DNA of 53,524 bases. Origin: Promethearchaeota archaeon (GTDB lineage Archaea; Asgardarchaeota; Lokiarchaeia; Sigyniarchaeales; SOKP01). The stretch is taken from the NCBI GenBank assembly GCA_016840165.1, contig JAEOSU010000012.1, forward strand, positions 1-53,524, in the 5' to 3' direction. The notes beneath the pieces were generated by a model. It saw only the letters and a list, made by a program, of their open reading frames with translations. It was not told the DNA's origin and ran no database searches. Every line of letters begins with the position of its first letter. Position 1 is the first letter of the stretch. This document shows positions 1 through 53,524 of the stretch, piece by piece. Both the position numbers and the translations under genes were made by a program.

Positions 1-1050
1 CTCCTCAGTCCCTACCGTCACTCTAATGAAATTGTATAATCCAGGTTTGCTAAAATGTCGAGTTAATATCTTAGATTCTTTTAAATCCCAGATAAATTTA
101 AGAGTTTTAGATTTATCGGCAAATTTGATGAAAATGAAATTTGCATCGGAAGGTAATACGCTGACTCCATCATATTTATTTAAAGCTTCCATTAACCTTT
201 TCTTTTGTGCTAGAATTTTTTCGTTTTGTTCAAAAACTTTTTTTCGATGCCTGATAGATGAAATGGCAGCGATTTGGGCTAAATAATTAGTATTATATGG
301 TATTTTAACCTTATTCATTTCTTTAATTATTTGCGCATCTGCTAATGCGAATCCTATCCTAAAAGCAGCTAGAGAAAACGATTTTGAGAAGGATCGTAAA
401 ACGATTAAATTCTTATTATTTTTTAATAAAGATACACATGTGATATTGGAAAAATCAGTATATTCCTCATCAACAACAACTATTCCCGAAAAATGTTGGC
501 AAATTTTTAAGATTTGATCGTTCTCATATGATTTACCATTAGGATCATTTGGAGAGTTAATAATCATTAATTTACCTTGAGCGCTATAAACCTCTTCAGG
601 TATAGAAAAATCTTCGGTTAATTTAATTTCGGTGATTTTAGCATTATATAGCATTGCCAAGGATTTGTAAATTGCATTTGTTGGATAAAATACAATTACT
701 TCATCACCGGGATCGATAAATACTTTAAAAATAACATCTAAAATCGCATCTGTATCGCTACCAACAAAAACTGTATTTCTATTGGTTAAAGTATCTTTAT
801 CTCTTAAAAGTTGGTTTAAAATTGCTTTACGAACTTCAAGTGCCATAGGATCCGGATAATTCTTTAACATATTAGGATTTCTAATCGCTTCAATTACATC
901 TTTCATAATTTCTGGGAGAGGAGGGTAAGGATTCTCGTTTGTATGTAATAGAAGCCAATTTTCTTCCAAAGGAATTTCATTTGTCTCATAAACAGTATAT
1001 CTTTTCAAATTTTCTCGCAATAAATTTTCAAGATCCATATTCTTTACCAT
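1..1050 (-). CDS. hisC: Histidinol-phosphate aminotransferase (PLP-dependent), 3' end runs off the window
   Basis: Manual translation of the minus strand from ATG at 1050 (alternative 1038): ...LLLHTNENPYPP...VVVDEEY...RSFSKSFSLAAFRIGFA...FIRVTVGTEE. Not in the ORF track because the stop lies outside the window. Confidence 0.9.
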   Translation of the reverse strand, partial: MVKNMDLENLLRENLKRYTVYETNEIPLEENWLLLHTNENPYPPLPEIMKDVIEAIRNPNMLKNYPDPMALEVRKAILNQLLRDKDTLTNRNTVFVGSDTDAILDVIFKVFIDPGDEVIVFYPTNAIYKSLAMLYNAKITEIKLTEDFSIPEEVYSAQGKLMIINSPNDPNGKSYENDQILKICQHFSGIVVVDEEYTDFSNITCVSLLKNNKNLIVLRSFSKSFSLAAFRIGFALADAQIIKEMNKVKIPYNTNYLAQIAAISSIRHRKKVFEQNEKILAQKKRLMEALNKYDGVSVLPSDANFIFIKFADKSKTLKFIWDLKESKILTRHFSKPGLYNFIRVTVGTEE

Positions 1051-1343
1051 ATATCATTCTTTAAATCTTTATATCTAATTTCTAATCTTGGAAGATTTGA
1101 TCTATTAAACTAATTATGTTATATTATATATTTTTTTGTTATAGTCTAAACTCGCTATTTCAATTGCGAATAATATATTAATTTGAGAAGGCTCTACTAA
1201 TATTGAAGATATTAAAATAATCATCTAATAAAATAACTACTTCATTAGATAATATGGGAAAAAACTCAATTTTTATATTAATAAAACCTATTAATTTTAT
1301 AACAAAATTATAGATTGATACATTTAAGTGTTGAGTTAAAGAC

Positions 1344-2222
1344 ATGGACTACGCATTAATGTTTGATGTATTAGAGGGTGGTGTCAGTCAACCCATTGCT
1401 TGGGATAAAAACAATCTTACTGATGATAGAAATATTATAATTCTAGATGAAGGATCTTCTTCTCTTTATTTATGGCATGGAGCAAAGCAAGGTTTGGTTG
1501 CTCGTAGGACAGCATTAAGACAGGCGGAATCATTAAAAGGTCATGGATACACAGTGGGTAAGAGTATTGTAGGTCGAGATATTAAAATGTTAAAGGAAAT
1601 TGATCAAAGGAAAATTGGAAGAGATCCAGAAACAGATAGCCTAAATGAGGACCTTCAAGAATTATTAAATAAACAACATACGGAATTAAATAATTTTATT
1701 ATTTCTTATGCGAGTAAAGATATCGAAGCGGCTCCAGTAAAACCCGTAGCTAAGCCAGAACCCAAACCGATAGAGAAAAAAATTGAGGAACCTACAGCGG
1801 TCATTCCATCGAAGCCAACGCAAACTGCTAAATCTGAAATACTTTCTGCTTCAGAATATGATAGAGAACCAAAAGAAATTCAAGTTGAAAAACCAAAAGT
1901 AATAGTAAAACCGGAACCAAAAGTGGAAGAAAAGCCGATTACGATGCCAAAACCTTCAAAACCTATAAGCGAACCGTTAGATTTAAATATTCAAGCTAAA
2001 GTTGGATTTGTATTGATGGGAATTTTAGATCATTATGATGATATTTGGATCTCAAAAAAGGAAAATGGGGCTTATGCGGTTGAGCATATGGATGGAAAAG
2101 TATGTGAGTTTACCATTTCAGAGGGTAAAATAAAATTTACAGCAGACTCATTCGCAGGAATCGCGACTAATATAAAAACAGAAATCCAAAAAAGATTTGT
2201 AGATCTTTCAAAGTTATTATAA
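1344..2222 (+). CDS. Protein with N-terminal gelsolin-like domain, Pro/Lys/Glu-rich linker and small C-terminal domain
   Basis: IIILDEGSSSLYLWHGAK...RRTALRQAESL resembles the gelsolin repeat pattern (xILDxG..IYxWxG...A...A). The central linker is low-complexity PKPEPK sequence. Confidence 0.6.
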   Translation: MDYALMFDVLEGGVSQPIAWDKNNLTDDRNIIILDEGSSSLYLWHGAKQGLVARRTALRQAESLKGHGYTVGKSIVGRDIKMLKEIDQRKIGRDPETDSLNEDLQELLNKQHTELNNFIISYASKDIEAAPVKPVAKPEPKPIEKKIEEPTAVIPSKPTQTAKSEILSASEYDREPKEIQVEKPKVIVKPEPKVEEKPITMPKPSKPISEPLDLNIQAKVGFVLMGILDHYDDIWISKKENGAYAVEHMDGKVCEFTISEGKIKFTADSFAGIATNIKTEIQKRFVDLSKLL

Positions 2223-2308
2223 TCTTTTTTTCTTATTTTTTAAAAATAATTTATTAATCTAGTTATTTTAATTATGTTCAACAAAGAAAATACATATAAT
2301 TTTTCTCT

Positions 2309-4066
2309 ATGAAATTTCAAAAATTGGCACAACTTTTTTATGACTTAGAGTCAACCTCAAAGAGACTTGAGATGATCGATATACTTGCGAAATTTTTTAA
2401 GAGACTCAAGAAAAGTAATGAGCTTAAAGATTTAAAGAAAATCATGTATCTGCTACAAGGACAATTGGTTTCCAACATAAAACAAGCTCCTAAGATCGGT
2501 ATTGCAGAAAAGATGATTATTGAAGCTTTATCTCTTCATTCTGGAATTGATAAAAAAACTATCAAACAAATTCTTATTAAAAAGGGAGATATTGGCGCAG
2601 CAGCAGAATTGATCTTATCAAAAAGGAAGAAACAGAAATCTCTATATGATTTTAAACAAGTAAGTGATGTATCAGGGTCAACTTTAGAGATTTCAGATCT
2701 CTATAAAAGTCTTCAAAAAATAGCTGAAACGGAAGGTCAAGGCTCACATGAGACAAAATTGGCTACTCTAAGAGGTTTAATGAGTAAAAGTTCTCCTTTA
2801 GAAACAAAATATATATTACGTATTATTACATCAACTCTTAGAGTTGGCGTGTCAACTCTTACGATAATTGATGGTTTAGCCTTAGGATTCACTGACGATA
2901 AACAAAATCGAGATTTTATAGAAAGAGCATATAATCTTCATCCTGATTTGGGCGATATAACCCAGATGTTGGCTGAAAAAGGTATTGAAGCGATTAAAAA
3001 AGTAAATATCGAATATGGAACCCCGGTTAGGAGTATGTTGGCATCAAGGGTTCCTTATGGAGAGATTGCTACAAAGTTAGGGACTCCATTCGCAGCAGAG
3101 TATAAACTTGATGGGGAAAGGTTACAAATACACAAACAAGGTGATTATATCCAAATGTTTTCAAGAAGATTACTTGAAATTTCAGACCAATACCCTGATG
3201 TGTGTCAAGCTGTCATTGAGAATGTAGAAGCCGAAAACGTTATTATTGAAGGGGAAGTTGTTGCGATGGATACTTTTTATGAAAAAATGTTACCTTTTCA
3301 AGTACTCAGTAAAAGGAGGAGAAAATATGATGTGGAAGAGGTTGCAAAAGAAATCCCCGTATGTTTATTCTTGTTTGACTTATTAAAACTTGAAAATGAG
3401 TCATTTATTAATAAACCTCTTCCAGAGCGGCGAAACGTGCTTGAAAGTATTGTAAAACAAAGAGATGAGATAAAGTTAACTAAATCTGTATTGATAAAAT
3501 CTACGGATGAATTATTAGATTTCTTTAATGAAGCAAGAAGTGCCAGTGCTGAAGGTATAATGGCTAAATCAATTAAAGAAGAATCAATATATCAAGCAGG
3601 AAATCGTGGATTCATCTGGATTAAGCTTAAAGGACTAGAAGGGGGAAAATTAAAAGATTCAGTAGATGTAGTATTAATTGGAGCTAATTTCGGTCGAGGG
3701 CGAAGAAAGGGATTGTATGGAACCTATATCGGCGCAGTATATGATCCAGAGAATGACAAGTTCGAAGCTTTTACACGAATCGCCTCTGGATGGACCGATG
3801 AAATTATGGAAACCCTAATGAATGAAATGGAACCATATAAAATTTCCCGAAAAGTTCCTGACGTTATTTGTGATGATATTCCAGATCAATGGCTAGAACC
3901 CGAAATTGTGATAGAAATTATAGGAGATGAAATAACGGTAAGCGATAAATTCTCGTCACTCGGATATTCAATGAGATTTCCCGTCTTTCAAAGACTTCGT
4001 CCTGATAAAGGGCCAAAAGATGTTACAACTGTAAAAGAAATAATTGAATTATATAAAACTCAATAA
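2309..4066 (+). CDS. lig: ATP-dependent DNA ligase
   Basis: Motif I EYKLDGER, plus EGEVV, FDLL, EGIMAK, WIKLK and RFPVF motifs; 585 aa. Confidence 0.97.
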   Translation: MKFQKLAQLFYDLESTSKRLEMIDILAKFFKRLKKSNELKDLKKIMYLLQGQLVSNIKQAPKIGIAEKMIIEALSLHSGIDKKTIKQILIKKGDIGAAAELILSKRKKQKSLYDFKQVSDVSGSTLEISDLYKSLQKIAETEGQGSHETKLATLRGLMSKSSPLETKYILRIITSTLRVGVSTLTIIDGLALGFTDDKQNRDFIERAYNLHPDLGDITQMLAEKGIEAIKKVNIEYGTPVRSMLASRVPYGEIATKLGTPFAAEYKLDGERLQIHKQGDYIQMFSRRLLEISDQYPDVCQAVIENVEAENVIIEGEVVAMDTFYEKMLPFQVLSKRRRKYDVEEVAKEIPVCLFLFDLLKLENESFINKPLPERRNVLESIVKQRDEIKLTKSVLIKSTDELLDFFNEARSASAEGIMAKSIKEESIYQAGNRGFIWIKLKGLEGGKLKDSVDVVLIGANFGRGRRKGLYGTYIGAVYDPENDKFEAFTRIASGWTDEIMETLMNEMEPYKISRKVPDVICDDIPDQWLEPEIVIEIIGDEITVSDKFSSLGYSMRFPVFQRLRPDKGPKDVTTVKEIIELYKTQ

Positions 4067-4067
4067 T

Positions 4068-5450
4068 CTAAGATATAATTTTAAGACCATTCATTTCTAA
4101 TTTATGTATATCTGAAGAGATGCTCTCTATTTGATTATCCACTATATATAACTCTTCTAATAAAGATAATGACCCGATTGTATCGGGAAGAGTTTTTAAC
4201 TCATTTCGAGATAAATTTAATACTCTTAAAGATACCAATTTTCCGATCATTTCAGGCAACTCTATTAGTTTATTTTCACTCAAATTTAAGATTTCTAAAG
4301 AACTAAGGCACCCTATCGACGAGGAAACCATTTTTAGCTCATTTCGCCCTAAATCTAAAACTTTAAGTGATGATAAGTTATAAATAGACTCAGGAAGCGT
4401 TTCTAATAAATTCCAACTCAGGTTTAATAACTCCAATGATCTTAGATTAGATATTGATTCTGGGAGAAATTGTAATCTATTATCGTGAAGATCAATTTCT
4501 TTAAGTTCAAGTAAATTTCCCAGAGAATTTGGCAAATAATATAATTGATTTAATCGTAAATTTAACTTTTCCAATTTTTTTAAACTTCCAATAGTTTCAG
4601 GAAGCACCTCAAGCTCATTTTTCCAAAGTGATAGTTCCTTTAAATGATTAAGCATAGAGATTGAATTCGGTAATTTATTAATATTATTAATGTTTAAGTT
4701 TAGATATTCCAACGATGTAAGTTCACCAATCCATTCTGGTAAATCTAATATTTGGTTATATTTTAGCGTTAATTTTTTCAATGATTTAAGAAATTTCAGA
4801 GCATTGGGTATTTTACTTAAAACTTTAAAACTAAAATCCAATTCAACTATAGTAGCATCTTTAAGCTTATATTTTATACGCCAAAAGGCTTTTTTCAAAA
4901 ACAATAATGTAAAATAATTATCTAAGATTTTGATGAGATTCGGTTTTATAAAAAATCTGTCATTCTTGTGATTCAAATTGTGTTGAACTGTTATTTTAAA
5001 ATCCTTATCCTCAATTGCCATTACTTCGTTTTTTAAAATAATGTAAGATTCCTCGTTTTTGCTGTTCCCAAGCTCTTGAATAATCTCCATAAGTGATTGA
5101 TGAATAGTTTCTAAACATTTTGGAGATTCATCATGGAGAAGAGCCCATTTCATAGGAAGTAATGCCCTTTTTTTAAATAGTTTATTTAGGATGATTGCTG
5201 CTTCATTTCTGATTAGTTCATTGGAATCTGAGATAAGAAGATTCTCTAATAAATGAAACAAAGAATTAAATGATTTTTCTAAAATCACATTAGAATTTAA
5301 TTCTATTTGCCCTATAGTTCGAATACTTAGAATACGAATTCGTATATTTCTGCTATTTTCAATCAAACTCGATAATTGTTCGATTAAAGAGTCCTTGTCA
5401 ATAATTTTATTAATATAATCTTTATACAAATCCTTTGGGCTTATTTCCAT
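4068..5450 (-). CDS. Leucine-rich repeat protein with N-terminal HEAT-like helices
   Basis: About 10 repeats of 23 aa, LxxLxLxxNxLxxLPxxIGxL. Confidence 0.92.
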   Translation of the reverse strand: MEISPKDLYKDYINKIIDKDSLIEQLSSLIENSRNIRIRILSIRTIGQIELNSNVILEKSFNSLFHLLENLLISDSNELIRNEAAIILNKLFKKRALLPMKWALLHDESPKCLETIHQSLMEIIQELGNSKNEESYIILKNEVMAIEDKDFKITVQHNLNHKNDRFFIKPNLIKILDNYFTLLFLKKAFWRIKYKLKDATIVELDFSFKVLSKIPNALKFLKSLKKLTLKYNQILDLPEWIGELTSLEYLNLNINNINKLPNSISMLNHLKELSLWKNELEVLPETIGSLKKLEKLNLRLNQLYYLPNSLGNLLELKEIDLHDNRLQFLPESISNLRSLELLNLSWNLLETLPESIYNLSSLKVLDLGRNELKMVSSSIGCLSSLEILNLSENKLIELPEMIGKLVSLRVLNLSRNELKTLPDTIGSLSLLEELYIVDNQIESISSDIHKLEMNGLKIIS

Positions 5451-5492
5451 AGTATGAAAAAAATTTATTTTGAAGAGTTGCGTTGATTTTTT

Positions 5493-6992
5493 CTATTTAT
5501 AAATAATTAATCCTTCTTTTTCTAATTGTCTTAAAAAGGGTGGAACTATTTTTATCTTATTAAAATTTAAATCTAATTTTTTAAGCGAATTTAATTTAAT
5601 TAATGTTTTTGGGAGCTCCATTAGGTTATTACCCCATAATATTAATACATTTAGTGATTCAAGGTCTCCTATCAAATCTGGTAGTTCAGTAAATTTATTC
5701 CAGCTTAAATTTAACTCTTTTAAATTTGACAATAAAGAAAATGATTTGGGGAGAGAACAAAGCTGATTATTCCATAATGATAATCGAACCAAGCTATTTA
5801 ATTTGCCAATTGAGTCTGGAAGGCTTAAGAGTTCATTATCATATAAATGTAATTCCTCGAGATGTTCAAAATTGCATATCCAATCGGGGAGATATTTAAT
5901 CTTATTCCCACCTAATCCAAGCTTTCTCAAATTCTTTATTCCTTTAACCCAATCAGGTACTTCTACTAAATCATTCAATCCTAGTTCTAAAGAATGTAGA
6001 AATCTGAATGAGGATGATTTTAGTGAAGCATATTTCAACCTATTTCCATGTAAGTCTAATTCTTCAAGATTCCTTAAATCATTTATAGAATTGGGAAGTT
6101 TTATTAATTGATTAGCCCTTAAATCAAGTTTTTTAAGATTTTGAAGATTATTTATTGAATTTGGTAAAGATTTTAATTTATTATAACGTAAGATTAAAGT
6201 TTTAAGAGATTTTATCATCCCAAACGATTCAGGAAGATTTTTAATTTTGTTATAGCTTAAATCAATAGTTTCTAAATTAGCCATCTTTCCAATTATTTTA
6301 GGTAGATATGTCAAACGATTAAATTTAAGGTTTAATATGGTTAACTTTTTCAATTCAGTGATAAAATTTGGAAATTTTTTTATTGCATTCCAACCAAAAA
6401 CATGAGAACTAATATCGGAGAGATCTAATTCATATATCCTACAATCTCTCACTTTATAATCTATTTGTCCATAATTCTCTTCCAAATTGGTGATAATCAA
6501 ATAATCGATGATAATTTCTGCTATTTGATTATCCTGATAATTAGAAATTTTATTGTTTTTTAGAATTAATTCAATATCATCCTTGTAAGTTTGGTTATTA
6601 ATAGACATCAAGGCCGATATCAAAAATTCTCTCGAAAGGGGGTTATCTATTTTGCTTAAGGTTTTCAATATGACCAATAAGCATCGAAGGGCTTTTTCAT
6701 GGTAAAATGCCCATTTCATTGGCTCCAATGCATATTCTATGAAATTTTCCTGAATATTTTTTAAAGCAGTGAATCTAACATATTCATTGGAATCAGATAT
6801 AGCTAAATTTTCAATAAGTTTAAATAATCTTTGACTTTTTACATTTAAATGGGATAGAATGCGAATGGATTTAATTCGCCAAGAAACTTCAGCACTTATT
6901 TCGATTATAGAGATTAATTGGTCAATAAGGGTAGATCTATCAATCTTCTTATTAATGAAGCTTTTATAGATTTCTTCGGGGTTGAATTCCAT
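5493..6992 (-). CDS. Leucine-rich repeat protein with N-terminal HEAT-like helices (paralog of neighbour)
   Basis: About 12 LRRs of 23 aa. The N-terminus (MEFNPEEIYK...ENLAISDSNEYVR) aligns with 4068..5450. Confidence 0.92.
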   Translation of the reverse strand: MEFNPEEIYKSFINKKIDRSTLIDQLISIIEISAEVSWRIKSIRILSHLNVKSQRLFKLIENLAISDSNEYVRFTALKNIQENFIEYALEPMKWAFYHEKALRCLLVILKTLSKIDNPLSREFLISALMSINNQTYKDDIELILKNNKISNYQDNQIAEIIIDYLIITNLEENYGQIDYKVRDCRIYELDLSDISSHVFGWNAIKKFPNFITELKKLTILNLKFNRLTYLPKIIGKMANLETIDLSYNKIKNLPESFGMIKSLKTLILRYNKLKSLPNSINNLQNLKKLDLRANQLIKLPNSINDLRNLEELDLHGNRLKYASLKSSSFRFLHSLELGLNDLVEVPDWVKGIKNLRKLGLGGNKIKYLPDWICNFEHLEELHLYDNELLSLPDSIGKLNSLVRLSLWNNQLCSLPKSFSLLSNLKELNLSWNKFTELPDLIGDLESLNVLILWGNNLMELPKTLIKLNSLKKLDLNFNKIKIVPPFLRQLEKEGLIIYK

Positions 6993-7031
6993 CTTAATTA
7001 ATTACAACCTCTTATATATTAAAATATTCAA

Positions 7032-8570
7032 TTAAATTCTCTCTATCATCATCCCACCTAGAATTATTGGACCACCAGTTGAGTTATATATTTTCTCAGC
7101 TTTATTTAATCGGCTTTCGCTATCAGAATAAATCCGGAATATTAGATCCCCTTGCTTTATCCTCGCTCCTTGTTTTTTAAAGATTTCAACCCCTGAGCTC
7201 TTAGAGTGAGGACATCCTGCTGCTTTAGCAATCTGATTTATAATAGCATTATTTACACCAGTGATATGCCCCTCTTTTATTGTATAAAATTCTTTTACAT
7301 AAGGTCCAAGCTTAATATCTTCGGGTTTAATTTCCGGATCTCCTCCTTGGGCTTTGATAATTTCTTTCATTTTTTCATAGGCTTTTCCTGATTTTAAGAT
7401 TTCTTTAGCTAATTTTTGCCCCTCTCCTTTTTGTGCTTTTCCTCCCATTTCAAGAAGGATACCTGCTAATTCTGTGGATTTTTCAATTAGTGAATTAGGT
7501 CCTCCTGAATAGTTCATCAACAACTTCAAAGCTTCTTTAGCCTCTAATGCGGGGCCAACTGAATGCCCTATTGGCTGATGAGCAAGAGTTAAGGCGCATT
7601 CAGCTTCTATCCCCACATTTTTAGCAATTTCTTTAAAAATATATGCAAACTGCTTTCCATCATCAGGAGTTGGGAATTTCGTTCCCTCTCCTACGGGAAT
7701 ATCCAATACTAATTTTTTCACTCCTAAAGAAAGTTTCTTGGTTAATATAGAAGGGATCATCAATCCAATAGGATCCATATGTAATGGTCTCTCAATTTCA
7801 ATTAAAATGTTATCGGCAGGGGAAGTATTAAGAGCTCCGCCCCAAATTATACAAGCTTTCTGTTTTGATACAATCTCATTTAATTTATCAGATGTAAAGG
7901 ATACTGGTGCTAATACCTCCATTGAATCTGCCGTTCCTGAAGGAGATGTGATTGCACGAGTTGAGGATTTTGGTATAATTAACTCTGCAGCAGCTACAAT
8001 TGGTACTATGATAAGTGATACTTTATTGCCTGGAACGCCCCCCGTACTATGTTTATCGAATACATCCATACCAAAATAAAACACGTCTCCACTTCTTACT
8101 TCTGCTAAAGTAAGTGCTGTCATCTCTTCATTATCCATTCCATTTATCGCAACTCCCGTGATAAATGCAGCTAATTCTATTTTTGATAGGGAACCAGATA
8201 CTGCATCTGAAACGATACTGTTTATCTCTTCACTTGAAAGTTTTTTTCCTTCTATTTTTTTTTTAATAAATCTAAAAGAATCGGGAGGATCGGCTGGTTT
8301 TACTGATATTACAGTACCTTCGACCAATTCTTTTTTCTCTTTAAAAATGTCGATAAAAATACCAATCTCCCCTGGTTTTACAATCGAATTTGAATAATCA
8401 ATTTGAATTATTGCCACCCAGTATTTACTTTCAAGGGATTTAGCTTTAGTATTTTTTATATACACACGCTCTCCTGCTTTCTGACCGAGTTGGAGGGCAT
8501 CTTTTTTATTGATTACAATATCTTTAGTGTTCCCTGTTTCATAATTGATTTTTTTAACTGTAAGCTTCAT
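7032..8570 (-). CDS. AMP phosphorylase (thymidine phosphorylase family, archaeal type)
   Basis: DKHSTGGVPGNK and KSSTRAITSPSGTAD motifs plus the N-terminal extension; 512 aa. Confidence 0.92.
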   Translation of the reverse strand: MKLTVKKINYETGNTKDIVINKKDALQLGQKAGERVYIKNTKAKSLESKYWVAIIQIDYSNSIVKPGEIGIFIDIFKEKKELVEGTVISVKPADPPDSFRFIKKKIEGKKLSSEEINSIVSDAVSGSLSKIELAAFITGVAINGMDNEEMTALTLAEVRSGDVFYFGMDVFDKHSTGGVPGNKVSLIIVPIVAAAELIIPKSSTRAITSPSGTADSMEVLAPVSFTSDKLNEIVSKQKACIIWGGALNTSPADNILIEIERPLHMDPIGLMIPSILTKKLSLGVKKLVLDIPVGEGTKFPTPDDGKQFAYIFKEIAKNVGIEAECALTLAHQPIGHSVGPALEAKEALKLLMNYSGGPNSLIEKSTELAGILLEMGGKAQKGEGQKLAKEILKSGKAYEKMKEIIKAQGGDPEIKPEDIKLGPYVKEFYTIKEGHITGVNNAIINQIAKAAGCPHSKSSGVEIFKKQGARIKQGDLIFRIYSDSESRLNKAEKIYNSTGGPIILGGMMIERI

Positions 8571-8765
8571 CTTAACATAATTATTAATTTAATTTATTAC
8601 ATGAAAATAAGGTAAGCTAACATATATAAACCATTATTATAAGAATTTATTATTTTTGATGTTAGAGTTGAAGTAGAGTGAAATTTCATATTGTTTTATT
8701 TAGAAAGCTTCATTTGTTTTCTTATAATAATTGCGGATTCAATCGAAAAGTTAGAATGATTAAGA

Positions 8766-9905
8766 ATGAATAAATTCGAAAGAGCACGACAAGTTTTAGA
8801 CCAAATAAATGCTGATGGTTGGTTAATCATATGTGTTGAAGATAGCGATGTAAATTCACGATTTATGCTAGGAGTTGCATCTCATGCCCGAAATTATGTT
8901 TATGTATCACGAGATGGAAAGCATAAGATACTAGCCGTTGAAATGGAAGCTCCTATGATTCAAAAATCTCTTGAAGCTAAAGAAATCGATGCAAAAGTAT
9001 TGGTATATAAATCGGCTGATGATTTAAAGACTAAACTTAAAGAAGTTATAGATCAACCAAGAGTAGCACTAAACTTTGGAGAAAAAGTACTCGATTCTGA
9101 AGGAAGTGGATACGCTGATTATTTACGTGTAGGAGATTATTTCTCTGTAAAAGATTTATCCCCAAAAACAGAGTTTATATCTTCAGCACCGATTATTTAC
9201 GAACTAAGAAGTGTTAAATCTGCGAGTGAACAGAGTGATTTGATAAATACGTGCCAATCGACTCTTGAAATTTTAGAGTCAGTACCCGAATGGGTCAAAT
9301 TGGGGATGACTGAAAGAGATATAAGAGCTAAGATAGAATATGAGTATATGAAAGTTGGAAAGCCAGCATTTGAAACTATAGTAGCCACTGGCCCTCATTC
9401 AGCGGATCCTCACCATAATACAAGCATGAAAAAAATAAAACCTGGTGTATTATTGATTGACACAGGATTACAAATTGATGAGATGTGTTCTGATATTACT
9501 TGGACATTTTGGGTAGGTAAAAATCCTTCAGAAAAATTTATAAAAGCATATAAGGCACTTTACAAGGCAAAAGAAGTTGCAAATGAATATTACACCGATG
9601 GGACAAAAAACAATATACCTGCGAAAAAGTGTAGAGAATGTTTAGCAGAACTTGGATATGATCATGAAAAATTGTATTTTCATGGTTTGGGGCATTCACT
9701 TGGGTTTGAAGCGCATGATATTGGAATGAGAATAAGCCATTCAGTTCCCGATAATTTTACCCTTAAAGAAAATATGGTATATACAAATGAACCAGGTTTG
9801 TATTGGCAGGGAGAATGGGGAGTAAGATTAGAGGATGATGTAATTATTGGAAAAAATAAATGCGAACAAGTTACCAACGTCCCGTTTGATCCATTAACAA
9901 TTTAA
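8766..9905 (+). CDS. Xaa-Pro aminopeptidase/prolidase (M24 family)
   Basis: DPHH, DTG...SDITWT, HGLGHSLG..HD, EPGLY and GVRLEDD metal-binding motifs. Confidence 0.93.
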   Translation: MNKFERARQVLDQINADGWLIICVEDSDVNSRFMLGVASHARNYVYVSRDGKHKILAVEMEAPMIQKSLEAKEIDAKVLVYKSADDLKTKLKEVIDQPRVALNFGEKVLDSEGSGYADYLRVGDYFSVKDLSPKTEFISSAPIIYELRSVKSASEQSDLINTCQSTLEILESVPEWVKLGMTERDIRAKIEYEYMKVGKPAFETIVATGPHSADPHHNTSMKKIKPGVLLIDTGLQIDEMCSDITWTFWVGKNPSEKFIKAYKALYKAKEVANEYYTDGTKNNIPAKKCRECLAELGYDHEKLYFHGLGHSLGFEAHDIGMRISHSVPDNFTLKENMVYTNEPGLYWQGEWGVRLEDDVIIGKNKCEQVTNVPFDPLTI

Positions 9906-9910
9906 ATAGA

Positions 9911-11206
9911 TTAAAGTTTAATCGAAAAGGGAAATTCCTTAAGCTCTTCTATATCGTTGTGATCAGGGTCTTTGAAATTTACCTTGACCTTTATAATATA
10001 ATCCCCCGGTTCAATAGGTTTAACATTAAGTTCCCAATTCATTTCTTCATTCTTTCTTAGGGAATATATCTGCTTTTCGATTGTTCCTCGCATCACTTTT
10101 AATAATTCAGGAAATTCAACTTCAATCTTAACATCCAGTGCCTCTCCTTCACTTTTATTCTGTATTAGAATCTGTAAAGGAAAGCTTTGACCAATAAGTG
10201 GAGGTCTAAGATTCTTTAGAGAAATTTCAAGTGTTGGTAAGGGAGAAGTCAAATTTATATCAATAGCGCTTATTCCGTATACAAAACTTAAATTATTATT
10301 TATAACACATGTGATATGTATTGGACCTATAAATGGTTTGTCCAGTTGAAAGTGTGGTTTTAACACGAACTCAAGCGGGTTATTCTTACCTATATCTATT
10401 TCAATTGGAAAGTTAGGTTTTTTATTAAGGCTTAAGTTATCAGATAACTCAAAGGTTATTTTTGAAAGTTCGAAAGAATTTATTTCAAATCCATAGAAGG
10501 AATTCTTAAATTCTTTCAATAATGAGGAAGTATCAAAATTAATTATTAAATTAACCAGCTCAATAGTTATATATTCTTTTTTATCTAATAACACTTTAGT
10601 GTCTAAAAGTAGTTGAGATTGAACAAGAAGAATTACCTTTTTAAGTAAAGATATTTCTGAGCTCTTAAATGTAAGATTAATAATAAGAGCCTTAACCTTA
10701 TTCAAGTATTCTTGATTTTTATCGCGAAGTGCTATCGTTAGATCGGTAACTAATCGTATTAGGGTACTTTCTTTGAAATAAGCAGTATCTACTTTTTTTT
10801 GAATTCGTTTGAGATAATCTAAACCCTCCTCTTGCCTTCCATTTACAAAAAGACAGAGATAGGATAAAACAGAAAATAGAATGTAATTTTCATTTTTGTC
10901 TTCAGCTTTTTTCAGTTTAGTGATATATTCTATAGAATCCTTATAAATCTGGTTAGCAGCTAAATAATCTTCATGCAATAATGAGGCTTCACCTGCTAGG
11001 CGTAACATCTCTAAAACAGAATTATATTTCTGAGTTTCTATAAAAGCATTTAAACCATTAAGAAAACTGCTTTTTGCTTTTAAATAGTCCTCTTTTTGTA
11101 AAAATTGTGTACCAGCTGCATGATACATCTTACCTGACTTTTTAAATTGACGAGCTTTAAATAGACGTTTTGCTTTTAAGAATAGTTCTTCAGGGTTTTT
11201 TCCCAT
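9911..11206 (-). CDS. Hypothetical protein: N-terminal TPR/SNAP-like helical region, C-terminal Ig-like beta-sandwich domain(s)
   Basis: Helical A-rich repeats at the N-terminus. The C-terminal IGQSFPLQILIQNKSEGEALDVKIEVEFP...KPIEPGDY is Ig-fold-like. Confidence 0.55.
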   Translation of the reverse strand: MGKNPEELFLKAKRLFKARQFKKSGKMYHAAGTQFLQKEDYLKAKSSFLNGLNAFIETQKYNSVLEMLRLAGEASLLHEDYLAANQIYKDSIEYITKLKKAEDKNENYILFSVLSYLCLFVNGRQEEGLDYLKRIQKKVDTAYFKESTLIRLVTDLTIALRDKNQEYLNKVKALIINLTFKSSEISLLKKVILLVQSQLLLDTKVLLDKKEYITIELVNLIINFDTSSLLKEFKNSFYGFEINSFELSKITFELSDNLSLNKKPNFPIEIDIGKNNPLEFVLKPHFQLDKPFIGPIHITCVINNNLSFVYGISAIDINLTSPLPTLEISLKNLRPPLIGQSFPLQILIQNKSEGEALDVKIEVEFPELLKVMRGTIEKQIYSLRKNEEMNWELNVKPIEPGDYIIKVKVNFKDPDHNDIEELKEFPFSIKL

Positions 11207-11313
11207 ATCAAATCACTTTATACTCAATTAAATTTATGAATTAAATTTTACATTAAAAATTAAGCTTAAACTCTAAAGAAAAAGAAAAAAAAAACATAAT
11301 TTTTGATTTTGTT

Positions 11314-11961
11314 TTATAATGCCAATACCATTAATACAAATGCTATAAGAATTAGCGTTCCTCCAAATCCGGTGACTATACCTGAGGCATACATAGATAC
11401 CCAAGTAAAGATGACAAATCCAATTAAAAGTACTAACCACCAAGAATAATCTAAAACTTTAAAATCTACAAGATCAAACAATATCAATAGCAAAATGATG
11501 AGTAGTATTAATCCAAAAACTCCATTGACGATCAAAAGAGCATTACCAGAAAGGAATAGCATAAAACACTCATAGATCGAAAAACCTATACCAACTAGTA
11601 ATACCATTTTTGAAGCTTTATAGGGTTTTTTCTCCATTATTACTTCAATTAAAGCTGCTAATAATAGCAGAATTGCAGGAAAATAGGCGCCTCCGAAAAA
11701 GTAGACAATTAATACTAGTACTATGCCAAATATTAGAATTATCCACCATTGATAAGGAATCTTAACTGGTCCAAAGTCAATCAATTCTAATGAGACAAAA
11801 ATTAAGAATGCAATCACCAAACAGATTATTCCCCAGAGAATATTTAGGGGATTTGCAGCAACACCATAGAAATAATCAATACCTAGAGCGAGTGTATAAA
11901 GCATACCGATAAATACTACTAATTTTGGGGCTGTAATTTTATCAGTTTTAACTTCAGTCAT
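11314..11961 (-). CDS. Integral membrane protein with two-fold internal repeat
   Basis: About 8 hydrophobic segments. The halves share LIDF...YQWWIILIFG / LVDF...YSWWLVLLIG. Confidence 0.75.
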   Translation of the reverse strand: MTEVKTDKITAPKLVVFIGMLYTLALGIDYFYGVAANPLNILWGIICLVIAFLIFVSLELIDFGPVKIPYQWWIILIFGIVLVLIVYFFGGAYFPAILLLLAALIEVIMEKKPYKASKMVLLVGIGFSIYECFMLFLSGNALLIVNGVFGLILLIILLLILFDLVDFKVLDYSWWLVLLIGFVIFTWVSMYASGIVTGFGGTLILIAFVLMVLAL

Positions 11962-12104
11962 TATTTTTCACGTTTTTTATTTTATTAATTATAATGATTT
12001 TTAAGTAAAATCATCATTCAACTAGATATTCGCATTTAAAAAGCTTTACAAACTTTTTATTTTATTATTAATAGTATTCTAAATTAAAAATTAAAAAAGA
12101 GATG

Positions 12105-12154
12105 ATAATTTCATTCCGAAACCATTGCTTAATGGTTTGTCATCTTATAACTAT
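12105..12154 (-). promoter_or_regulatory. SECIS-like element in the 3' UTR of hdrA-mvhD
   Basis: mRNA reads AUAGUU-AUAAG-AUGAC-AAACCAUU-AAGC-AAUGGUUU-C-GGAA-UGA-AAUUAU: an AUGAN/KGAW core, a perfect 8-bp upper stem, an AAG apical loop and a 6-bp lower helix. It sits directly downstream of UGA-containing genes. Confidence 0.8.
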
Positions 12155-12170
12155 AGTTTTTTTATAAGAT

Positions 12171-12650
12171 TCATTCTTTCGGTTTAGTTTTTTTATTTTT
12201 TTCTTGGGTTTTACTTTTTTCATTATTTAAAGATATCGATTCTTTCATAGGATTGCTGCCTAATTTTTCAATAATTTTTGAGATACGAGTAACTTCTTCT
12301 TGAAATCTTTGTCCTTCTGCTGCACTACAATGAAACATTTGAATTCTTTCAGGGGAAATCCCCGCTGTTTCTAAAATCCCTTTTGTATATTCTACATTTT
12401 TAGCTGCGATTAAATTTCCCGTCTCATAATCACATTCTCCCTCATATCATCCTGCTACTATTACTCCATCAGCACCTTTACCAATTGCTCGCATCATTAA
12501 GCTAGGAGTCACACGTCCAGTACAGTTTATTCTAATAGGTCTTATCGTTGCGGGGTATTGGGCGCGAATTGTACCCGCCATGTCACCCGCTCCATAGCCT
12601 CATTTCCAACACATAAAGGCTATAACTTTTATACCATTATTAGTTGACAT
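12171..12650 (-). CDS. mvhD: Hydrogenase/heterodisulfide reductase-linked [2Fe-2S] subunit MvhD/VhuD, selenoprotein with 2 Sec (159 aa)
   Basis: Manual translation: MSTNNGIKVIAFMCWK-U-GYGAGDMAG...RINCTGRV...GADGVIVAG-U-YEGECDYETGN...ERIQMFHCSAAEG. In-frame TGA at 12600-12602 and 12447-12449 occupy conserved Cys positions. Missing from the ORF track. Confidence 0.93.
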
Positions 12651-12663
12651 CTAATTAACCTCC

Positions 12664-14634
12664 TTAAATCTCTTCTAATATAGCATCTATTTGCTTTTCA
12701 TATTGCGGTTCACGATAATATCTTAGAGTTATTGCTTCTGATGGACAATTTGCCAAGCATGATCCACATCCTCTGCATAAAATTTCATTTACTTCAGCAC
12801 CATCGGGAGTTAATGTGATTGCAGTATAGGGACAATTTAATTCACATAAACCACACTTTGCACATTTTTCTTTATCGACAGTCGCACGAATTAGCAGAAT
12901 TCGGTATTTGTCTTTACCCATAAGTCTTGCAAGTGATGATGCTGCAGCTCTTCCTTGCGATATTGATTCAGATATAGACTTTGGACCTTGAGATACTCCT
13001 GCAAGTACGATTCCAGGTATTTTCGTATCGATTGGATTTAATCGGGAATGAAACTCTTTAAAGAACCCATCACGACTGGTTTCTAACTTTAGGATTTTTC
13101 CGATTTTTTCCACTCCAATCGCAGGTACCATCGCACATGATAAGACTATTAAGTCATATTCAAACTCTTTTAAACCCGTGCTGCTCAATGTATTTTGTAA
13201 AATAACTTTTAAATTATGAGTGTCTGGGTCCTCATAAATCTTTGATACATTTGTCCTTACATATTTAATACCTTCTTTTCTTGAAGCGGTAAAATACTCT
13301 TCATAATCTTTTCCCGCAGCTCTGATATCCATGTAAGCTACAGTGATATCAGCATCTGGATAATGTTGTTTAATGAGTTTGGTATTTTTTATAGAAATCA
13401 TACAACAAACGCCAGCACTACAATAGGTTTGCTTATTTAAATCCCTTGAACCGACACATTGAATAAATAGAATTTTATTGGGCTGTTTTCCATCTGATGG
13501 GCGTGCAAGATGCCCCATCGTGGGTCCATTCGGTGCTAATATTCGCTCGAGTTTCATCTGAGTTATAACGTTTGGATATTTGTTATAGCCCAGATAGCCA
13601 GTTTCCGGTTTATATTCATCCCAACCTGTTGCAACAATGATGGAACCGACTTCTAATTCTATAAATTCATCTTTTTGATCAAACTCAATTGCATTAACTT
13701 CACAGACTTGTTGGCATAATCCACATTTGATACACCTATTCATATCAATTTGAGCCATTGAGGGGACAGCTTGGGCAAATGAAAGATATATAGCTTTACG
13801 CGGATTCATCCCTTCGTTAAACTCATCATATCCATAAGCAGGACATACATCAAAGCAGGATCCGCATCCATTACACTCATTATTAACATAACGAGCATTT
13901 TTACGGATCTTTACCTTGAAATTACCTACGAATCCAGATACATCCTCTAGCTCACTATACGTATAAATGTTTAATCCAGGAGTCCTTGCAGCTTCGAGCA
14001 TCACAGGACCGAGAATTCAGATGCTACAATCATCTGTTGGGAATGTTCGATCAAGCATCGCCATCTTACCGCCAATAGTAGGGCTCTTTTCTACAAGATA
14101 TACCTCAAAACCCTCCTCGGCTAAATCAATACTTGCAGATAATCCTGCTACTCCGCCACCGATAATCAATGCTTTTTTGGTAATATCTACTTCTTTTACC
14201 ATGATTTTTTCTAATACAGCAGCACGAGCAACACCCGATCTAATCGCATCTTGGGCCGTTCTCTGAGCTCCAGGTTTATCTTTTCTGTGTACTAAACTCG
14301 AATGTTCTCGAATATTTACAAATTCTAAAAACGACGGATCCAATCCCATACCCTCAAGAACGCTTTTAAAAACAGGTTCATGGGTAATTGGAGTACAGGA
14401 TGCGACTACCAGTCGATTGGCATTAGTTTCTATCATCTTTTCCTTGATAAACTCTGCTCCTGCTTCGGTACATAGACTTATATAATCTAGTGCCTCAACA
14501 ACGTTAGGTAATGATTTTGAAAATTCTGCTAAGGCTTTTGTATCTATTATTTCAGCAATATTTATACCTCACTGACAGACAGCAACAAATATTCGTATAT
14601 CTTCGACATCTTTAGCAACTTTTGCTTCTACCAT
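12664..14634 (-). CDS. hdrA: Heterodisulfide reductase subunit A, selenoprotein with 2 Sec (656 aa)
   Basis: One continuous frame from ATG 14634: ...IFVAVCQ-U-GINIA (TGA 14569-14571)...GGGVAG...RTFPTDDCSI-U-ILGPVM (TGA 14017-14019)...ferredoxin motifs. This joins track ORFs 14017..14436 and 12664..14004. Confidence 0.95.
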
Positions 14635-14708
14635 TGCATATCAATCCTTTTACTTTCTATTATTTATCCTCCGTTGATTTTTGAAAAATTAAATAATCGA
14701 TTATTGAT

Positions 14709-14758
14709 ATTTTGATTTAAAGTAGTCTCTTCCCAAAAAATTAACTTTAAATCAAAAT
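14709..14758. repeat. Perfect 15-bp inverted repeat (20-nt spacer) upstream of hdrA
   Basis: ATTTTGATTTAAAGT (14709-14723) and ACTTTAAATCAAAAT (14744-14758). Confidence 0.8.
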
Positions 14759-14847
14759 TCTATTATATAATTTTTATATTTTAGATTATTTAAAAAATAA
14801 TTTAAGATTGATTGTTAATTGAAATAACTCGAGAAAAAGTAATAGTT

Positions 14848-15264
14848 ATGTTATTTAGTATACTCCAAATGGGAATGAGTCCTTTAGGTGAGTATGAAGA
14901 ACTCATCTTTAGTGCAGTGTTAATTATTGCTGATATCTTCCTATTAAAACTTGGTTTAATTCTAACGAAAGCAGAATATCGGACAAAGATAAAATGGGTA
15001 GCGATTAGCTTTCTAATCCAATTTGGAGCGATTTTTTTCATTAGCTCCCCTATGCTTATACTTGGATTTACGGGTGCATTTCATGAAGGTCCTCCTGTTG
15101 GTGCAATCATTTTGGCGATTGTTGGTTCAATCTTTTTAGATCTTAATCTTATTAATGTGATCCATAAAATTGGTTTAACACGATCCGTTATTGTCACTAT
15201 TATAATTTTAATACCGATAATTTTTGCTATGTCATTCTTAATTCCGTACCTTTCAAAGTTATAG
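14848..15264 (+). CDS. Hypothetical membrane protein
   Basis: About 4 hydrophobic helices. ATG at 14848 preferred over the track's TTG at 14812. Confidence 0.7.
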   Translation: MLFSILQMGMSPLGEYEELIFSAVLIIADIFLLKLGLILTKAEYRTKIKWVAISFLIQFGAIFFISSPMLILGFTGAFHEGPPVGAIILAIVGSIFLDLNLINVIHKIGLTRSVIVTIIILIPIIFAMSFLIPYLSKL

Positions 15265-15280
15265 ATTCAACTATACCTTG

Positions 15281-16204
15281 CTAATGATAAATTTGCCGAT
15301 TAATAGCTTGATTCATTTGATATATTTCTTCACGAGCAGCGAGCGCAAATTTATCAGCACTATAGGAAGGATTATTATTATATGCATATATAATGGATCG
15401 CGAAGCATTTACGAGTCCACCTAGACCATTGGGATGGAACCCCCCTTTAATATCTTTTGCTTGGGCTCCTTGATGACCATAACCAGGAATGAGAATAAAG
15501 TTTTTTTCTAAAAGCTTTCTAACAACCTTTAATTCGTTAGGAAAAGTAGCACCTACAACAACGCCTATATTATTGTAATTTGAGAAAGTTTTTAATCTTT
15601 CTGACCATTTCAGTACTAATTTCGCCATCTGAATATAATTACGTTCTAAAATTACACTTTCTAGACGGATCTTCGTTTCTTTTTCATCAACTTCATCAAC
15701 ACGTACACTAAAAAGGTTTTGAAAGTCGTTACTACTTGGATTAGATGTTTTTACCAAAATAAATATGCCTTTTTCTTTATAATTATCAAAGTAAGGCTTT
15801 AAACTGTCATATCCTAAGTATGCATTTAACGTGCACGCATCAGCACCATAGATATTAAATGTAGAATATGCATAAGCGTTCGAAGTAGATCCTATATCAT
15901 TACGTTTTGAATCTAATAAAACGAGCAAATCATTTTTATGGGCAAATTTTATGGTTTCTTTTAGAGCATTTAATGCATCAAATTTTTCATAAAAAGCAAT
16001 CTGAGGTTTGACAATCGGGATTAATTCATGAGTATATTCGATTAATTCTTTATTAAATTCTAAAATGATCTTATTAGGATCCTCATAATCATTAATAAGA
16101 TACTGGGGTATTTCTCCCTCATTACCTATCCTTGGATCAAGACCCATACTTACTACGCTTTGTTTCTCTTTTATCAGTTGAATTAATCGCTCAATAAAGT
16201 ACAT
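15281..16204 (-). CDS. pyrF: Orotidine-5'-phosphate decarboxylase
   Basis: GLDP, KPQIAFYE, DSKRNDIGST, KTSNP, VVGAT, PGYGHQG and SRSIIYA motifs. Probable start at MYFIERL. Confidence 0.95.
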   Translation of the reverse strand: MYFIERLIQLIKEKQSVVSMGLDPRIGNEGEIPQYLINDYEDPNKIILEFNKELIEYTHELIPIVKPQIAFYEKFDALNALKETIKFAHKNDLLVLLDSKRNDIGSTSNAYAYSTFNIYGADACTLNAYLGYDSLKPYFDNYKEKGIFILVKTSNPSSNDFQNLFSVRVDEVDEKETKIRLESVILERNYIQMAKLVLKWSERLKTFSNYNNIGVVVGATFPNELKVVRKLLEKNFILIPGYGHQGAQAKDIKGGFHPNGLGGLVNASRSIIYAYNNNPSYSADKFALAAREEIYQMNQAINRQIYH

Positions 16205-16265
16205 AATCAAAAAAAATTCGTATCTAATATACAATAATTGATTTTAAGTATAATAATTGTTACAC

Positions 16266-16300
16266 ATCGAATGAAAGATTATTCAATTTCAGGAATGATT
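16266..16300 (+). repeat. Direct repeat copy 1 (35 bp), duplicating the 3' end of the ferredoxin gene
   Basis: ATCGAATGAAAGATTATTCAATTTCAGGAATGATT, 32/35 identical to 17055-17089. Confidence 0.85.
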
Positions 16301-16398
16301 ACTCTCTATATCCAATTCAATAAAGGAGTTAAATTAGAAATTGAGGAGAATTAAAATTTCGATTTGAAACCTTATTATCAAACTTTCAAAGTTCAAAT

Positions 16399-17001
16399 CT
16401 AGACCCTTAGCGAGCCACGGAACCCCCTAACGCTATAGAAAGAGGGCGCACTGTTATGATACACGAAGACATGGCCGTAGCGACGATCAGCAAAGATGGC
16501 ACCGCCGAGTTTTCTAATATCAGAAGGAGTTTTCACCCAGCTCGACGTCTTCATATCGAAATTTCCAATTTTCTGCAACTCTCGATATTGTTCTTCCGTT
16601 AAAATCTCAATGCCCATTGCAGCTGCCATATCAATAGCATTACCTTCTGGATGCACCCCTTTCTTTTCCCTCACCTCCTGCCCTTCACGGTCGTAACAAA
16701 CATTTTTGCGGTCTTTAGGAGTTTCCGCTGAACAATCATAAAAAATGTATTCACCCTTTTTTTCATCATGACCTATAACATCCGGTTCACCCCCAGTTCT
16801 TTCCATTTCATTTAGTGTCCATAGTTTTTCTGTATTTGATTCCAGCTTTGCTTGTATCTTAGCCCATTCAAGACCTTTATGGCGATTCATGTTTTTCTCA
16901 AAACGGGCTTTCAATGTTCTGAGTAGTTCCTCATGTTCTTCTTGTGACAAGTCTTTTTTGAATGTAGTAATTGATGGCTTACGCATAATCAAAGTATTCA
17001 T
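16399..17001 (-). CDS. DUF4256-like protein
   Basis: LKARFEKNMNRH...MERTGGEPDV...CYDRE...KTSSWVKTP..IRKLGGA.F.DRRY..VFVYHN.A.S.Y..RGFRGSLRV matches the bacterial family as I recall it. Visibly GC-richer than its flanks. Confidence 0.85.
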   Translation of the reverse strand: MNTLIMRKPSITTFKKDLSQEEHEELLRTLKARFEKNMNRHKGLEWAKIQAKLESNTEKLWTLNEMERTGGEPDVIGHDEKKGEYIFYDCSAETPKDRKNVCYDREGQEVREKKGVHPEGNAIDMAAAMGIEILTEEQYRELQKIGNFDMKTSSWVKTPSDIRKLGGAIFADRRYGHVFVYHNSAPSFYSVRGFRGSLRV

Positions 17002-17054
17002 CCCGAGTTTATAAAATTATTTAAGCATGGAAGGACATTTCCCTTTTATTACCT

Positions 17055-17089
17055 ATCGAATGAAATGTTATTCAATTTCAGGAATAATT
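17055..17089 (+). repeat. Direct repeat copy 2 (35 bp), overlapping the ferredoxin stop codon
   Basis: ATCGAATGAAATGTTATTCAATTTCAGGAATAATT. Confidence 0.85.
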
Positions 17090-17496
17090 GCATTATTTGG
17101 GCAAGTTTTGAAACATTTCAAACATTTGTAACATTCTGAAAGACTGTCTTTTTGAAATGAAATATATTCCTTTCCATCGCTATCTCTCTTTAGTTCAAAG
17201 AGTTTAAGAAAACAGAAGTTGTCCTCCAAACATGCTTTACATAGGCTGCATTTCTCTGGATCAATACTAAATCCCTTGAGTTTTCCCTCTTCAATAGATA
17301 TAACTTCAATCGCTCCATGTTCACACACATCAACACATTTTAAACAACCTTGACATTTATCATAATCCACATACCGAAGGGAATCACGAAAAAATATTGC
17401 TTTTGGAGGACAAGAATAAGAACATTTTTCGCATCGAATGCAAAATTCAGGATTAATACTAATCGGAAATAATTTTTCTTCTTTTATTTCAGGCAT
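17068..17496 (-). CDS. Polyferredoxin (4 x [4Fe-4S] motifs)
   Basis: CIRCEKCSYSCP, CQGCLKCVDVCE, CSLCKAC....C and CYKCLKCFKTCP. Confidence 0.9.
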   Translation of the reverse strand: MPEIKEEKLFPISINPEFCIRCEKCSYSCPPKAIFFRDSLRYVDYDKCQGCLKCVDVCEHGAIEVISIEEGKLKGFSIDPEKCSLCKACLEDNFCFLKLFELKRDSDGKEYISFQKDSLSECYKCLKCFKTCPNNAIIPEIE

Positions 17497-17545
17497 TTCC
17501 TAGCTCCTTGGTGATCATTTAGTAAAAAAAGTTTAGAATAATTAA

Positions 17546-18895
17546 TTAATTTCCATAATCTTCTATAATTTTATAGATTTCATCAATTAATTGTTCCTTA
17601 TTGACTGTGTTCTGTTCTTCGCTAATCATGTTCCTTATAGTTACTTTATTTTTTTCCATTTCATTAGGACCAATAATAAGTGTAATCATGTTGCCAAGTT
17701 CATTAGCTTTCTTTAATTGATTTTTTAAATTACTAAATCGATAATCGACTATACAAGCAAAGTCTTCCTTACGTATCATTTGTGCTATTTCAAGTGCATA
17801 CGCACTAACATTTTTGTTTATTCCAGCAATATATATTGTATCAGAATAATCCATCTCTCGAATGTCTTGAGGAATCAATTTATAAGTATCTAAAAATAAA
17901 GAGAGCATAAATACTCCTAAACCAAATCCCATTCCCGAAATCCTTTCATCTGAAAAAAGTGAAAGCAGATCATCATATCTACCCCCTCCAAAAATACTTC
18001 TGGTATTCTTTGTTCCAGTATCATATACTTCAAAAACAATTCCAGTGTAATAGTCAAGTCCCCTAACAACAGCTGAGGAGAAAGTACAATAATCCAAAAG
18101 ATTGGCTTGTTCTAAGAGGTTTTCAAAATCTCGTAGTTCTTTATAACCCTCAGAATCATAGAAGTTCTTAGGGATATTATCAAATTTTTCTAACAATTCT
18201 TCAATTGAACCTGATTTCTTTAATTTCAGAATACCTTGGGTTATATTCCTATCTTGAAAGATTTCGGAGATGTATTTCTCAAATTCTTTCTCTTCCATTT
18301 TTTCAGCCTTGTCGAGTGCTTTATAGACTACAGGTAATTTCTGTTCTGGAACGTTTAACATCAATAGACAAACCGCATCGATGAATCGCCGGTTATTATA
18401 ATAGATCTGGAATTGTTCTGCTGTTGCTCCAAACTTAGTAAAGATATCAACTACAATATTGAAGATTTCCAAATCTCCGTATAAGCTGTCCTCACCCAAT
18501 ATATCAAAATTTATTTGTTTAAATTGTCTTCGGCGGCCTCTTTGAGGACGTTCGTAGCGAAAACAGGTGGGATTAGAAAACCAACGAATTGGTTTTTTTA
18601 ATTCTTGGCTTTTTTTTGCTATCATTCGAGCTAAACTTGGTGTAAGTTCCGGAATTAGGATTAATCGTTCACCTTGCTTTTTTTCCACGATAAATGACTG
18701 CTCATTTACAAGTTCTTCAGAAGATTTTGCAGCAAAGATTTCAATCGGTTCCAATTGAGGACTTTCAAATTCCTCATAACCATAAACTTCTGCTACATCT
18801 CGAATATTATCAATAATCCAATTTTCTTCTCGAAGGTCTGGGGGATAATAATCTTCCATTCCACGGAGAGGATCTTTTGAAAATTTCTTAGACAT
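17546..18895 (-). CDS. hisS: Histidine--tRNA ligase
   Basis: RGMED, PELT, FRYERPQRGR.RQF.Q, VRGLDYYTG and GGGRYD motifs. Confidence 0.97.
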   Translation of the reverse strand: MSKKFSKDPLRGMEDYYPPDLREENWIIDNIRDVAEVYGYEEFESPQLEPIEIFAAKSSEELVNEQSFIVEKKQGERLILIPELTPSLARMIAKKSQELKKPIRWFSNPTCFRYERPQRGRRRQFKQINFDILGEDSLYGDLEIFNIVVDIFTKFGATAEQFQIYYNNRRFIDAVCLLMLNVPEQKLPVVYKALDKAEKMEEKEFEKYISEIFQDRNITQGILKLKKSGSIEELLEKFDNIPKNFYDSEGYKELRDFENLLEQANLLDYCTFSSAVVRGLDYYTGIVFEVYDTGTKNTRSIFGGGRYDDLLSLFSDERISGMGFGLGVFMLSLFLDTYKLIPQDIREMDYSDTIYIAGINKNVSAYALEIAQMIRKEDFACIVDYRFSNLKNQLKKANELGNMITLIIGPNEMEKNKVTIRNMISEEQNTVNKEQLIDEIYKIIEDYGN

Positions 18896-19063
18896 TGTAT
18901 CACACTAAATAAAACGCTTGGTATTTAGTTAAAAAAAGTTCTTAAACAAATATTTTTTTCGCTTTTCTTTTAAATTTTGAACCTATTTTCAATAAAAAAT
19001 GATTAAGAAAAATTTTAACTTCATAGATTAATTAGAAAAAAAATTTTTATAAATAGGAATTAT

Positions 19064-19366
19064 TCAGAAAAGAATTTTCATAGCATCTTGGGCATCCATT
19101 ACAAATTCCGCTACAAAACGATAACCTTCTACGGAGGTATAGAGCGCGTATCTTTTTATTAGCGCTGTCATAGCTTCTGAATACTTTTCATCAGGAAATT
19201 CATAGATTGCATAAGTTTTCCACTGACCATCATCTTTTACAGTAGTAAGATGCTGAATCTTTTTTAGATAATCGGGATAAGGTGGTTTGTCTTTAGAGCT
19301 ATACACCTTTATTAAATCTTTAGCTTTATGCGGAGGATACCATCCAACTGTCATAATTTTTCCCAT
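19064..19366 (-). CDS. Small hypothetical protein
   Basis: 100-aa ORF with typical composition; an SD-like GGTGA lies upstream. Confidence 0.7.
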   Translation of the reverse strand: MGKIMTVGWYPPHKAKDLIKVYSSKDKPPYPDYLKKIQHLTTVKDDGQWKTYAIYEFPDEKYSEAMTALIKRYALYTSVEGYRFVAEFVMDAQDAMKILF

Positions 19367-19531
19367 GAGGATTTCACCTTTTAAACTATTATTAAGGTAA
19401 GATGATTTAATCTAAGATCCTATTTAACGATTTTGTCAATTCCAGAACAAACTATTCAGAACTCCTTATTCAGCAATAAATTTAATTAATTGGATAGTTT
19501 AAATACCTTAAAAATAGAAATATTATAAATC

Positions 19532-19906
19532 ATGAAAGAAATTATCAACCCTGGTACTCCAGTAGCGGGACCTTATAGCCCAGGAATAAAATCTGGGAAT
19601 AATTTATTTATATCTGGCCAAGGTTGGCCACAAGAATCTTCAGATATAAGTGAGCAGACCTATCAAACGTTAAATAACATAAAAAAAATCATTAAAACTG
19701 CTAGAGGAAAAGTGTCAGATATAGTAGCTACCACAGTTTACTTAAAACACATGGAGGATTTTAAAGAAATGAATGCAGCTTATGAAAAGTTTTTTATGGA
19801 TAATAACGTAACTGAAGGATTTCCTTCCCGAACTACTGTTGAAGTATCTAATCTGCCAAGACCAGCAATGTTAGTCGAAATTAATGCTTTTGCAGTTCTC
19901 GAATAA
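19532..19906 (+). CDS. RidA/YjgF family enamine deaminase
   Basis: GPYS, LFISGQ, MNAAY..FF, PSRTTVEVS.LP and VEI motifs. Confidence 0.92.
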   Translation: MKEIINPGTPVAGPYSPGIKSGNNLFISGQGWPQESSDISEQTYQTLNNIKKIIKTARGKVSDIVATTVYLKHMEDFKEMNAAYEKFFMDNNVTEGFPSRTTVEVSNLPRPAMLVEINAFAVLE

Positions 19907-20056
19907 TATGTAATTGTATAATATCAAATAATACTATGATTAAAAAGTCTCATTTTAATTGTTTTATCTTCCTTCTTTTCTATTATACATCCATATAAAA
20001 ATTAAATGAATATTAAATTCATAATAGTTAAGTGGGATCTCCAACTTTCAATTACA

Positions 20057-21019
20057 ATGACAAGCAAAAATTTAAAAAAAGGGATAATATGTGGTGTAAT
20101 TGGAGTCTTTTTAATAGGGCTGCAGCCAATTATTGCCAACTCAAGACCTTCTGTAATTGATCCCTTTATTTTTGCGGCTATAACCGCTATTATTGAAGTA
20201 TTGATTTTTTTTCCACTCTATATTCTTGAAAGAAAAAGACTAAAGAAAAGGATAAAGAATATTGCTGAGAATTTTGAAAAAGGTCAATCTCTTTTAAATG
20301 GTTGGAAAAAGAGAGGTAATCTAGCTATTTTATTATTTATAGGAACTTCATTTACTGTCGTCCCAATATTATTATACGTTGGTTACGAATTAGCGGGAGC
20401 AATTCTTAGTTCTTTAGCGTTGAAGAGTGAAATTATATTTGCTTTATTATTCGGTTTTCTAGTGCTTAAGGAAAAAATTAATAAAATACAAATAGTATTT
20501 TCAGTTGTCTTATTCATTGGATTAATCGTAGCAATAAGTCAAGGGAATTATAACTTACTTGAATTCAATATAGGGGTTTTAATATTAATCCTAAATGCAG
20601 CATTATTTACTTTCATTCATACTTTAACTAAGATAAGATTAGATAGAAATGAACTGTTTTCCACTCAGATTGTTTTTTTTCGGAACGCGATTAGTGGTTT
20701 GATATTATTCTTGATTTATATAATTATATTTCCCTTAGCTAATCTTTTGATTATTTTAAATCCTCTAAATTTTCTATTTTTTTTGTTAATGGGATTAGAT
20801 TATGGATTTAGCTTATATTTTTGGTACAAAACCTTATCATATATCGAAATAGGAAAGGCAGGGATAATAAATTCAATCACCCCAATAATTTCAGCTTTTT
20901 TTGCATTCATTATCCTTGGAGAGATATTCACGATTTATCATCTAATCGGTATGGTGATCGTAATTATTTCCATCATCGTAATTGTACGAGAAAAAGCGAA
21001 AATTTCTAAAAATTTTTAA
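20057..21019 (+). CDS. EamA/DMT family transporter
   Basis: About 10 TM segments with duplicated EamA halves (LKEK..., LGE...). Probable start at MTSKN. Confidence 0.88.
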   Translation: MTSKNLKKGIICGVIGVFLIGLQPIIANSRPSVIDPFIFAAITAIIEVLIFFPLYILERKRLKKRIKNIAENFEKGQSLLNGWKKRGNLAILLFIGTSFTVVPILLYVGYELAGAILSSLALKSEIIFALLFGFLVLKEKINKIQIVFSVVLFIGLIVAISQGNYNLLEFNIGVLILILNAALFTFIHTLTKIRLDRNELFSTQIVFFRNAISGLILFLIYIIIFPLANLLIILNPLNFLFFLLMGLDYGFSLYFWYKTLSYIEIGKAGIINSITPIISAFFAFIILGEIFTIYHLIGMVIVIISIIVIVREKAKISKNF

Positions 21020-21056
21020 TCCTTAAATTTTTTTCTAATTTATCTTGAGTGGTAAT

Positions 21057-21995
21057 ATGAAAAAGGGAATAATTTTCGGTTTACTAGGAGTTTTTTTTGT
21101 AGGTTTACAGCCCATTATCGCCAATGCTCGCCCTAGCGTATTAGATCCCTATATTTTCGCAGCTATGACCTGCTTAGTAGAAGCTGGTTTATTCTTTCCG
21201 TTAATATTCATAGAAAAAAGGCTTAATCATATTAAAGACAATTCCACAGGTTTAAATCTAAAAGAAAAATCAAGTCTCCTTAAAATTTGGAAAAAGAATT
21301 TATGGTTCTTTATCTTCATAGGATTTATATTTGGTTTAAATCAACTTCTGTTTTTTATAGGTTACGGCTTAGCAGGTGCGATTAATGGGTCTCTCACTCA
21401 AAAGACTACAGTATTTTTTGGTATATTATTTGGCTTTTTAATTCTTAAAGAAAAAGTTACTAGACTCCAAGTAATTTTTTCTATAATTCTATTCTTTGGA
21501 TTGATTTTGGCAATTACAGAAGGAGCTTTTAATCTTCTAAGTTTTAATTTAGAAATGATGATCGGTGTCCTTACCTTATTATTTATTACTTGTTTGTGGA
21601 TGTTTGGACATACCATCACTAAACCAGTGCTTAATAGAGATGAAGTCACTGCTTCACAGATGGTTTTTTTAAGAAATTTAATCAGCGGAATTATCCTTTT
21701 TCTTACCTACTTTATCTTTTATCCTTTTGAGAATATCTTTCTCTTAGCTAATCCCTCAAATCAAGTTTATTATATATCAATGGGGCTAATCTATGGACTG
21801 GGGTTATTTTGTTGGTATAAGACCTTATCCTACCTTGATGTTTCAAAAGCAACTATTATATTATCACCAACACCAATAGTTACCGCCATCTTTGCAACCA
21901 TATTTCTTGGTGAAATGTTCACTATCTTCCATCTTATAGGCACCATAATCGTGTTATTTTCAATAATTATTATTGTCACTCAAAAAGAGAAGTAA
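21057..21995 (+). CDS. EamA/DMT family transporter (tandem paralog)
   Basis: Shares GLQPIIAN.RPSV.DP.IFAA with the upstream gene. Confidence 0.88.
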   Translation: MKKGIIFGLLGVFFVGLQPIIANARPSVLDPYIFAAMTCLVEAGLFFPLIFIEKRLNHIKDNSTGLNLKEKSSLLKIWKKNLWFFIFIGFIFGLNQLLFFIGYGLAGAINGSLTQKTTVFFGILFGFLILKEKVTRLQVIFSIILFFGLILAITEGAFNLLSFNLEMMIGVLTLLFITCLWMFGHTITKPVLNRDEVTASQMVFLRNLISGIILFLTYFIFYPFENIFLLANPSNQVYYISMGLIYGLGLFCWYKTLSYLDVSKATIILSPTPIVTAIFATIFLGEMFTIFHLIGTIIVLFSIIIIVTQKEK

Positions 21996-22229
21996 TTTAT
22001 TCAATTCATAAATGTAGAAAAGAAATATAAATAAATATATTTCGATATAATTTTGATAAATATACAGAATTTAGTTAAATTTTGGATTTAAAGATGATTT
22101 TAATAAATCCAAAAGTTCAATCACAAGATTTAAATATTTCCTTATATAGAATAAAATATATATAAATATACAAATATATTTTAAAAAATAAAATAAATAA
22201 CCTATAATTATGATTAAATTGATGAATTT

Positions 22230-23027
22230 ATGAGTAATAATGAAATAATATCTGTTCGAAACTTAAAGAAGTTCTTTGGTGATGTAAAAGCCGTTAATGG
22301 AATAGATTTTGATGTTCATAAGGGAGAGATTTTCGGCTTATTAGGACCTAATGGCGCGGGAAAGACAACTACAATTAAACTATTATTAGGTTTATTAGAG
22401 GCTAATGAAGGAACTATTAGAGTTATGGGATTGGATCCTGAAAAAGATGAAGTTGAGATTAAAAAAAAAATAGGATACGTATCCGAGGAACCATTAATCT
22501 TTAAATCATTAACCCCAAAAGACTTATTTAATTTCATAGCATCCATTCGGAAATTAGACCCAGAAGAGGCAACGGAACGTGCTAAAGAATATTTAGAAAG
22601 TTTAGGTGCTCTTGAATATTATGATCAACTTATTGCTACCCTTTCGCATGGTAATAAGCAAAAGATCCAAGTAGTTGCATCTATAATGCATGATCCCGAT
22701 TTACTTATTTTTGATGAACCAATTGCTGGTTTAGACGCAAAATCGGTAAAAGTAATAAAGGAGATTATGGATATACAAGTAGATAAAGGAGGAGCGGTAC
22801 TTTTTTCTACTCATATCATGGAAATAGCTCAAGATTTATGTGACCGCATTGCCATCATTAATAGAGGTAAAATAGTTGGTATTGGAACATTAGATGAGCT
22901 TAGTCGTCAAGCAGACAGATTAGGCGCGAATCTGGAAGATATTTTCTTAAGATTAACAGAACAGGATACTTCTGTAGAAGAGATCGTTAAAAAATTGAGA
23001 CAATCCTTTAATCAAAGAAAATTATAA
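22230..23027 (+). CDS. ABC transporter ATP-binding protein
   Basis: Walker A GPNGAGKTT, signature LSHGNKQK, Walker B DEP and H-loop STH. Confidence 0.95.
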   Translation: MSNNEIISVRNLKKFFGDVKAVNGIDFDVHKGEIFGLLGPNGAGKTTTIKLLLGLLEANEGTIRVMGLDPEKDEVEIKKKIGYVSEEPLIFKSLTPKDLFNFIASIRKLDPEEATERAKEYLESLGALEYYDQLIATLSHGNKQKIQVVASIMHDPDLLIFDEPIAGLDAKSVKVIKEIMDIQVDKGGAVLFSTHIMEIAQDLCDRIAIINRGKIVGIGTLDELSRQADRLGANLEDIFLRLTEQDTSVEEIVKKLRQSFNQRKL

Positions 23028-23040
23028 TGAGGATTTAACC

Positions 23041-25680
23041 ATGGCAGAAAAGAAGTTGAAGCTCTATAAGCTTGCAAAATATACAAATTTAGAAATAGTT
23101 ATGGAGGCTCAAATTCAATCAACAGGAGCCAATCAAGCCAAACTTATGGAGAGATACAAAAAAAGTAAGAAATCTGTCCAACACCAAGTATTAACATTAA
23201 AGATTGTCTATGCTTGTTTAATATTCTTTACCGCTGTTGTACCAATATTTACAATTTTACAATTAGTGCAGGGTTTAAGTTTTGGTACGTTACCATTAGA
23301 TACAGCATTATTTAGTGGAACCTTATTTTTCGGAGTTTTTTTCATTACACAATTTATCTATTTATTATTATTGGGCATGTTTAATATTAGTGCGATGATG
23401 ACTGGTGAAGCTTTCAAGTGGTATGAAACATTACCCATTTCAAAAAAACGATTACAAAAATTAGGGTTGATAACGGTTATTCGAAACTTAGACGCCGTTA
23501 TAATTACTATGATTATATCATTTCCGATTATTATCGCAATTATAACCCAAAATATACTTTTAGTCATTATCAGTTGTTTACTCTCAGTTCTAAATGTTGT
23601 ATTCGTAGTGAGTCTATTGGTTTTAATTGCAGAGAGAATGAGTCGCGTCTTTAAAGGCGATCAAGTAAGTTCGAAAAAAGCAACTATTCTAAGGATCTTT
23701 ACTATACTCAGTTACTTCATTGTGGCCATGTCTGCGAGTCTGATCGTTCAGTGGGCGATAAATTCGATTAGTGATATTTTTGCAATGCTTGCAACTATAA
23801 CTATACCTGATATAGTCAATTTCATCTTCGGATTGATTCCATTTCCATTTGCTCCAGGTATTCTATTAACGTTATTTATAGATCCTACCAAATTCGCTCC
23901 TAATATGTGGATTTCCGGTCTTATTGGTATTGGTTTATTAATAGGCTTGACTTTTGTTCTCTATAATAAGGCAATTAGTTCAATGAGAATGGTAACCATA
24001 AGCTCTGTCGCTGAGAAAGAAATAAAAACAGAAAAAAGGAAAAAAGAGGATATAGTTGTTGATATTCTTGTTAAATCACCGATTCAAGCATACCGGAGAA
24101 AGGATTTATCTGCAGCAACAAGAGATATGCAGACTTTAATGTATTTGATTCTTCCGATGATTCTTCCGTTTATCTATTCAATTATTCTTACGGTTAGTAT
24201 AGGATCATCACCTACTTTTGGTCTAGAGGATGTATTGATCTTTTGGAGCATTTTAATGTTCTACCAGCCGATGATATCGATTATAATTACTACTGGATTT
24301 TTAAATATGGAAGATGGAGGTGCCTCCATTCTTGCGGGATTACCTATTCATCCACGAGACCAAGCAAAAGCTAAATTATCCTTATTAATAACCATTCAGA
24401 CGATTTCATTCTTCGTCCCAGCATTATTCTTCATAACAAGTCCAGTATTTGTGGATTATCTATTATTATTTATCGCATGGTATCCTGTTACCCTCGTTTT
24501 CTTATTTATCATATTCAATCTGAAGATCCGTCTCTTTGGGAGAATGAAGTATAAATTTGTATTAGAGGAGGTTAATCCTAAGAAAAAGACAGTAAAATGG
24601 GTAATTATGGTCACTACTGAAGGCTTGATATATATTTTCTATGTAATTTTTGGATCATTGTTAATATTGGTTTTTGGATTGGTTCCAATGGTTTTAATAG
24701 TTTCAATCACAAGTGTTTTGATTTTAGTTGGATTACTAATTTCTGTCAATCGGATGTTCCCAAAGAAACTTGGAAAGCGAATAATGATAAGTATACGTGA
24801 TGCTTTAAGGCAAAAGCCGCTCTTAGGAACACTAATTGTGTTATTAGTCTATTTTGCATTCCTCTATTTGTCTGCAAATCTGGCAATAATTCTGATATTA
24901 CCGTTATACAGTATTTTACCTCTACCTGTGGCACTATACATTGAGTTTCTTTATAACTTTGGGTTTATGATGCTTCTGTGGCTTTTGGTAGTACCGAAAA
25001 GTTTACGTCTTCCCATTGGTAAATCAAATTTTAATGAATACTTAAGATCAGTAAAATTAATCAGTCCAGTGGTAAAAAAGAAATCCAAGTTCTTTATGAA
25101 CATCATCCTAGCATTGTCATGCGTAGCGATTTATTACAGTTCAGCCTTGATTTTCGGGAACATTTTAGGTGATTATGTATTTGATCCCTCAGTGGTATTT
25201 GGCCCTCCAAGAATCGTATCAGGTGGGATTATTTTAGGCTGGTCTATTTTCTTTATCATGTTAATTCCAGGAATATGGGAAGAATGGGGATTTCGGGGAG
25301 TATTAATCCCATTGAATTCAAAAAAATATTCGAAATTAACGGTTCTTATAATTAGTTCTGTCGCATTTGGAGTATATCATTTAGTTAATATTCTATTTGG
25401 GCAGGATTGGGTTTATACTCTATTTCAAGCATTATTTGCAACAGCTTTCGGGTTTTTGTTTGGATACGTTTTTATCAAAACCAATAGTTTATTACCAAGT
25501 ATAATTATGCATTATTTAGTTAATTCACTTGGCCAATTATTCGTTAATACAGTACCCTATAACGAATTATCTGCTGCTCTATTTTTAATTTTCGGAGTTG
25601 GTATGGTACCAGCAATTTTAGGTATGACATTAGTATATATAATAACAAAATTTGCATTCCCTAAACTCTATCAAAAGTAA
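23041..25680 (+). CDS. Large membrane protein: putative ABC exporter permease fused to a C-terminal CPBP (CAAX/Abi) intramembrane protease
   Basis: More than 20 TM segments. The C-terminus has WEEWGFRG, FGVYH and HYLVN CPBP motifs. It follows the ABC ATPase. Confidence 0.75.
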   Translation: MAEKKLKLYKLAKYTNLEIVMEAQIQSTGANQAKLMERYKKSKKSVQHQVLTLKIVYACLIFFTAVVPIFTILQLVQGLSFGTLPLDTALFSGTLFFGVFFITQFIYLLLLGMFNISAMMTGEAFKWYETLPISKKRLQKLGLITVIRNLDAVIITMIISFPIIIAIITQNILLVIISCLLSVLNVVFVVSLLVLIAERMSRVFKGDQVSSKKATILRIFTILSYFIVAMSASLIVQWAINSISDIFAMLATITIPDIVNFIFGLIPFPFAPGILLTLFIDPTKFAPNMWISGLIGIGLLIGLTFVLYNKAISSMRMVTISSVAEKEIKTEKRKKEDIVVDILVKSPIQAYRRKDLSAATRDMQTLMYLILPMILPFIYSIILTVSIGSSPTFGLEDVLIFWSILMFYQPMISIIITTGFLNMEDGGASILAGLPIHPRDQAKAKLSLLITIQTISFFVPALFFITSPVFVDYLLLFIAWYPVTLVFLFIIFNLKIRLFGRMKYKFVLEEVNPKKKTVKWVIMVTTEGLIYIFYVIFGSLLILVFGLVPMVLIVSITSVLILVGLLISVNRMFPKKLGKRIMISIRDALRQKPLLGTLIVLLVYFAFLYLSANLAIILILPLYSILPLPVALYIEFLYNFGFMMLLWLLVVPKSLRLPIGKSNFNEYLRSVKLISPVVKKKSKFFMNIILALSCVAIYYSSALIFGNILGDYVFDPSVVFGPPRIVSGGIILGWSIFFIMLIPGIWEEWGFRGVLIPLNSKKYSKLTVLIISSVAFGVYHLVNILFGQDWVYTLFQALFATAFGFLFGYVFIKTNSLLPSIIMHYLVNSLGQLFVNTVPYNELSAALFLIFGVGMVPAILGMTLVYIITKFAFPKLYQK

Positions 25681-25799
25681 TTTTTTTTATTTTTCTTTTT
25701 TAAGTGATTTTGAGAGAAAAAGAAGCATTTAATAGAAAATCAATCATAATATGTAATTGATTTTACATATTAATTGAAAAAGAGCTATTGCGTAGATTT

Positions 25800-26642
25800 A
25801 TGGCTGAAAATTATAAAGAAATAGAAGTTACTTGCCCGGTATGCAGCAAATCAAAGGATATTAAGATACCAGAGCAAATATTTAGTCAAAAAAGATTTGG
25901 AAATATTCGAATACAAGTTCCTCAAGGAGGGGTTTGTCCAGAACATCAGTTTATATTATTTATCGATACAAAAGGAATTATTCGAGGATATGAAAATATA
26001 GATCTCCAATTGGTAAGTGCCCCTAAAGGAGAGAAAGAATCAGGAGGATTTACACTTAGAGATTTTGTACTTATTTTTGGATTATATGGTGTTTTTTGTC
26101 TAATTCATGCAAAAATATTCAATTATCCAGCATATGTTATTAAAAATAAAGATACTGAGGAGATCTCAGAATTAATAAACAGAATAGGAAACGCTCTCCT
26201 TCCAGGAGCATATAAAAATACAAGTACTATCACCTTTTTGGAAAAAACTGATTACAGTAAGATTCAGCTTAAAGAAAAAAATGCTCTTCTTATGGATGAT
26301 AATCTCAACATACTTCAGACTCCATGGAAAGTGAAATTAAAATTTGAAGAAGAGATTGTAAAAGACGCTCTTGAAATTCTTGATGATAATGAACAATTAA
26401 AGTTAATCCAACTAGCTATATCAGCATTCATACGACAAGCGGAATATGCTAAGGATTTGCTTGAAAAGGTAAAAATAATATATAATGAAGATTTAGTGGA
26501 GAAGATCAATCGTGAATTATTGGAAAGTAAAGTAAATCTTTATCGTGTTTCATTGATAAAAGATTTTATAAGGCAGCGATATTCTCCAAAATTAGCAGAT
26601 AAGATTAAAAATAAGGTCGAAGAATTTCTTAACTTGATTTAA
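25800..26642 (+). CDS. Hypothetical protein with N-terminal Zn-ribbon (CPxC...CxH) domain
   Basis: CPVC...VCPEHQFILFID..GIIRGYE; the same domain occurs in 48853..49299. Confidence 0.75.
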   Translation: MAENYKEIEVTCPVCSKSKDIKIPEQIFSQKRFGNIRIQVPQGGVCPEHQFILFIDTKGIIRGYENIDLQLVSAPKGEKESGGFTLRDFVLIFGLYGVFCLIHAKIFNYPAYVIKNKDTEEISELINRIGNALLPGAYKNTSTITFLEKTDYSKIQLKEKNALLMDDNLNILQTPWKVKLKFEEEIVKDALEILDDNEQLKLIQLAISAFIRQAEYAKDLLEKVKIIYNEDLVEKINRELLESKVNLYRVSLIKDFIRQRYSPKLADKIKNKVEEFLNLI

Positions 26643-26753
26643 GTGTAATCCGCTATTTTTGTTATGATATTAAAAAAATAAAAAAGAGATCCTATCTTCT
26701 TTAGATAAAACACAAATAAAGTAATAATATATTGTTAGGAGGAATGATATAAA

Positions 26754-27536
26754 ATGGATTGGGGTATGGAAAATCGACTTTCAAGAATAATTAAACCCAA
26801 ATCTGGTCATTGTGTAATGCTGGCAGTAGATCATGGATATTTTGGTAATATACCCGGATCTCTCAAATGTTTTGGAGACTTAAACCCATTATTTGAACAT
26901 GCAGATGCTCTTATGCTTACTAGGGGTATGCTAAGAAGCTGTGTTTCTCCGGGAAACGACATACCTATCGTATTAAGAGTTTCTGCTGGAGCTAGTATGC
27001 TTAAAGAACTCTCGAACGAAGAGATAAATGTTACAATTGAAGATGCAATAAGACTAAATGTATCCGCAATTACTTGTTCCATTTTTGTTGGTGGAGAATT
27101 TGAAAAGCAGAGTTTAATGAATCTTTCAAAATTAGTTAATTGGGGTCAAGAATATGGTATTCCAACCTTAGCAGTCACTGCAGTAGGGAGAGAAATGGCA
27201 CGAGACGACCGTTATTTAGGGATGGCAAGCAGAATGGCAGCCGAAATGGGAGCTACATTCGTAAAAACATATTATTGTGATGATTTTGAAAATGTTACTA
27301 GTATTTGCCCTGTGCCTATTGTGATTGCGGGGGGTAGAAAAATCCCTGAAAGGGATGCCTTACAGATGGCTAAGAATGCTATTGATAAAGGTGCCGTTGG
27401 AGTTGATATGGGACGAAATATTTTTCAATCAGATAAACCAATTGGTATGATAAAAGCAGTTCGAGCAATAGTTCATGAAAATGCCTCGGTCGATGAAGCT
27501 TTTGAGATTTATCAACAAGGTCCAGTGGGAATGTAA
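26754..27536 (+). CDS. lsrF: LsrF-type class I aldolase/thiolase (DhnA family)
   Basis: MDWGMENRLSRI...LAVDHGY...VKTYY...IAGG...GVDMGRNIFQS. Confidence 0.88.
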   Translation: MDWGMENRLSRIIKPKSGHCVMLAVDHGYFGNIPGSLKCFGDLNPLFEHADALMLTRGMLRSCVSPGNDIPIVLRVSAGASMLKELSNEEINVTIEDAIRLNVSAITCSIFVGGEFEKQSLMNLSKLVNWGQEYGIPTLAVTAVGREMARDDRYLGMASRMAAEMGATFVKTYYCDDFENVTSICPVPIVIAGGRKIPERDALQMAKNAIDKGAVGVDMGRNIFQSDKPIGMIKAVRAIVHENASVDEAFEIYQQGPVGM

Positions 27537-27652
27537 TTTCTTTCTTTTTTTCTTTTATTCAATTTATATTCAATGATATTGATTTAAATATTAAGCAAAA
27601 TATTTTATCAAGATTCTAATTATACTAAAAATTTGAAAAAAGGGAAAATGAT

Positions 27653-28045
27653 ATGGTAGATAAAATATTAACGATTACAAAAATAACCTTTGGCATTCAT
27701 TTTGTTATAGGATTTATATTCACAATACTATTTTTTATTCCAGATATTATAATTCCAATTTTTGGATTGACACTTACACTTGATACTCACGTGTTAAGCT
27801 TAACTATTGGCTGTTTATTTGCAGGATTTACAGCAAGTTCTTTATTTGGAGTCTTCGCAAAAGAATGGAAACAAGTTAAAATTGTAGTTATTAGCGAACT
27901 TGTTTGGCTCGCTGGCAATTTAATCACCGGAATTATTAGTTTCAGTGTATTTAACTTATTAAGTGCCATTTTTACACTCATTCTTACAATAGTATTGTTA
28001 TTATTATTTGCCTTGGTTTTATTAAAACAAGAGGATATCTTCTAA
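27653..28045 (+). CDS. Hypothetical 4-TM membrane protein
   Basis: Four hydrophobic segments. Confidence 0.7.
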   Translation: MVDKILTITKITFGIHFVIGFIFTILFFIPDIIIPIFGLTLTLDTHVLSLTIGCLFAGFTASSLFGVFAKEWKQVKIVVISELVWLAGNLITGIISFSVFNLLSAIFTLILTIVLLLLFALVLLKQEDIF

Positions 28046-28108
28046 ATCAACAATTAGAAAATAATAGTAAATATTTTTTTTATTTGTATATTTTCATTCC
28101 TATATAAG

Positions 28109-29092
28109 ATGATTACACCTAAAATCCCAAATCTTGATATTCAAAATGTGACAAATGACGTTCTGCTTATCCATCAAAAAAAAACGCCATTTTATTTCTC
28201 TTGCTGTGATGGGCTTGTGATTTTACCGAGGAATGGTAGAAACGACTTAGCAATTGCTTTAGATTTGAATATCGAGCCTAATCTAATAGATGAAATTAAC
28301 CGAGTTTATGGTCCTTTCAGTAATTATGTCTGTACTCATGGTCATATGGATCATATGGCACATGTATATCATTGGGAAGATTTGGGAGTTAAAATTCATG
28401 CACCTATACCAGAAGACGAATATTTATTAGATCTTTGTAATTTTTATAAAGGATTTAGATTTAATGAGGATTTAGATTTTTCAATTATTGAAAAATTTGC
28501 TAATTCTAATAAGTACAAGCCTTGTTCGACTGTTAGATCATTCAATCCTGGAGATGCATTAAAATTAGATGATATTATAATTGAAACAATTTCATTTTCA
28601 GGACATTCAAAAGGACATACAGGCTTTTTCCTTCCTTATGAAAAAATATTACATATAAGTTGTTTGGGATTTGATATTCCAAAGTCGGGAATCGACGGGT
28701 TTGGTCCATGGTATGGATTTAATGAGTGTTCTATTGCAAAATATCTTGAAGATATTAATTTAGCGGAAAAAATTTTCTTGCAGAGAGCAGAATTTTTAAC
28801 ATCAAGTCACGCTTATATCATTAAACATCCTGATACTACCCCATTTACTTACATGAGAAGAAAAATTAAAGATAACCAAACTAAGGTGGATCAAGCTCTC
28901 TCAACTCTCAAAATTAGTAGAAAGGAAGAAATAAACATGGATGAATTATTGAATTTGGATATATTTTTTCCAAAAAGCAAATTGCAAGGTTTTATCGTTG
29001 AATTGTATCGATTTTGGGAATCCTATATAATTGAGAAGCATTTAAAAAGAAGCAAATACTTTCAAAAGGATTCGCATTCTAATTCCTCTTAA
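28109..29092 (+). CDS. Metallo-beta-lactamase fold hydrolase
   Basis: THGHMDH, GHSKGH and SSH motifs. Confidence 0.88.
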   Translation: MITPKIPNLDIQNVTNDVLLIHQKKTPFYFSCCDGLVILPRNGRNDLAIALDLNIEPNLIDEINRVYGPFSNYVCTHGHMDHMAHVYHWEDLGVKIHAPIPEDEYLLDLCNFYKGFRFNEDLDFSIIEKFANSNKYKPCSTVRSFNPGDALKLDDIIIETISFSGHSKGHTGFFLPYEKILHISCLGFDIPKSGIDGFGPWYGFNECSIAKYLEDINLAEKIFLQRAEFLTSSHAYIIKHPDTTPFTYMRRKIKDNQTKVDQALSTLKISRKEEINMDELLNLDIFFPKSKLQGFIVELYRFWESYIIEKHLKRSKYFQKDSHSNSS

Positions 29093-30132
29093 TCTGGCTC
29101 TAAAATGACCTTTAGGGAATCTTTCGCGTCACATACTATTTTAAATGCTTCTAATGCGTTAGTAAAAGGAAATCTATGAGTTATTAGCCCAGAAACTTTT
29201 ATACTTTTAGAAAGAATTCTAAGATAAGAATCTTGTAAATCCTCTGGAGCTGCTCCATAGGAAGTCATAATGGTGATTTCATTTCTCCAGTATGTATTTA
29301 TATCTAATTCGAGCTTGATCCCTGGTTCAGGAACTGCAAAGAAGATTATTTTGCTTCCTGGACCAGCACAATCCAATGCTTGATTAGCTGCTGATATCGC
29401 ACCAGTACACACGATTATTATATCTGGGGCGAGGTGATTATTATTCTCCCTTACTTTCGTAGCAACATTATCACTTGCTTTAAAGATTGCGTCAGCACCG
29501 AACTTTTTAGCCTGTTCCAGACGATAATCATTAATATCAGTTGCAAACACTTTCTCAGCTCCTCTCAATTTTGCAAGTTGAATATGGAGTATTCCAGATA
29601 CACCGCTACCTAAGATTAGCACACAATGTCCTTTCTTTACATCTGCAAGTCTCTGTGCTCTACATACACATCCTAATGGTTCAATAAAGACGCCCTCTTC
29701 ATAAGATACTGATTTATCTAATACAAATACTCCTTTTTTCTCAATATTAATTTTCGGAATTCTAATATATTCTGCAAATCCACCAGGGTCAAAATTAGTA
29801 TTGTGAAGAAGCTCACACGCGGTATGATGTCCTTCACGACAATAATGACATTTAAAACATGGTACGTGGTGAGAAACAAATACACGGTCTCCTTTCTTAT
29901 ACTTTCGTACATCTTTACCAACTTCAACTATATCACCAGTGATCTCATGTCCAAGGATTAGATTGTCCACACCAAGTTTTTTCATTTTAGCAAATCTATA
30001 ATATTCAAGAATATCTGATCCACAAATCCCCGACTTTTTTACCTTAACCAATAGCTCTTCAGGACCAATTTGAGGTATAGGAATCTCATCGCGTCGAATA
30101 TCATTATTATTATAATAACGTACAACTTTCAT
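29089..30132 (-). CDS. Zn-dependent alcohol/polyol dehydrogenase (MDR family)
   Basis: GICGSD, GHE, C..C..C...C and GSGVSG motifs. Confidence 0.92.
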   Translation of the reverse strand: MKVVRYYNNNDIRRDEIPIPQIGPEELLVKVKKSGICGSDILEYYRFAKMKKLGVDNLILGHEITGDIVEVGKDVRKYKKGDRVFVSHHVPCFKCHYCREGHHTACELLHNTNFDPGGFAEYIRIPKINIEKKGVFVLDKSVSYEEGVFIEPLGCVCRAQRLADVKKGHCVLILGSGVSGILHIQLAKLRGAEKVFATDINDYRLEQAKKFGADAIFKASDNVATKVRENNNHLAPDIIIVCTGAISAANQALDCAGPGSKIIFFAVPEPGIKLELDINTYWRNEITIMTSYGAAPEDLQDSYLRILSKSIKVSGLITHRFPFTNALEAFKIVCDAKDSLKVILEPD

Positions 30133-30285
30133 GATAATTCTGTATATTTTGAAATAATTATTATATAAAATAATTTTTAGTTAAAGAATAATTTAAGCAT
30201 ATAATAAAAATTTAGTTTAAAGCTATTTATAAAACTCAAATTAATATAATTATAACCATAATCAAAATATTGACAAAGTAAAAAT

Positions 30286-30750
30286 ATGCCAGAAATTAAG
30301 AGAGAACTTCTAGCCCCTTGCGGCTTGTATTGTGGTGTATGTTCAATTTATATTGCTCATCGAGATAATAACGTGAAGTTTAAAGAAAAATTGCTTCCTG
30401 TATATAAAATGTTTGCGAAAAATATTGATGATATTGCTTGTACCGGATGTTTATCCGATGGTGTAGTATTTCCCGTATGCCAAGTTTGTGCAATAAAAAG
30501 TTGTTGCAAAGAGAAAGAGATTGAAGGATGTCATCAATGCGAAGAATTTCCCTGTAAATATATCAATAATTTTCCTATACCCGTCGGAAAGAAAGTAATT
30601 TTACGTACAATCCCTACATGGAGAGAATTAGGGACAGAAAAATTTGTAGAGGAAGAAGAAAAAAGATATCATTGCCCAGAATGTGGAAATCCTTTATTTC
30701 GAGGAGCAAAAAGATGTAACAAATGTAAAAATCCAGTGAATGTCGATTAA
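30286..30750 (+). CDS. DUF3795-like Cys-rich protein with C-terminal zinc ribbon
   Basis: APCGLYCGVC, CTGC, C.IK.CC, CHQC..FPC and CPEC...CNKC. Confidence 0.8.
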   Translation: MPEIKRELLAPCGLYCGVCSIYIAHRDNNVKFKEKLLPVYKMFAKNIDDIACTGCLSDGVVFPVCQVCAIKSCCKEKEIEGCHQCEEFPCKYINNFPIPVGKKVILRTIPTWRELGTEKFVEEEEKRYHCPECGNPLFRGAKRCNKCKNPVNVD

Positions 30751-30777
30751 AAAGATAAATAGAAGAAAAAAGATATT

Positions 30778-30990
30778 TTACTCTTTTTTATTTATATTTT
30801 TTTTCATAAGCAATTTAAAACTAGCATTATCTAAATCATGATACATTTTAAGCTCTTCTTCCAAAAAATCTCCTAATGCAATTCTTATTGCTTCACTTCG
30901 AGAGGGATAAATCCCAAGATCATTTAACGTTTGGATCGCAGCAAGATATTTTTCAGGTAAATTTATAGTTATAATCTTCATTCTTATCAA
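30778..30990 (-). CDS. Ribbon-helix-helix (CopG-like) transcriptional regulator
   Basis: MKIITINLPEKYL...G.YPSRSEAIR.A. Confidence 0.88.
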   Translation of the reverse strand: MIRMKIITINLPEKYLAAIQTLNDLGIYPSRSEAIRIALGDFLEEELKMYHDLDNASFKLLMKKNINKKE

Positions 30991-31149
30991 CCCTTAATCA
31001 TATATTTCAAGTTCTGAATTATTAAGCTTGAATTAATATAATTATTTTGTCGGATAATATATAAATAAGAAATATTAATGCTTTAATGCTATTAATATGT
31101 TAATTTTAGACGAATACTACTTAAAAATGACTAAAAAAAGAATTATTTA

Positions 31150-31905
31150 TTATTCAGTTGGATTTTCGAATGATTTAATATGAAGCACTAATGAAAATGC
31201 GGATTTATAGAGGTCTGCATGGCTTACTTCTTTAATATCCTTCATATATTTAATAGAATAATCCTCCTCTCTCTGAATATAGGTAATATCTTTTAATTTA
31301 TGCTTATTATCCAAAAACACATCTAATCTTAAAACATTTTCTTCAGAAGTTCTTGGTATTTGTGGAGCCATATTAAATGTAAACACCAGATCAGGCTCGG
31401 AAAGATCCTTAGCATCTATTACAAATAAAACATTCGGTTGAGCAAATCCGATAAAGGATTCAATTGAATGAAAGTAGTCATCAATTTTTATCTTAAGTTT
31501 TGAATCATTAATAGTACTATAATCGGTGATTTTTGGGAAAACGAACTTTTCTTTCCCTCTAAAAGCAAGACTGGATTCATTAATGTTAAGATATTTCTTA
31601 AAGATCTCATGATCTTTGTCCAATAAAAATTTCTCAGTAATTTCTTCTGCTTTTACATAGATTATCATGGAACTGGATGAAAGAAGGTTAATTTTTTGGT
31701 AATATATACCTCTTATAGGGTCAAATGGTAAATTAATGATTTCTCGATTGCCTCCGAGTCCAAGTTGTGCCATTAAATTAGTCGAAGATTGACTATTCAA
31801 GGTTAATAATAAAAACGCTCTGAAATTTTCTAGTTCTATGAAATGAGTAAAATCTTTAAAGTGCTTATTCACAAGTTCAATCTTTTCATAAATATTCTCA
31901 GACAT
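31150..31905 (-). CDS. Hypothetical protein
   Basis: 251-aa ORF with a GGAG SD-like sequence upstream; no motif recognised. Confidence 0.75.
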   Translation of the reverse strand: MSENIYEKIELVNKHFKDFTHFIELENFRAFLLLTLNSQSSTNLMAQLGLGGNREIINLPFDPIRGIYYQKINLLSSSSMIIYVKAEEITEKFLLDKDHEIFKKYLNINESSLAFRGKEKFVFPKITDYSTINDSKLKIKIDDYFHSIESFIGFAQPNVLFVIDAKDLSEPDLVFTFNMAPQIPRTSEENVLRLDVFLDNKHKLKDITYIQREEDYSIKYMKDIKEVSHADLYKSAFSLVLHIKSFENPTE

Positions 31906-31970
31906 AAAATCTCCTTTTTATTTCAATAATGAATAAGGTAGATGGTGAGAAGTTTTTATAGTAATTAAAT

Positions 31971-32387
31971 TTAATCCAAATATTTCGAAAGAAACTTCTT
32001 TAATGACTCTTTAACTTTTTGGGTAATATGATGCTCAATTTCATGTGTAACAGATTCAATTACCCGAGCATCCTTTATTTTTAATACCTCTTTGAAAAAA
32101 ACACGCAACAATGAATGGATTTCATCTAATTGTATAGCATATCTCTTCCCTTTTTCAGACAATCTTATTGCTTTTCTTGGTTCCCATTTGATTAAATTAT
32201 TATTCTTAAGTTTTTCTAACATCCCAGAAACAGAGGCAGGTTCGACTTCTAAACTATCTGCTATTTCCTTATTCTGTACCCAACCTCCCCTTTTCTTTTT
32301 GGAGATGTCATATATAACATCTATATATCGCTGATAACTTTCTGGGAGTTCTGTAATTTCTAATCCTTCATCATCGCTCTTTGCCAT
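31971..32387 (-). CDS. DtxR/MntR family metal-dependent regulator
   Basis: YIDVIY...IADSLEVEPASVSGML.KL...HEIEHHI. Confidence 0.9.
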   Translation of the reverse strand: MAKSDDEGLEITELPESYQRYIDVIYDISKKKRGGWVQNKEIADSLEVEPASVSGMLEKLKNNNLIKWEPRKAIRLSEKGKRYAIQLDEIHSLLRVFFKEVLKIKDARVIESVTHEIEHHITQKVKESLKKFLSKYLD

Positions 32388-32556
32388 TTAATATCCTCCT
32401 TTGAAAGTCTTTTTTATCAATTTGAATTTCAACTTAAGATGTTTTATGAATAATAATTCATTATTTTATTTTTACTTTTCGTATAAATTTTTTTTAGATA
32501 TTATAGATAAGAATCATAAAGGAGTATTTAAGATCAATGCCAAATTACTGTAATTA

Positions 32557-33132
32557 ATGAAAAAAGATTTTGATGGCATACTTTTTTTAGTTGTGGGAAA
32601 CTCTGGCTCGGGTAAAGATACACTCATTAGAGCAGTTATGGAACGATATCCTTCTGATCGTAAGCAAATTCTCTCTCCAAAACGTTATATTACTAGAAAA
32701 CCGTCGGAAACTGAAAGTAATATATCTGTAACCCCTAAGGAGTTTGAGAAATTATCACTAGAAGGAAGATTTGCTTTAGAATGGCATATTTACGGTCTAT
32801 CTTATGGAGTGCCTGCAATAATTGACGATTGGTTGTATTCCGGCCATCCTGTAATAATCAATGTAAGTAGAAAAATCATTCAAGAAGCTAGAACCAAATA
32901 TAATAATGTAAAGGTTATTTTCATAGATGTACCAATAGAAATAAGTATAAAAAGATTAAAGGCTCGTGGTCGTGAAACAGGAAATCAATTAAATAAAAGA
33001 ATAGAAAGAGCTCGAACCCATCAGACATATGAATCTGCTGACTTTATCTTAGACAACTCTGGAATGTTAGAAAAAGCGATTGATGGCCTATTTAATTATA
33101 TTTTAACGTGTGTTAACCAAAGAATGAAATAG
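32557..33132 (+). CDS. phnN: Ribose 1,5-bisphosphokinase (PhnN, guanylate kinase-like)
   Basis: GNSGSGKDTL, RYITR, FALEW..YGL.YGVP, NVSR and RL.ARGRE. Confidence 0.85.
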   Translation: MKKDFDGILFLVVGNSGSGKDTLIRAVMERYPSDRKQILSPKRYITRKPSETESNISVTPKEFEKLSLEGRFALEWHIYGLSYGVPAIIDDWLYSGHPVIINVSRKIIQEARTKYNNVKVIFIDVPIEISIKRLKARGRETGNQLNKRIERARTHQTYESADFILDNSGMLEKAIDGLFNYILTCVNQRMK

Positions 33133-33180
33133 AATAAAATTTTTTTAAGAAAGAATATTATTTACCATACAACTAAAAAT

Positions 33181-33253
33181 GGCCCGGTTCGTATAGTGGT
33201 TAGTATTGGGGACTGTGAATCCCTAGAGGCGGGTTCAATTCCCGCATCGGGCC
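33181..33253 (+). tRNA. tRNA-His (GTG), intronless, encoded G-1, no encoded CCA
   Basis: Acceptor GCCCGGT/ATCGGGC with G-1:C73, anticodon arm GGGGA-CTGTGAA-TCCCT and T arm GCGGG-TTCAATT-CCCGC. Confidence 0.95.
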
Positions 33254-33393
33254 CTTCTTCTTTTTATTAAAGCCTCCCAGGAAGCAATATCACTACCTAC
33301 TTATGACCTTAAAAGTTTTAAAATTAATTTAAAATCATAAATTAAAAGCATGATGGAGAGTTAAATTAAATATAAAGTAAAAAAAATGATACA

Positions 33394-33846
33394 ATGACAG
33401 TCTTAGATCCTGAAAAACTCCGAGATATCCCTGGTTGGAAAGACGCTCCAATCCATATATGTATGGATGCAGATTATCGTGGCTTAACTTTCTGCTGTAA
33501 ACCAGGATATTCCTTGACTTTTGCGTTTAAGTGTAAGAGAGATGAAACATTAAATCAGCTTGGAATCTCTCAAGAGGAGTTCACAGCGATTAAAGAAAAA
33601 TTTTCGAAAGATAATGACTGGGATTCTGAATTAACGTGTTTTGGCTCACTTTCCTATTGCTGTATGAGGAGAGATGGTTGTCCTAAAAGAGATGCTGCTT
33701 TAGAGAAAAGATATCCTAGACAAAGTAGAGAAGAATATATGAAGATTTATTATCTGAAGAAAAAAGAACTATCAAAAATAATTTTGGAAGCGGTAAAAAA
33801 TCCTAGAGTGAAAAAACAAGTCAACATATTGCTAGATTTATTTTGA
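33394..33846 (+). CDS. Methanogenesis marker 9-like Cys-rich domain protein
   Basis: W.DAP.HIC...D.RGL.FCC.P...C.RD..L...GIS.EEF and TCFGSL.YCC....C..RD. Confidence 0.7.
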   Translation: MTVLDPEKLRDIPGWKDAPIHICMDADYRGLTFCCKPGYSLTFAFKCKRDETLNQLGISQEEFTAIKEKFSKDNDWDSELTCFGSLSYCCMRRDGCPKRDAALEKRYPRQSREEYMKIYYLKKKELSKIILEAVKNPRVKKQVNILLDLF

Positions 33847-33856
33847 TGATTAAAAT

Positions 33857-34804
33857 ATGATAGTCTCAATTTCACATGAACATGATTTAGACGGATTGGG
33901 TTCACAAGCAATAATTAAACGGTATTATGATACCTCATCTTCAAAGGAAACAATAAAACTCTTAGATGCAAATTATACAAATTTCATTGAAATAGTGAAT
34001 AAACAGCTCACTTCTGAGATTAATATCAGTAATTTGATAATTTCCGATATTGGATTCAACAAGTCATTCAAGACTTTATTCCACTTGTTTAAATCAGCTA
34101 AAAAGAAGAATTGTCGCATTTTATGGTTTGATCATCATATTGTTGATGCTTCAATAAAGAAAAAAATACGTAAATTAATCGATGTCTATGTGAATGACGT
34201 ACAAAAATGTGCTGCCGAAATATTAAAAGATTACTTCCTTCCTAATGACCCCGTTGCTGTAAAAATAGCAGATTTTGCTCGGGATACAGATTTTAAAACA
34301 GAAGAGTATAAACTTGCTTCGGATATCCAATTAATTATTGGATATAATATTGGACCTAAAGGTTTTAATAATCGCCGCAAGATAGTCGAACTCCTTTCAG
34401 AGGGGAAGTTCAATGATCAGTGGTTTGAGACTCAGATTAGAGAGCTAGAAAAGTGGATAAAAGAACAATCAGATTTTGCCATTCAGAATGTAATAAAAAT
34501 TAATATTAGGAATTTTGGGAATGCTTACATCTCATATGCTAAAATTGGAGGGGGTAAAATCACTGAACTTTTAAAAAAAGAATATCCCGATTCACTAGCA
34601 TATATCGGAATTGATCTAAGATATAATGAAATAATTATTCATAGCGATTTTATACAATGTAGAGAGTTTGCAAGATATTTTGGAGGAGGTGGTCATAAAA
34701 ATCGCGCAGGTTTCAAGCACCCTCATACTTTTACAGATAAGAAAGAATTATCAGAACGATTCATTCAAGATATTAAAAAGGTTTTACCTAAATTTAAGAA
34801 ATAA
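33857..34804 (+). CDS. DHH/DHHA1 family phosphoesterase
   Basis: H..DLDG, SD, DHH and GGGGH..AG motifs. Confidence 0.9.
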   Translation: MIVSISHEHDLDGLGSQAIIKRYYDTSSSKETIKLLDANYTNFIEIVNKQLTSEINISNLIISDIGFNKSFKTLFHLFKSAKKKNCRILWFDHHIVDASIKKKIRKLIDVYVNDVQKCAAEILKDYFLPNDPVAVKIADFARDTDFKTEEYKLASDIQLIIGYNIGPKGFNNRRKIVELLSEGKFNDQWFETQIRELEKWIKEQSDFAIQNVIKINIRNFGNAYISYAKIGGGKITELLKKEYPDSLAYIGIDLRYNEIIIHSDFIQCREFARYFGGGGHKNRAGFKHPHTFTDKKELSERFIQDIKKVLPKFKK

Positions 34805-34880
34805 TTTTTGATAAATTGGTAAAAATTCGGTTATAATACTCGAAGATATATTGTGATGTTTTCTCCAACTAGGCTTATAT

Positions 34881-34902
34881 TCGTGAAATTGGCGTTTCAC
34901 GA
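34881..34902. terminator. 8-bp hairpin between convergent DHH and hsp20 genes
   Basis: TCGTGAAA-TTGGCG-TTTCACGA. The terminator or 3'-end role is inferred from position only. Confidence 0.35.
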
Positions 34903-34917
34903 TGTAAAAAACATAGA

Positions 34918-35574
34918 TTAGTCAATTTTTATGTTAGTATGTTTCTCATCTATCTTTTTCAATGTCACTTCCAAGATTCCATTAGTATATCGTGCTTTTG
35001 CATAGTTGGAATCAATTGTAGCGGGTAAATCGACTTCCTTATAATATTTTCTTCCCACTATCCCTTCCTTCGTTTTTATAGTAATTGAATGTGGTGTTGC
35101 TTTTAATTCGATATCATCCCGGGTAACTCCAGGCATTTCTGCGACAACAATGATTTGGTTTACATCTTCATTTACCTCAACAAGCGGTTCTCTTGCCTTG
35201 TTTACTTTGGGTTTGCTTGAATATGGAGTCTTTTTAATATTTCCAAAGGAATCAATTATAGGTTTACCATCTTGGCCAAAATTAATATTGAAGCCATACA
35301 TGATTGGCCCTTTAAAACCAAATTTATCACGATTTTTCATGAATTCTTTCATAATATCTTCCGGAGACATTCCTTGCAATTCCTTGGGAAGGTTATTTGA
35401 AATTTGTTTGAAAATTTCTCTGAAAATATTTTGAAATTCTTTTGAATTAAATAATTTTGAAGGATCAATATTTTTAAAGATTTTATTGGGGTCTCCTAAA
35501 TACTTAGAGAAATCAAAGGGATCATCACCCTCATCCTCATTATCTTCTTCATCATTTTCATCATTCCTTACCAT
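34918..35574 (-). CDS. hsp20: Archaeal small heat shock protein Hsp20
   Basis: GP..YGF....G.DGKP.I..FGN, REPLVEV, AEMPGV and A.Y.NGILEV. Confidence 0.93.
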   Translation of the reverse strand: MVRNDENDEEDNEDEGDDPFDFSKYLGDPNKIFKNIDPSKLFNSKEFQNIFREIFKQISNNLPKELQGMSPEDIMKEFMKNRDKFGFKGPIMYGFNINFGQDGKPIIDSFGNIKKTPYSSKPKVNKAREPLVEVNEDVNQIIVVAEMPGVTRDDIELKATPHSITIKTKEGIVGRKYYKEVDLPATIDSNYAKARYTNGILEVTLKKIDEKHTNIKID

Positions 35575-35759
35575 AAATTCATATCACCAGAAAAAATGTG
35601 TAGATATTACGTTCAATTAAATTTTTAAATATAAATTTAAATATAAATACTTAAAGCTAGAAAAATTTAAGCTTATATTCTAGAAAAAATTGTTTAGATT
35701 AATAAACTTATTCCAATTATAAAATATGTCTAGAATTTTTAAAAATAATATAAGAGTGG

Positions 35760-37577
35760 ATGATTATGTACTCTGAATTGTCAGATGACGATAAAGAAAT
35801 GTATCTGGATGTTCTTCGAGAGGCACCAATCCTACCTTTCTCCAATTTCGTATCTCGGGGAGATATTCCAGACAGAGTTGATATCGCACGTGTGCGAAGT
35901 TATATTGATCGTGAAGTATATCGCTTGGTTCGCCAAACTTATCGAGATCGCTCAAGCAGGCTTATTCCAATTCTCGGATCGGCAGGCACAGGTAAAACCC
36001 ACGCATACCATTCATTTAAAGATAAAGAGCGAGAAAACCGAAAAAAATTAGAAGAAACTACAGAAGAAGAGGAGGTTGAGGTAAGCCAATTAGAGCCCGT
36101 AGATTGGACAATTATTTATGTCCCCAGTCCTCCTGCAAGTATTCGTGTATTACTTCATGTATATACTTGTATTATTGAAGAAGTAGGTCCTGAAATATTA
36201 GATATTGTATCAAAAAAGTTAGTTGTAGAAAAATGGGGCGGTAAAAAGGGAGGGTTGTTTCAAAAACCGAAAGTAGATGAAGTAATACAAAAAGGAATTA
36301 GAGAGTTTCCAGGAGTGTTTGCTGATTGCGTAAAGGCTTTAGTAACATATCAATTAGATAAGAGTAAAAAAGCACTAGCAGAAAGATGGTTGCTTGGTGA
36401 AGATCTTGAGACCGAAGAACTTGCTGAATTAGGTATTAATAGTGTGGTTGAAGAAGATGATGTATGTCTCGCAATGATTAAAATTATAACAGAAAATTTA
36501 GATAGAGTTTTAATCCTTTATTTTGATGAATTAGAATCACCGTATCGTATGCTTGGTGAAGCAGCGGAAAGAAAATTTCTTGAAATCCTTAAAAGATTGT
36601 ATAATGAAGTAAAAGGATTAGTAATTATTATAGCAGTTCTAAAAGAAATTTGGCCCCGTATCTTAGAGATTGCTGATCAACCTTTACGTTCACGAATGGA
36701 ACCAGAACAAGAATTAAAACCATTTAGTTTAAATGATCTTAAAATATTTTATTCAAAAACCATGGAAACCTTCTGGGATGATAATAATTTAAATCCTCCG
36801 TTATATCCATTATTTCCTTTGAATGAAAAATTAATTGAAATGATATATGAAAAAACCCAAGGAAATCCAAGAAATTCAATTAAATTATGTCGAAGGTTTA
36901 TTGATAAAGTTGTTATTGAAGAAATGAGTGTGGAAGAATTAATGGAAGCAGGAGCAGACATCGTGGCAACAGCTAAACCACCCCTTCCTGAGGAAGAAGT
37001 AGTTGATTTCTCAAAACCACGAGAAATTATTAAAAAAACCATCGAGGAAATATTAGCAGAGGAGGAATATGTTATTGATGTCAATCCAGCATCGGTTGCT
37101 GGTGCAACATTAAAAACAATAATGAAGATTGGAGAAAATAAAGGAAAAGATTTTAATACTCAGATGGAATTTAAGTTTATGCTTGGAAAAAGGAGTCAAA
37201 TGTTAGCAGCATTAATCGAATATAAAGGAAAAAAATGGGGTTTGGAAATACCATCTATTAAAACTTTCGATCGCAGTGCAGGAGTCGCAGGTTATTATGC
37301 AGCAAAACGATTAAAGGACGCCCTAGATCAAAAAGCAGTAGACGAGGGCATTTTAATTGTACCAACTGGAAGCGGAGGGGCAAAATTTGAAATGATTTTG
37401 GAAAATAATGCTGAAATTCATAAAGTAGAGTTAAATAATGATTCAGGAGAAAAATTAATTGCTAATGCTCTTACTTATCCAACAGAGAAAGGATGGGAGA
37501 TTGCAAGTATCATTTTTCCAGATATTGGAGATTATGTCCCACAAGAAGAAGAAAGTTCAGAAGAAGATACAGAATAA
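35760..37577 (+). CDS. P-loop AAA+ ATPase with additional C-terminal domain
   Basis: Walker A GSAGTGKT, Walker B ILYFDELE, LRSRM (Arg finger) and GNPRNSIK (sensor 2). Confidence 0.8.
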   Translation: MIMYSELSDDDKEMYLDVLREAPILPFSNFVSRGDIPDRVDIARVRSYIDREVYRLVRQTYRDRSSRLIPILGSAGTGKTHAYHSFKDKERENRKKLEETTEEEEVEVSQLEPVDWTIIYVPSPPASIRVLLHVYTCIIEEVGPEILDIVSKKLVVEKWGGKKGGLFQKPKVDEVIQKGIREFPGVFADCVKALVTYQLDKSKKALAERWLLGEDLETEELAELGINSVVEEDDVCLAMIKIITENLDRVLILYFDELESPYRMLGEAAERKFLEILKRLYNEVKGLVIIIAVLKEIWPRILEIADQPLRSRMEPEQELKPFSLNDLKIFYSKTMETFWDDNNLNPPLYPLFPLNEKLIEMIYEKTQGNPRNSIKLCRRFIDKVVIEEMSVEELMEAGADIVATAKPPLPEEEVVDFSKPREIIKKTIEEILAEEEYVIDVNPASVAGATLKTIMKIGENKGKDFNTQMEFKFMLGKRSQMLAALIEYKGKKWGLEIPSIKTFDRSAGVAGYYAAKRLKDALDQKAVDEGILIVPTGSGGAKFEMILENNAEIHKVELNNDSGEKLIANALTYPTEKGWEIASIIFPDIGDYVPQEEESSEEDTE

Positions 37578-37615
37578 CTAAAACTTTAGTTAATAATTTA
37601 TTTTTCTATGTTTTT

Positions 37616-38539
37616 TTATAATTCATCTAGTGCATCTTTGATTCTTTTATCGAGATTAAATAATTCTTTTGCATGTTTATCTGCTTGATTTGAATAAGAA
37701 AGAATTTGAGCTAGTTTCGAGATTTTTTCATTATCCTCAAAAGAACTCGATATGTTTATCAATCTATTTAAGGGTTTATTGAGTTCATGATAAAGATGCA
37801 ATTTATTCTCTTGTAAGCTTTCAATTAATCCATTAATATTTTTATATAATTGTTCACTTTCTTTTATCAAATCTGGTAAAGTACCAATTTCTTCTGCTTT
37901 ATATCTTAAAAATGAAACAATTTCATATTCTTGGATAATTTCTGCTAATTCAGCAGCTTTTAAATAACTTTTTTTAGCTTTTCTATATGCATTCTGATTC
38001 AGAAATTGTTCTGCGAGTTTGATCTCATTAGCTAACTTTTCAGGGATTTCTTCGCCTAAATCTATAAGTTCTCTTGCTTCCTGTAATTCACCATCATCTA
38101 TCATTTTTTTGGTCTTATCATTTATAGTATCTACTATAATTGCTGGTTCCTTCAACTTTTCCATCAATGACAGAATGGAGTTTAATGAATCCTTCAGAAT
38201 CTCCTCCATTTTGCTCCTATCATCAGTATAATCTTTTAGGATTTTCTCCTCTATTGTTTCAAAGATACTTTTAATGGAAACCATATCTTCATCTTCCTTG
38301 AGAATAAAGCCTAAAAAGAGATTTTCTTTCCCAAGTGCTTTTGCATCAATCTGATTTGAAAAGTAGCGAACCTCATTCTCTTGAGAGAGAGCACTCTTAA
38401 ATTCTTTTTCTATATGTTTCTGCACAAAATCTTTTAAGATATCTTTGGGTAATTCTTGCTTGATAAGATAATATTCTGCTAAAATATTTGGACCAAAAGA
38501 TTCATCTATTTCATAGAGAAAAATTGCTTGAGGTGACAT
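37616..38539 (-). CDS. Hypothetical protein with N-terminal longin/uDENN-like domain and helical C-terminus
   Basis: AIFLYEIDESFGPNILAEY resembles the uDENN/longin start (xFDxxxGPxxxxxY); TPR-like helices follow. Confidence 0.5.
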   Translation of the reverse strand: MSPQAIFLYEIDESFGPNILAEYYLIKQELPKDILKDFVQKHIEKEFKSALSQENEVRYFSNQIDAKALGKENLFLGFILKEDEDMVSIKSIFETIEEKILKDYTDDRSKMEEILKDSLNSILSLMEKLKEPAIIVDTINDKTKKMIDDGELQEARELIDLGEEIPEKLANEIKLAEQFLNQNAYRKAKKSYLKAAELAEIIQEYEIVSFLRYKAEEIGTLPDLIKESEQLYKNINGLIESLQENKLHLYHELNKPLNRLINISSSFEDNEKISKLAQILSYSNQADKHAKELFNLDKRIKDALDEL

Positions 38540-38641
38540 TTTCTTAATTGATTGTATGAATTTTCTTAATTTGTTAATTACTAATTAATAACTATTTGAT
38601 TTTAAATATTTATTTAATCAAATTAGACTGAATTTACATTA

Positions 38642-39319
38642 TTACTTTGACAAAACGTTTTTATCGTATAATTTACGTACACCTTGAAACTTTTCATTTA
38701 GCACATGACTATAGTACTTTTCTTTAAATAATTCCTCAATTTGGTCAAGTGGTAAATCAGCATGTACTCCTCGATCTTCAAGATATTCTCCGAATTTATT
38801 CCCTTCATTATCATAAGCAGGAAAGACTGCATCATTTTCTCCATCAAATTCTACCATCGGGAAAAAGTTACCTTTTATTGCAGTTTGTTTATCAAATGAA
38901 GGAGTTAGCTTAATCCATTTTTGATTTAGATAAAACTCGCTATATCCATGATAATACATAATATTTGTCCCCATATAATCAATAACTTTCTGTGAGACTT
39001 TATGGTTAATCAAATCACATAAATGGATTCGGGCAGGAATTCCAATCGCTCGCGCAAAAGAAGATAGTAGTATAGATTTAGACACGCAAAAGCCATTTTT
39101 TCTGCGTAAGGTGACGCTTGCTTTAAAATTGGTTTTAACTGATGGGATATACGTGGACATATTGTATTTTATCTCATCTCTAACCCAAAAAAATAATGCA
39201 ATCGCCTTTTCTCGGATTGAATCAAATTCTTCTGTTATTTCAAGAGCTTTATTAAATACAGGTTTATGATTGAAATCGAAAAAATAAGTTGGTTGTAAAT
39301 ATTTTTCAAAATCATCCAT
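38642..39319 (-). CDS. Transglutaminase-like domain protein
   Basis: GFCVSKS.LL...RA.GIPAR and HGYSE.YL...W. Confidence 0.88.
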   Translation of the reverse strand: MDDFEKYLQPTYFFDFNHKPVFNKALEITEEFDSIREKAIALFFWVRDEIKYNMSTYIPSVKTNFKASVTLRRKNGFCVSKSILLSSFARAIGIPARIHLCDLINHKVSQKVIDYMGTNIMYYHGYSEFYLNQKWIKLTPSFDKQTAIKGNFFPMVEFDGENDAVFPAYDNEGNKFGEYLEDRGVHADLPLDQIEELFKEKYYSHVLNEKFQGVRKLYDKNVLSK

Positions 39320-39393
39320 AAAAAGAAAAAAAAAGAATCACTTTAGAAGGTTGGTATTAGTTATAATTGTGAATACTCTTAAAATGGTGACTT

Positions 39394-40710
39394 TTATGTA
39401 TAAATAGGCAATAATATGATAAATTTACTACCTTGTTCCGAGTCTCCTTTCACTTTATCTTCTACCCATATATTTCCATTATAAAGTGTGATGATTTTTT
39501 TGACAAGGGATAGTCCAAGCCCCATTCCACCTATGGTTTTACTTTTTCCATATATTCTTTGGAAAATTTTATCCTTCATGTAATCTGGGACGCCATCTCC
39601 ATTATCAATAAATTCAAATTTATAATAGAACTTATCATCTTTCTCTTCCTTACTTATTTTTATTAATATCTCAATTTGAGATTTTTGATTATGTTTAACT
39701 GCATTAGTTACAATATTATCAAATACATCGATGATCAATTCATTAGTTAAAACAGTGATAGAATTAAAGGGATTTTCAATTTGGATATCAATTTTTCTCT
39801 CGGGGAAACTTTTTTTGAGGTAATCAATTGCTTTTTTGAGAGACTGAGAAATCTCCTTCGGTTCAAGTGAAATTTCCTCATAATCTAAGTCGGATAGGAC
39901 CCTCACGTTAGAAACTAGTTTAGCACCACGTTTAACCTGTTCTTTTACTATTTCGGTAAATTCTTGGTACTCTTCTTCTTTTTCATTCCCTTTTAAGTAA
40001 ATAGAGCGTAGCTCTGCAGAGGACTCAATACTTTGAAGTACGTTATTAATATCATGGGCGACTAAATCTTTATAGAAACTTTCCCGATTATAAAATTCTT
40101 TATATCTACGTTCTGATTCAGTTAACCTTTCCTCCAAATAGGCCACAATACCTGTTACAAATAAAATGGTCACAAAAAAAATGTCTGCTCCGATATTAAT
40201 TTCTTGAGCACCTTCCAAATTAAAAAGGATAAGTAGATTACCAACTGCGGTAAATAAAGCTCCCAGTTCTGCGAAAGATAGAAATACATGAGTTAATGTT
40301 CTCTTCTTAAATGTAATTCTTAATAACATAGAAAAACTGATTATTAGAAGAAGAATTAAAAAATGCACCAATCCTATATACACTAAATCAATGGATAATA
40401 ACATTCCAAAAAATTCAATCTTACTGCTTGCTGTTTTAGGTTTTTTAATAAATGTCTCATAATATTCGACGAAAACTGCAACATTAGCTAAAATTATGGT
40501 TAAGCCAAACAAAATGTATGAAACTATTTCGAAAGCTCCTAAATAAAATCTTATAGAATTAAATGTATATCCAAGAGTTAGTGCAATATAGGTAAAAAGC
40601 CAAAATTTCAAATCACGCCTTTTAAGAGTGACGAATAAGAAATTAATCGTTCCAATTATAGTAATTACTGTTAAAACAAGCTCCAGATAGGTAAGATCTA
40701 TAGAAGGCAT
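39394..40710 (-). CDS. Membrane sensor histidine kinase
   Basis: About 6 N-terminal TM segments, H-box AHDINN, N-box NAVKH, DNGDG and GMGLGL. Confidence 0.93.
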   Translation of the reverse strand: MPSIDLTYLELVLTVITIIGTINFLFVTLKRRDLKFWLFTYIALTLGYTFNSIRFYLGAFEIVSYILFGLTIILANVAVFVEYYETFIKKPKTASSKIEFFGMLLSIDLVYIGLVHFLILLLIISFSMLLRITFKKRTLTHVFLSFAELGALFTAVGNLLILFNLEGAQEINIGADIFFVTILFVTGIVAYLEERLTESERRYKEFYNRESFYKDLVAHDINNVLQSIESSAELRSIYLKGNEKEEEYQEFTEIVKEQVKRGAKLVSNVRVLSDLDYEEISLEPKEISQSLKKAIDYLKKSFPERKIDIQIENPFNSITVLTNELIIDVFDNIVTNAVKHNQKSQIEILIKISKEEKDDKFYYKFEFIDNGDGVPDYMKDKIFQRIYGKSKTIGGMGLGLSLVKKIITLYNGNIWVEDKVKGDSEQGSKFIILLPIYT

Positions 40711-40871
40711 AGATGAAAGTTGAGGTAAATTTTTAAGATTTAACTATATTACTTTTTAAATTCATTATGCCAATATGGATTATTAAATTTTTATTAATTC
40801 TATTTTATTTGTTACTTATAGACGTAATATAGAAATTTTTTGGTTGAAATATTAATGAAACTTAAATAAAT

Positions 40872-42135
40872 TTAAATCTTTGAAGCTATAAAATCGATTA
40901 TATCAATTACTTTAATCTCTTCTTGAAGCTCTGGATCCATATCATTATATGCATCCAAAAAATTCCCGATGCAGAAAGGACAACTGGTTGTTAATACATC
41001 TGCTCCTGTATCGATTGCTTCCTTTATACGATCTTTGGCAATGTCCAAAGCTAATTCGGAAAATTGACTCTTTACTCCTCCCCCTGCACCACAACACCAC
41101 GCATTATTCCTATTTCTTTTCATTTCGATAAGCTCAACTCCTGGTATTCTTGAAATTATTTCGCGAGGGATTTGATAAAGATTCATATGACGTCCTAAAT
41201 GGCAAGGATCATGATAAGTTACTTTTAATTTTTCTTGTTCTTCCTTAAAAGGTATTTTATTAGATTTTAGTAAATCTACAAGAATTTCAGTAATATGTTT
41301 TACTTCAAACGGTAAATCTTCTCCTAAAAGTTCGGGATAATCCTTCTTTATGGTCCTATAACATCCTGCACAAGCAGAAAATACAGTTTTAGCACCCATT
41401 TCATGGAAGAGGTCTACATTATGCTTTATCAGGTTTTTAACACTTTCTTCATCACCAATACGTAGGGCAATAGAACCACAACACCATTCATTCTTCGATA
41501 TTGCTAAATCTATATGAGTAGCATTTAGAATCTTCATCATATTTTTTAATGTATCAACTTGTCGTAATGGCATTGTACATCCTCCGAAAAAGGCTAAGTC
41601 CGCTTTATCTTTAATGTTCGAAAACACAGATAGCCACTCAAACTTCTTACTCTCATCCTCGCCATAAGGATTTCTCATAGTCTCATCATTCATATAATCA
41701 ATTAACTTGCGATGTTTTTCTAATGGAGCAAATCCTGCTTCTACTAAATCCTTTCTCAGTGCATTCCATACTTCCACATGGTCTATCCACTTGCTTGTTG
41801 GAAGTATTATATAGTCATTTTGACTCATATGACATACTTCAGTGCAGTTACCGCATTCCGAGCATTGGTAGACAAATTCAGCAAGTTCTTTACTTAATGG
41901 AATTTTTCCTTCTAAGATGCTTTTTAACACATTCATGCGGCCTCGAGAAAAATAAATCTCAAACCCATGATCCCCTTTAGCTTCTTTTACAGGACAAGTT
42001 AAATATCTGCCAACTGCAGGTCGAATGGCATAGCCACAATCTCCGCATCCCTTCTGCAGTTCAATAAGAAATTTATGAACTTATACAAGAGAAGATTGCT
42101 TTCCATTCTTTTTTTAAATTTTTAAAATCACTCAT
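40872..42135 (-). CDS. HdrD/GlcF/GlpC-like Fe-S oxidoreductase (2 x [4Fe-4S] plus two CCG domains), 410 aa after splicing; exons 42135-42083 and 42051-40872
   Basis: Spliced N-terminus MSDFKNLKKEWKAIFS-CMGCGDC-GYAIRPAVGRYLTCPV...SRGRMNV...CSECGNCTEVC, then CCG motifs (WCCGS, YHDPCHLGR, CCGAGGG, SCPFC). The track ORF from 41936 lacks the first cluster motif. Confidence 0.88.
42052..42082 (-). other. 31-nt bulge-helix-bulge (tRNA-endonuclease type) intron in a protein-coding gene
   Basis: Intron AAGUUCAUAAAUUUCUUAUUGAACUGCAGAA. Central helix UUGU/GCAG, 3-nt bulges AUA and AAG, intron stem AGUUCA/UGAACU, exon stem GCAAUCUUC/GGAGAUUGU. Confidence 0.8.
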
Positions 42136-42301
42136 AAGAAACTCTCAATATAGTCAAATTAGAAATAAAAAAGTATCTCCTTAGTATAAATTATTCTTAG
42201 AAAATTTAAAGTTAATATATGAGATTTTCGATTAGTGAGAAAAAAAAAGATCAAAAATTAATTGAATATTTTCCACTTTTAAAAATTATGATTTTTTAAA
42301 A

Positions 42302-42607
42302 TTAGAGACATTTCCAAGAATCAGCAATAATATGATATTCCGTATGTTCATAAGCTTTAGAATTTATATCTTTCGAACCTTCTACTTTAATAATCCTGCC
42401 TGTTATTTCTAATATATCATTACAATCGACTTGATTTTTAGAATATACTAATATTTGAAATCCATCCTCTAATTCAAAATAATTAATATGTGGATGAGAT
42501 GTTATTAAGGCTTGAATATGCTGCCAAATGGACTTTGAAATTTTTCCTTTAATACTTATAACTTTTCCTTCATTTTGCTTTAAAAAATCTCTTGTTGCTT
42601 TATACAT
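42302..42607 (-). CDS. Small hypothetical protein, possibly OB-fold
   Basis: 101-aa beta-rich ORF (EGKVISIKGKI...LEITGRI...YHIIADSW). Confidence 0.65.
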   Translation of the reverse strand: MYKATRDFLKQNEGKVISIKGKISKSIWQHIQALITSHPHINYFELEDGFQILVYSKNQVDCNDILEITGRIIKVEGSKDINSKAYEHTEYHIIADSWKCL

Positions 42608-42731
42608 CGTACTAAATCTAGTAATAGCGTTTACTTTTCATTTAGACATGTTTTTGTATCAATAATAGAAGAAATGATTAAAAATTAAAATATCAATATA
42701 TTACTTAGGAACCATAATATAAGTAATTCAG

Positions 42732-43337
42732 ATGTTAAATAGCTATGTACACGCTTTTAGATTGTTAACCATTTGGGGTTTATATTCTTTTGTTTGGTTT
42801 TTAAAATTTCCAAATATAGGTTTTTTGATCCTTACTCTATTTTGTCTTGCATCCGGTGTATTTGGTTGGTTAGGGGATTATCGAAGTAAAAAAAAAAGCT
42901 TAATAATTCGTAACTGGGAAAACGAAACCAGTACAGGAATATTATGTATATTATGCTGGGTCGTTAGTCTTTTTATTCCAATATTTAATAGGGATATTAT
43001 GCTTTTTTTTTTGAAATCAATTAATCCTTTACTAGTTTATGGAGTTTTTACACTAATTATGGTACGATACCATAAACTACCTAAGACTAAAAAGAAAAGA
43101 ATAAACTCACAAGTTGAATCTACAAAGAAGAATTTGGAAACGCACTTCTTAAATTTTGAACGATTAAAAGAAATTCCTAAAATAATAGAAAAGAAAGAAT
43201 TTGAATTAGAGGAAATCAAGAACATGCTTAATCATTCAGATTCTTCAATGAAGGAAAAATTTTTGGAAAAAGAGATAAAAACTCTAAGAAAGGAATTGAA
43301 AGTTATTAAAAAGAAATATAATATTAACAATTTTTAG
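42732..43337 (+). CDS. Hypothetical membrane protein with C-terminal coiled coil
   Basis: About 4 TM segments followed by a K/E-rich tail. Confidence 0.6.
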   Translation: MLNSYVHAFRLLTIWGLYSFVWFLKFPNIGFLILTLFCLASGVFGWLGDYRSKKKSLIIRNWENETSTGILCILCWVVSLFIPIFNRDIMLFFLKSINPLLVYGVFTLIMVRYHKLPKTKKKRINSQVESTKKNLETHFLNFERLKEIPKIIEKKEFELEEIKNMLNHSDSSMKEKFLEKEIKTLRKELKVIKKKYNINNF

Positions 43338-43357
43338 TTTTTACTTGCTAATTTTGC

Positions 43358-44872
43358 TTATTTTCCCCAAAAATTGAATTTACCTTTACTTAAGATCATA
43401 TTTGGATCAAGTGTCTTTTTAATATTAGTCATAAGTTTATAGAATTCTTCATTATAAGCCCCAATATCTACCATTAAACGTGACATAAAATCTCCCATCA
43501 TGTACCACTGGACTCCTTTTTTAGTCACTCGTTCCAATAAAGATTTCCATAATCTTAGATTAACTTCATCGATTTCTGGATGCACTGTCCCATCATATAT
43601 GCTCCAAAAACTAGTAAATCCGCATGTAATTTCCACGTTATTCCCATCAATTAATAGTATGGGTCCACTGCCTGCAATAGGTCTTATTTTAGTAATTTCA
43701 AAAATTTTTTGTATATCTTCGTTGTGTTCCATGTCCCACTGATCGACTGTATCCATGATATCAGGATAATTACGAACCGGAGTAAAACATTCAGCAGTAA
43801 GTGGTTGCATAGTAGGATACATCCCCCATAAATTATGATAGAATTGCCAATGCCCTTGTTCAGTATAATGCCATTTAGCAATATTGCCATCTGCTATTTT
43901 TGAACCTAAATACTCACATTTATTCTCTTCCATAATTTTATCCAATTGGTCTTCTTTCGCTTGTAATTCTTGCTCTGAATTCGCTTCGATAGTATAAAAG
44001 ATGACACCTCTCTTTTTTTTTAGATGTTCAAATAAAGGAAAACATTTTTCTTGAGTGACAACTCGAATAAGAAGATCCATGATATACATAAGATCATAAA
44101 CATCAATTCCTCTGTGGCGTACTTCGGACATAATCTGGGATGAAACTTGGCGTTCTTTTCTAGGTAATTGGAAGGTTTTATAGGCAGCAAACTTGGGTTT
44201 AGGAAAGACTTGTAAGGATATCTTGGTTTTCACTCCATAAATTCCATTATCTCCGCAAAATAATCCCGCTAAATCAGGACCATTTCCAAATCGGTTAAAA
44301 GGAAATTGAGAAAATTTATTTGCTTGAGAACCGGTTTCGATAATCTCGCCAGTGGGTAAGACCACTTCGAGAGAGACGAGTTGGTTTGTACATGCTCCAT
44401 ATTTTGCACAACCTCCTCCTCCAACAGAATGGTGTGAAATACCGCCCCCAATTGAGGCAGTCATACCAGATCCTGGGCCCATACATCCAGTATAGAGCCC
44501 ATAATTACATAAATAATCATTTAATTTAGCCCAAGAAATACCTGCTTCAACGGTGACCACCAGATTATCTTGATCAAGGTTAATTATCCTATTCAATCGT
44601 TTTAAATCCAGTACTATACCCTCATTACCAATGGGTTTACTTCCCCCAAATTCACAATCACCACCACCTCGGGGGATAACGGGGATGTTTTCCTCATTAA
44701 CAACTTTTAAAATTTCTGAAATCTCGATTTCGTCTTTAGGTCTAATAACAATATCAGGAACACCCTGTAAAATAAGGTCAACATTTCTAGAATAGCTGTG
44801 TCTTATAAGGAGATCATTTGAAATATGTTCCTTTTTGACAATTTCTTCTAATTTATGATATACTTCGGGCAT
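43358..44872 (-). CDS. FAD-binding oxidoreductase (GlcD/VAO-PCMH family)
   Basis: P.IVIRP, VIPRGGG, VEAG, SIGG, LEVVLPTGEI, G..G.YG and LDPNMIL..G. Confidence 0.9.
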   Translation of the reverse strand: MPEVYHKLEEIVKKEHISNDLLIRHSYSRNVDLILQGVPDIVIRPKDEIEISEILKVVNEENIPVIPRGGGDCEFGGSKPIGNEGIVLDLKRLNRIINLDQDNLVVTVEAGISWAKLNDYLCNYGLYTGCMGPGSGMTASIGGGISHHSVGGGGCAKYGACTNQLVSLEVVLPTGEIIETGSQANKFSQFPFNRFGNGPDLAGLFCGDNGIYGVKTKISLQVFPKPKFAAYKTFQLPRKERQVSSQIMSEVRHRGIDVYDLMYIMDLLIRVVTQEKCFPLFEHLKKKRGVIFYTIEANSEQELQAKEDQLDKIMEENKCEYLGSKIADGNIAKWHYTEQGHWQFYHNLWGMYPTMQPLTAECFTPVRNYPDIMDTVDQWDMEHNEDIQKIFEITKIRPIAGSGPILLIDGNNVEITCGFTSFWSIYDGTVHPEIDEVNLRLWKSLLERVTKKGVQWYMMGDFMSRLMVDIGAYNEEFYKLMTNIKKTLDPNMILSKGKFNFWGK

Positions 44873-44995
44873 AATATATACAATCTACTAAAATATCTCA
44901 ATGTTAAAATTTTTTGATTATATTTAACTTTCATTCAAGATATATATAGATTCTTATTCATTTTTGTCAAAGGTAAACACAGTTTTCATAATGCC

Positions 44996-46510
44996 TTATT
45001 GATTCCAGAAATTATATTTTCCACTACTCAAAATCATATTTGGATCAAGAGTTTTTTTAATACTTTTCATAAGATTATAGAATTCCCCATTATACGCCCC
45101 TATATCAACCATTAATCGACTAGTGATATCTCCCATCATATACCACATAACTCCGTGCTTTGTGACTCTTTCCAATATCGATTTCCAAAGTTTTAAATTG
45201 AGTTTTTCAAGTTCAGGATGATATTCTCCATTAATATAGCTACTGAAGCTGGTAAATCCACAAGTTAATTCGACGGTATTTCCTTTCAATAAAATTATGG
45301 GTCCACTTCCGGTAACGGGTCTCATTCCCGCGATTTTTAAAATAGTTTCCATATCTTCTTTATGTTCGAAGTCCCATTGATCTAAATCCTTTAAAATGGC
45401 GGGATATGTTACAATTGGGACTTTACATTCGGCATCAAGCGATTCAAAACCGGGAACTAAACCCCATAAATTATGAGCATAGAGCCAATGTCCTTGTTCT
45501 TCGTAAAACCATTTACCCATATTACCTTCAGAAATTTCTGAACCTAGAGCCTCTGCTTTATTAGATATGAATATGCTATCTAATTGCTTAGTTTTTTCTT
45601 TTAATTCTTTTTCAGAATTAGCTTCGATCACATAAAATATCGTGCCTCGTTTCCTCTTTAAATCTTCCCACATGGGGAAAAATCCATTTTGTACGCCAAC
45701 GGATACCAAAAGGTCCATAAAAAAGATAGCGTCATATACATCTATCCCTTTTTTTCTAATTTCGCTAAATATTATAGAGGAGACTTCATTAGATTTTCGG
45801 GGCATTAAAAAGGTTTTATATTCAGCATACGGAGGTTTTGGAAAAATTTGTAGCGTAGCTTTTGTTTTTATTCCAAAAATTCCATTATCTCCGCAGAAGA
45901 AACCACTAAGGTCTGGACCGTTTCCAAATCGATTAAATGGAGATTTTGAATATTTATTTGCCTGAGATCCAGTCTCTATAATCTCACCAGTGGGTAATAC
46001 TACTTGTAGTGAAACTAATTGATTTGAACAGGACCCATATTTTGCACCTCCACCTCCACCAACAGAATGATGGGACAGCCCTCCCCCAATAGAAGCAGTT
46101 AAGCCAGATCCCGGCCCTAAACAACCAGTATATAATCCATACTGGGATAAAAAATTATTAAGATTAGCCCATGTAATCCCCGCTTCAACAGTTACTACTA
46201 GATTATCATGATCCATATTGAGAATGTGATTCATACGTGTTAAATCTAAAACAATACCAGTATCTCCTATAGGCTTACTCCCTCCAAATTCACAATCTCC
46301 TCCTCCTCGAGGAATAACAGGAATTTTCTCTTCATTAGCTACTTGTAAAATTTCCGATATTTCAAACTCGTCTTTCGGTCTTATTACATATTCTGGTACG
46401 CCCTGTAAAACTGGATCAACATTTCGCGAATAAGCATGCCGTACGTAAATACTATCAGAGATATATTCTTCAGATACAATGCGCTTTAATTTCTGAAATA
46501 AATCAGTCAT
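44996..46510 (-). CDS. FAD-binding oxidoreductase (GlcD/VAO-PCMH family), tandem paralog
   Basis: Same length (504 aa) and co-linear with 43358..44872. Confidence 0.9.
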   Translation of the reverse strand: MTDLFQKLKRIVSEEYISDSIYVRHAYSRNVDPVLQGVPEYVIRPKDEFEISEILQVANEEKIPVIPRGGGDCEFGGSKPIGDTGIVLDLTRMNHILNMDHDNLVVTVEAGITWANLNNFLSQYGLYTGCLGPGSGLTASIGGGLSHHSVGGGGGAKYGSCSNQLVSLQVVLPTGEIIETGSQANKYSKSPFNRFGNGPDLSGFFCGDNGIFGIKTKATLQIFPKPPYAEYKTFLMPRKSNEVSSIIFSEIRKKGIDVYDAIFFMDLLVSVGVQNGFFPMWEDLKRKRGTIFYVIEANSEKELKEKTKQLDSIFISNKAEALGSEISEGNMGKWFYEEQGHWLYAHNLWGLVPGFESLDAECKVPIVTYPAILKDLDQWDFEHKEDMETILKIAGMRPVTGSGPIILLKGNTVELTCGFTSFSSYINGEYHPELEKLNLKLWKSILERVTKHGVMWYMMGDITSRLMVDIGAYNGEFYNLMKSIKKTLDPNMILSSGKYNFWNQ

Positions 46511-46584
46511 TTATCTACTCAAAGTGAAAACAATTAATATTACATTATCTTTTGTAAATTTAAAAATATAATTTTACATATAAG

Positions 46585-47178
46585 GTGCCAGAGTTCAATA
46601 TTAAACATTATCTCGTTCTAGTTAGTGTTATTTTTTGTATGATTCCCCCTTTTTTTGGGATATTTATCAAATTAATCATAATTAGCCAATTTAACGTGCT
46701 AATATTGTCATTGATTATTATCGGATTAATTATTTTATATCTTATGGGTAAAGCTTTTGAGAAATATGGAAACACCCAAGATACCCTTAAATTAATGAGT
46801 CACCATGATTTAATATCGGCTCTTCTCAACAAAAATAATAAAGTGGTCCTCTTTTTCTTTTTTCCTTTAACAATGGTTATGGAAGAGTTTCTATTCCGAT
46901 TTTACTCCATAGGAATTCTCTATATTGTTATTAATCTGGGACCCCTTGAGAGTATACTTATGTCCAGTCTGATTTTTTCTGTATATCATCTACATTTTTG
47001 GTTTAAATTCAAAAATCGGCGGATAACGATTATTTTTATAATTTTTTCATTCTTCTTAGGACTGTTAAATGGATTTGTTCTTCTAACAATAGGGCTCCCT
47101 TTTTGTATTTTAATTCATTATCTTTTAGCTTTCATCCTATATCTTAATATCTCAAAAAAAATTGAACTTTTGAAGTGA
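46585..47178 (+). CDS. CPBP (CAAX/Abi) family intramembrane glutamic protease
   Basis: EEFLFR, FSVYH and IHY motifs in a multi-TM protein. Confidence 0.85.
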   Translation: MPEFNIKHYLVLVSVIFCMIPPFFGIFIKLIIISQFNVLILSLIIIGLIILYLMGKAFEKYGNTQDTLKLMSHHDLISALLNKNNKVVLFFFFPLTMVMEEFLFRFYSIGILYIVINLGPLESILMSSLIFSVYHLHFWFKFKNRRITIIFIIFSFFLGLLNGFVLLTIGLPFCILIHYLLAFILYLNISKKIELLK

Positions 47179-47211
47179 TTAAATAGGTTATTCTAAAATT
47201 AGAGAGAATTA

Positions 47212-47967
47212 TTAACTTCTTACAATTTCAGATGAAACTGATACTTTTGAATGCATGTTTAAGTTATTTGCAATAGTCATCAATTTTAAGACACGCTTAG
47301 TGGTTATCATCCCTTTCTTACGATCATTTTTACTACAGGCTGCACTACGAAATCCTGTTACGTCAGTTCCTAAATTATATATTGTACTAAGATGCTCTGC
47401 TCGAAGAGATCCCGCCAGTGCTGCTTGTAGTCCTAAGCTATGAGATTCATCAACAAAATATTTTAATTCATCAATTCTTAAAAAATCAAATAGATTCTTT
47501 CCGTTTTTATTTTGAGTATCTAGCATTGCAATATCTGCTCCAGCAGATTTTATAATTGAAGGTATTTTCATAGGATTAATTCCACCATATAGTTCCGCAT
47601 CAGCAAAACCAGCACCAACGATTATTATCTCGGGATTATTTTCTTTTACTGCCCTTACCACATCAGACATCATTTTTATACATTCTTGAGTTGTATGTGT
47701 TTCATATAATCCAATTTTTATATAATCAGCACCAGATAATGCAGCCCCAACCGCTGCTAATGCCGCAGTTCCTGGAAGATTGGGCATATCCCCTATAGCA
47801 GCACTTATAGGATAATTATTAGCTCTTCTTTTTACTTCTTTGATAAACCATGGAGCCGCAGCTCCTAAAGAACCTTCATCTGGATTTTTTAAGTCGATTA
47901 TATCCGCTCCACCTTCTATACAAGCATGTAATTCCTCGATTGAACGAATACTAATTAATACCTTCAT
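47212..47967 (-). CDS. mfnB: (5-formylfuran-3-yl)methyl phosphate synthase (methanofuran biosynthesis)
   Basis: LIS....E......GGADIIDLKNPDEGSLGA, SA.IGD, YIKIGL, MLDT..K.G..LFD and LAGSL. Confidence 0.92.
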   Translation of the reverse strand: MKVLISIRSIEELHACIEGGADIIDLKNPDEGSLGAAAPWFIKEVKRRANNYPISAAIGDMPNLPGTAALAAVGAALSGADYIKIGLYETHTTQECIKMMSDVVRAVKENNPEIIIVGAGFADAELYGGINPMKIPSIIKSAGADIAMLDTQNKNGKNLFDFLRIDELKYFVDESHSLGLQAALAGSLRAEHLSTIYNLGTDVTGFRSAACSKNDRKKGMITTKRVLKLMTIANNLNMHSKVSVSSEIVRS

Positions 47968-48135
47968 TTTATGAGCACAAATTAATATTTTCGGTATTCA
48001 TATTAAAAATTATTTATTAATATATTAAATTTTTCTAAGAGATATTAAGGTTTAGAGATAAATTAGTTAGTTCATAATCAGTATAAAATCAAAAATCATT
48101 AAACAGTTCTGATCGAAAAAAAATAAAGAAAAAAA

Positions 48136-48651
48136 TTAGTAATTTTCAACGACAATTAGGTTAGACTTAAAGCCTTTTCCACAATTGACACAATAAACTA
48201 TTCCATTTTCAGATAATTGTTGGAGCATCTTTTCTGAAAACGCAGCTCCACATTCACTACAATATGCAGCGTTGGGATTAATCAACTGGAGTTCAGAAGG
48301 AATAGCCTCCTTTTCTTTAGGTTCCTTACTAACAAGGCTTAGGTCCTCCTTAGCCTCGTTTTCTTTTACAGGTTTAGGTTTACCTGTAATAGCATAAAAT
48401 AATTCTCTAAATAACTTATAAATACCCAAGAATATTGCTTTTAATAATAAGTAAGTCCCTTTTAGTATGTAATACACTAAATATGCTACACCTTTCAGAA
48501 TATAATATACTAAGACTCCCGCAAGAATTAAAATGGCGACAGCTCCAAAGATTACTAAAACTTGTCCGTAAAGAGGTATATTAAGAAACCATGAAGCAAA
48601 TTCTTTCCAATATATTAATGCTTGGTCAATAATCGAGTTCCAATCTACCAA
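48136..48651 (-). CDS. Membrane-anchored protein with C-terminal zinc ribbon
   Basis: Hydrophobic segment with an internal repeat LVYYILKG x2; CSECG...CVNCG. Confidence 0.75.
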   Translation of the reverse strand: MVDWNSIIDQALIYWKEFASWFLNIPLYGQVLVIFGAVAILILAGVLVYYILKGVAYLVYYILKGTYLLLKAIFLGIYKLFRELFYAITGKPKPVKENEAKEDLSLVSKEPKEKEAIPSELQLINPNAAYCSECGAAFSEKMLQQLSENGIVYCVNCGKGFKSNLIVVENY

Positions 48652-48852
48652 TATTACTCACCTTATCATTTGATATTTTTTAATTATAATTTACAAAAGA
48701 TCAAGGTAATTAAAAAAAAAAATGGGGTCCAGTTTTTAGAGTATAATTTAATAGAAGAAATGGATGATTGATGCATTTCGAAAAACATTGGTATTTAAAT
48801 CATATCTTTTAAAATAAATGATAACTCTTCAAGAAGATATGAAGATATAGGT

Positions 48853-49299
48853 ATGTCTTATCGAGATAAAGAAATATTAGTGTCATGTCCGTTATGCAAA
48901 GCAAAGAAATTAATAGAAGTTCCTCAGTCAGTTTTAGAAGGGGAAAAGCAGCTTACAACGATATCTATACCAAAAGGTAAGATTTGTGATCATCATTTCC
49001 AAATTTTCGTCGATAAGCATTATATAATTCGAGGCTATCAAAAAGTAGATTATGAATTGAGTGAAGGTAAAAATTCTGGAAAATTGCTAAGTGAATCTTT
49101 AAAAATTGACAAAATTAGGCGTAAAGGAAATGTAGCAGAAAAATCAAAAAAACGGAAAAATATGTCTCTAAAAGATATTTACGAGGAATTTTGGGAATAT
49201 ATCAGCATAGATAATGAAGAATTTAAGATTTTTATTACCAAGGACATTAGACGTAAGGAAGATTTAAGCAAAGTAAGATATCAACAAGCTCATACTTAG
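48853..49299 (+). CDS. Zn-ribbon (CPxC...CxH) domain protein
   Basis: CPLC...ICDHHFQIFVDK..IIRGYQKVD; paralogous to the N-terminus of 25800..26642. Confidence 0.75.
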   Translation: MSYRDKEILVSCPLCKAKKLIEVPQSVLEGEKQLTTISIPKGKICDHHFQIFVDKHYIIRGYQKVDYELSEGKNSGKLLSESLKIDKIRRKGNVAEKSKKRKNMSLKDIYEEFWEYISIDNEEFKIFITKDIRRKEDLSKVRYQQAHT

Positions 49300-49388
49300 G
49301 ATTTCACTCCACATGGGTATAAAAATTTAGATTAGAAGGCTAAAACGCCAATAAATTTTTAAGATTGAAAGCTTAATAATTTATTTAA

Positions 49389-50543
49389 ATGAGTTTAGGT
49401 GGGTTAATAAAAAAGGAATTTGGTAGAATTAAATCTGACAAAAGAACGCTGATTTTATTATTTTTAATACCCATAATTTTAATTATTATATTTGGACTCA
49501 CAACTGGAGTGGGTCCAACTAAGTTTTTTACAGCTGCAATCATCACTCGTGATGATATACCTACATATGGTGATTTTCCTTCCAATTCATCCCAGTATGA
49601 TGATAAATTTATCTCAATAATGCAAAATAATAGTACAACATGGACTCTCCATCGATATTTTAATAGTACAAACGAGTCAGAATTTAATGCGGCTTATCTT
49701 AGTTGCTACAATTTCTTAAAGAATGAAGTTGTTGACATATTCGTTGTTTTACCAGAAAATTTTTCTGAATCTGTTATTAAAAAGGTAAACCCCGTATTAG
49801 TATATTATATAGACGGGTCTGATTTAGGTGCGATTTCCGCAGTGGAAGTAGCAATCCAAGAACCAATTGCTTTATTTCGAGCGGAAGTGGATTTAATGGC
49901 AAATTTCTCTATGATGATACCTTATCTTGAATTTGATGTTCCCTTTTGGGAGTCTCAGTTGTTAAATTATGCCATCCCTTTAATTTTGCCCATTATCATT
50001 CTCGGTACTACAATGAATTTAACATCCCTTTCCATAGTTTCTGAAGGCCCTCTTCCAAGAATGCTTATTACGCCAACCACGAAAAGAGAGATAATATTGA
50101 GTAAACTAGTAGCTAATTCAGTTATAATGTTTCTTCAATCCACAGAAATTTTTATTATGACTTCGTTTTTTGGACTATATAGTTTAGGATCATTGTTTTA
50201 TTTTTATTTAGCGTTGGTTATGATAGGATTCTGCGGTATATGTATAGGTTTATTTATCTCTGCAATAAGTCCAACAGAACAAGGGGCTAACCAAATGTAT
50301 CTTATCATGTTTATAGTAATAGTATTATTTTCTGGCAATTTTTTACCTCCAGAGTTAGTTTCTCCTGTGATGCAATATATTATAAATATATTGCCACTGA
50401 GTCATGCAATTCCATTAATAAATGACATAACATTAAGAGGTGTTCCCTTAAATTTAACTCATGTGGCATTTTTGAACTTAAATTCGTTAATCTTCATCGT
50501 TTTAGCTTATATCATTTATAAATTTAAGAAATTAGAGGTGTAA
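49389..50543 (+). CDS. ABC-2 type transporter permease
   Basis: N-terminal TM, extracellular loop, then RMLITP...IILSK and LFSG.F.P...LPLSH. Confidence 0.88.
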   Translation: MSLGGLIKKEFGRIKSDKRTLILLFLIPIILIIIFGLTTGVGPTKFFTAAIITRDDIPTYGDFPSNSSQYDDKFISIMQNNSTTWTLHRYFNSTNESEFNAAYLSCYNFLKNEVVDIFVVLPENFSESVIKKVNPVLVYYIDGSDLGAISAVEVAIQEPIALFRAEVDLMANFSMMIPYLEFDVPFWESQLLNYAIPLILPIIILGTTMNLTSLSIVSEGPLPRMLITPTTKREIILSKLVANSVIMFLQSTEIFIMTSFFGLYSLGSLFYFYLALVMIGFCGICIGLFISAISPTEQGANQMYLIMFIVIVLFSGNFLPPELVSPVMQYIINILPLSHAIPLINDITLRGVPLNLTHVAFLNLNSLIFIVLAYIIYKFKKLEV

Positions 50544-50547
50544 AACG

Positions 50548-51762
50548 ATGAGAAATAAAGATAAAATCAATCAAAAAAAAGGTATTTCCAATATTCGCAG
50601 AAGTCTTTTTAGAATCATTCGACAAATGAAAAAAGAATTCTTATTATTGTTTACTGACAAGTTTAATATGCTCCTTGCTATCGTAATTCCACCTTTAATA
50701 ATTTTATTATTTGGATTTATGATGAATGCAATTCCCGATACAATCCAACCTGTAGAGTGTGTTATAATTTCATATGATTCAAATGTTTATATTGATGAAA
50801 GTATGTTAAATGGTTCAGTAAGCAGTGATTATACACTTCCCTATGTCGATGCTGTAAATAAATCGGAGTATATGAATTTAGTTCAATTTTATAATGCTAC
50901 CGAGGATATTTATGCCATGGAAACCGCCAGAATGATGTTATTATCAAGTAATATTAAGGTTATTTTATCTCTACCTGTTGCTTTTTCAGAGTTTATAACT
51001 TTAGGATTACCAGGATTAATAGATTGTGTCCCAGACGCTTCAGATATAAAAAATATTCAAGATATATTAAATGCAGTTTACGATTCGGTTAAAATATTTG
51101 TAAATGATAATAATTTAACACCTCAGTTTGAATTAACTGGCTTCGAAGAATTTTCAATTCCTGAAGGATATAGTTTCCGATTTAATTATAACATCACATT
51201 AACCCTTTCATTTATTGTGTTTGGAGTTTCAATGGTGCTTACGATTCTGGTTGTTGTTCAAGAAAAACCAGTTGCTCGATTATTATTAACTCCCGCTAAA
51301 CGTTCGGAAATTCTTATTTCAAAATACTTAACCTATACTCTTATACTCATTCTACAAATTATTTTACTTATCATTAGTACTTTAATCTGTCGCCTTTATC
51401 TTGCTGGTAGTGTATTTGATTTATTTATAGCATTATTTAGTATAGGATTTACTGGTTTATCAATGGGCATCTTTATTAGCACACAAAGCAAAACTAAAAC
51501 AGAAGCAAATCAATTATTCTTTGCAATGTTTATAGTAATCTTATTGCTTAGTGGTATATTTATACCCATTGATGCTATGCCAATTTATTTACAAGTTATT
51601 GCATACATATTACCATTATCTCATGGTGATCCTATGATTCGAGGTATTATTACCAAAGGTAAATCAGTTTTTGGATTTGATTTCTTTGCTTTATTAATCC
51701 TAAGTATAGTATTAGTTACTATATCGTTCATCATCTTTAAACGAAGGAAGTATGAGGTCTGA
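50548..51762 (+). CDS. ABC-2 type transporter permease
   Basis: RLLLTP...ILISK and LLSGIFIP...LPLSH. Confidence 0.88.
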   Translation: MRNKDKINQKKGISNIRRSLFRIIRQMKKEFLLLFTDKFNMLLAIVIPPLIILLFGFMMNAIPDTIQPVECVIISYDSNVYIDESMLNGSVSSDYTLPYVDAVNKSEYMNLVQFYNATEDIYAMETARMMLLSSNIKVILSLPVAFSEFITLGLPGLIDCVPDASDIKNIQDILNAVYDSVKIFVNDNNLTPQFELTGFEEFSIPEGYSFRFNYNITLTLSFIVFGVSMVLTILVVVQEKPVARLLLTPAKRSEILISKYLTYTLILILQIILLIISTLICRLYLAGSVFDLFIALFSIGFTGLSMGIFISTQSKTKTEANQLFFAMFIVILLLSGIFIPIDAMPIYLQVIAYILPLSHGDPMIRGIITKGKSVFGFDFFALLILSIVLVTISFIIFKRRKYEV

Positions 51763-51769
51763 ATGAAAA

Positions 51770-51856
51770 ATGATAGATGAAAAAGCAGAGATAATGGTAG
51801 ATGTCAAAAATTTAAACGTAGTTTTTGATAAGAAACAAATTATTTATGACGTTTGA
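51770..51856 (+). pseudogene. 5' fragment (28 aa) of an ABC transporter ATPase, truncated before Walker A
   Basis: MIDEKAEIMVDVKNLNVVFDKKQIIYDV-stop is a typical ABC ATPase N-terminus, 7 nt after the permease stop. Confidence 0.75.
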
Positions 51857-51873
51857 GTCCTTGTAGACTCAAA
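51852..51873. repeat. 8-bp inverted repeat at the ABC ATPase breakpoint (possible element end or att site)
   Basis: TTTGAGTC-CTTGTA-GACTCAAA. Confidence 0.7.
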
Positions 51874-51920
51874 AAAATAATTTTTTATATTTGGTTTTAA
51901 TTCTTATTTCTTCCTTACAA

Positions 51921-52202
51921 CTATTCTAATCGCTTAATGAGGTTATAGGCCTTGAATCCAATAACCTCATCTTTTTTATTGGTTATTGGAACTCGAATAA
52001 CACTATCATCATCAACAGGGAACTCATCCTTTATTAATCGAGTCATTACGTCTTGCTTTATGATTTCGATATGTTCTCTTAGTAAATCTCTTAATGCACA
52101 TCGGATCACTTCAGATCTCGATGGATATAATACACCTAATAGCTTTTGTATCGCTATTAAATGACTCTCTGACACATTAACGGTCAATGCTTTCATTCCC
52201 AT
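51921..52202 (-). CDS. Ribbon-helix-helix regulator
   Basis: MKALTVNVSE.HL...LYPSRSEVIRCALRD. Confidence 0.82.
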   Translation of the reverse strand: MGMKALTVNVSESHLIAIQKLLGVLYPSRSEVIRCALRDLLREHIEIIKQDVMTRLIKDEFPVDDDSVIRVPITNKKDEVIGFKAYNLIKRLE

Positions 52203-52204
52203 TC

Positions 52205-52402
52205 TTATCCACTCTTCATTAATTTTAGTAAATCTTTTATATCATGAACATGCTTCAATTCTGGTTCGAGGAACTTTGTTAACGCTTGTCTTATTGCCTT
52301 ACTTCTACTTGGGAAGATCTCTGCTTCTGTTAGAATTTTTAACTCTTGAACGTAAAGCTCGGGAAGATTAATCGTTATTACTTGCATTTTCTTTTCCTCC
52401 AT
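52205..52402 (-). CDS. Ribbon-helix-helix regulator
   Basis: MQVITINLPE.Y...FPSRSKAIRQAL. Confidence 0.85.
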   Translation of the reverse strand: MEEKKMQVITINLPELYVQELKILTEAEIFPSRSKAIRQALTKFLEPELKHVHDIKDLLKLMKSG

Positions 52403-52689
52403 TTTTTTTAATATAAGTTTAATTTGATTTTATTTTTTGGACAACCAAAGGAGTTCTTTGATTGAGTACCAATTAAAAAGAAATTTTTAATTAGATCTCA
52501 TAAATGATTATAGAACGCTTTGATTTCGATTCCTTCATGATTTTCTCCAATCGGATTTTCGATTCTCCTTTTAGAGTTCGTCCATTATTTTCTTCTCAAG
52601 TATTTGGACTTTTGGTTCTATATCGAAATTGCTAACAGGTCTTGGAATACTAAGATGATGAAATGCTAGTGCTTTAAGACATTTTGGAC

Positions 52690-52799
52690 ATTCACAGTAT
52701 AGCCATTGCTTTTTGTTCGCTTTTCTATAAATTTCTCTTTTGCAGCTATTCTAGATTGTCATATATAGTAGTTCTTGGGATGTTCAGTTCCGCTTTTAG
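52690..52799 (-). pseudogene. Degenerate winged-HTH remnant
   Basis: LKAELNIPRTTIYDNLE*LQKR followed by an apparent frameshift to FIEKRTKSNG; no usable start codon. Confidence 0.4.
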
Positions 52800-53056
52800 A
52801 TTTAATCAATCAATGTCGCCATACTTTAAGAGAATTCAGACTTATATTTAAGTAATATGCAAATGTTCAAGCTTATTATGTTCAATACTATAAAACCTAT
52901 GTAATTGTTTAACTATAATTGATATAAAATAAATAATCGAAAGAAGAAACGTGTGAAATTTTGCCTAAAATGAACTATAGATTGAAAAATAGATGACAAA
53001 GATAAAGAGAAAAAAGAATAAAATTTAAATAAATATACTATCTCTTAACAATCAAC

Positions 53057-53506
53057 ATGAATCAATATGATATTCTTATTGTTGGAAATGGCATAACTAA
53101 CATACAAAAGCTTACTAACTACTTTGTTAATTATCAAAAGATCTATGGAAGTAATCATCGTATAACTTTTAAGGTTGTCGCAAATGGCAAAGAAGCATTA
53201 GAAGAACTAAATAATCCTCCTCAAATGATACTCATGAATACTGCAGACGGTTATGAACTATGTAAAACGATAAAATCAAATCCGAAAGGAAAAGATATCC
53301 CTATAATTTTACTAATTTCTGTTAATAGTTCTCGTTCTGAAGCAGAACAATATCTTACTGAAACAAGTGCAGAGGGTTATATTCTTCACCCTTATATTAT
53401 GGGGGATTTCCATAAAGTTATAGAAAAATACATTCTTTTCTTTGAAAAAGAAATTCCTGATCCGTATCTTCATAGAATATTAGGAGGAAATTTTGGAGAA
53501 TTTTAA
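53057..53506 (+). CDS. Atypical (pseudo-)receiver domain protein
   Basis: Receiver pattern (ILIV..., ANGKEALE, DGYELCK.IK..P....IPII.L, A.GYI..P), but the acidic pair, phospho-Asp and Lys appear replaced (GN, N, H). Confidence 0.75.
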   Translation: MNQYDILIVGNGITNIQKLTNYFVNYQKIYGSNHRITFKVVANGKEALEELNNPPQMILMNTADGYELCKTIKSNPKGKDIPIILLISVNSSRSEAEQYLTETSAEGYILHPYIMGDFHKVIEKYILFFEKEIPDPYLHRILGGNFGEF

Positions 53507-53524
53507 AAAAAAAATTAAAAAAAA

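What the first reader, a model, noticed from the sequence alone, without database searches (positions are those of the whole stretch)
42030..42135. Bulge-helix-bulge intron inside a protein-coding gene, splitting an Fe-S cluster motif
Seen in sequence: on the minus strand, ATG 42135 reads MSDFKNLKKEWKAIFSC-I-S-S-stop, while a different frame continues GCGDC...TCPV...SRGR into the HdrD/GlcF-like ORF. The RNA between them folds into a canonical BHB. It has a 4-bp central helix UUGU(42088-85)/GCAG(42057-54), 3-nt bulges AUA(42084-82) and AAG(42053-51), an intron stem AGUUCA/UGAACU, and an exon-exon stem (UC/GG plus GCAAUCUUC/GGAGAUUGU). Established: the archaeal splicing endonuclease EndA cuts after the second nucleotide of each bulge. 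Applying that rule removes exactly 31 nt (42082-42052) and gives TGT-ATG-GGA-TGC-GGA-GAT-TGT = CMGCGDC, a complete CxxCxxC motif in a 410-aa frame. BHB introns are standard in archaeal tRNA/rRNA, but the well-established mRNA case is crenarchaeal cbf5. Inference: this is an EndA/RtcB-spliced mRNA intron in a metabolic gene of a probable Asgard archaeon, conceptually akin to eukaryotic non-spliceosomal HAC1/XBP1 splicing. Similar introns may be hidden as frameshifted pseudogenes elsewhere.
Basis: partly seen in the sequence, partly recalled or inferred. Interest (0 to 1): 0.97.

Follow-up and report, generated by a model that had tools for sequence, protein, structure and literature searches.

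The report
tRNA-type intron splitting Asgard enzyme gene
A 31-base intron of the kind archaea normally cut out of tRNAs interrupts the gene for an iron-sulfur enzyme subunit in an Asgard archaeon. Comparison with about 40 related genes shows the gene is under selection and can only be read after its messenger RNA is cut and re-joined, which the papers I could search document for only one other archaeal protein gene.

Summary
On the minus strand, a 17-codon exon from ATG 42135 and a 392-codon frame are separated by 31 nt (42082-42052). This stretch sits in a canonical hBHBh' motif. Cutting after the second base of each bulge gives SCMGCGDC in a 410-aa protein with CCG and Fer4_8 domains.

I compared 42 orthologous loci from Promethearchaeota (Asgard) genomes and metagenomes.
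- 25 are uninterrupted and read SCM(G/N/S)CGDC, or SCIGCGDC in one locus, at exactly this junction.
- 17 carry inserts of 29-61 nt at the same phosphodiester.
- These inserts have different lengths and sequences, but the bulge-helix-bulge geometry is kept.

Both exons are under purifying selection. Exon 2 has dN/dS 0.067, against 0.069 in intronless genes.

The genome encodes a two-subunit EndA, RtcB and archease. Its only EF-2 gene, an ABC ATPase gene and RNase HII carry similar inserts.

The 56-61-nt inserts are two nested BHB introns, as in this genome's own paralog on contig C48.

No RNA data could be obtained, so splicing is inferred and not shown.

In the papers I could search, coding-sequence BHB introns are reported only for crenarchaeal cbf5. 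This scan has already flagged the same phenomenon on other DNA, including this gene family in another genome (e1-5051082).

Verdict: a real intron, a new member of a known kind, and of high interest.

The parts
42083..42135 (-). Exon 1: ATG plus 16 codons (MSDFKNLKKEWKAIFSC) plus the first two bases (AT) of the junction Met codon. It supplies the first Cys of the CxxCxxC cluster motif.
   Evidence: Exon 1 is kept in frame in all 13 intron-bearing orthologs examined, with a per-site nonsynonymous/synonymous ratio of about 0.16. In an intronless ortholog the Fer4_8 match begins at residue 16 and so includes Cys17.
42052..42082 (-). BHB intron of 31 nt. It is not a multiple of 3, and the exon-1 frame runs into TAA at 42075-73.
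   Evidence: It is absent, precisely to the base, from 25 orthologs.
40872..42051 (-). Exon 2: G of the Met codon, 392 codons (GCGDC...) and the stop. It encodes an HdrD/GlcF-like Fe-S subunit with 2 CCG domains.
   Evidence: dN/dS is 0.067 among intron-bearing orthologs.
42085..42088 (-). Central helix H, 5' strand (UUGU, exon 1).
   Evidence: It pairs with 42054-42057. Orthologs show UUGU/GCAG, CUGU/GCAG, UUGC/GCAA, CUGU/GCGG, GUGU/GCGC and GUGU/GCAU.
42054..42057 (-). Central helix H, 3' strand (GCAG, last paired bases of the intron).
42082..42084 (-). Bulge 1 (AUA). The predicted 5' cut lies between 42083 and 42082.
   Evidence: AUA is found in 15 of 15 outer BHBs. The cleavage rule is from PMC2738675.
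42051..42053 (-). Bulge 2 (AAG). The predicted 3' cut lies between 42052 and 42051.
   Evidence: Orthologs have AAG, AUG, AGG or UUG.
42058..42081 (-). Intron hairpin h': a 6-bp stem (42081-76 with 42063-58) and a 12-nt loop.
   Evidence: Stem positions show 3-5 different canonical pair types across orthologs.
42036..42050 (-). 3' strand of the exon-exon helix h: GG 42050-49, a 4-nt bulge, then 9 nt at 42044-36.
   Evidence: The two pairs next to the bulge (C-G, U.G) are invariant in 15 of 15. The 9-bp extension is only partly kept in orthologs.
42089..42099 (-). 5' strand of the exon-exon helix h.
43358..44872 (-). Likely partner gene: a GlcD-like FAD-binding oxidase. In intronless orthologs it ends directly in front of the Fe-S gene.

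Best explanation
The 31 nt at 42082-42052 are a bulge-helix-bulge intron in the pre-mRNA of an HdrD/GlcF-like Fe-S subunit of a Promethearchaeota (Asgard) archaeon.

Proposed mechanism, inferred from the known pathway:
1. The transcript folds so that exon-1 bases UUGU pair with the intron's last paired bases GCAG. This leaves two 3-nt bulges between an exon-exon helix and an intron hairpin.
2. The heterotetramer-type EndA cuts after the second base of each bulge.
3. RtcB, helped by archease, joins the exons.
4. This creates the Met codon AT|G and the motif C-M-G-C-G-D-C in a 410-aa protein. The intron is probably released as a circle.

Without splicing, only a 20-residue peptide can be made from the start codon, and the long frame has no start that includes the first cluster motif. 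Both copies of this gene in the genome carry introns, so the enzyme depends on mRNA splicing.

Shown here: the anatomy, the exact absence of the insert in relatives, structure-preserving variation, selection on both exons, and the presence of the enzymes. Inferred: cleavage and ligation in the cell.
For: 1. Anatomy is exact.

2. Presence and absence at one bond.
- 25 orthologs read SCM(G/N/S)CGDC, or SCIGCGDC in one, without interruption at this very bond.
- 17 orthologs carry inserts of 29, 30, 31, 34, 56, 57 or 61 nt at the same bond.
- The 30-nt inserts are in frame but contain stops.
- Only removal at RNA level fits all these lengths.

3. The homology-defined junction is the top BHB register in 18 of 20 cases, with 8-11 of 11 scored pairs formed.

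4. Covariation.
- Position 1 of H shows 5 canonical pair types.
- h' positions show 3-5 types.
- UUGC/GCAA in L022 turns both wobble pairs of the window's helix into Watson-Crick pairs.

5. Selection.
- Exon 2 dN/dS is 0.067 for intron-bearing genes and 0.069 for intronless genes.
- Exon 1 has a per-site N/S ratio of about 0.16, and its start codon is kept (ATG in 12 of 13, TTG in one).

6. Independent sampling: metagenome contigs L054 and L055, from two different metagenome records, carry the identical intron. This excludes an assembly artefact.

7. Machinery.
- Two EndA subunits of about 200 aa are present. One is closest to the Aeropyrum pernix chain 3p1z_B. The other aligns to the structural repeat.
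- RtcB lies next to archease.
- Asgard EndA is reported as the (alpha-beta)2 type with a broad-specificity loop (PMC5829648).

8. The same genome needs mRNA splicing anyway.
- Its single EF-2 gene has a 30-nt BHB insert with an in-frame TAA.
- An ABC ATPase gene has a 31-nt insert between Walker B and the D-loop.
- RNase HII has a 30-nt insert.
Against: There is no RNA or protein evidence, so splicing is not observed.

The predicted minimum-energy fold of the window's own sequence is not the exact BHB: -18.1 against -12.8 to -13.8 kcal/mol, with a z-score of only -1.9.

The central helix of the window's intron has two G.U pairs. Two orthologous BHB sequences, found in three loci (L006_i1 and its near-duplicate L058_i1; L020), have a mismatch in the central helix.

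BHB-like motifs are common by chance in this AT-rich genome, and my genome-wide ORF-joining screen showed no excess over a mirrored control.
Confidence: 0.88

Rival explanations
1. The gene is a pseudogene, or the insert is an inert insertion scar. Under this reading the BHB-like fold is fortuitous and no full-length protein is made.
For: The unspliced reading frame is broken. BHB-like motifs arise often by chance in this genome. Other CCG-domain paralogs exist that might cover the function.
Against: 392 codons are open in all 17 intron-bearing genes. dN/dS is 0.067, the same as for intact intronless orthologs. The 17-codon exon 1 is conserved in frame with its start codon. The structure is kept through sequence change. 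Both copies in this genome carry introns.
Confidence: 0.04
2. The two frames are joined by the ribosome rather than by RNA splicing, through translational bypassing (as in T4 gene 60) or programmed frameshifting.
For: A stop codon and a hairpin follow the break, which is superficially like a bypass site.
Against: There is no matching take-off and landing codon pair around the gap. Gap lengths of 29-61 nt with several stops cannot be handled by frameshifting. What is conserved is BHB geometry with cuts at the bulges, not codon identity. Precise intronless alleles in close relatives fit loss via spliced RNA or recombination.
Confidence: 0.02
3. The insert is chiefly a selfish, mobile mini-intron that repeatedly targets this one site. 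Splicing merely makes it harmless, and presence or absence reflects invasion and loss rather than any function for the host. This reading is compatible with the best explanation. It differs on why the intron is there.
For: Intron state is scattered on the gene tree, and well-supported branches force at least 5 changes.

Closely related genes with the same exon 1 carry unrelated intron cores. L047 and L013 are 0.69 identical at 4-fold sites. In contrast, L006 and L017 are saturated at 4-fold sites (0.30) yet share 83% of the intron core.

The window's exon 1 plus the 5' part of the intron (42120-42061) is 100% identical to L054, the whole 31-nt intron is identical, and exon 2 is about 82% identical.

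A second intron sits exactly at the 3' splice site of the first in 7 loci.
Against: No homing endonuclease or reverse transcriptase lies beside the gene. The intron sequences are not repeated elsewhere in the genome. Ancient polymorphism with repeated precise loss, as proposed for cbf5 (PMC2738675), could give a similar pattern.
Confidence: 0.3
4. The 31 nt are an assembly or binning artefact.
For: The genome is a 105-contig assembly with 6.3% estimated contamination.
Against: The identical 31 nt occur in two metagenome contigs from two different metagenome records. Homologous inserts occur in more than a dozen other assemblies.
Confidence: 0.01

Closest known systems
BHB intron in the cbf5 (pseudouridine synthase) pre-mRNA of Crenarchaeota (Watanabe 2002; Yoshinari 2006; Yokobori 2009, PMC2738675)
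   Same: It is a short BHB-type intron inside a coding sequence. The cut lies between the 2nd and 3rd bulge residues. The host has a hetero-oligomeric EndA. Distribution among relatives is patchy and is read as gain and loss. Gene callers see it as a frameshift.
   Different: The phylum is different (Asgard/Promethearchaeota) and so is the kind of gene (a redox Fe-S subunit, not an RNA-modification enzyme). The motif here is canonical hBHBh', whereas the cbf5 motifs are mostly relaxed. The intron is polymorphic within one genus and has several unrelated intron cores. Relatives, and this genome's own paralog, carry a second nested intron. Splicing of cbf5 was shown by cDNA; here it was not.
BHB intron in the 5' UTR of HVO_1309 mRNA, Haloferax volcanii (PMC7714728)
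   Same: An mRNA is a substrate of the tRNA splicing endonuclease.
   Different: That intron lies in the UTR and does not interrupt the reading frame. The host has the homodimeric EndA type.
BHB introns of archaeal pre-tRNA and pre-rRNA, including the multi-intron tRNA genes of Asgard archaea (bioRxiv 10.64898/2026.10.13.758758; PMC5829648)
   Same: The motif, the enzymes and the size range are the same. Multiple introns per gene and repeated gains are reported for Asgard tRNAs.
   Different: The substrate here is a protein-coding transcript with no tRNA body. The preprint does not mention mRNA.
Unconventional HAC1/XBP1 mRNA splicing in eukaryotes
   Same: It is non-spliceosomal. A short intron is removed by an endonuclease that leaves a cyclic phosphate, and removal changes the reading frame. 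In metazoa the exons are joined by RtcB (established knowledge; RtcB's role in XBP1 splicing is also stated in the abstract of PMC8718801, listed).
   Different: The endonuclease is Ire1, not the tRNA endonuclease. The recognition element is a pair of stem-loops, not a BHB. Splicing is regulated by ER stress. There is no evidence of regulation here.

Membership tests
Archaeal bulge-helix-bulge (EndA-type) intron | A 4-bp central helix flanked by two 3-nt bulges on opposite strands, with the pre-tRNA polarity (5' exon strand pairs with the 3' end of the intron). | tested here: met
   UUGU/GCAG with bulges AUA and AAG. The polarity was checked against the tRNA 37/38 arrangement by reasoning from established knowledge.
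Archaeal bulge-helix-bulge (EndA-type) intron | Flanking helices h (exon-exon) and h' (within the intron). | tested here: met
   h' has 6 Watson-Crick pairs. h has 2 pairs next to the bulge plus a 9-bp extension after a 4-nt bulge.
Archaeal bulge-helix-bulge (EndA-type) intron | Cutting between the 2nd and 3rd residue of each bulge yields the functional product. | tested here: met
   In silico, the spliced product equals the uninterrupted sequence of 25 orthologs (SCMGCGDC) and is 410 aa like L007.
Archaeal bulge-helix-bulge (EndA-type) intron | The structure, not the sequence, is conserved in homologs (covariation). | tested here: met
   The alignment is position-indexed from the bulges and was made by my own script, not by an independent aligner.
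Archaeal bulge-helix-bulge (EndA-type) intron | The host encodes the splicing endonuclease and the RtcB ligase. | tested here: met
Archaeal bulge-helix-bulge (EndA-type) intron | Cleavage and ligation are observed (spliced RNA, circular intron, in vitro cutting). | not testable with these tools
   No RNA run was listed for this sequence.
(alpha-beta)2 heterotetrameric EndA | Two separate subunit genes of about 180-200 aa, one catalytic and one structural. | tested here: inconclusive
   Two genes of 201 and 205 aa are present, and both have the N- and C-terminal EndA domains. The first is closest to A. pernix 3p1z_B and 3ajv_B. The second aligns to the N-terminal repeat of the fused-type model and weakly to a beta-subunit model. 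The catalytic triad and the L1 loop were not inspected.
HdrD/GlcF-like CCG-domain Fe-S subunit | Two CCG domains preceded by a dicluster ferredoxin-like domain with two CxxCxxC...CP motifs. | tested here: met
   CCG x2 at 5.9e-40. Fer4_8 scores 26.4 bits without exon 1, and 29.0 bits (above the cut-off of 27) in the 410-aa intronless ortholog. No NCBIfam equivalog cut-off is reached; the best is TfrB at 233 bits against a cut-off of 385. The substrate is therefore unknown.

The most novel reading that the evidence does not exclude
This splice site may be a hot spot where BHB mini-introns are gained, swapped and lost faster than the host gene diverges, and where a second intron has been inserted exactly into the 3' splice site of the first. 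The second intron uses the first intron's GCAG or GCGG strand as its own central-helix strand, so it must be removed first. That would point to an RNA-level insertion route: reversal of the EndA/RtcB reaction followed by reverse transcription, or recombination with such products. If so, tRNA-type introns would be a mobile population that colonises protein genes in the closest archaeal relatives of eukaryotes.
Probability: 0.3. Interest if true: 0.9.

Novelty: new member of a known kind. Interest (0 to 1): 0.8.

Why it matters
In the papers I could search, archaeal splicing within a coding sequence rests on one gene (cbf5) in one phylum. A 2020 study still calls it the only coding example (PMC7714728).

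Here a metabolic gene of an Asgard archaeon needs the tRNA-splicing machinery to be read. So do the genome's only EF-2 gene and other genes.

Three consequences follow.
- Gene catalogues of Asgard genomes silently truncate such genes or call them pseudogenes.
- The EndA/RtcB pathway has a general role in mRNA maturation in the lineage nearest to eukaryotes. This bears on the origin of non-spliceosomal mRNA splicing of the HAC1/XBP1 type and on how introns first colonised protein genes.
- The zero/one/two-intron polymorphism at one site gives a natural system in which intron gain, loss and order of removal can be tested.

Tried and rejected
RNA evidence: the look-up of sequencing runs (kind rna) on 41500-42700 listed no RNA holder. 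Read laying therefore could not be used. This says nothing about expression.

Genome-wide screen.
- I scanned G000 for strict BHB motifs (H 4 pairs, h' at least 4, h at least 2, length 18-130).
- I kept those whose removal joins two open frames.
- There was no excess over a mirrored-topology control. Removing intergenic spacers between same-strand genes also joins frames, and AT-rich sequence gives many chance motifs.
- The screen is uninformative and I draw no count of introns from it. One search timed out and was rewritten.

Intron copies: blastn-short of all intron alleles against the genome found no further copies. There is therefore no evidence for a repeated element family.

tRNA introns: aragorn in intron mode on the genome gave 118 calls, 8 of them with introns. 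That is not a reliable census for multi-intron archaeal tRNAs, and I did not use it.

Folding: RNAfold did not return the exact BHB as the minimum-energy structure.

Neighbouring ORFs: Pfam found no homing endonuclease among them.

Literature: six full-text searches found no paper describing BHB introns in Asgard protein genes. Subscription journals are not covered.

Tool error: one search failed on wrong coordinates and was repeated.
Full report
**1. The observation**

On the minus strand, ATG 42135 opens a frame that reads MSDFKNLKKEWKAIFSC-ISS and ends at TAA 42075-73. A second frame runs from 42050 with no stop until the stop codon at 40874-40872, giving 392 aa (P0001). P0001 has two CCG domains (5.9e-40) and a Fer4_8 dicluster domain that starts at profile position 5, so its first cysteine is missing.

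Together they form a legal structure of -12.8 kcal/mol:
- an exon-exon helix, 42090-89 with 42050-49, plus 9 bp after a 4-nt bulge;
- a central helix, UUGU with GCAG;
- bulges AUA and AAG;
- a 6-bp intron stem.

The order along the RNA is h, H, bulge, h', loop, h', H, bulge, h. This is the polarity of the pre-tRNA 37/38 intron. The rule of cutting between the second and third bulge residue is the one used for cbf5 (PMC2738675). Applying it removes 42082-42052 (31 nt), creates the codon AT|G, and gives C-M-G-C-G-D-C in a 17+1+392 = 410-aa protein.

**2. Is it more than chance?**

A BHB-like motif alone is weak evidence in this AT-rich genome. A strict definition found 75,601 motifs, and a mirrored topology that EndA should not recognise found 75,616. 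That is about 9e-5 per fixed position and length.

What matters is that the motif coincides with a junction defined independently by homology. I collected orthologs from same-genus genomes, other public genomes and metagenomes.

25 loci are uninterrupted. They read SCM(G/N/S)CGDC, or SCIGCGDC in one, with the sequence TG(T/C)AT directly followed by G at this bond. One of them, L007, is exactly 410 aa, and its Fer4_8 match rises above the Pfam cut-off and includes Cys17.

17 loci carry an insert at exactly this bond:
- 31 nt in the window, L005, L034, L054 and L055;
- 30 nt in L013, L014 and L020;
- 29 nt in L022 and L043;
- 34 nt in L041;
- 56-57 nt in L006, L058 and L060;
- 61 nt in L017, L047 and this genome's own paralog on contig C48.

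The lengths fall in all three residue classes modulo 3, and the 30-nt inserts contain in-frame stops. No translational reading accommodates all of them.

**3. Structure conservation**

I indexed pairs from the bulges. The homology-defined junction gives 8-11 of 11 scored pairs in all 20 BHBs. In 18 of the 20, none of 168 neighbouring registers scores better.

The central helix varies as UUGU/GCAG, CUGU/GCAG, UUGC/GCAA, CUGU/GCGG, GUGU/GCGC and GUGU/GCAU. Its first pair shows five canonical types, and intron-stem positions show three to five.

Two distinct orthologous sequences have a mismatch at the first pair of the central helix: L006_i1, with its near-duplicate L058_i1, and L020. This is within what broad-specificity EndAs are reported to accept (PMC5829648).

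**4. The gene is under selection**

Among intron-bearing genes, exon 2 has a median dN/dS of 0.067. For intronless genes it is 0.069. Synonymous sites are near saturation.

The 17-codon exon 1 keeps its start codon and frame in all 13 intron-bearing genes examined. Its per-site nonsynonymous/synonymous ratio is about 0.16. So exon 1 is translated in that frame even though it is followed by a stop in the DNA.

An assembly artefact is excluded, because the identical 31 nt occur in two metagenome contigs from two different metagenome records.

**5. The host and its machinery**

Orthologous contigs are titled Promethearchaeota, which is Asgard.

The 3.6-Mb genome encodes:
- two EndA subunits of 201 and 205 aa. 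One is closest to the Aeropyrum pernix chain 3p1z_B. The other aligns to the N-terminal, structural repeat of the fused enzyme and weakly to a beta-subunit model;
- RtcB and an adjacent archease.

This fits the published statement that Asgard archaea have the (alpha-beta)2 enzyme with the broad-specificity L1 insert (PMC5829648). I did not inspect the catalytic residues or the loop.

**6. Other interrupted genes in the same genome**

I followed leads from earlier first-reader notes on this genome and checked three.
- The only EF-2 gene has a 30-nt insert (G000:C1 7920-7949) with an in-frame TAA. It has helix UCAG/CUGA, bulges AUU and AAG, and a 5-bp intron stem. Removal gives ...TDSDDEEQERGITI....
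- An ABC ATPase gene has a 31-nt insert (G000:C98 9899-9929, minus strand) with helix AACU/AGUU. Removal restores ...LFLDEPTTGVD....
- The RNase HII gene has two TAA codons inside its Pfam match. A 30-nt insert (G000:C100 6689-6718) with helix UGGU/GCUA restores GIDEAGR|GPVIGP. The motif is weaker here, at 8 of 11 pairs.

An organism whose sole EF-2 gene is interrupted in this way must splice mRNA. This supports the reading of the window's intron.

More distant CCG paralogs in the genome have uninterrupted CxxCxxC motifs.

**7. Nested introns**

The 56-61-nt inserts resolve into two BHB introns. The first, of 30 nt, ends in GCAG-AA or GCGG-AA like the single introns. The second, of 26-31 nt, begins exactly at that 3' splice site.

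The central helix of the second intron is formed by the same GCAG or GCGG strand pairing with:
- CUGC in L017 and L047;
- CCGC in the own paralog on C48, a compensated change;
- CUGA in L006 and L058, with one mismatch.

Removing the second intron recreates the first BHB, with bulge AAG. Removing the first intron would destroy the second intron's helix. The second intron must therefore go first. This is inference from the pairing alone.

I worked this out from the sequences before seeing that an earlier follow-up in this scan had described nested introns in the same gene family in another genome (e1-5051082).

**8. Evolutionary pattern**

On a maximum-likelihood tree of the 34 genome-derived proteins, the intron state is scattered. 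Well-supported branches force at least five changes. Metagenome contigs, which are not in this tree, show that genes 86-87% identical in protein to the window's gene include both intronless (L056, L057) and intron-bearing (L054, L055) forms.

Intron alleles are decoupled from host divergence.
- L047 and L013 share exon 1 and are 0.69 identical at 4-fold sites, yet their intron cores are unrelated.
- L006 and L017 are saturated at 4-fold sites (0.30), yet they share 83% of the first intron's core.

Between the window and L054, the whole 31-nt intron is identical. The stretch 42120-42061, which covers most of exon 1 and the 5' part of the intron, is 100% identical. The 120 nt upstream are 90% identical and exon 2 is about 82% identical.

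This suggests exchange or repeated insertion of intron alleles at one site. However, no homing endonuclease lies nearby and the introns are not repeated elsewhere in the genome. Ancient polymorphism with repeated precise loss, as argued for cbf5, is not excluded.

**9. What the protein is**

It is a dicluster plus 2xCCG subunit of the HdrD/GlcF/TfrB kind. It lies downstream of a GlcD-like FAD-binding oxidase. No NCBIfam equivalog cut-off is reached, so the substrate is unknown. A 2-hydroxyacid dehydrogenase-type pair is the most likely reading by analogy with GlcDF.

In intronless orthologs the two genes abut. In the window, two small ORFs lie between them.

**10. Comparison with what is known**

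In the papers I could search, the only documented coding-sequence BHB intron is in cbf5 of Crenarchaeota, and a 5'-UTR intron is known in Haloferax. A 2026 preprint on Asgard tRNA introns does not mention mRNA. Six searches found nothing on Asgard protein genes.

The mechanism is therefore of a known kind, and this gene and lineage are a new member of it. This scan has repeatedly flagged the same phenomenon on other DNA. Those notes are unchecked AI notes, and I used them only as leads.

**11. Limits**

No RNA run was listed, so cleavage, ligation, efficiency and any regulation are untested. The window's own BHB is not the predicted minimum-energy fold. My genome-wide screen failed to separate true introns from chance.

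Noticed in passing
G000:C48 16428-16488 (outside the window; paralog gene at about 16374-17668, plus strand): The genome's second copy of this gene (73% identical) carries two nested BHB introns of 30 and 31 nt at the same site. Their central helices are CUGU/GCGG and GCGG/CCGC. Neither copy in the genome is intronless.
   Followed up: yes
G000:C1 7920-7949: The only EF-2 gene of the genome has a 30-nt BHB insert with an in-frame TAA in the switch-I region. Removing it gives ...TDSDDEEQERGITI....
   Followed up: yes
G000:C98 9899-9929 (minus strand): An ABC ATPase gene is split between Walker B and the D-loop by a 31-nt canonical BHB insert (helix AACU/AGUU, bulges ACA and UAA).
   Followed up: yes
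G000:C100 6689-6718: RNase HII is interrupted after GIDEAGR by 30 nt containing two TAA codons. The BHB at the restoring register is weaker, with 8 of 11 pairs.
   Followed up: partly
window 42061-42240 compared with L054/L055: Metagenome contigs share a 100% identical stretch at 42120-42061 (exon 1 plus the 5' part of the intron), an identical 31-nt intron, and a 90% identical upstream region with the window. Exon 2 is only about 82% identical. This could reflect recent exchange of the 5' cassette or unusual constraint.
   Followed up: partly
window 42302-42607 (minus) and 42732-43337 (plus): Two small ORFs lie between the FAD oxidase and the Fe-S gene. One has a weak OB-fold/RPA3-like match and the other has no Pfam match. 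In intronless orthologs the two enzyme genes abut. Their origin is unknown.
   Followed up: partly
G000:C64 11156-12892: RtcB and archease are adjacent on opposite strands, which is the usual ligase and cofactor pairing.
   Followed up: no
window 33182-33254: An intron-free tRNA-His (GUG) is the only RNA family match in the window.
   Followed up: no
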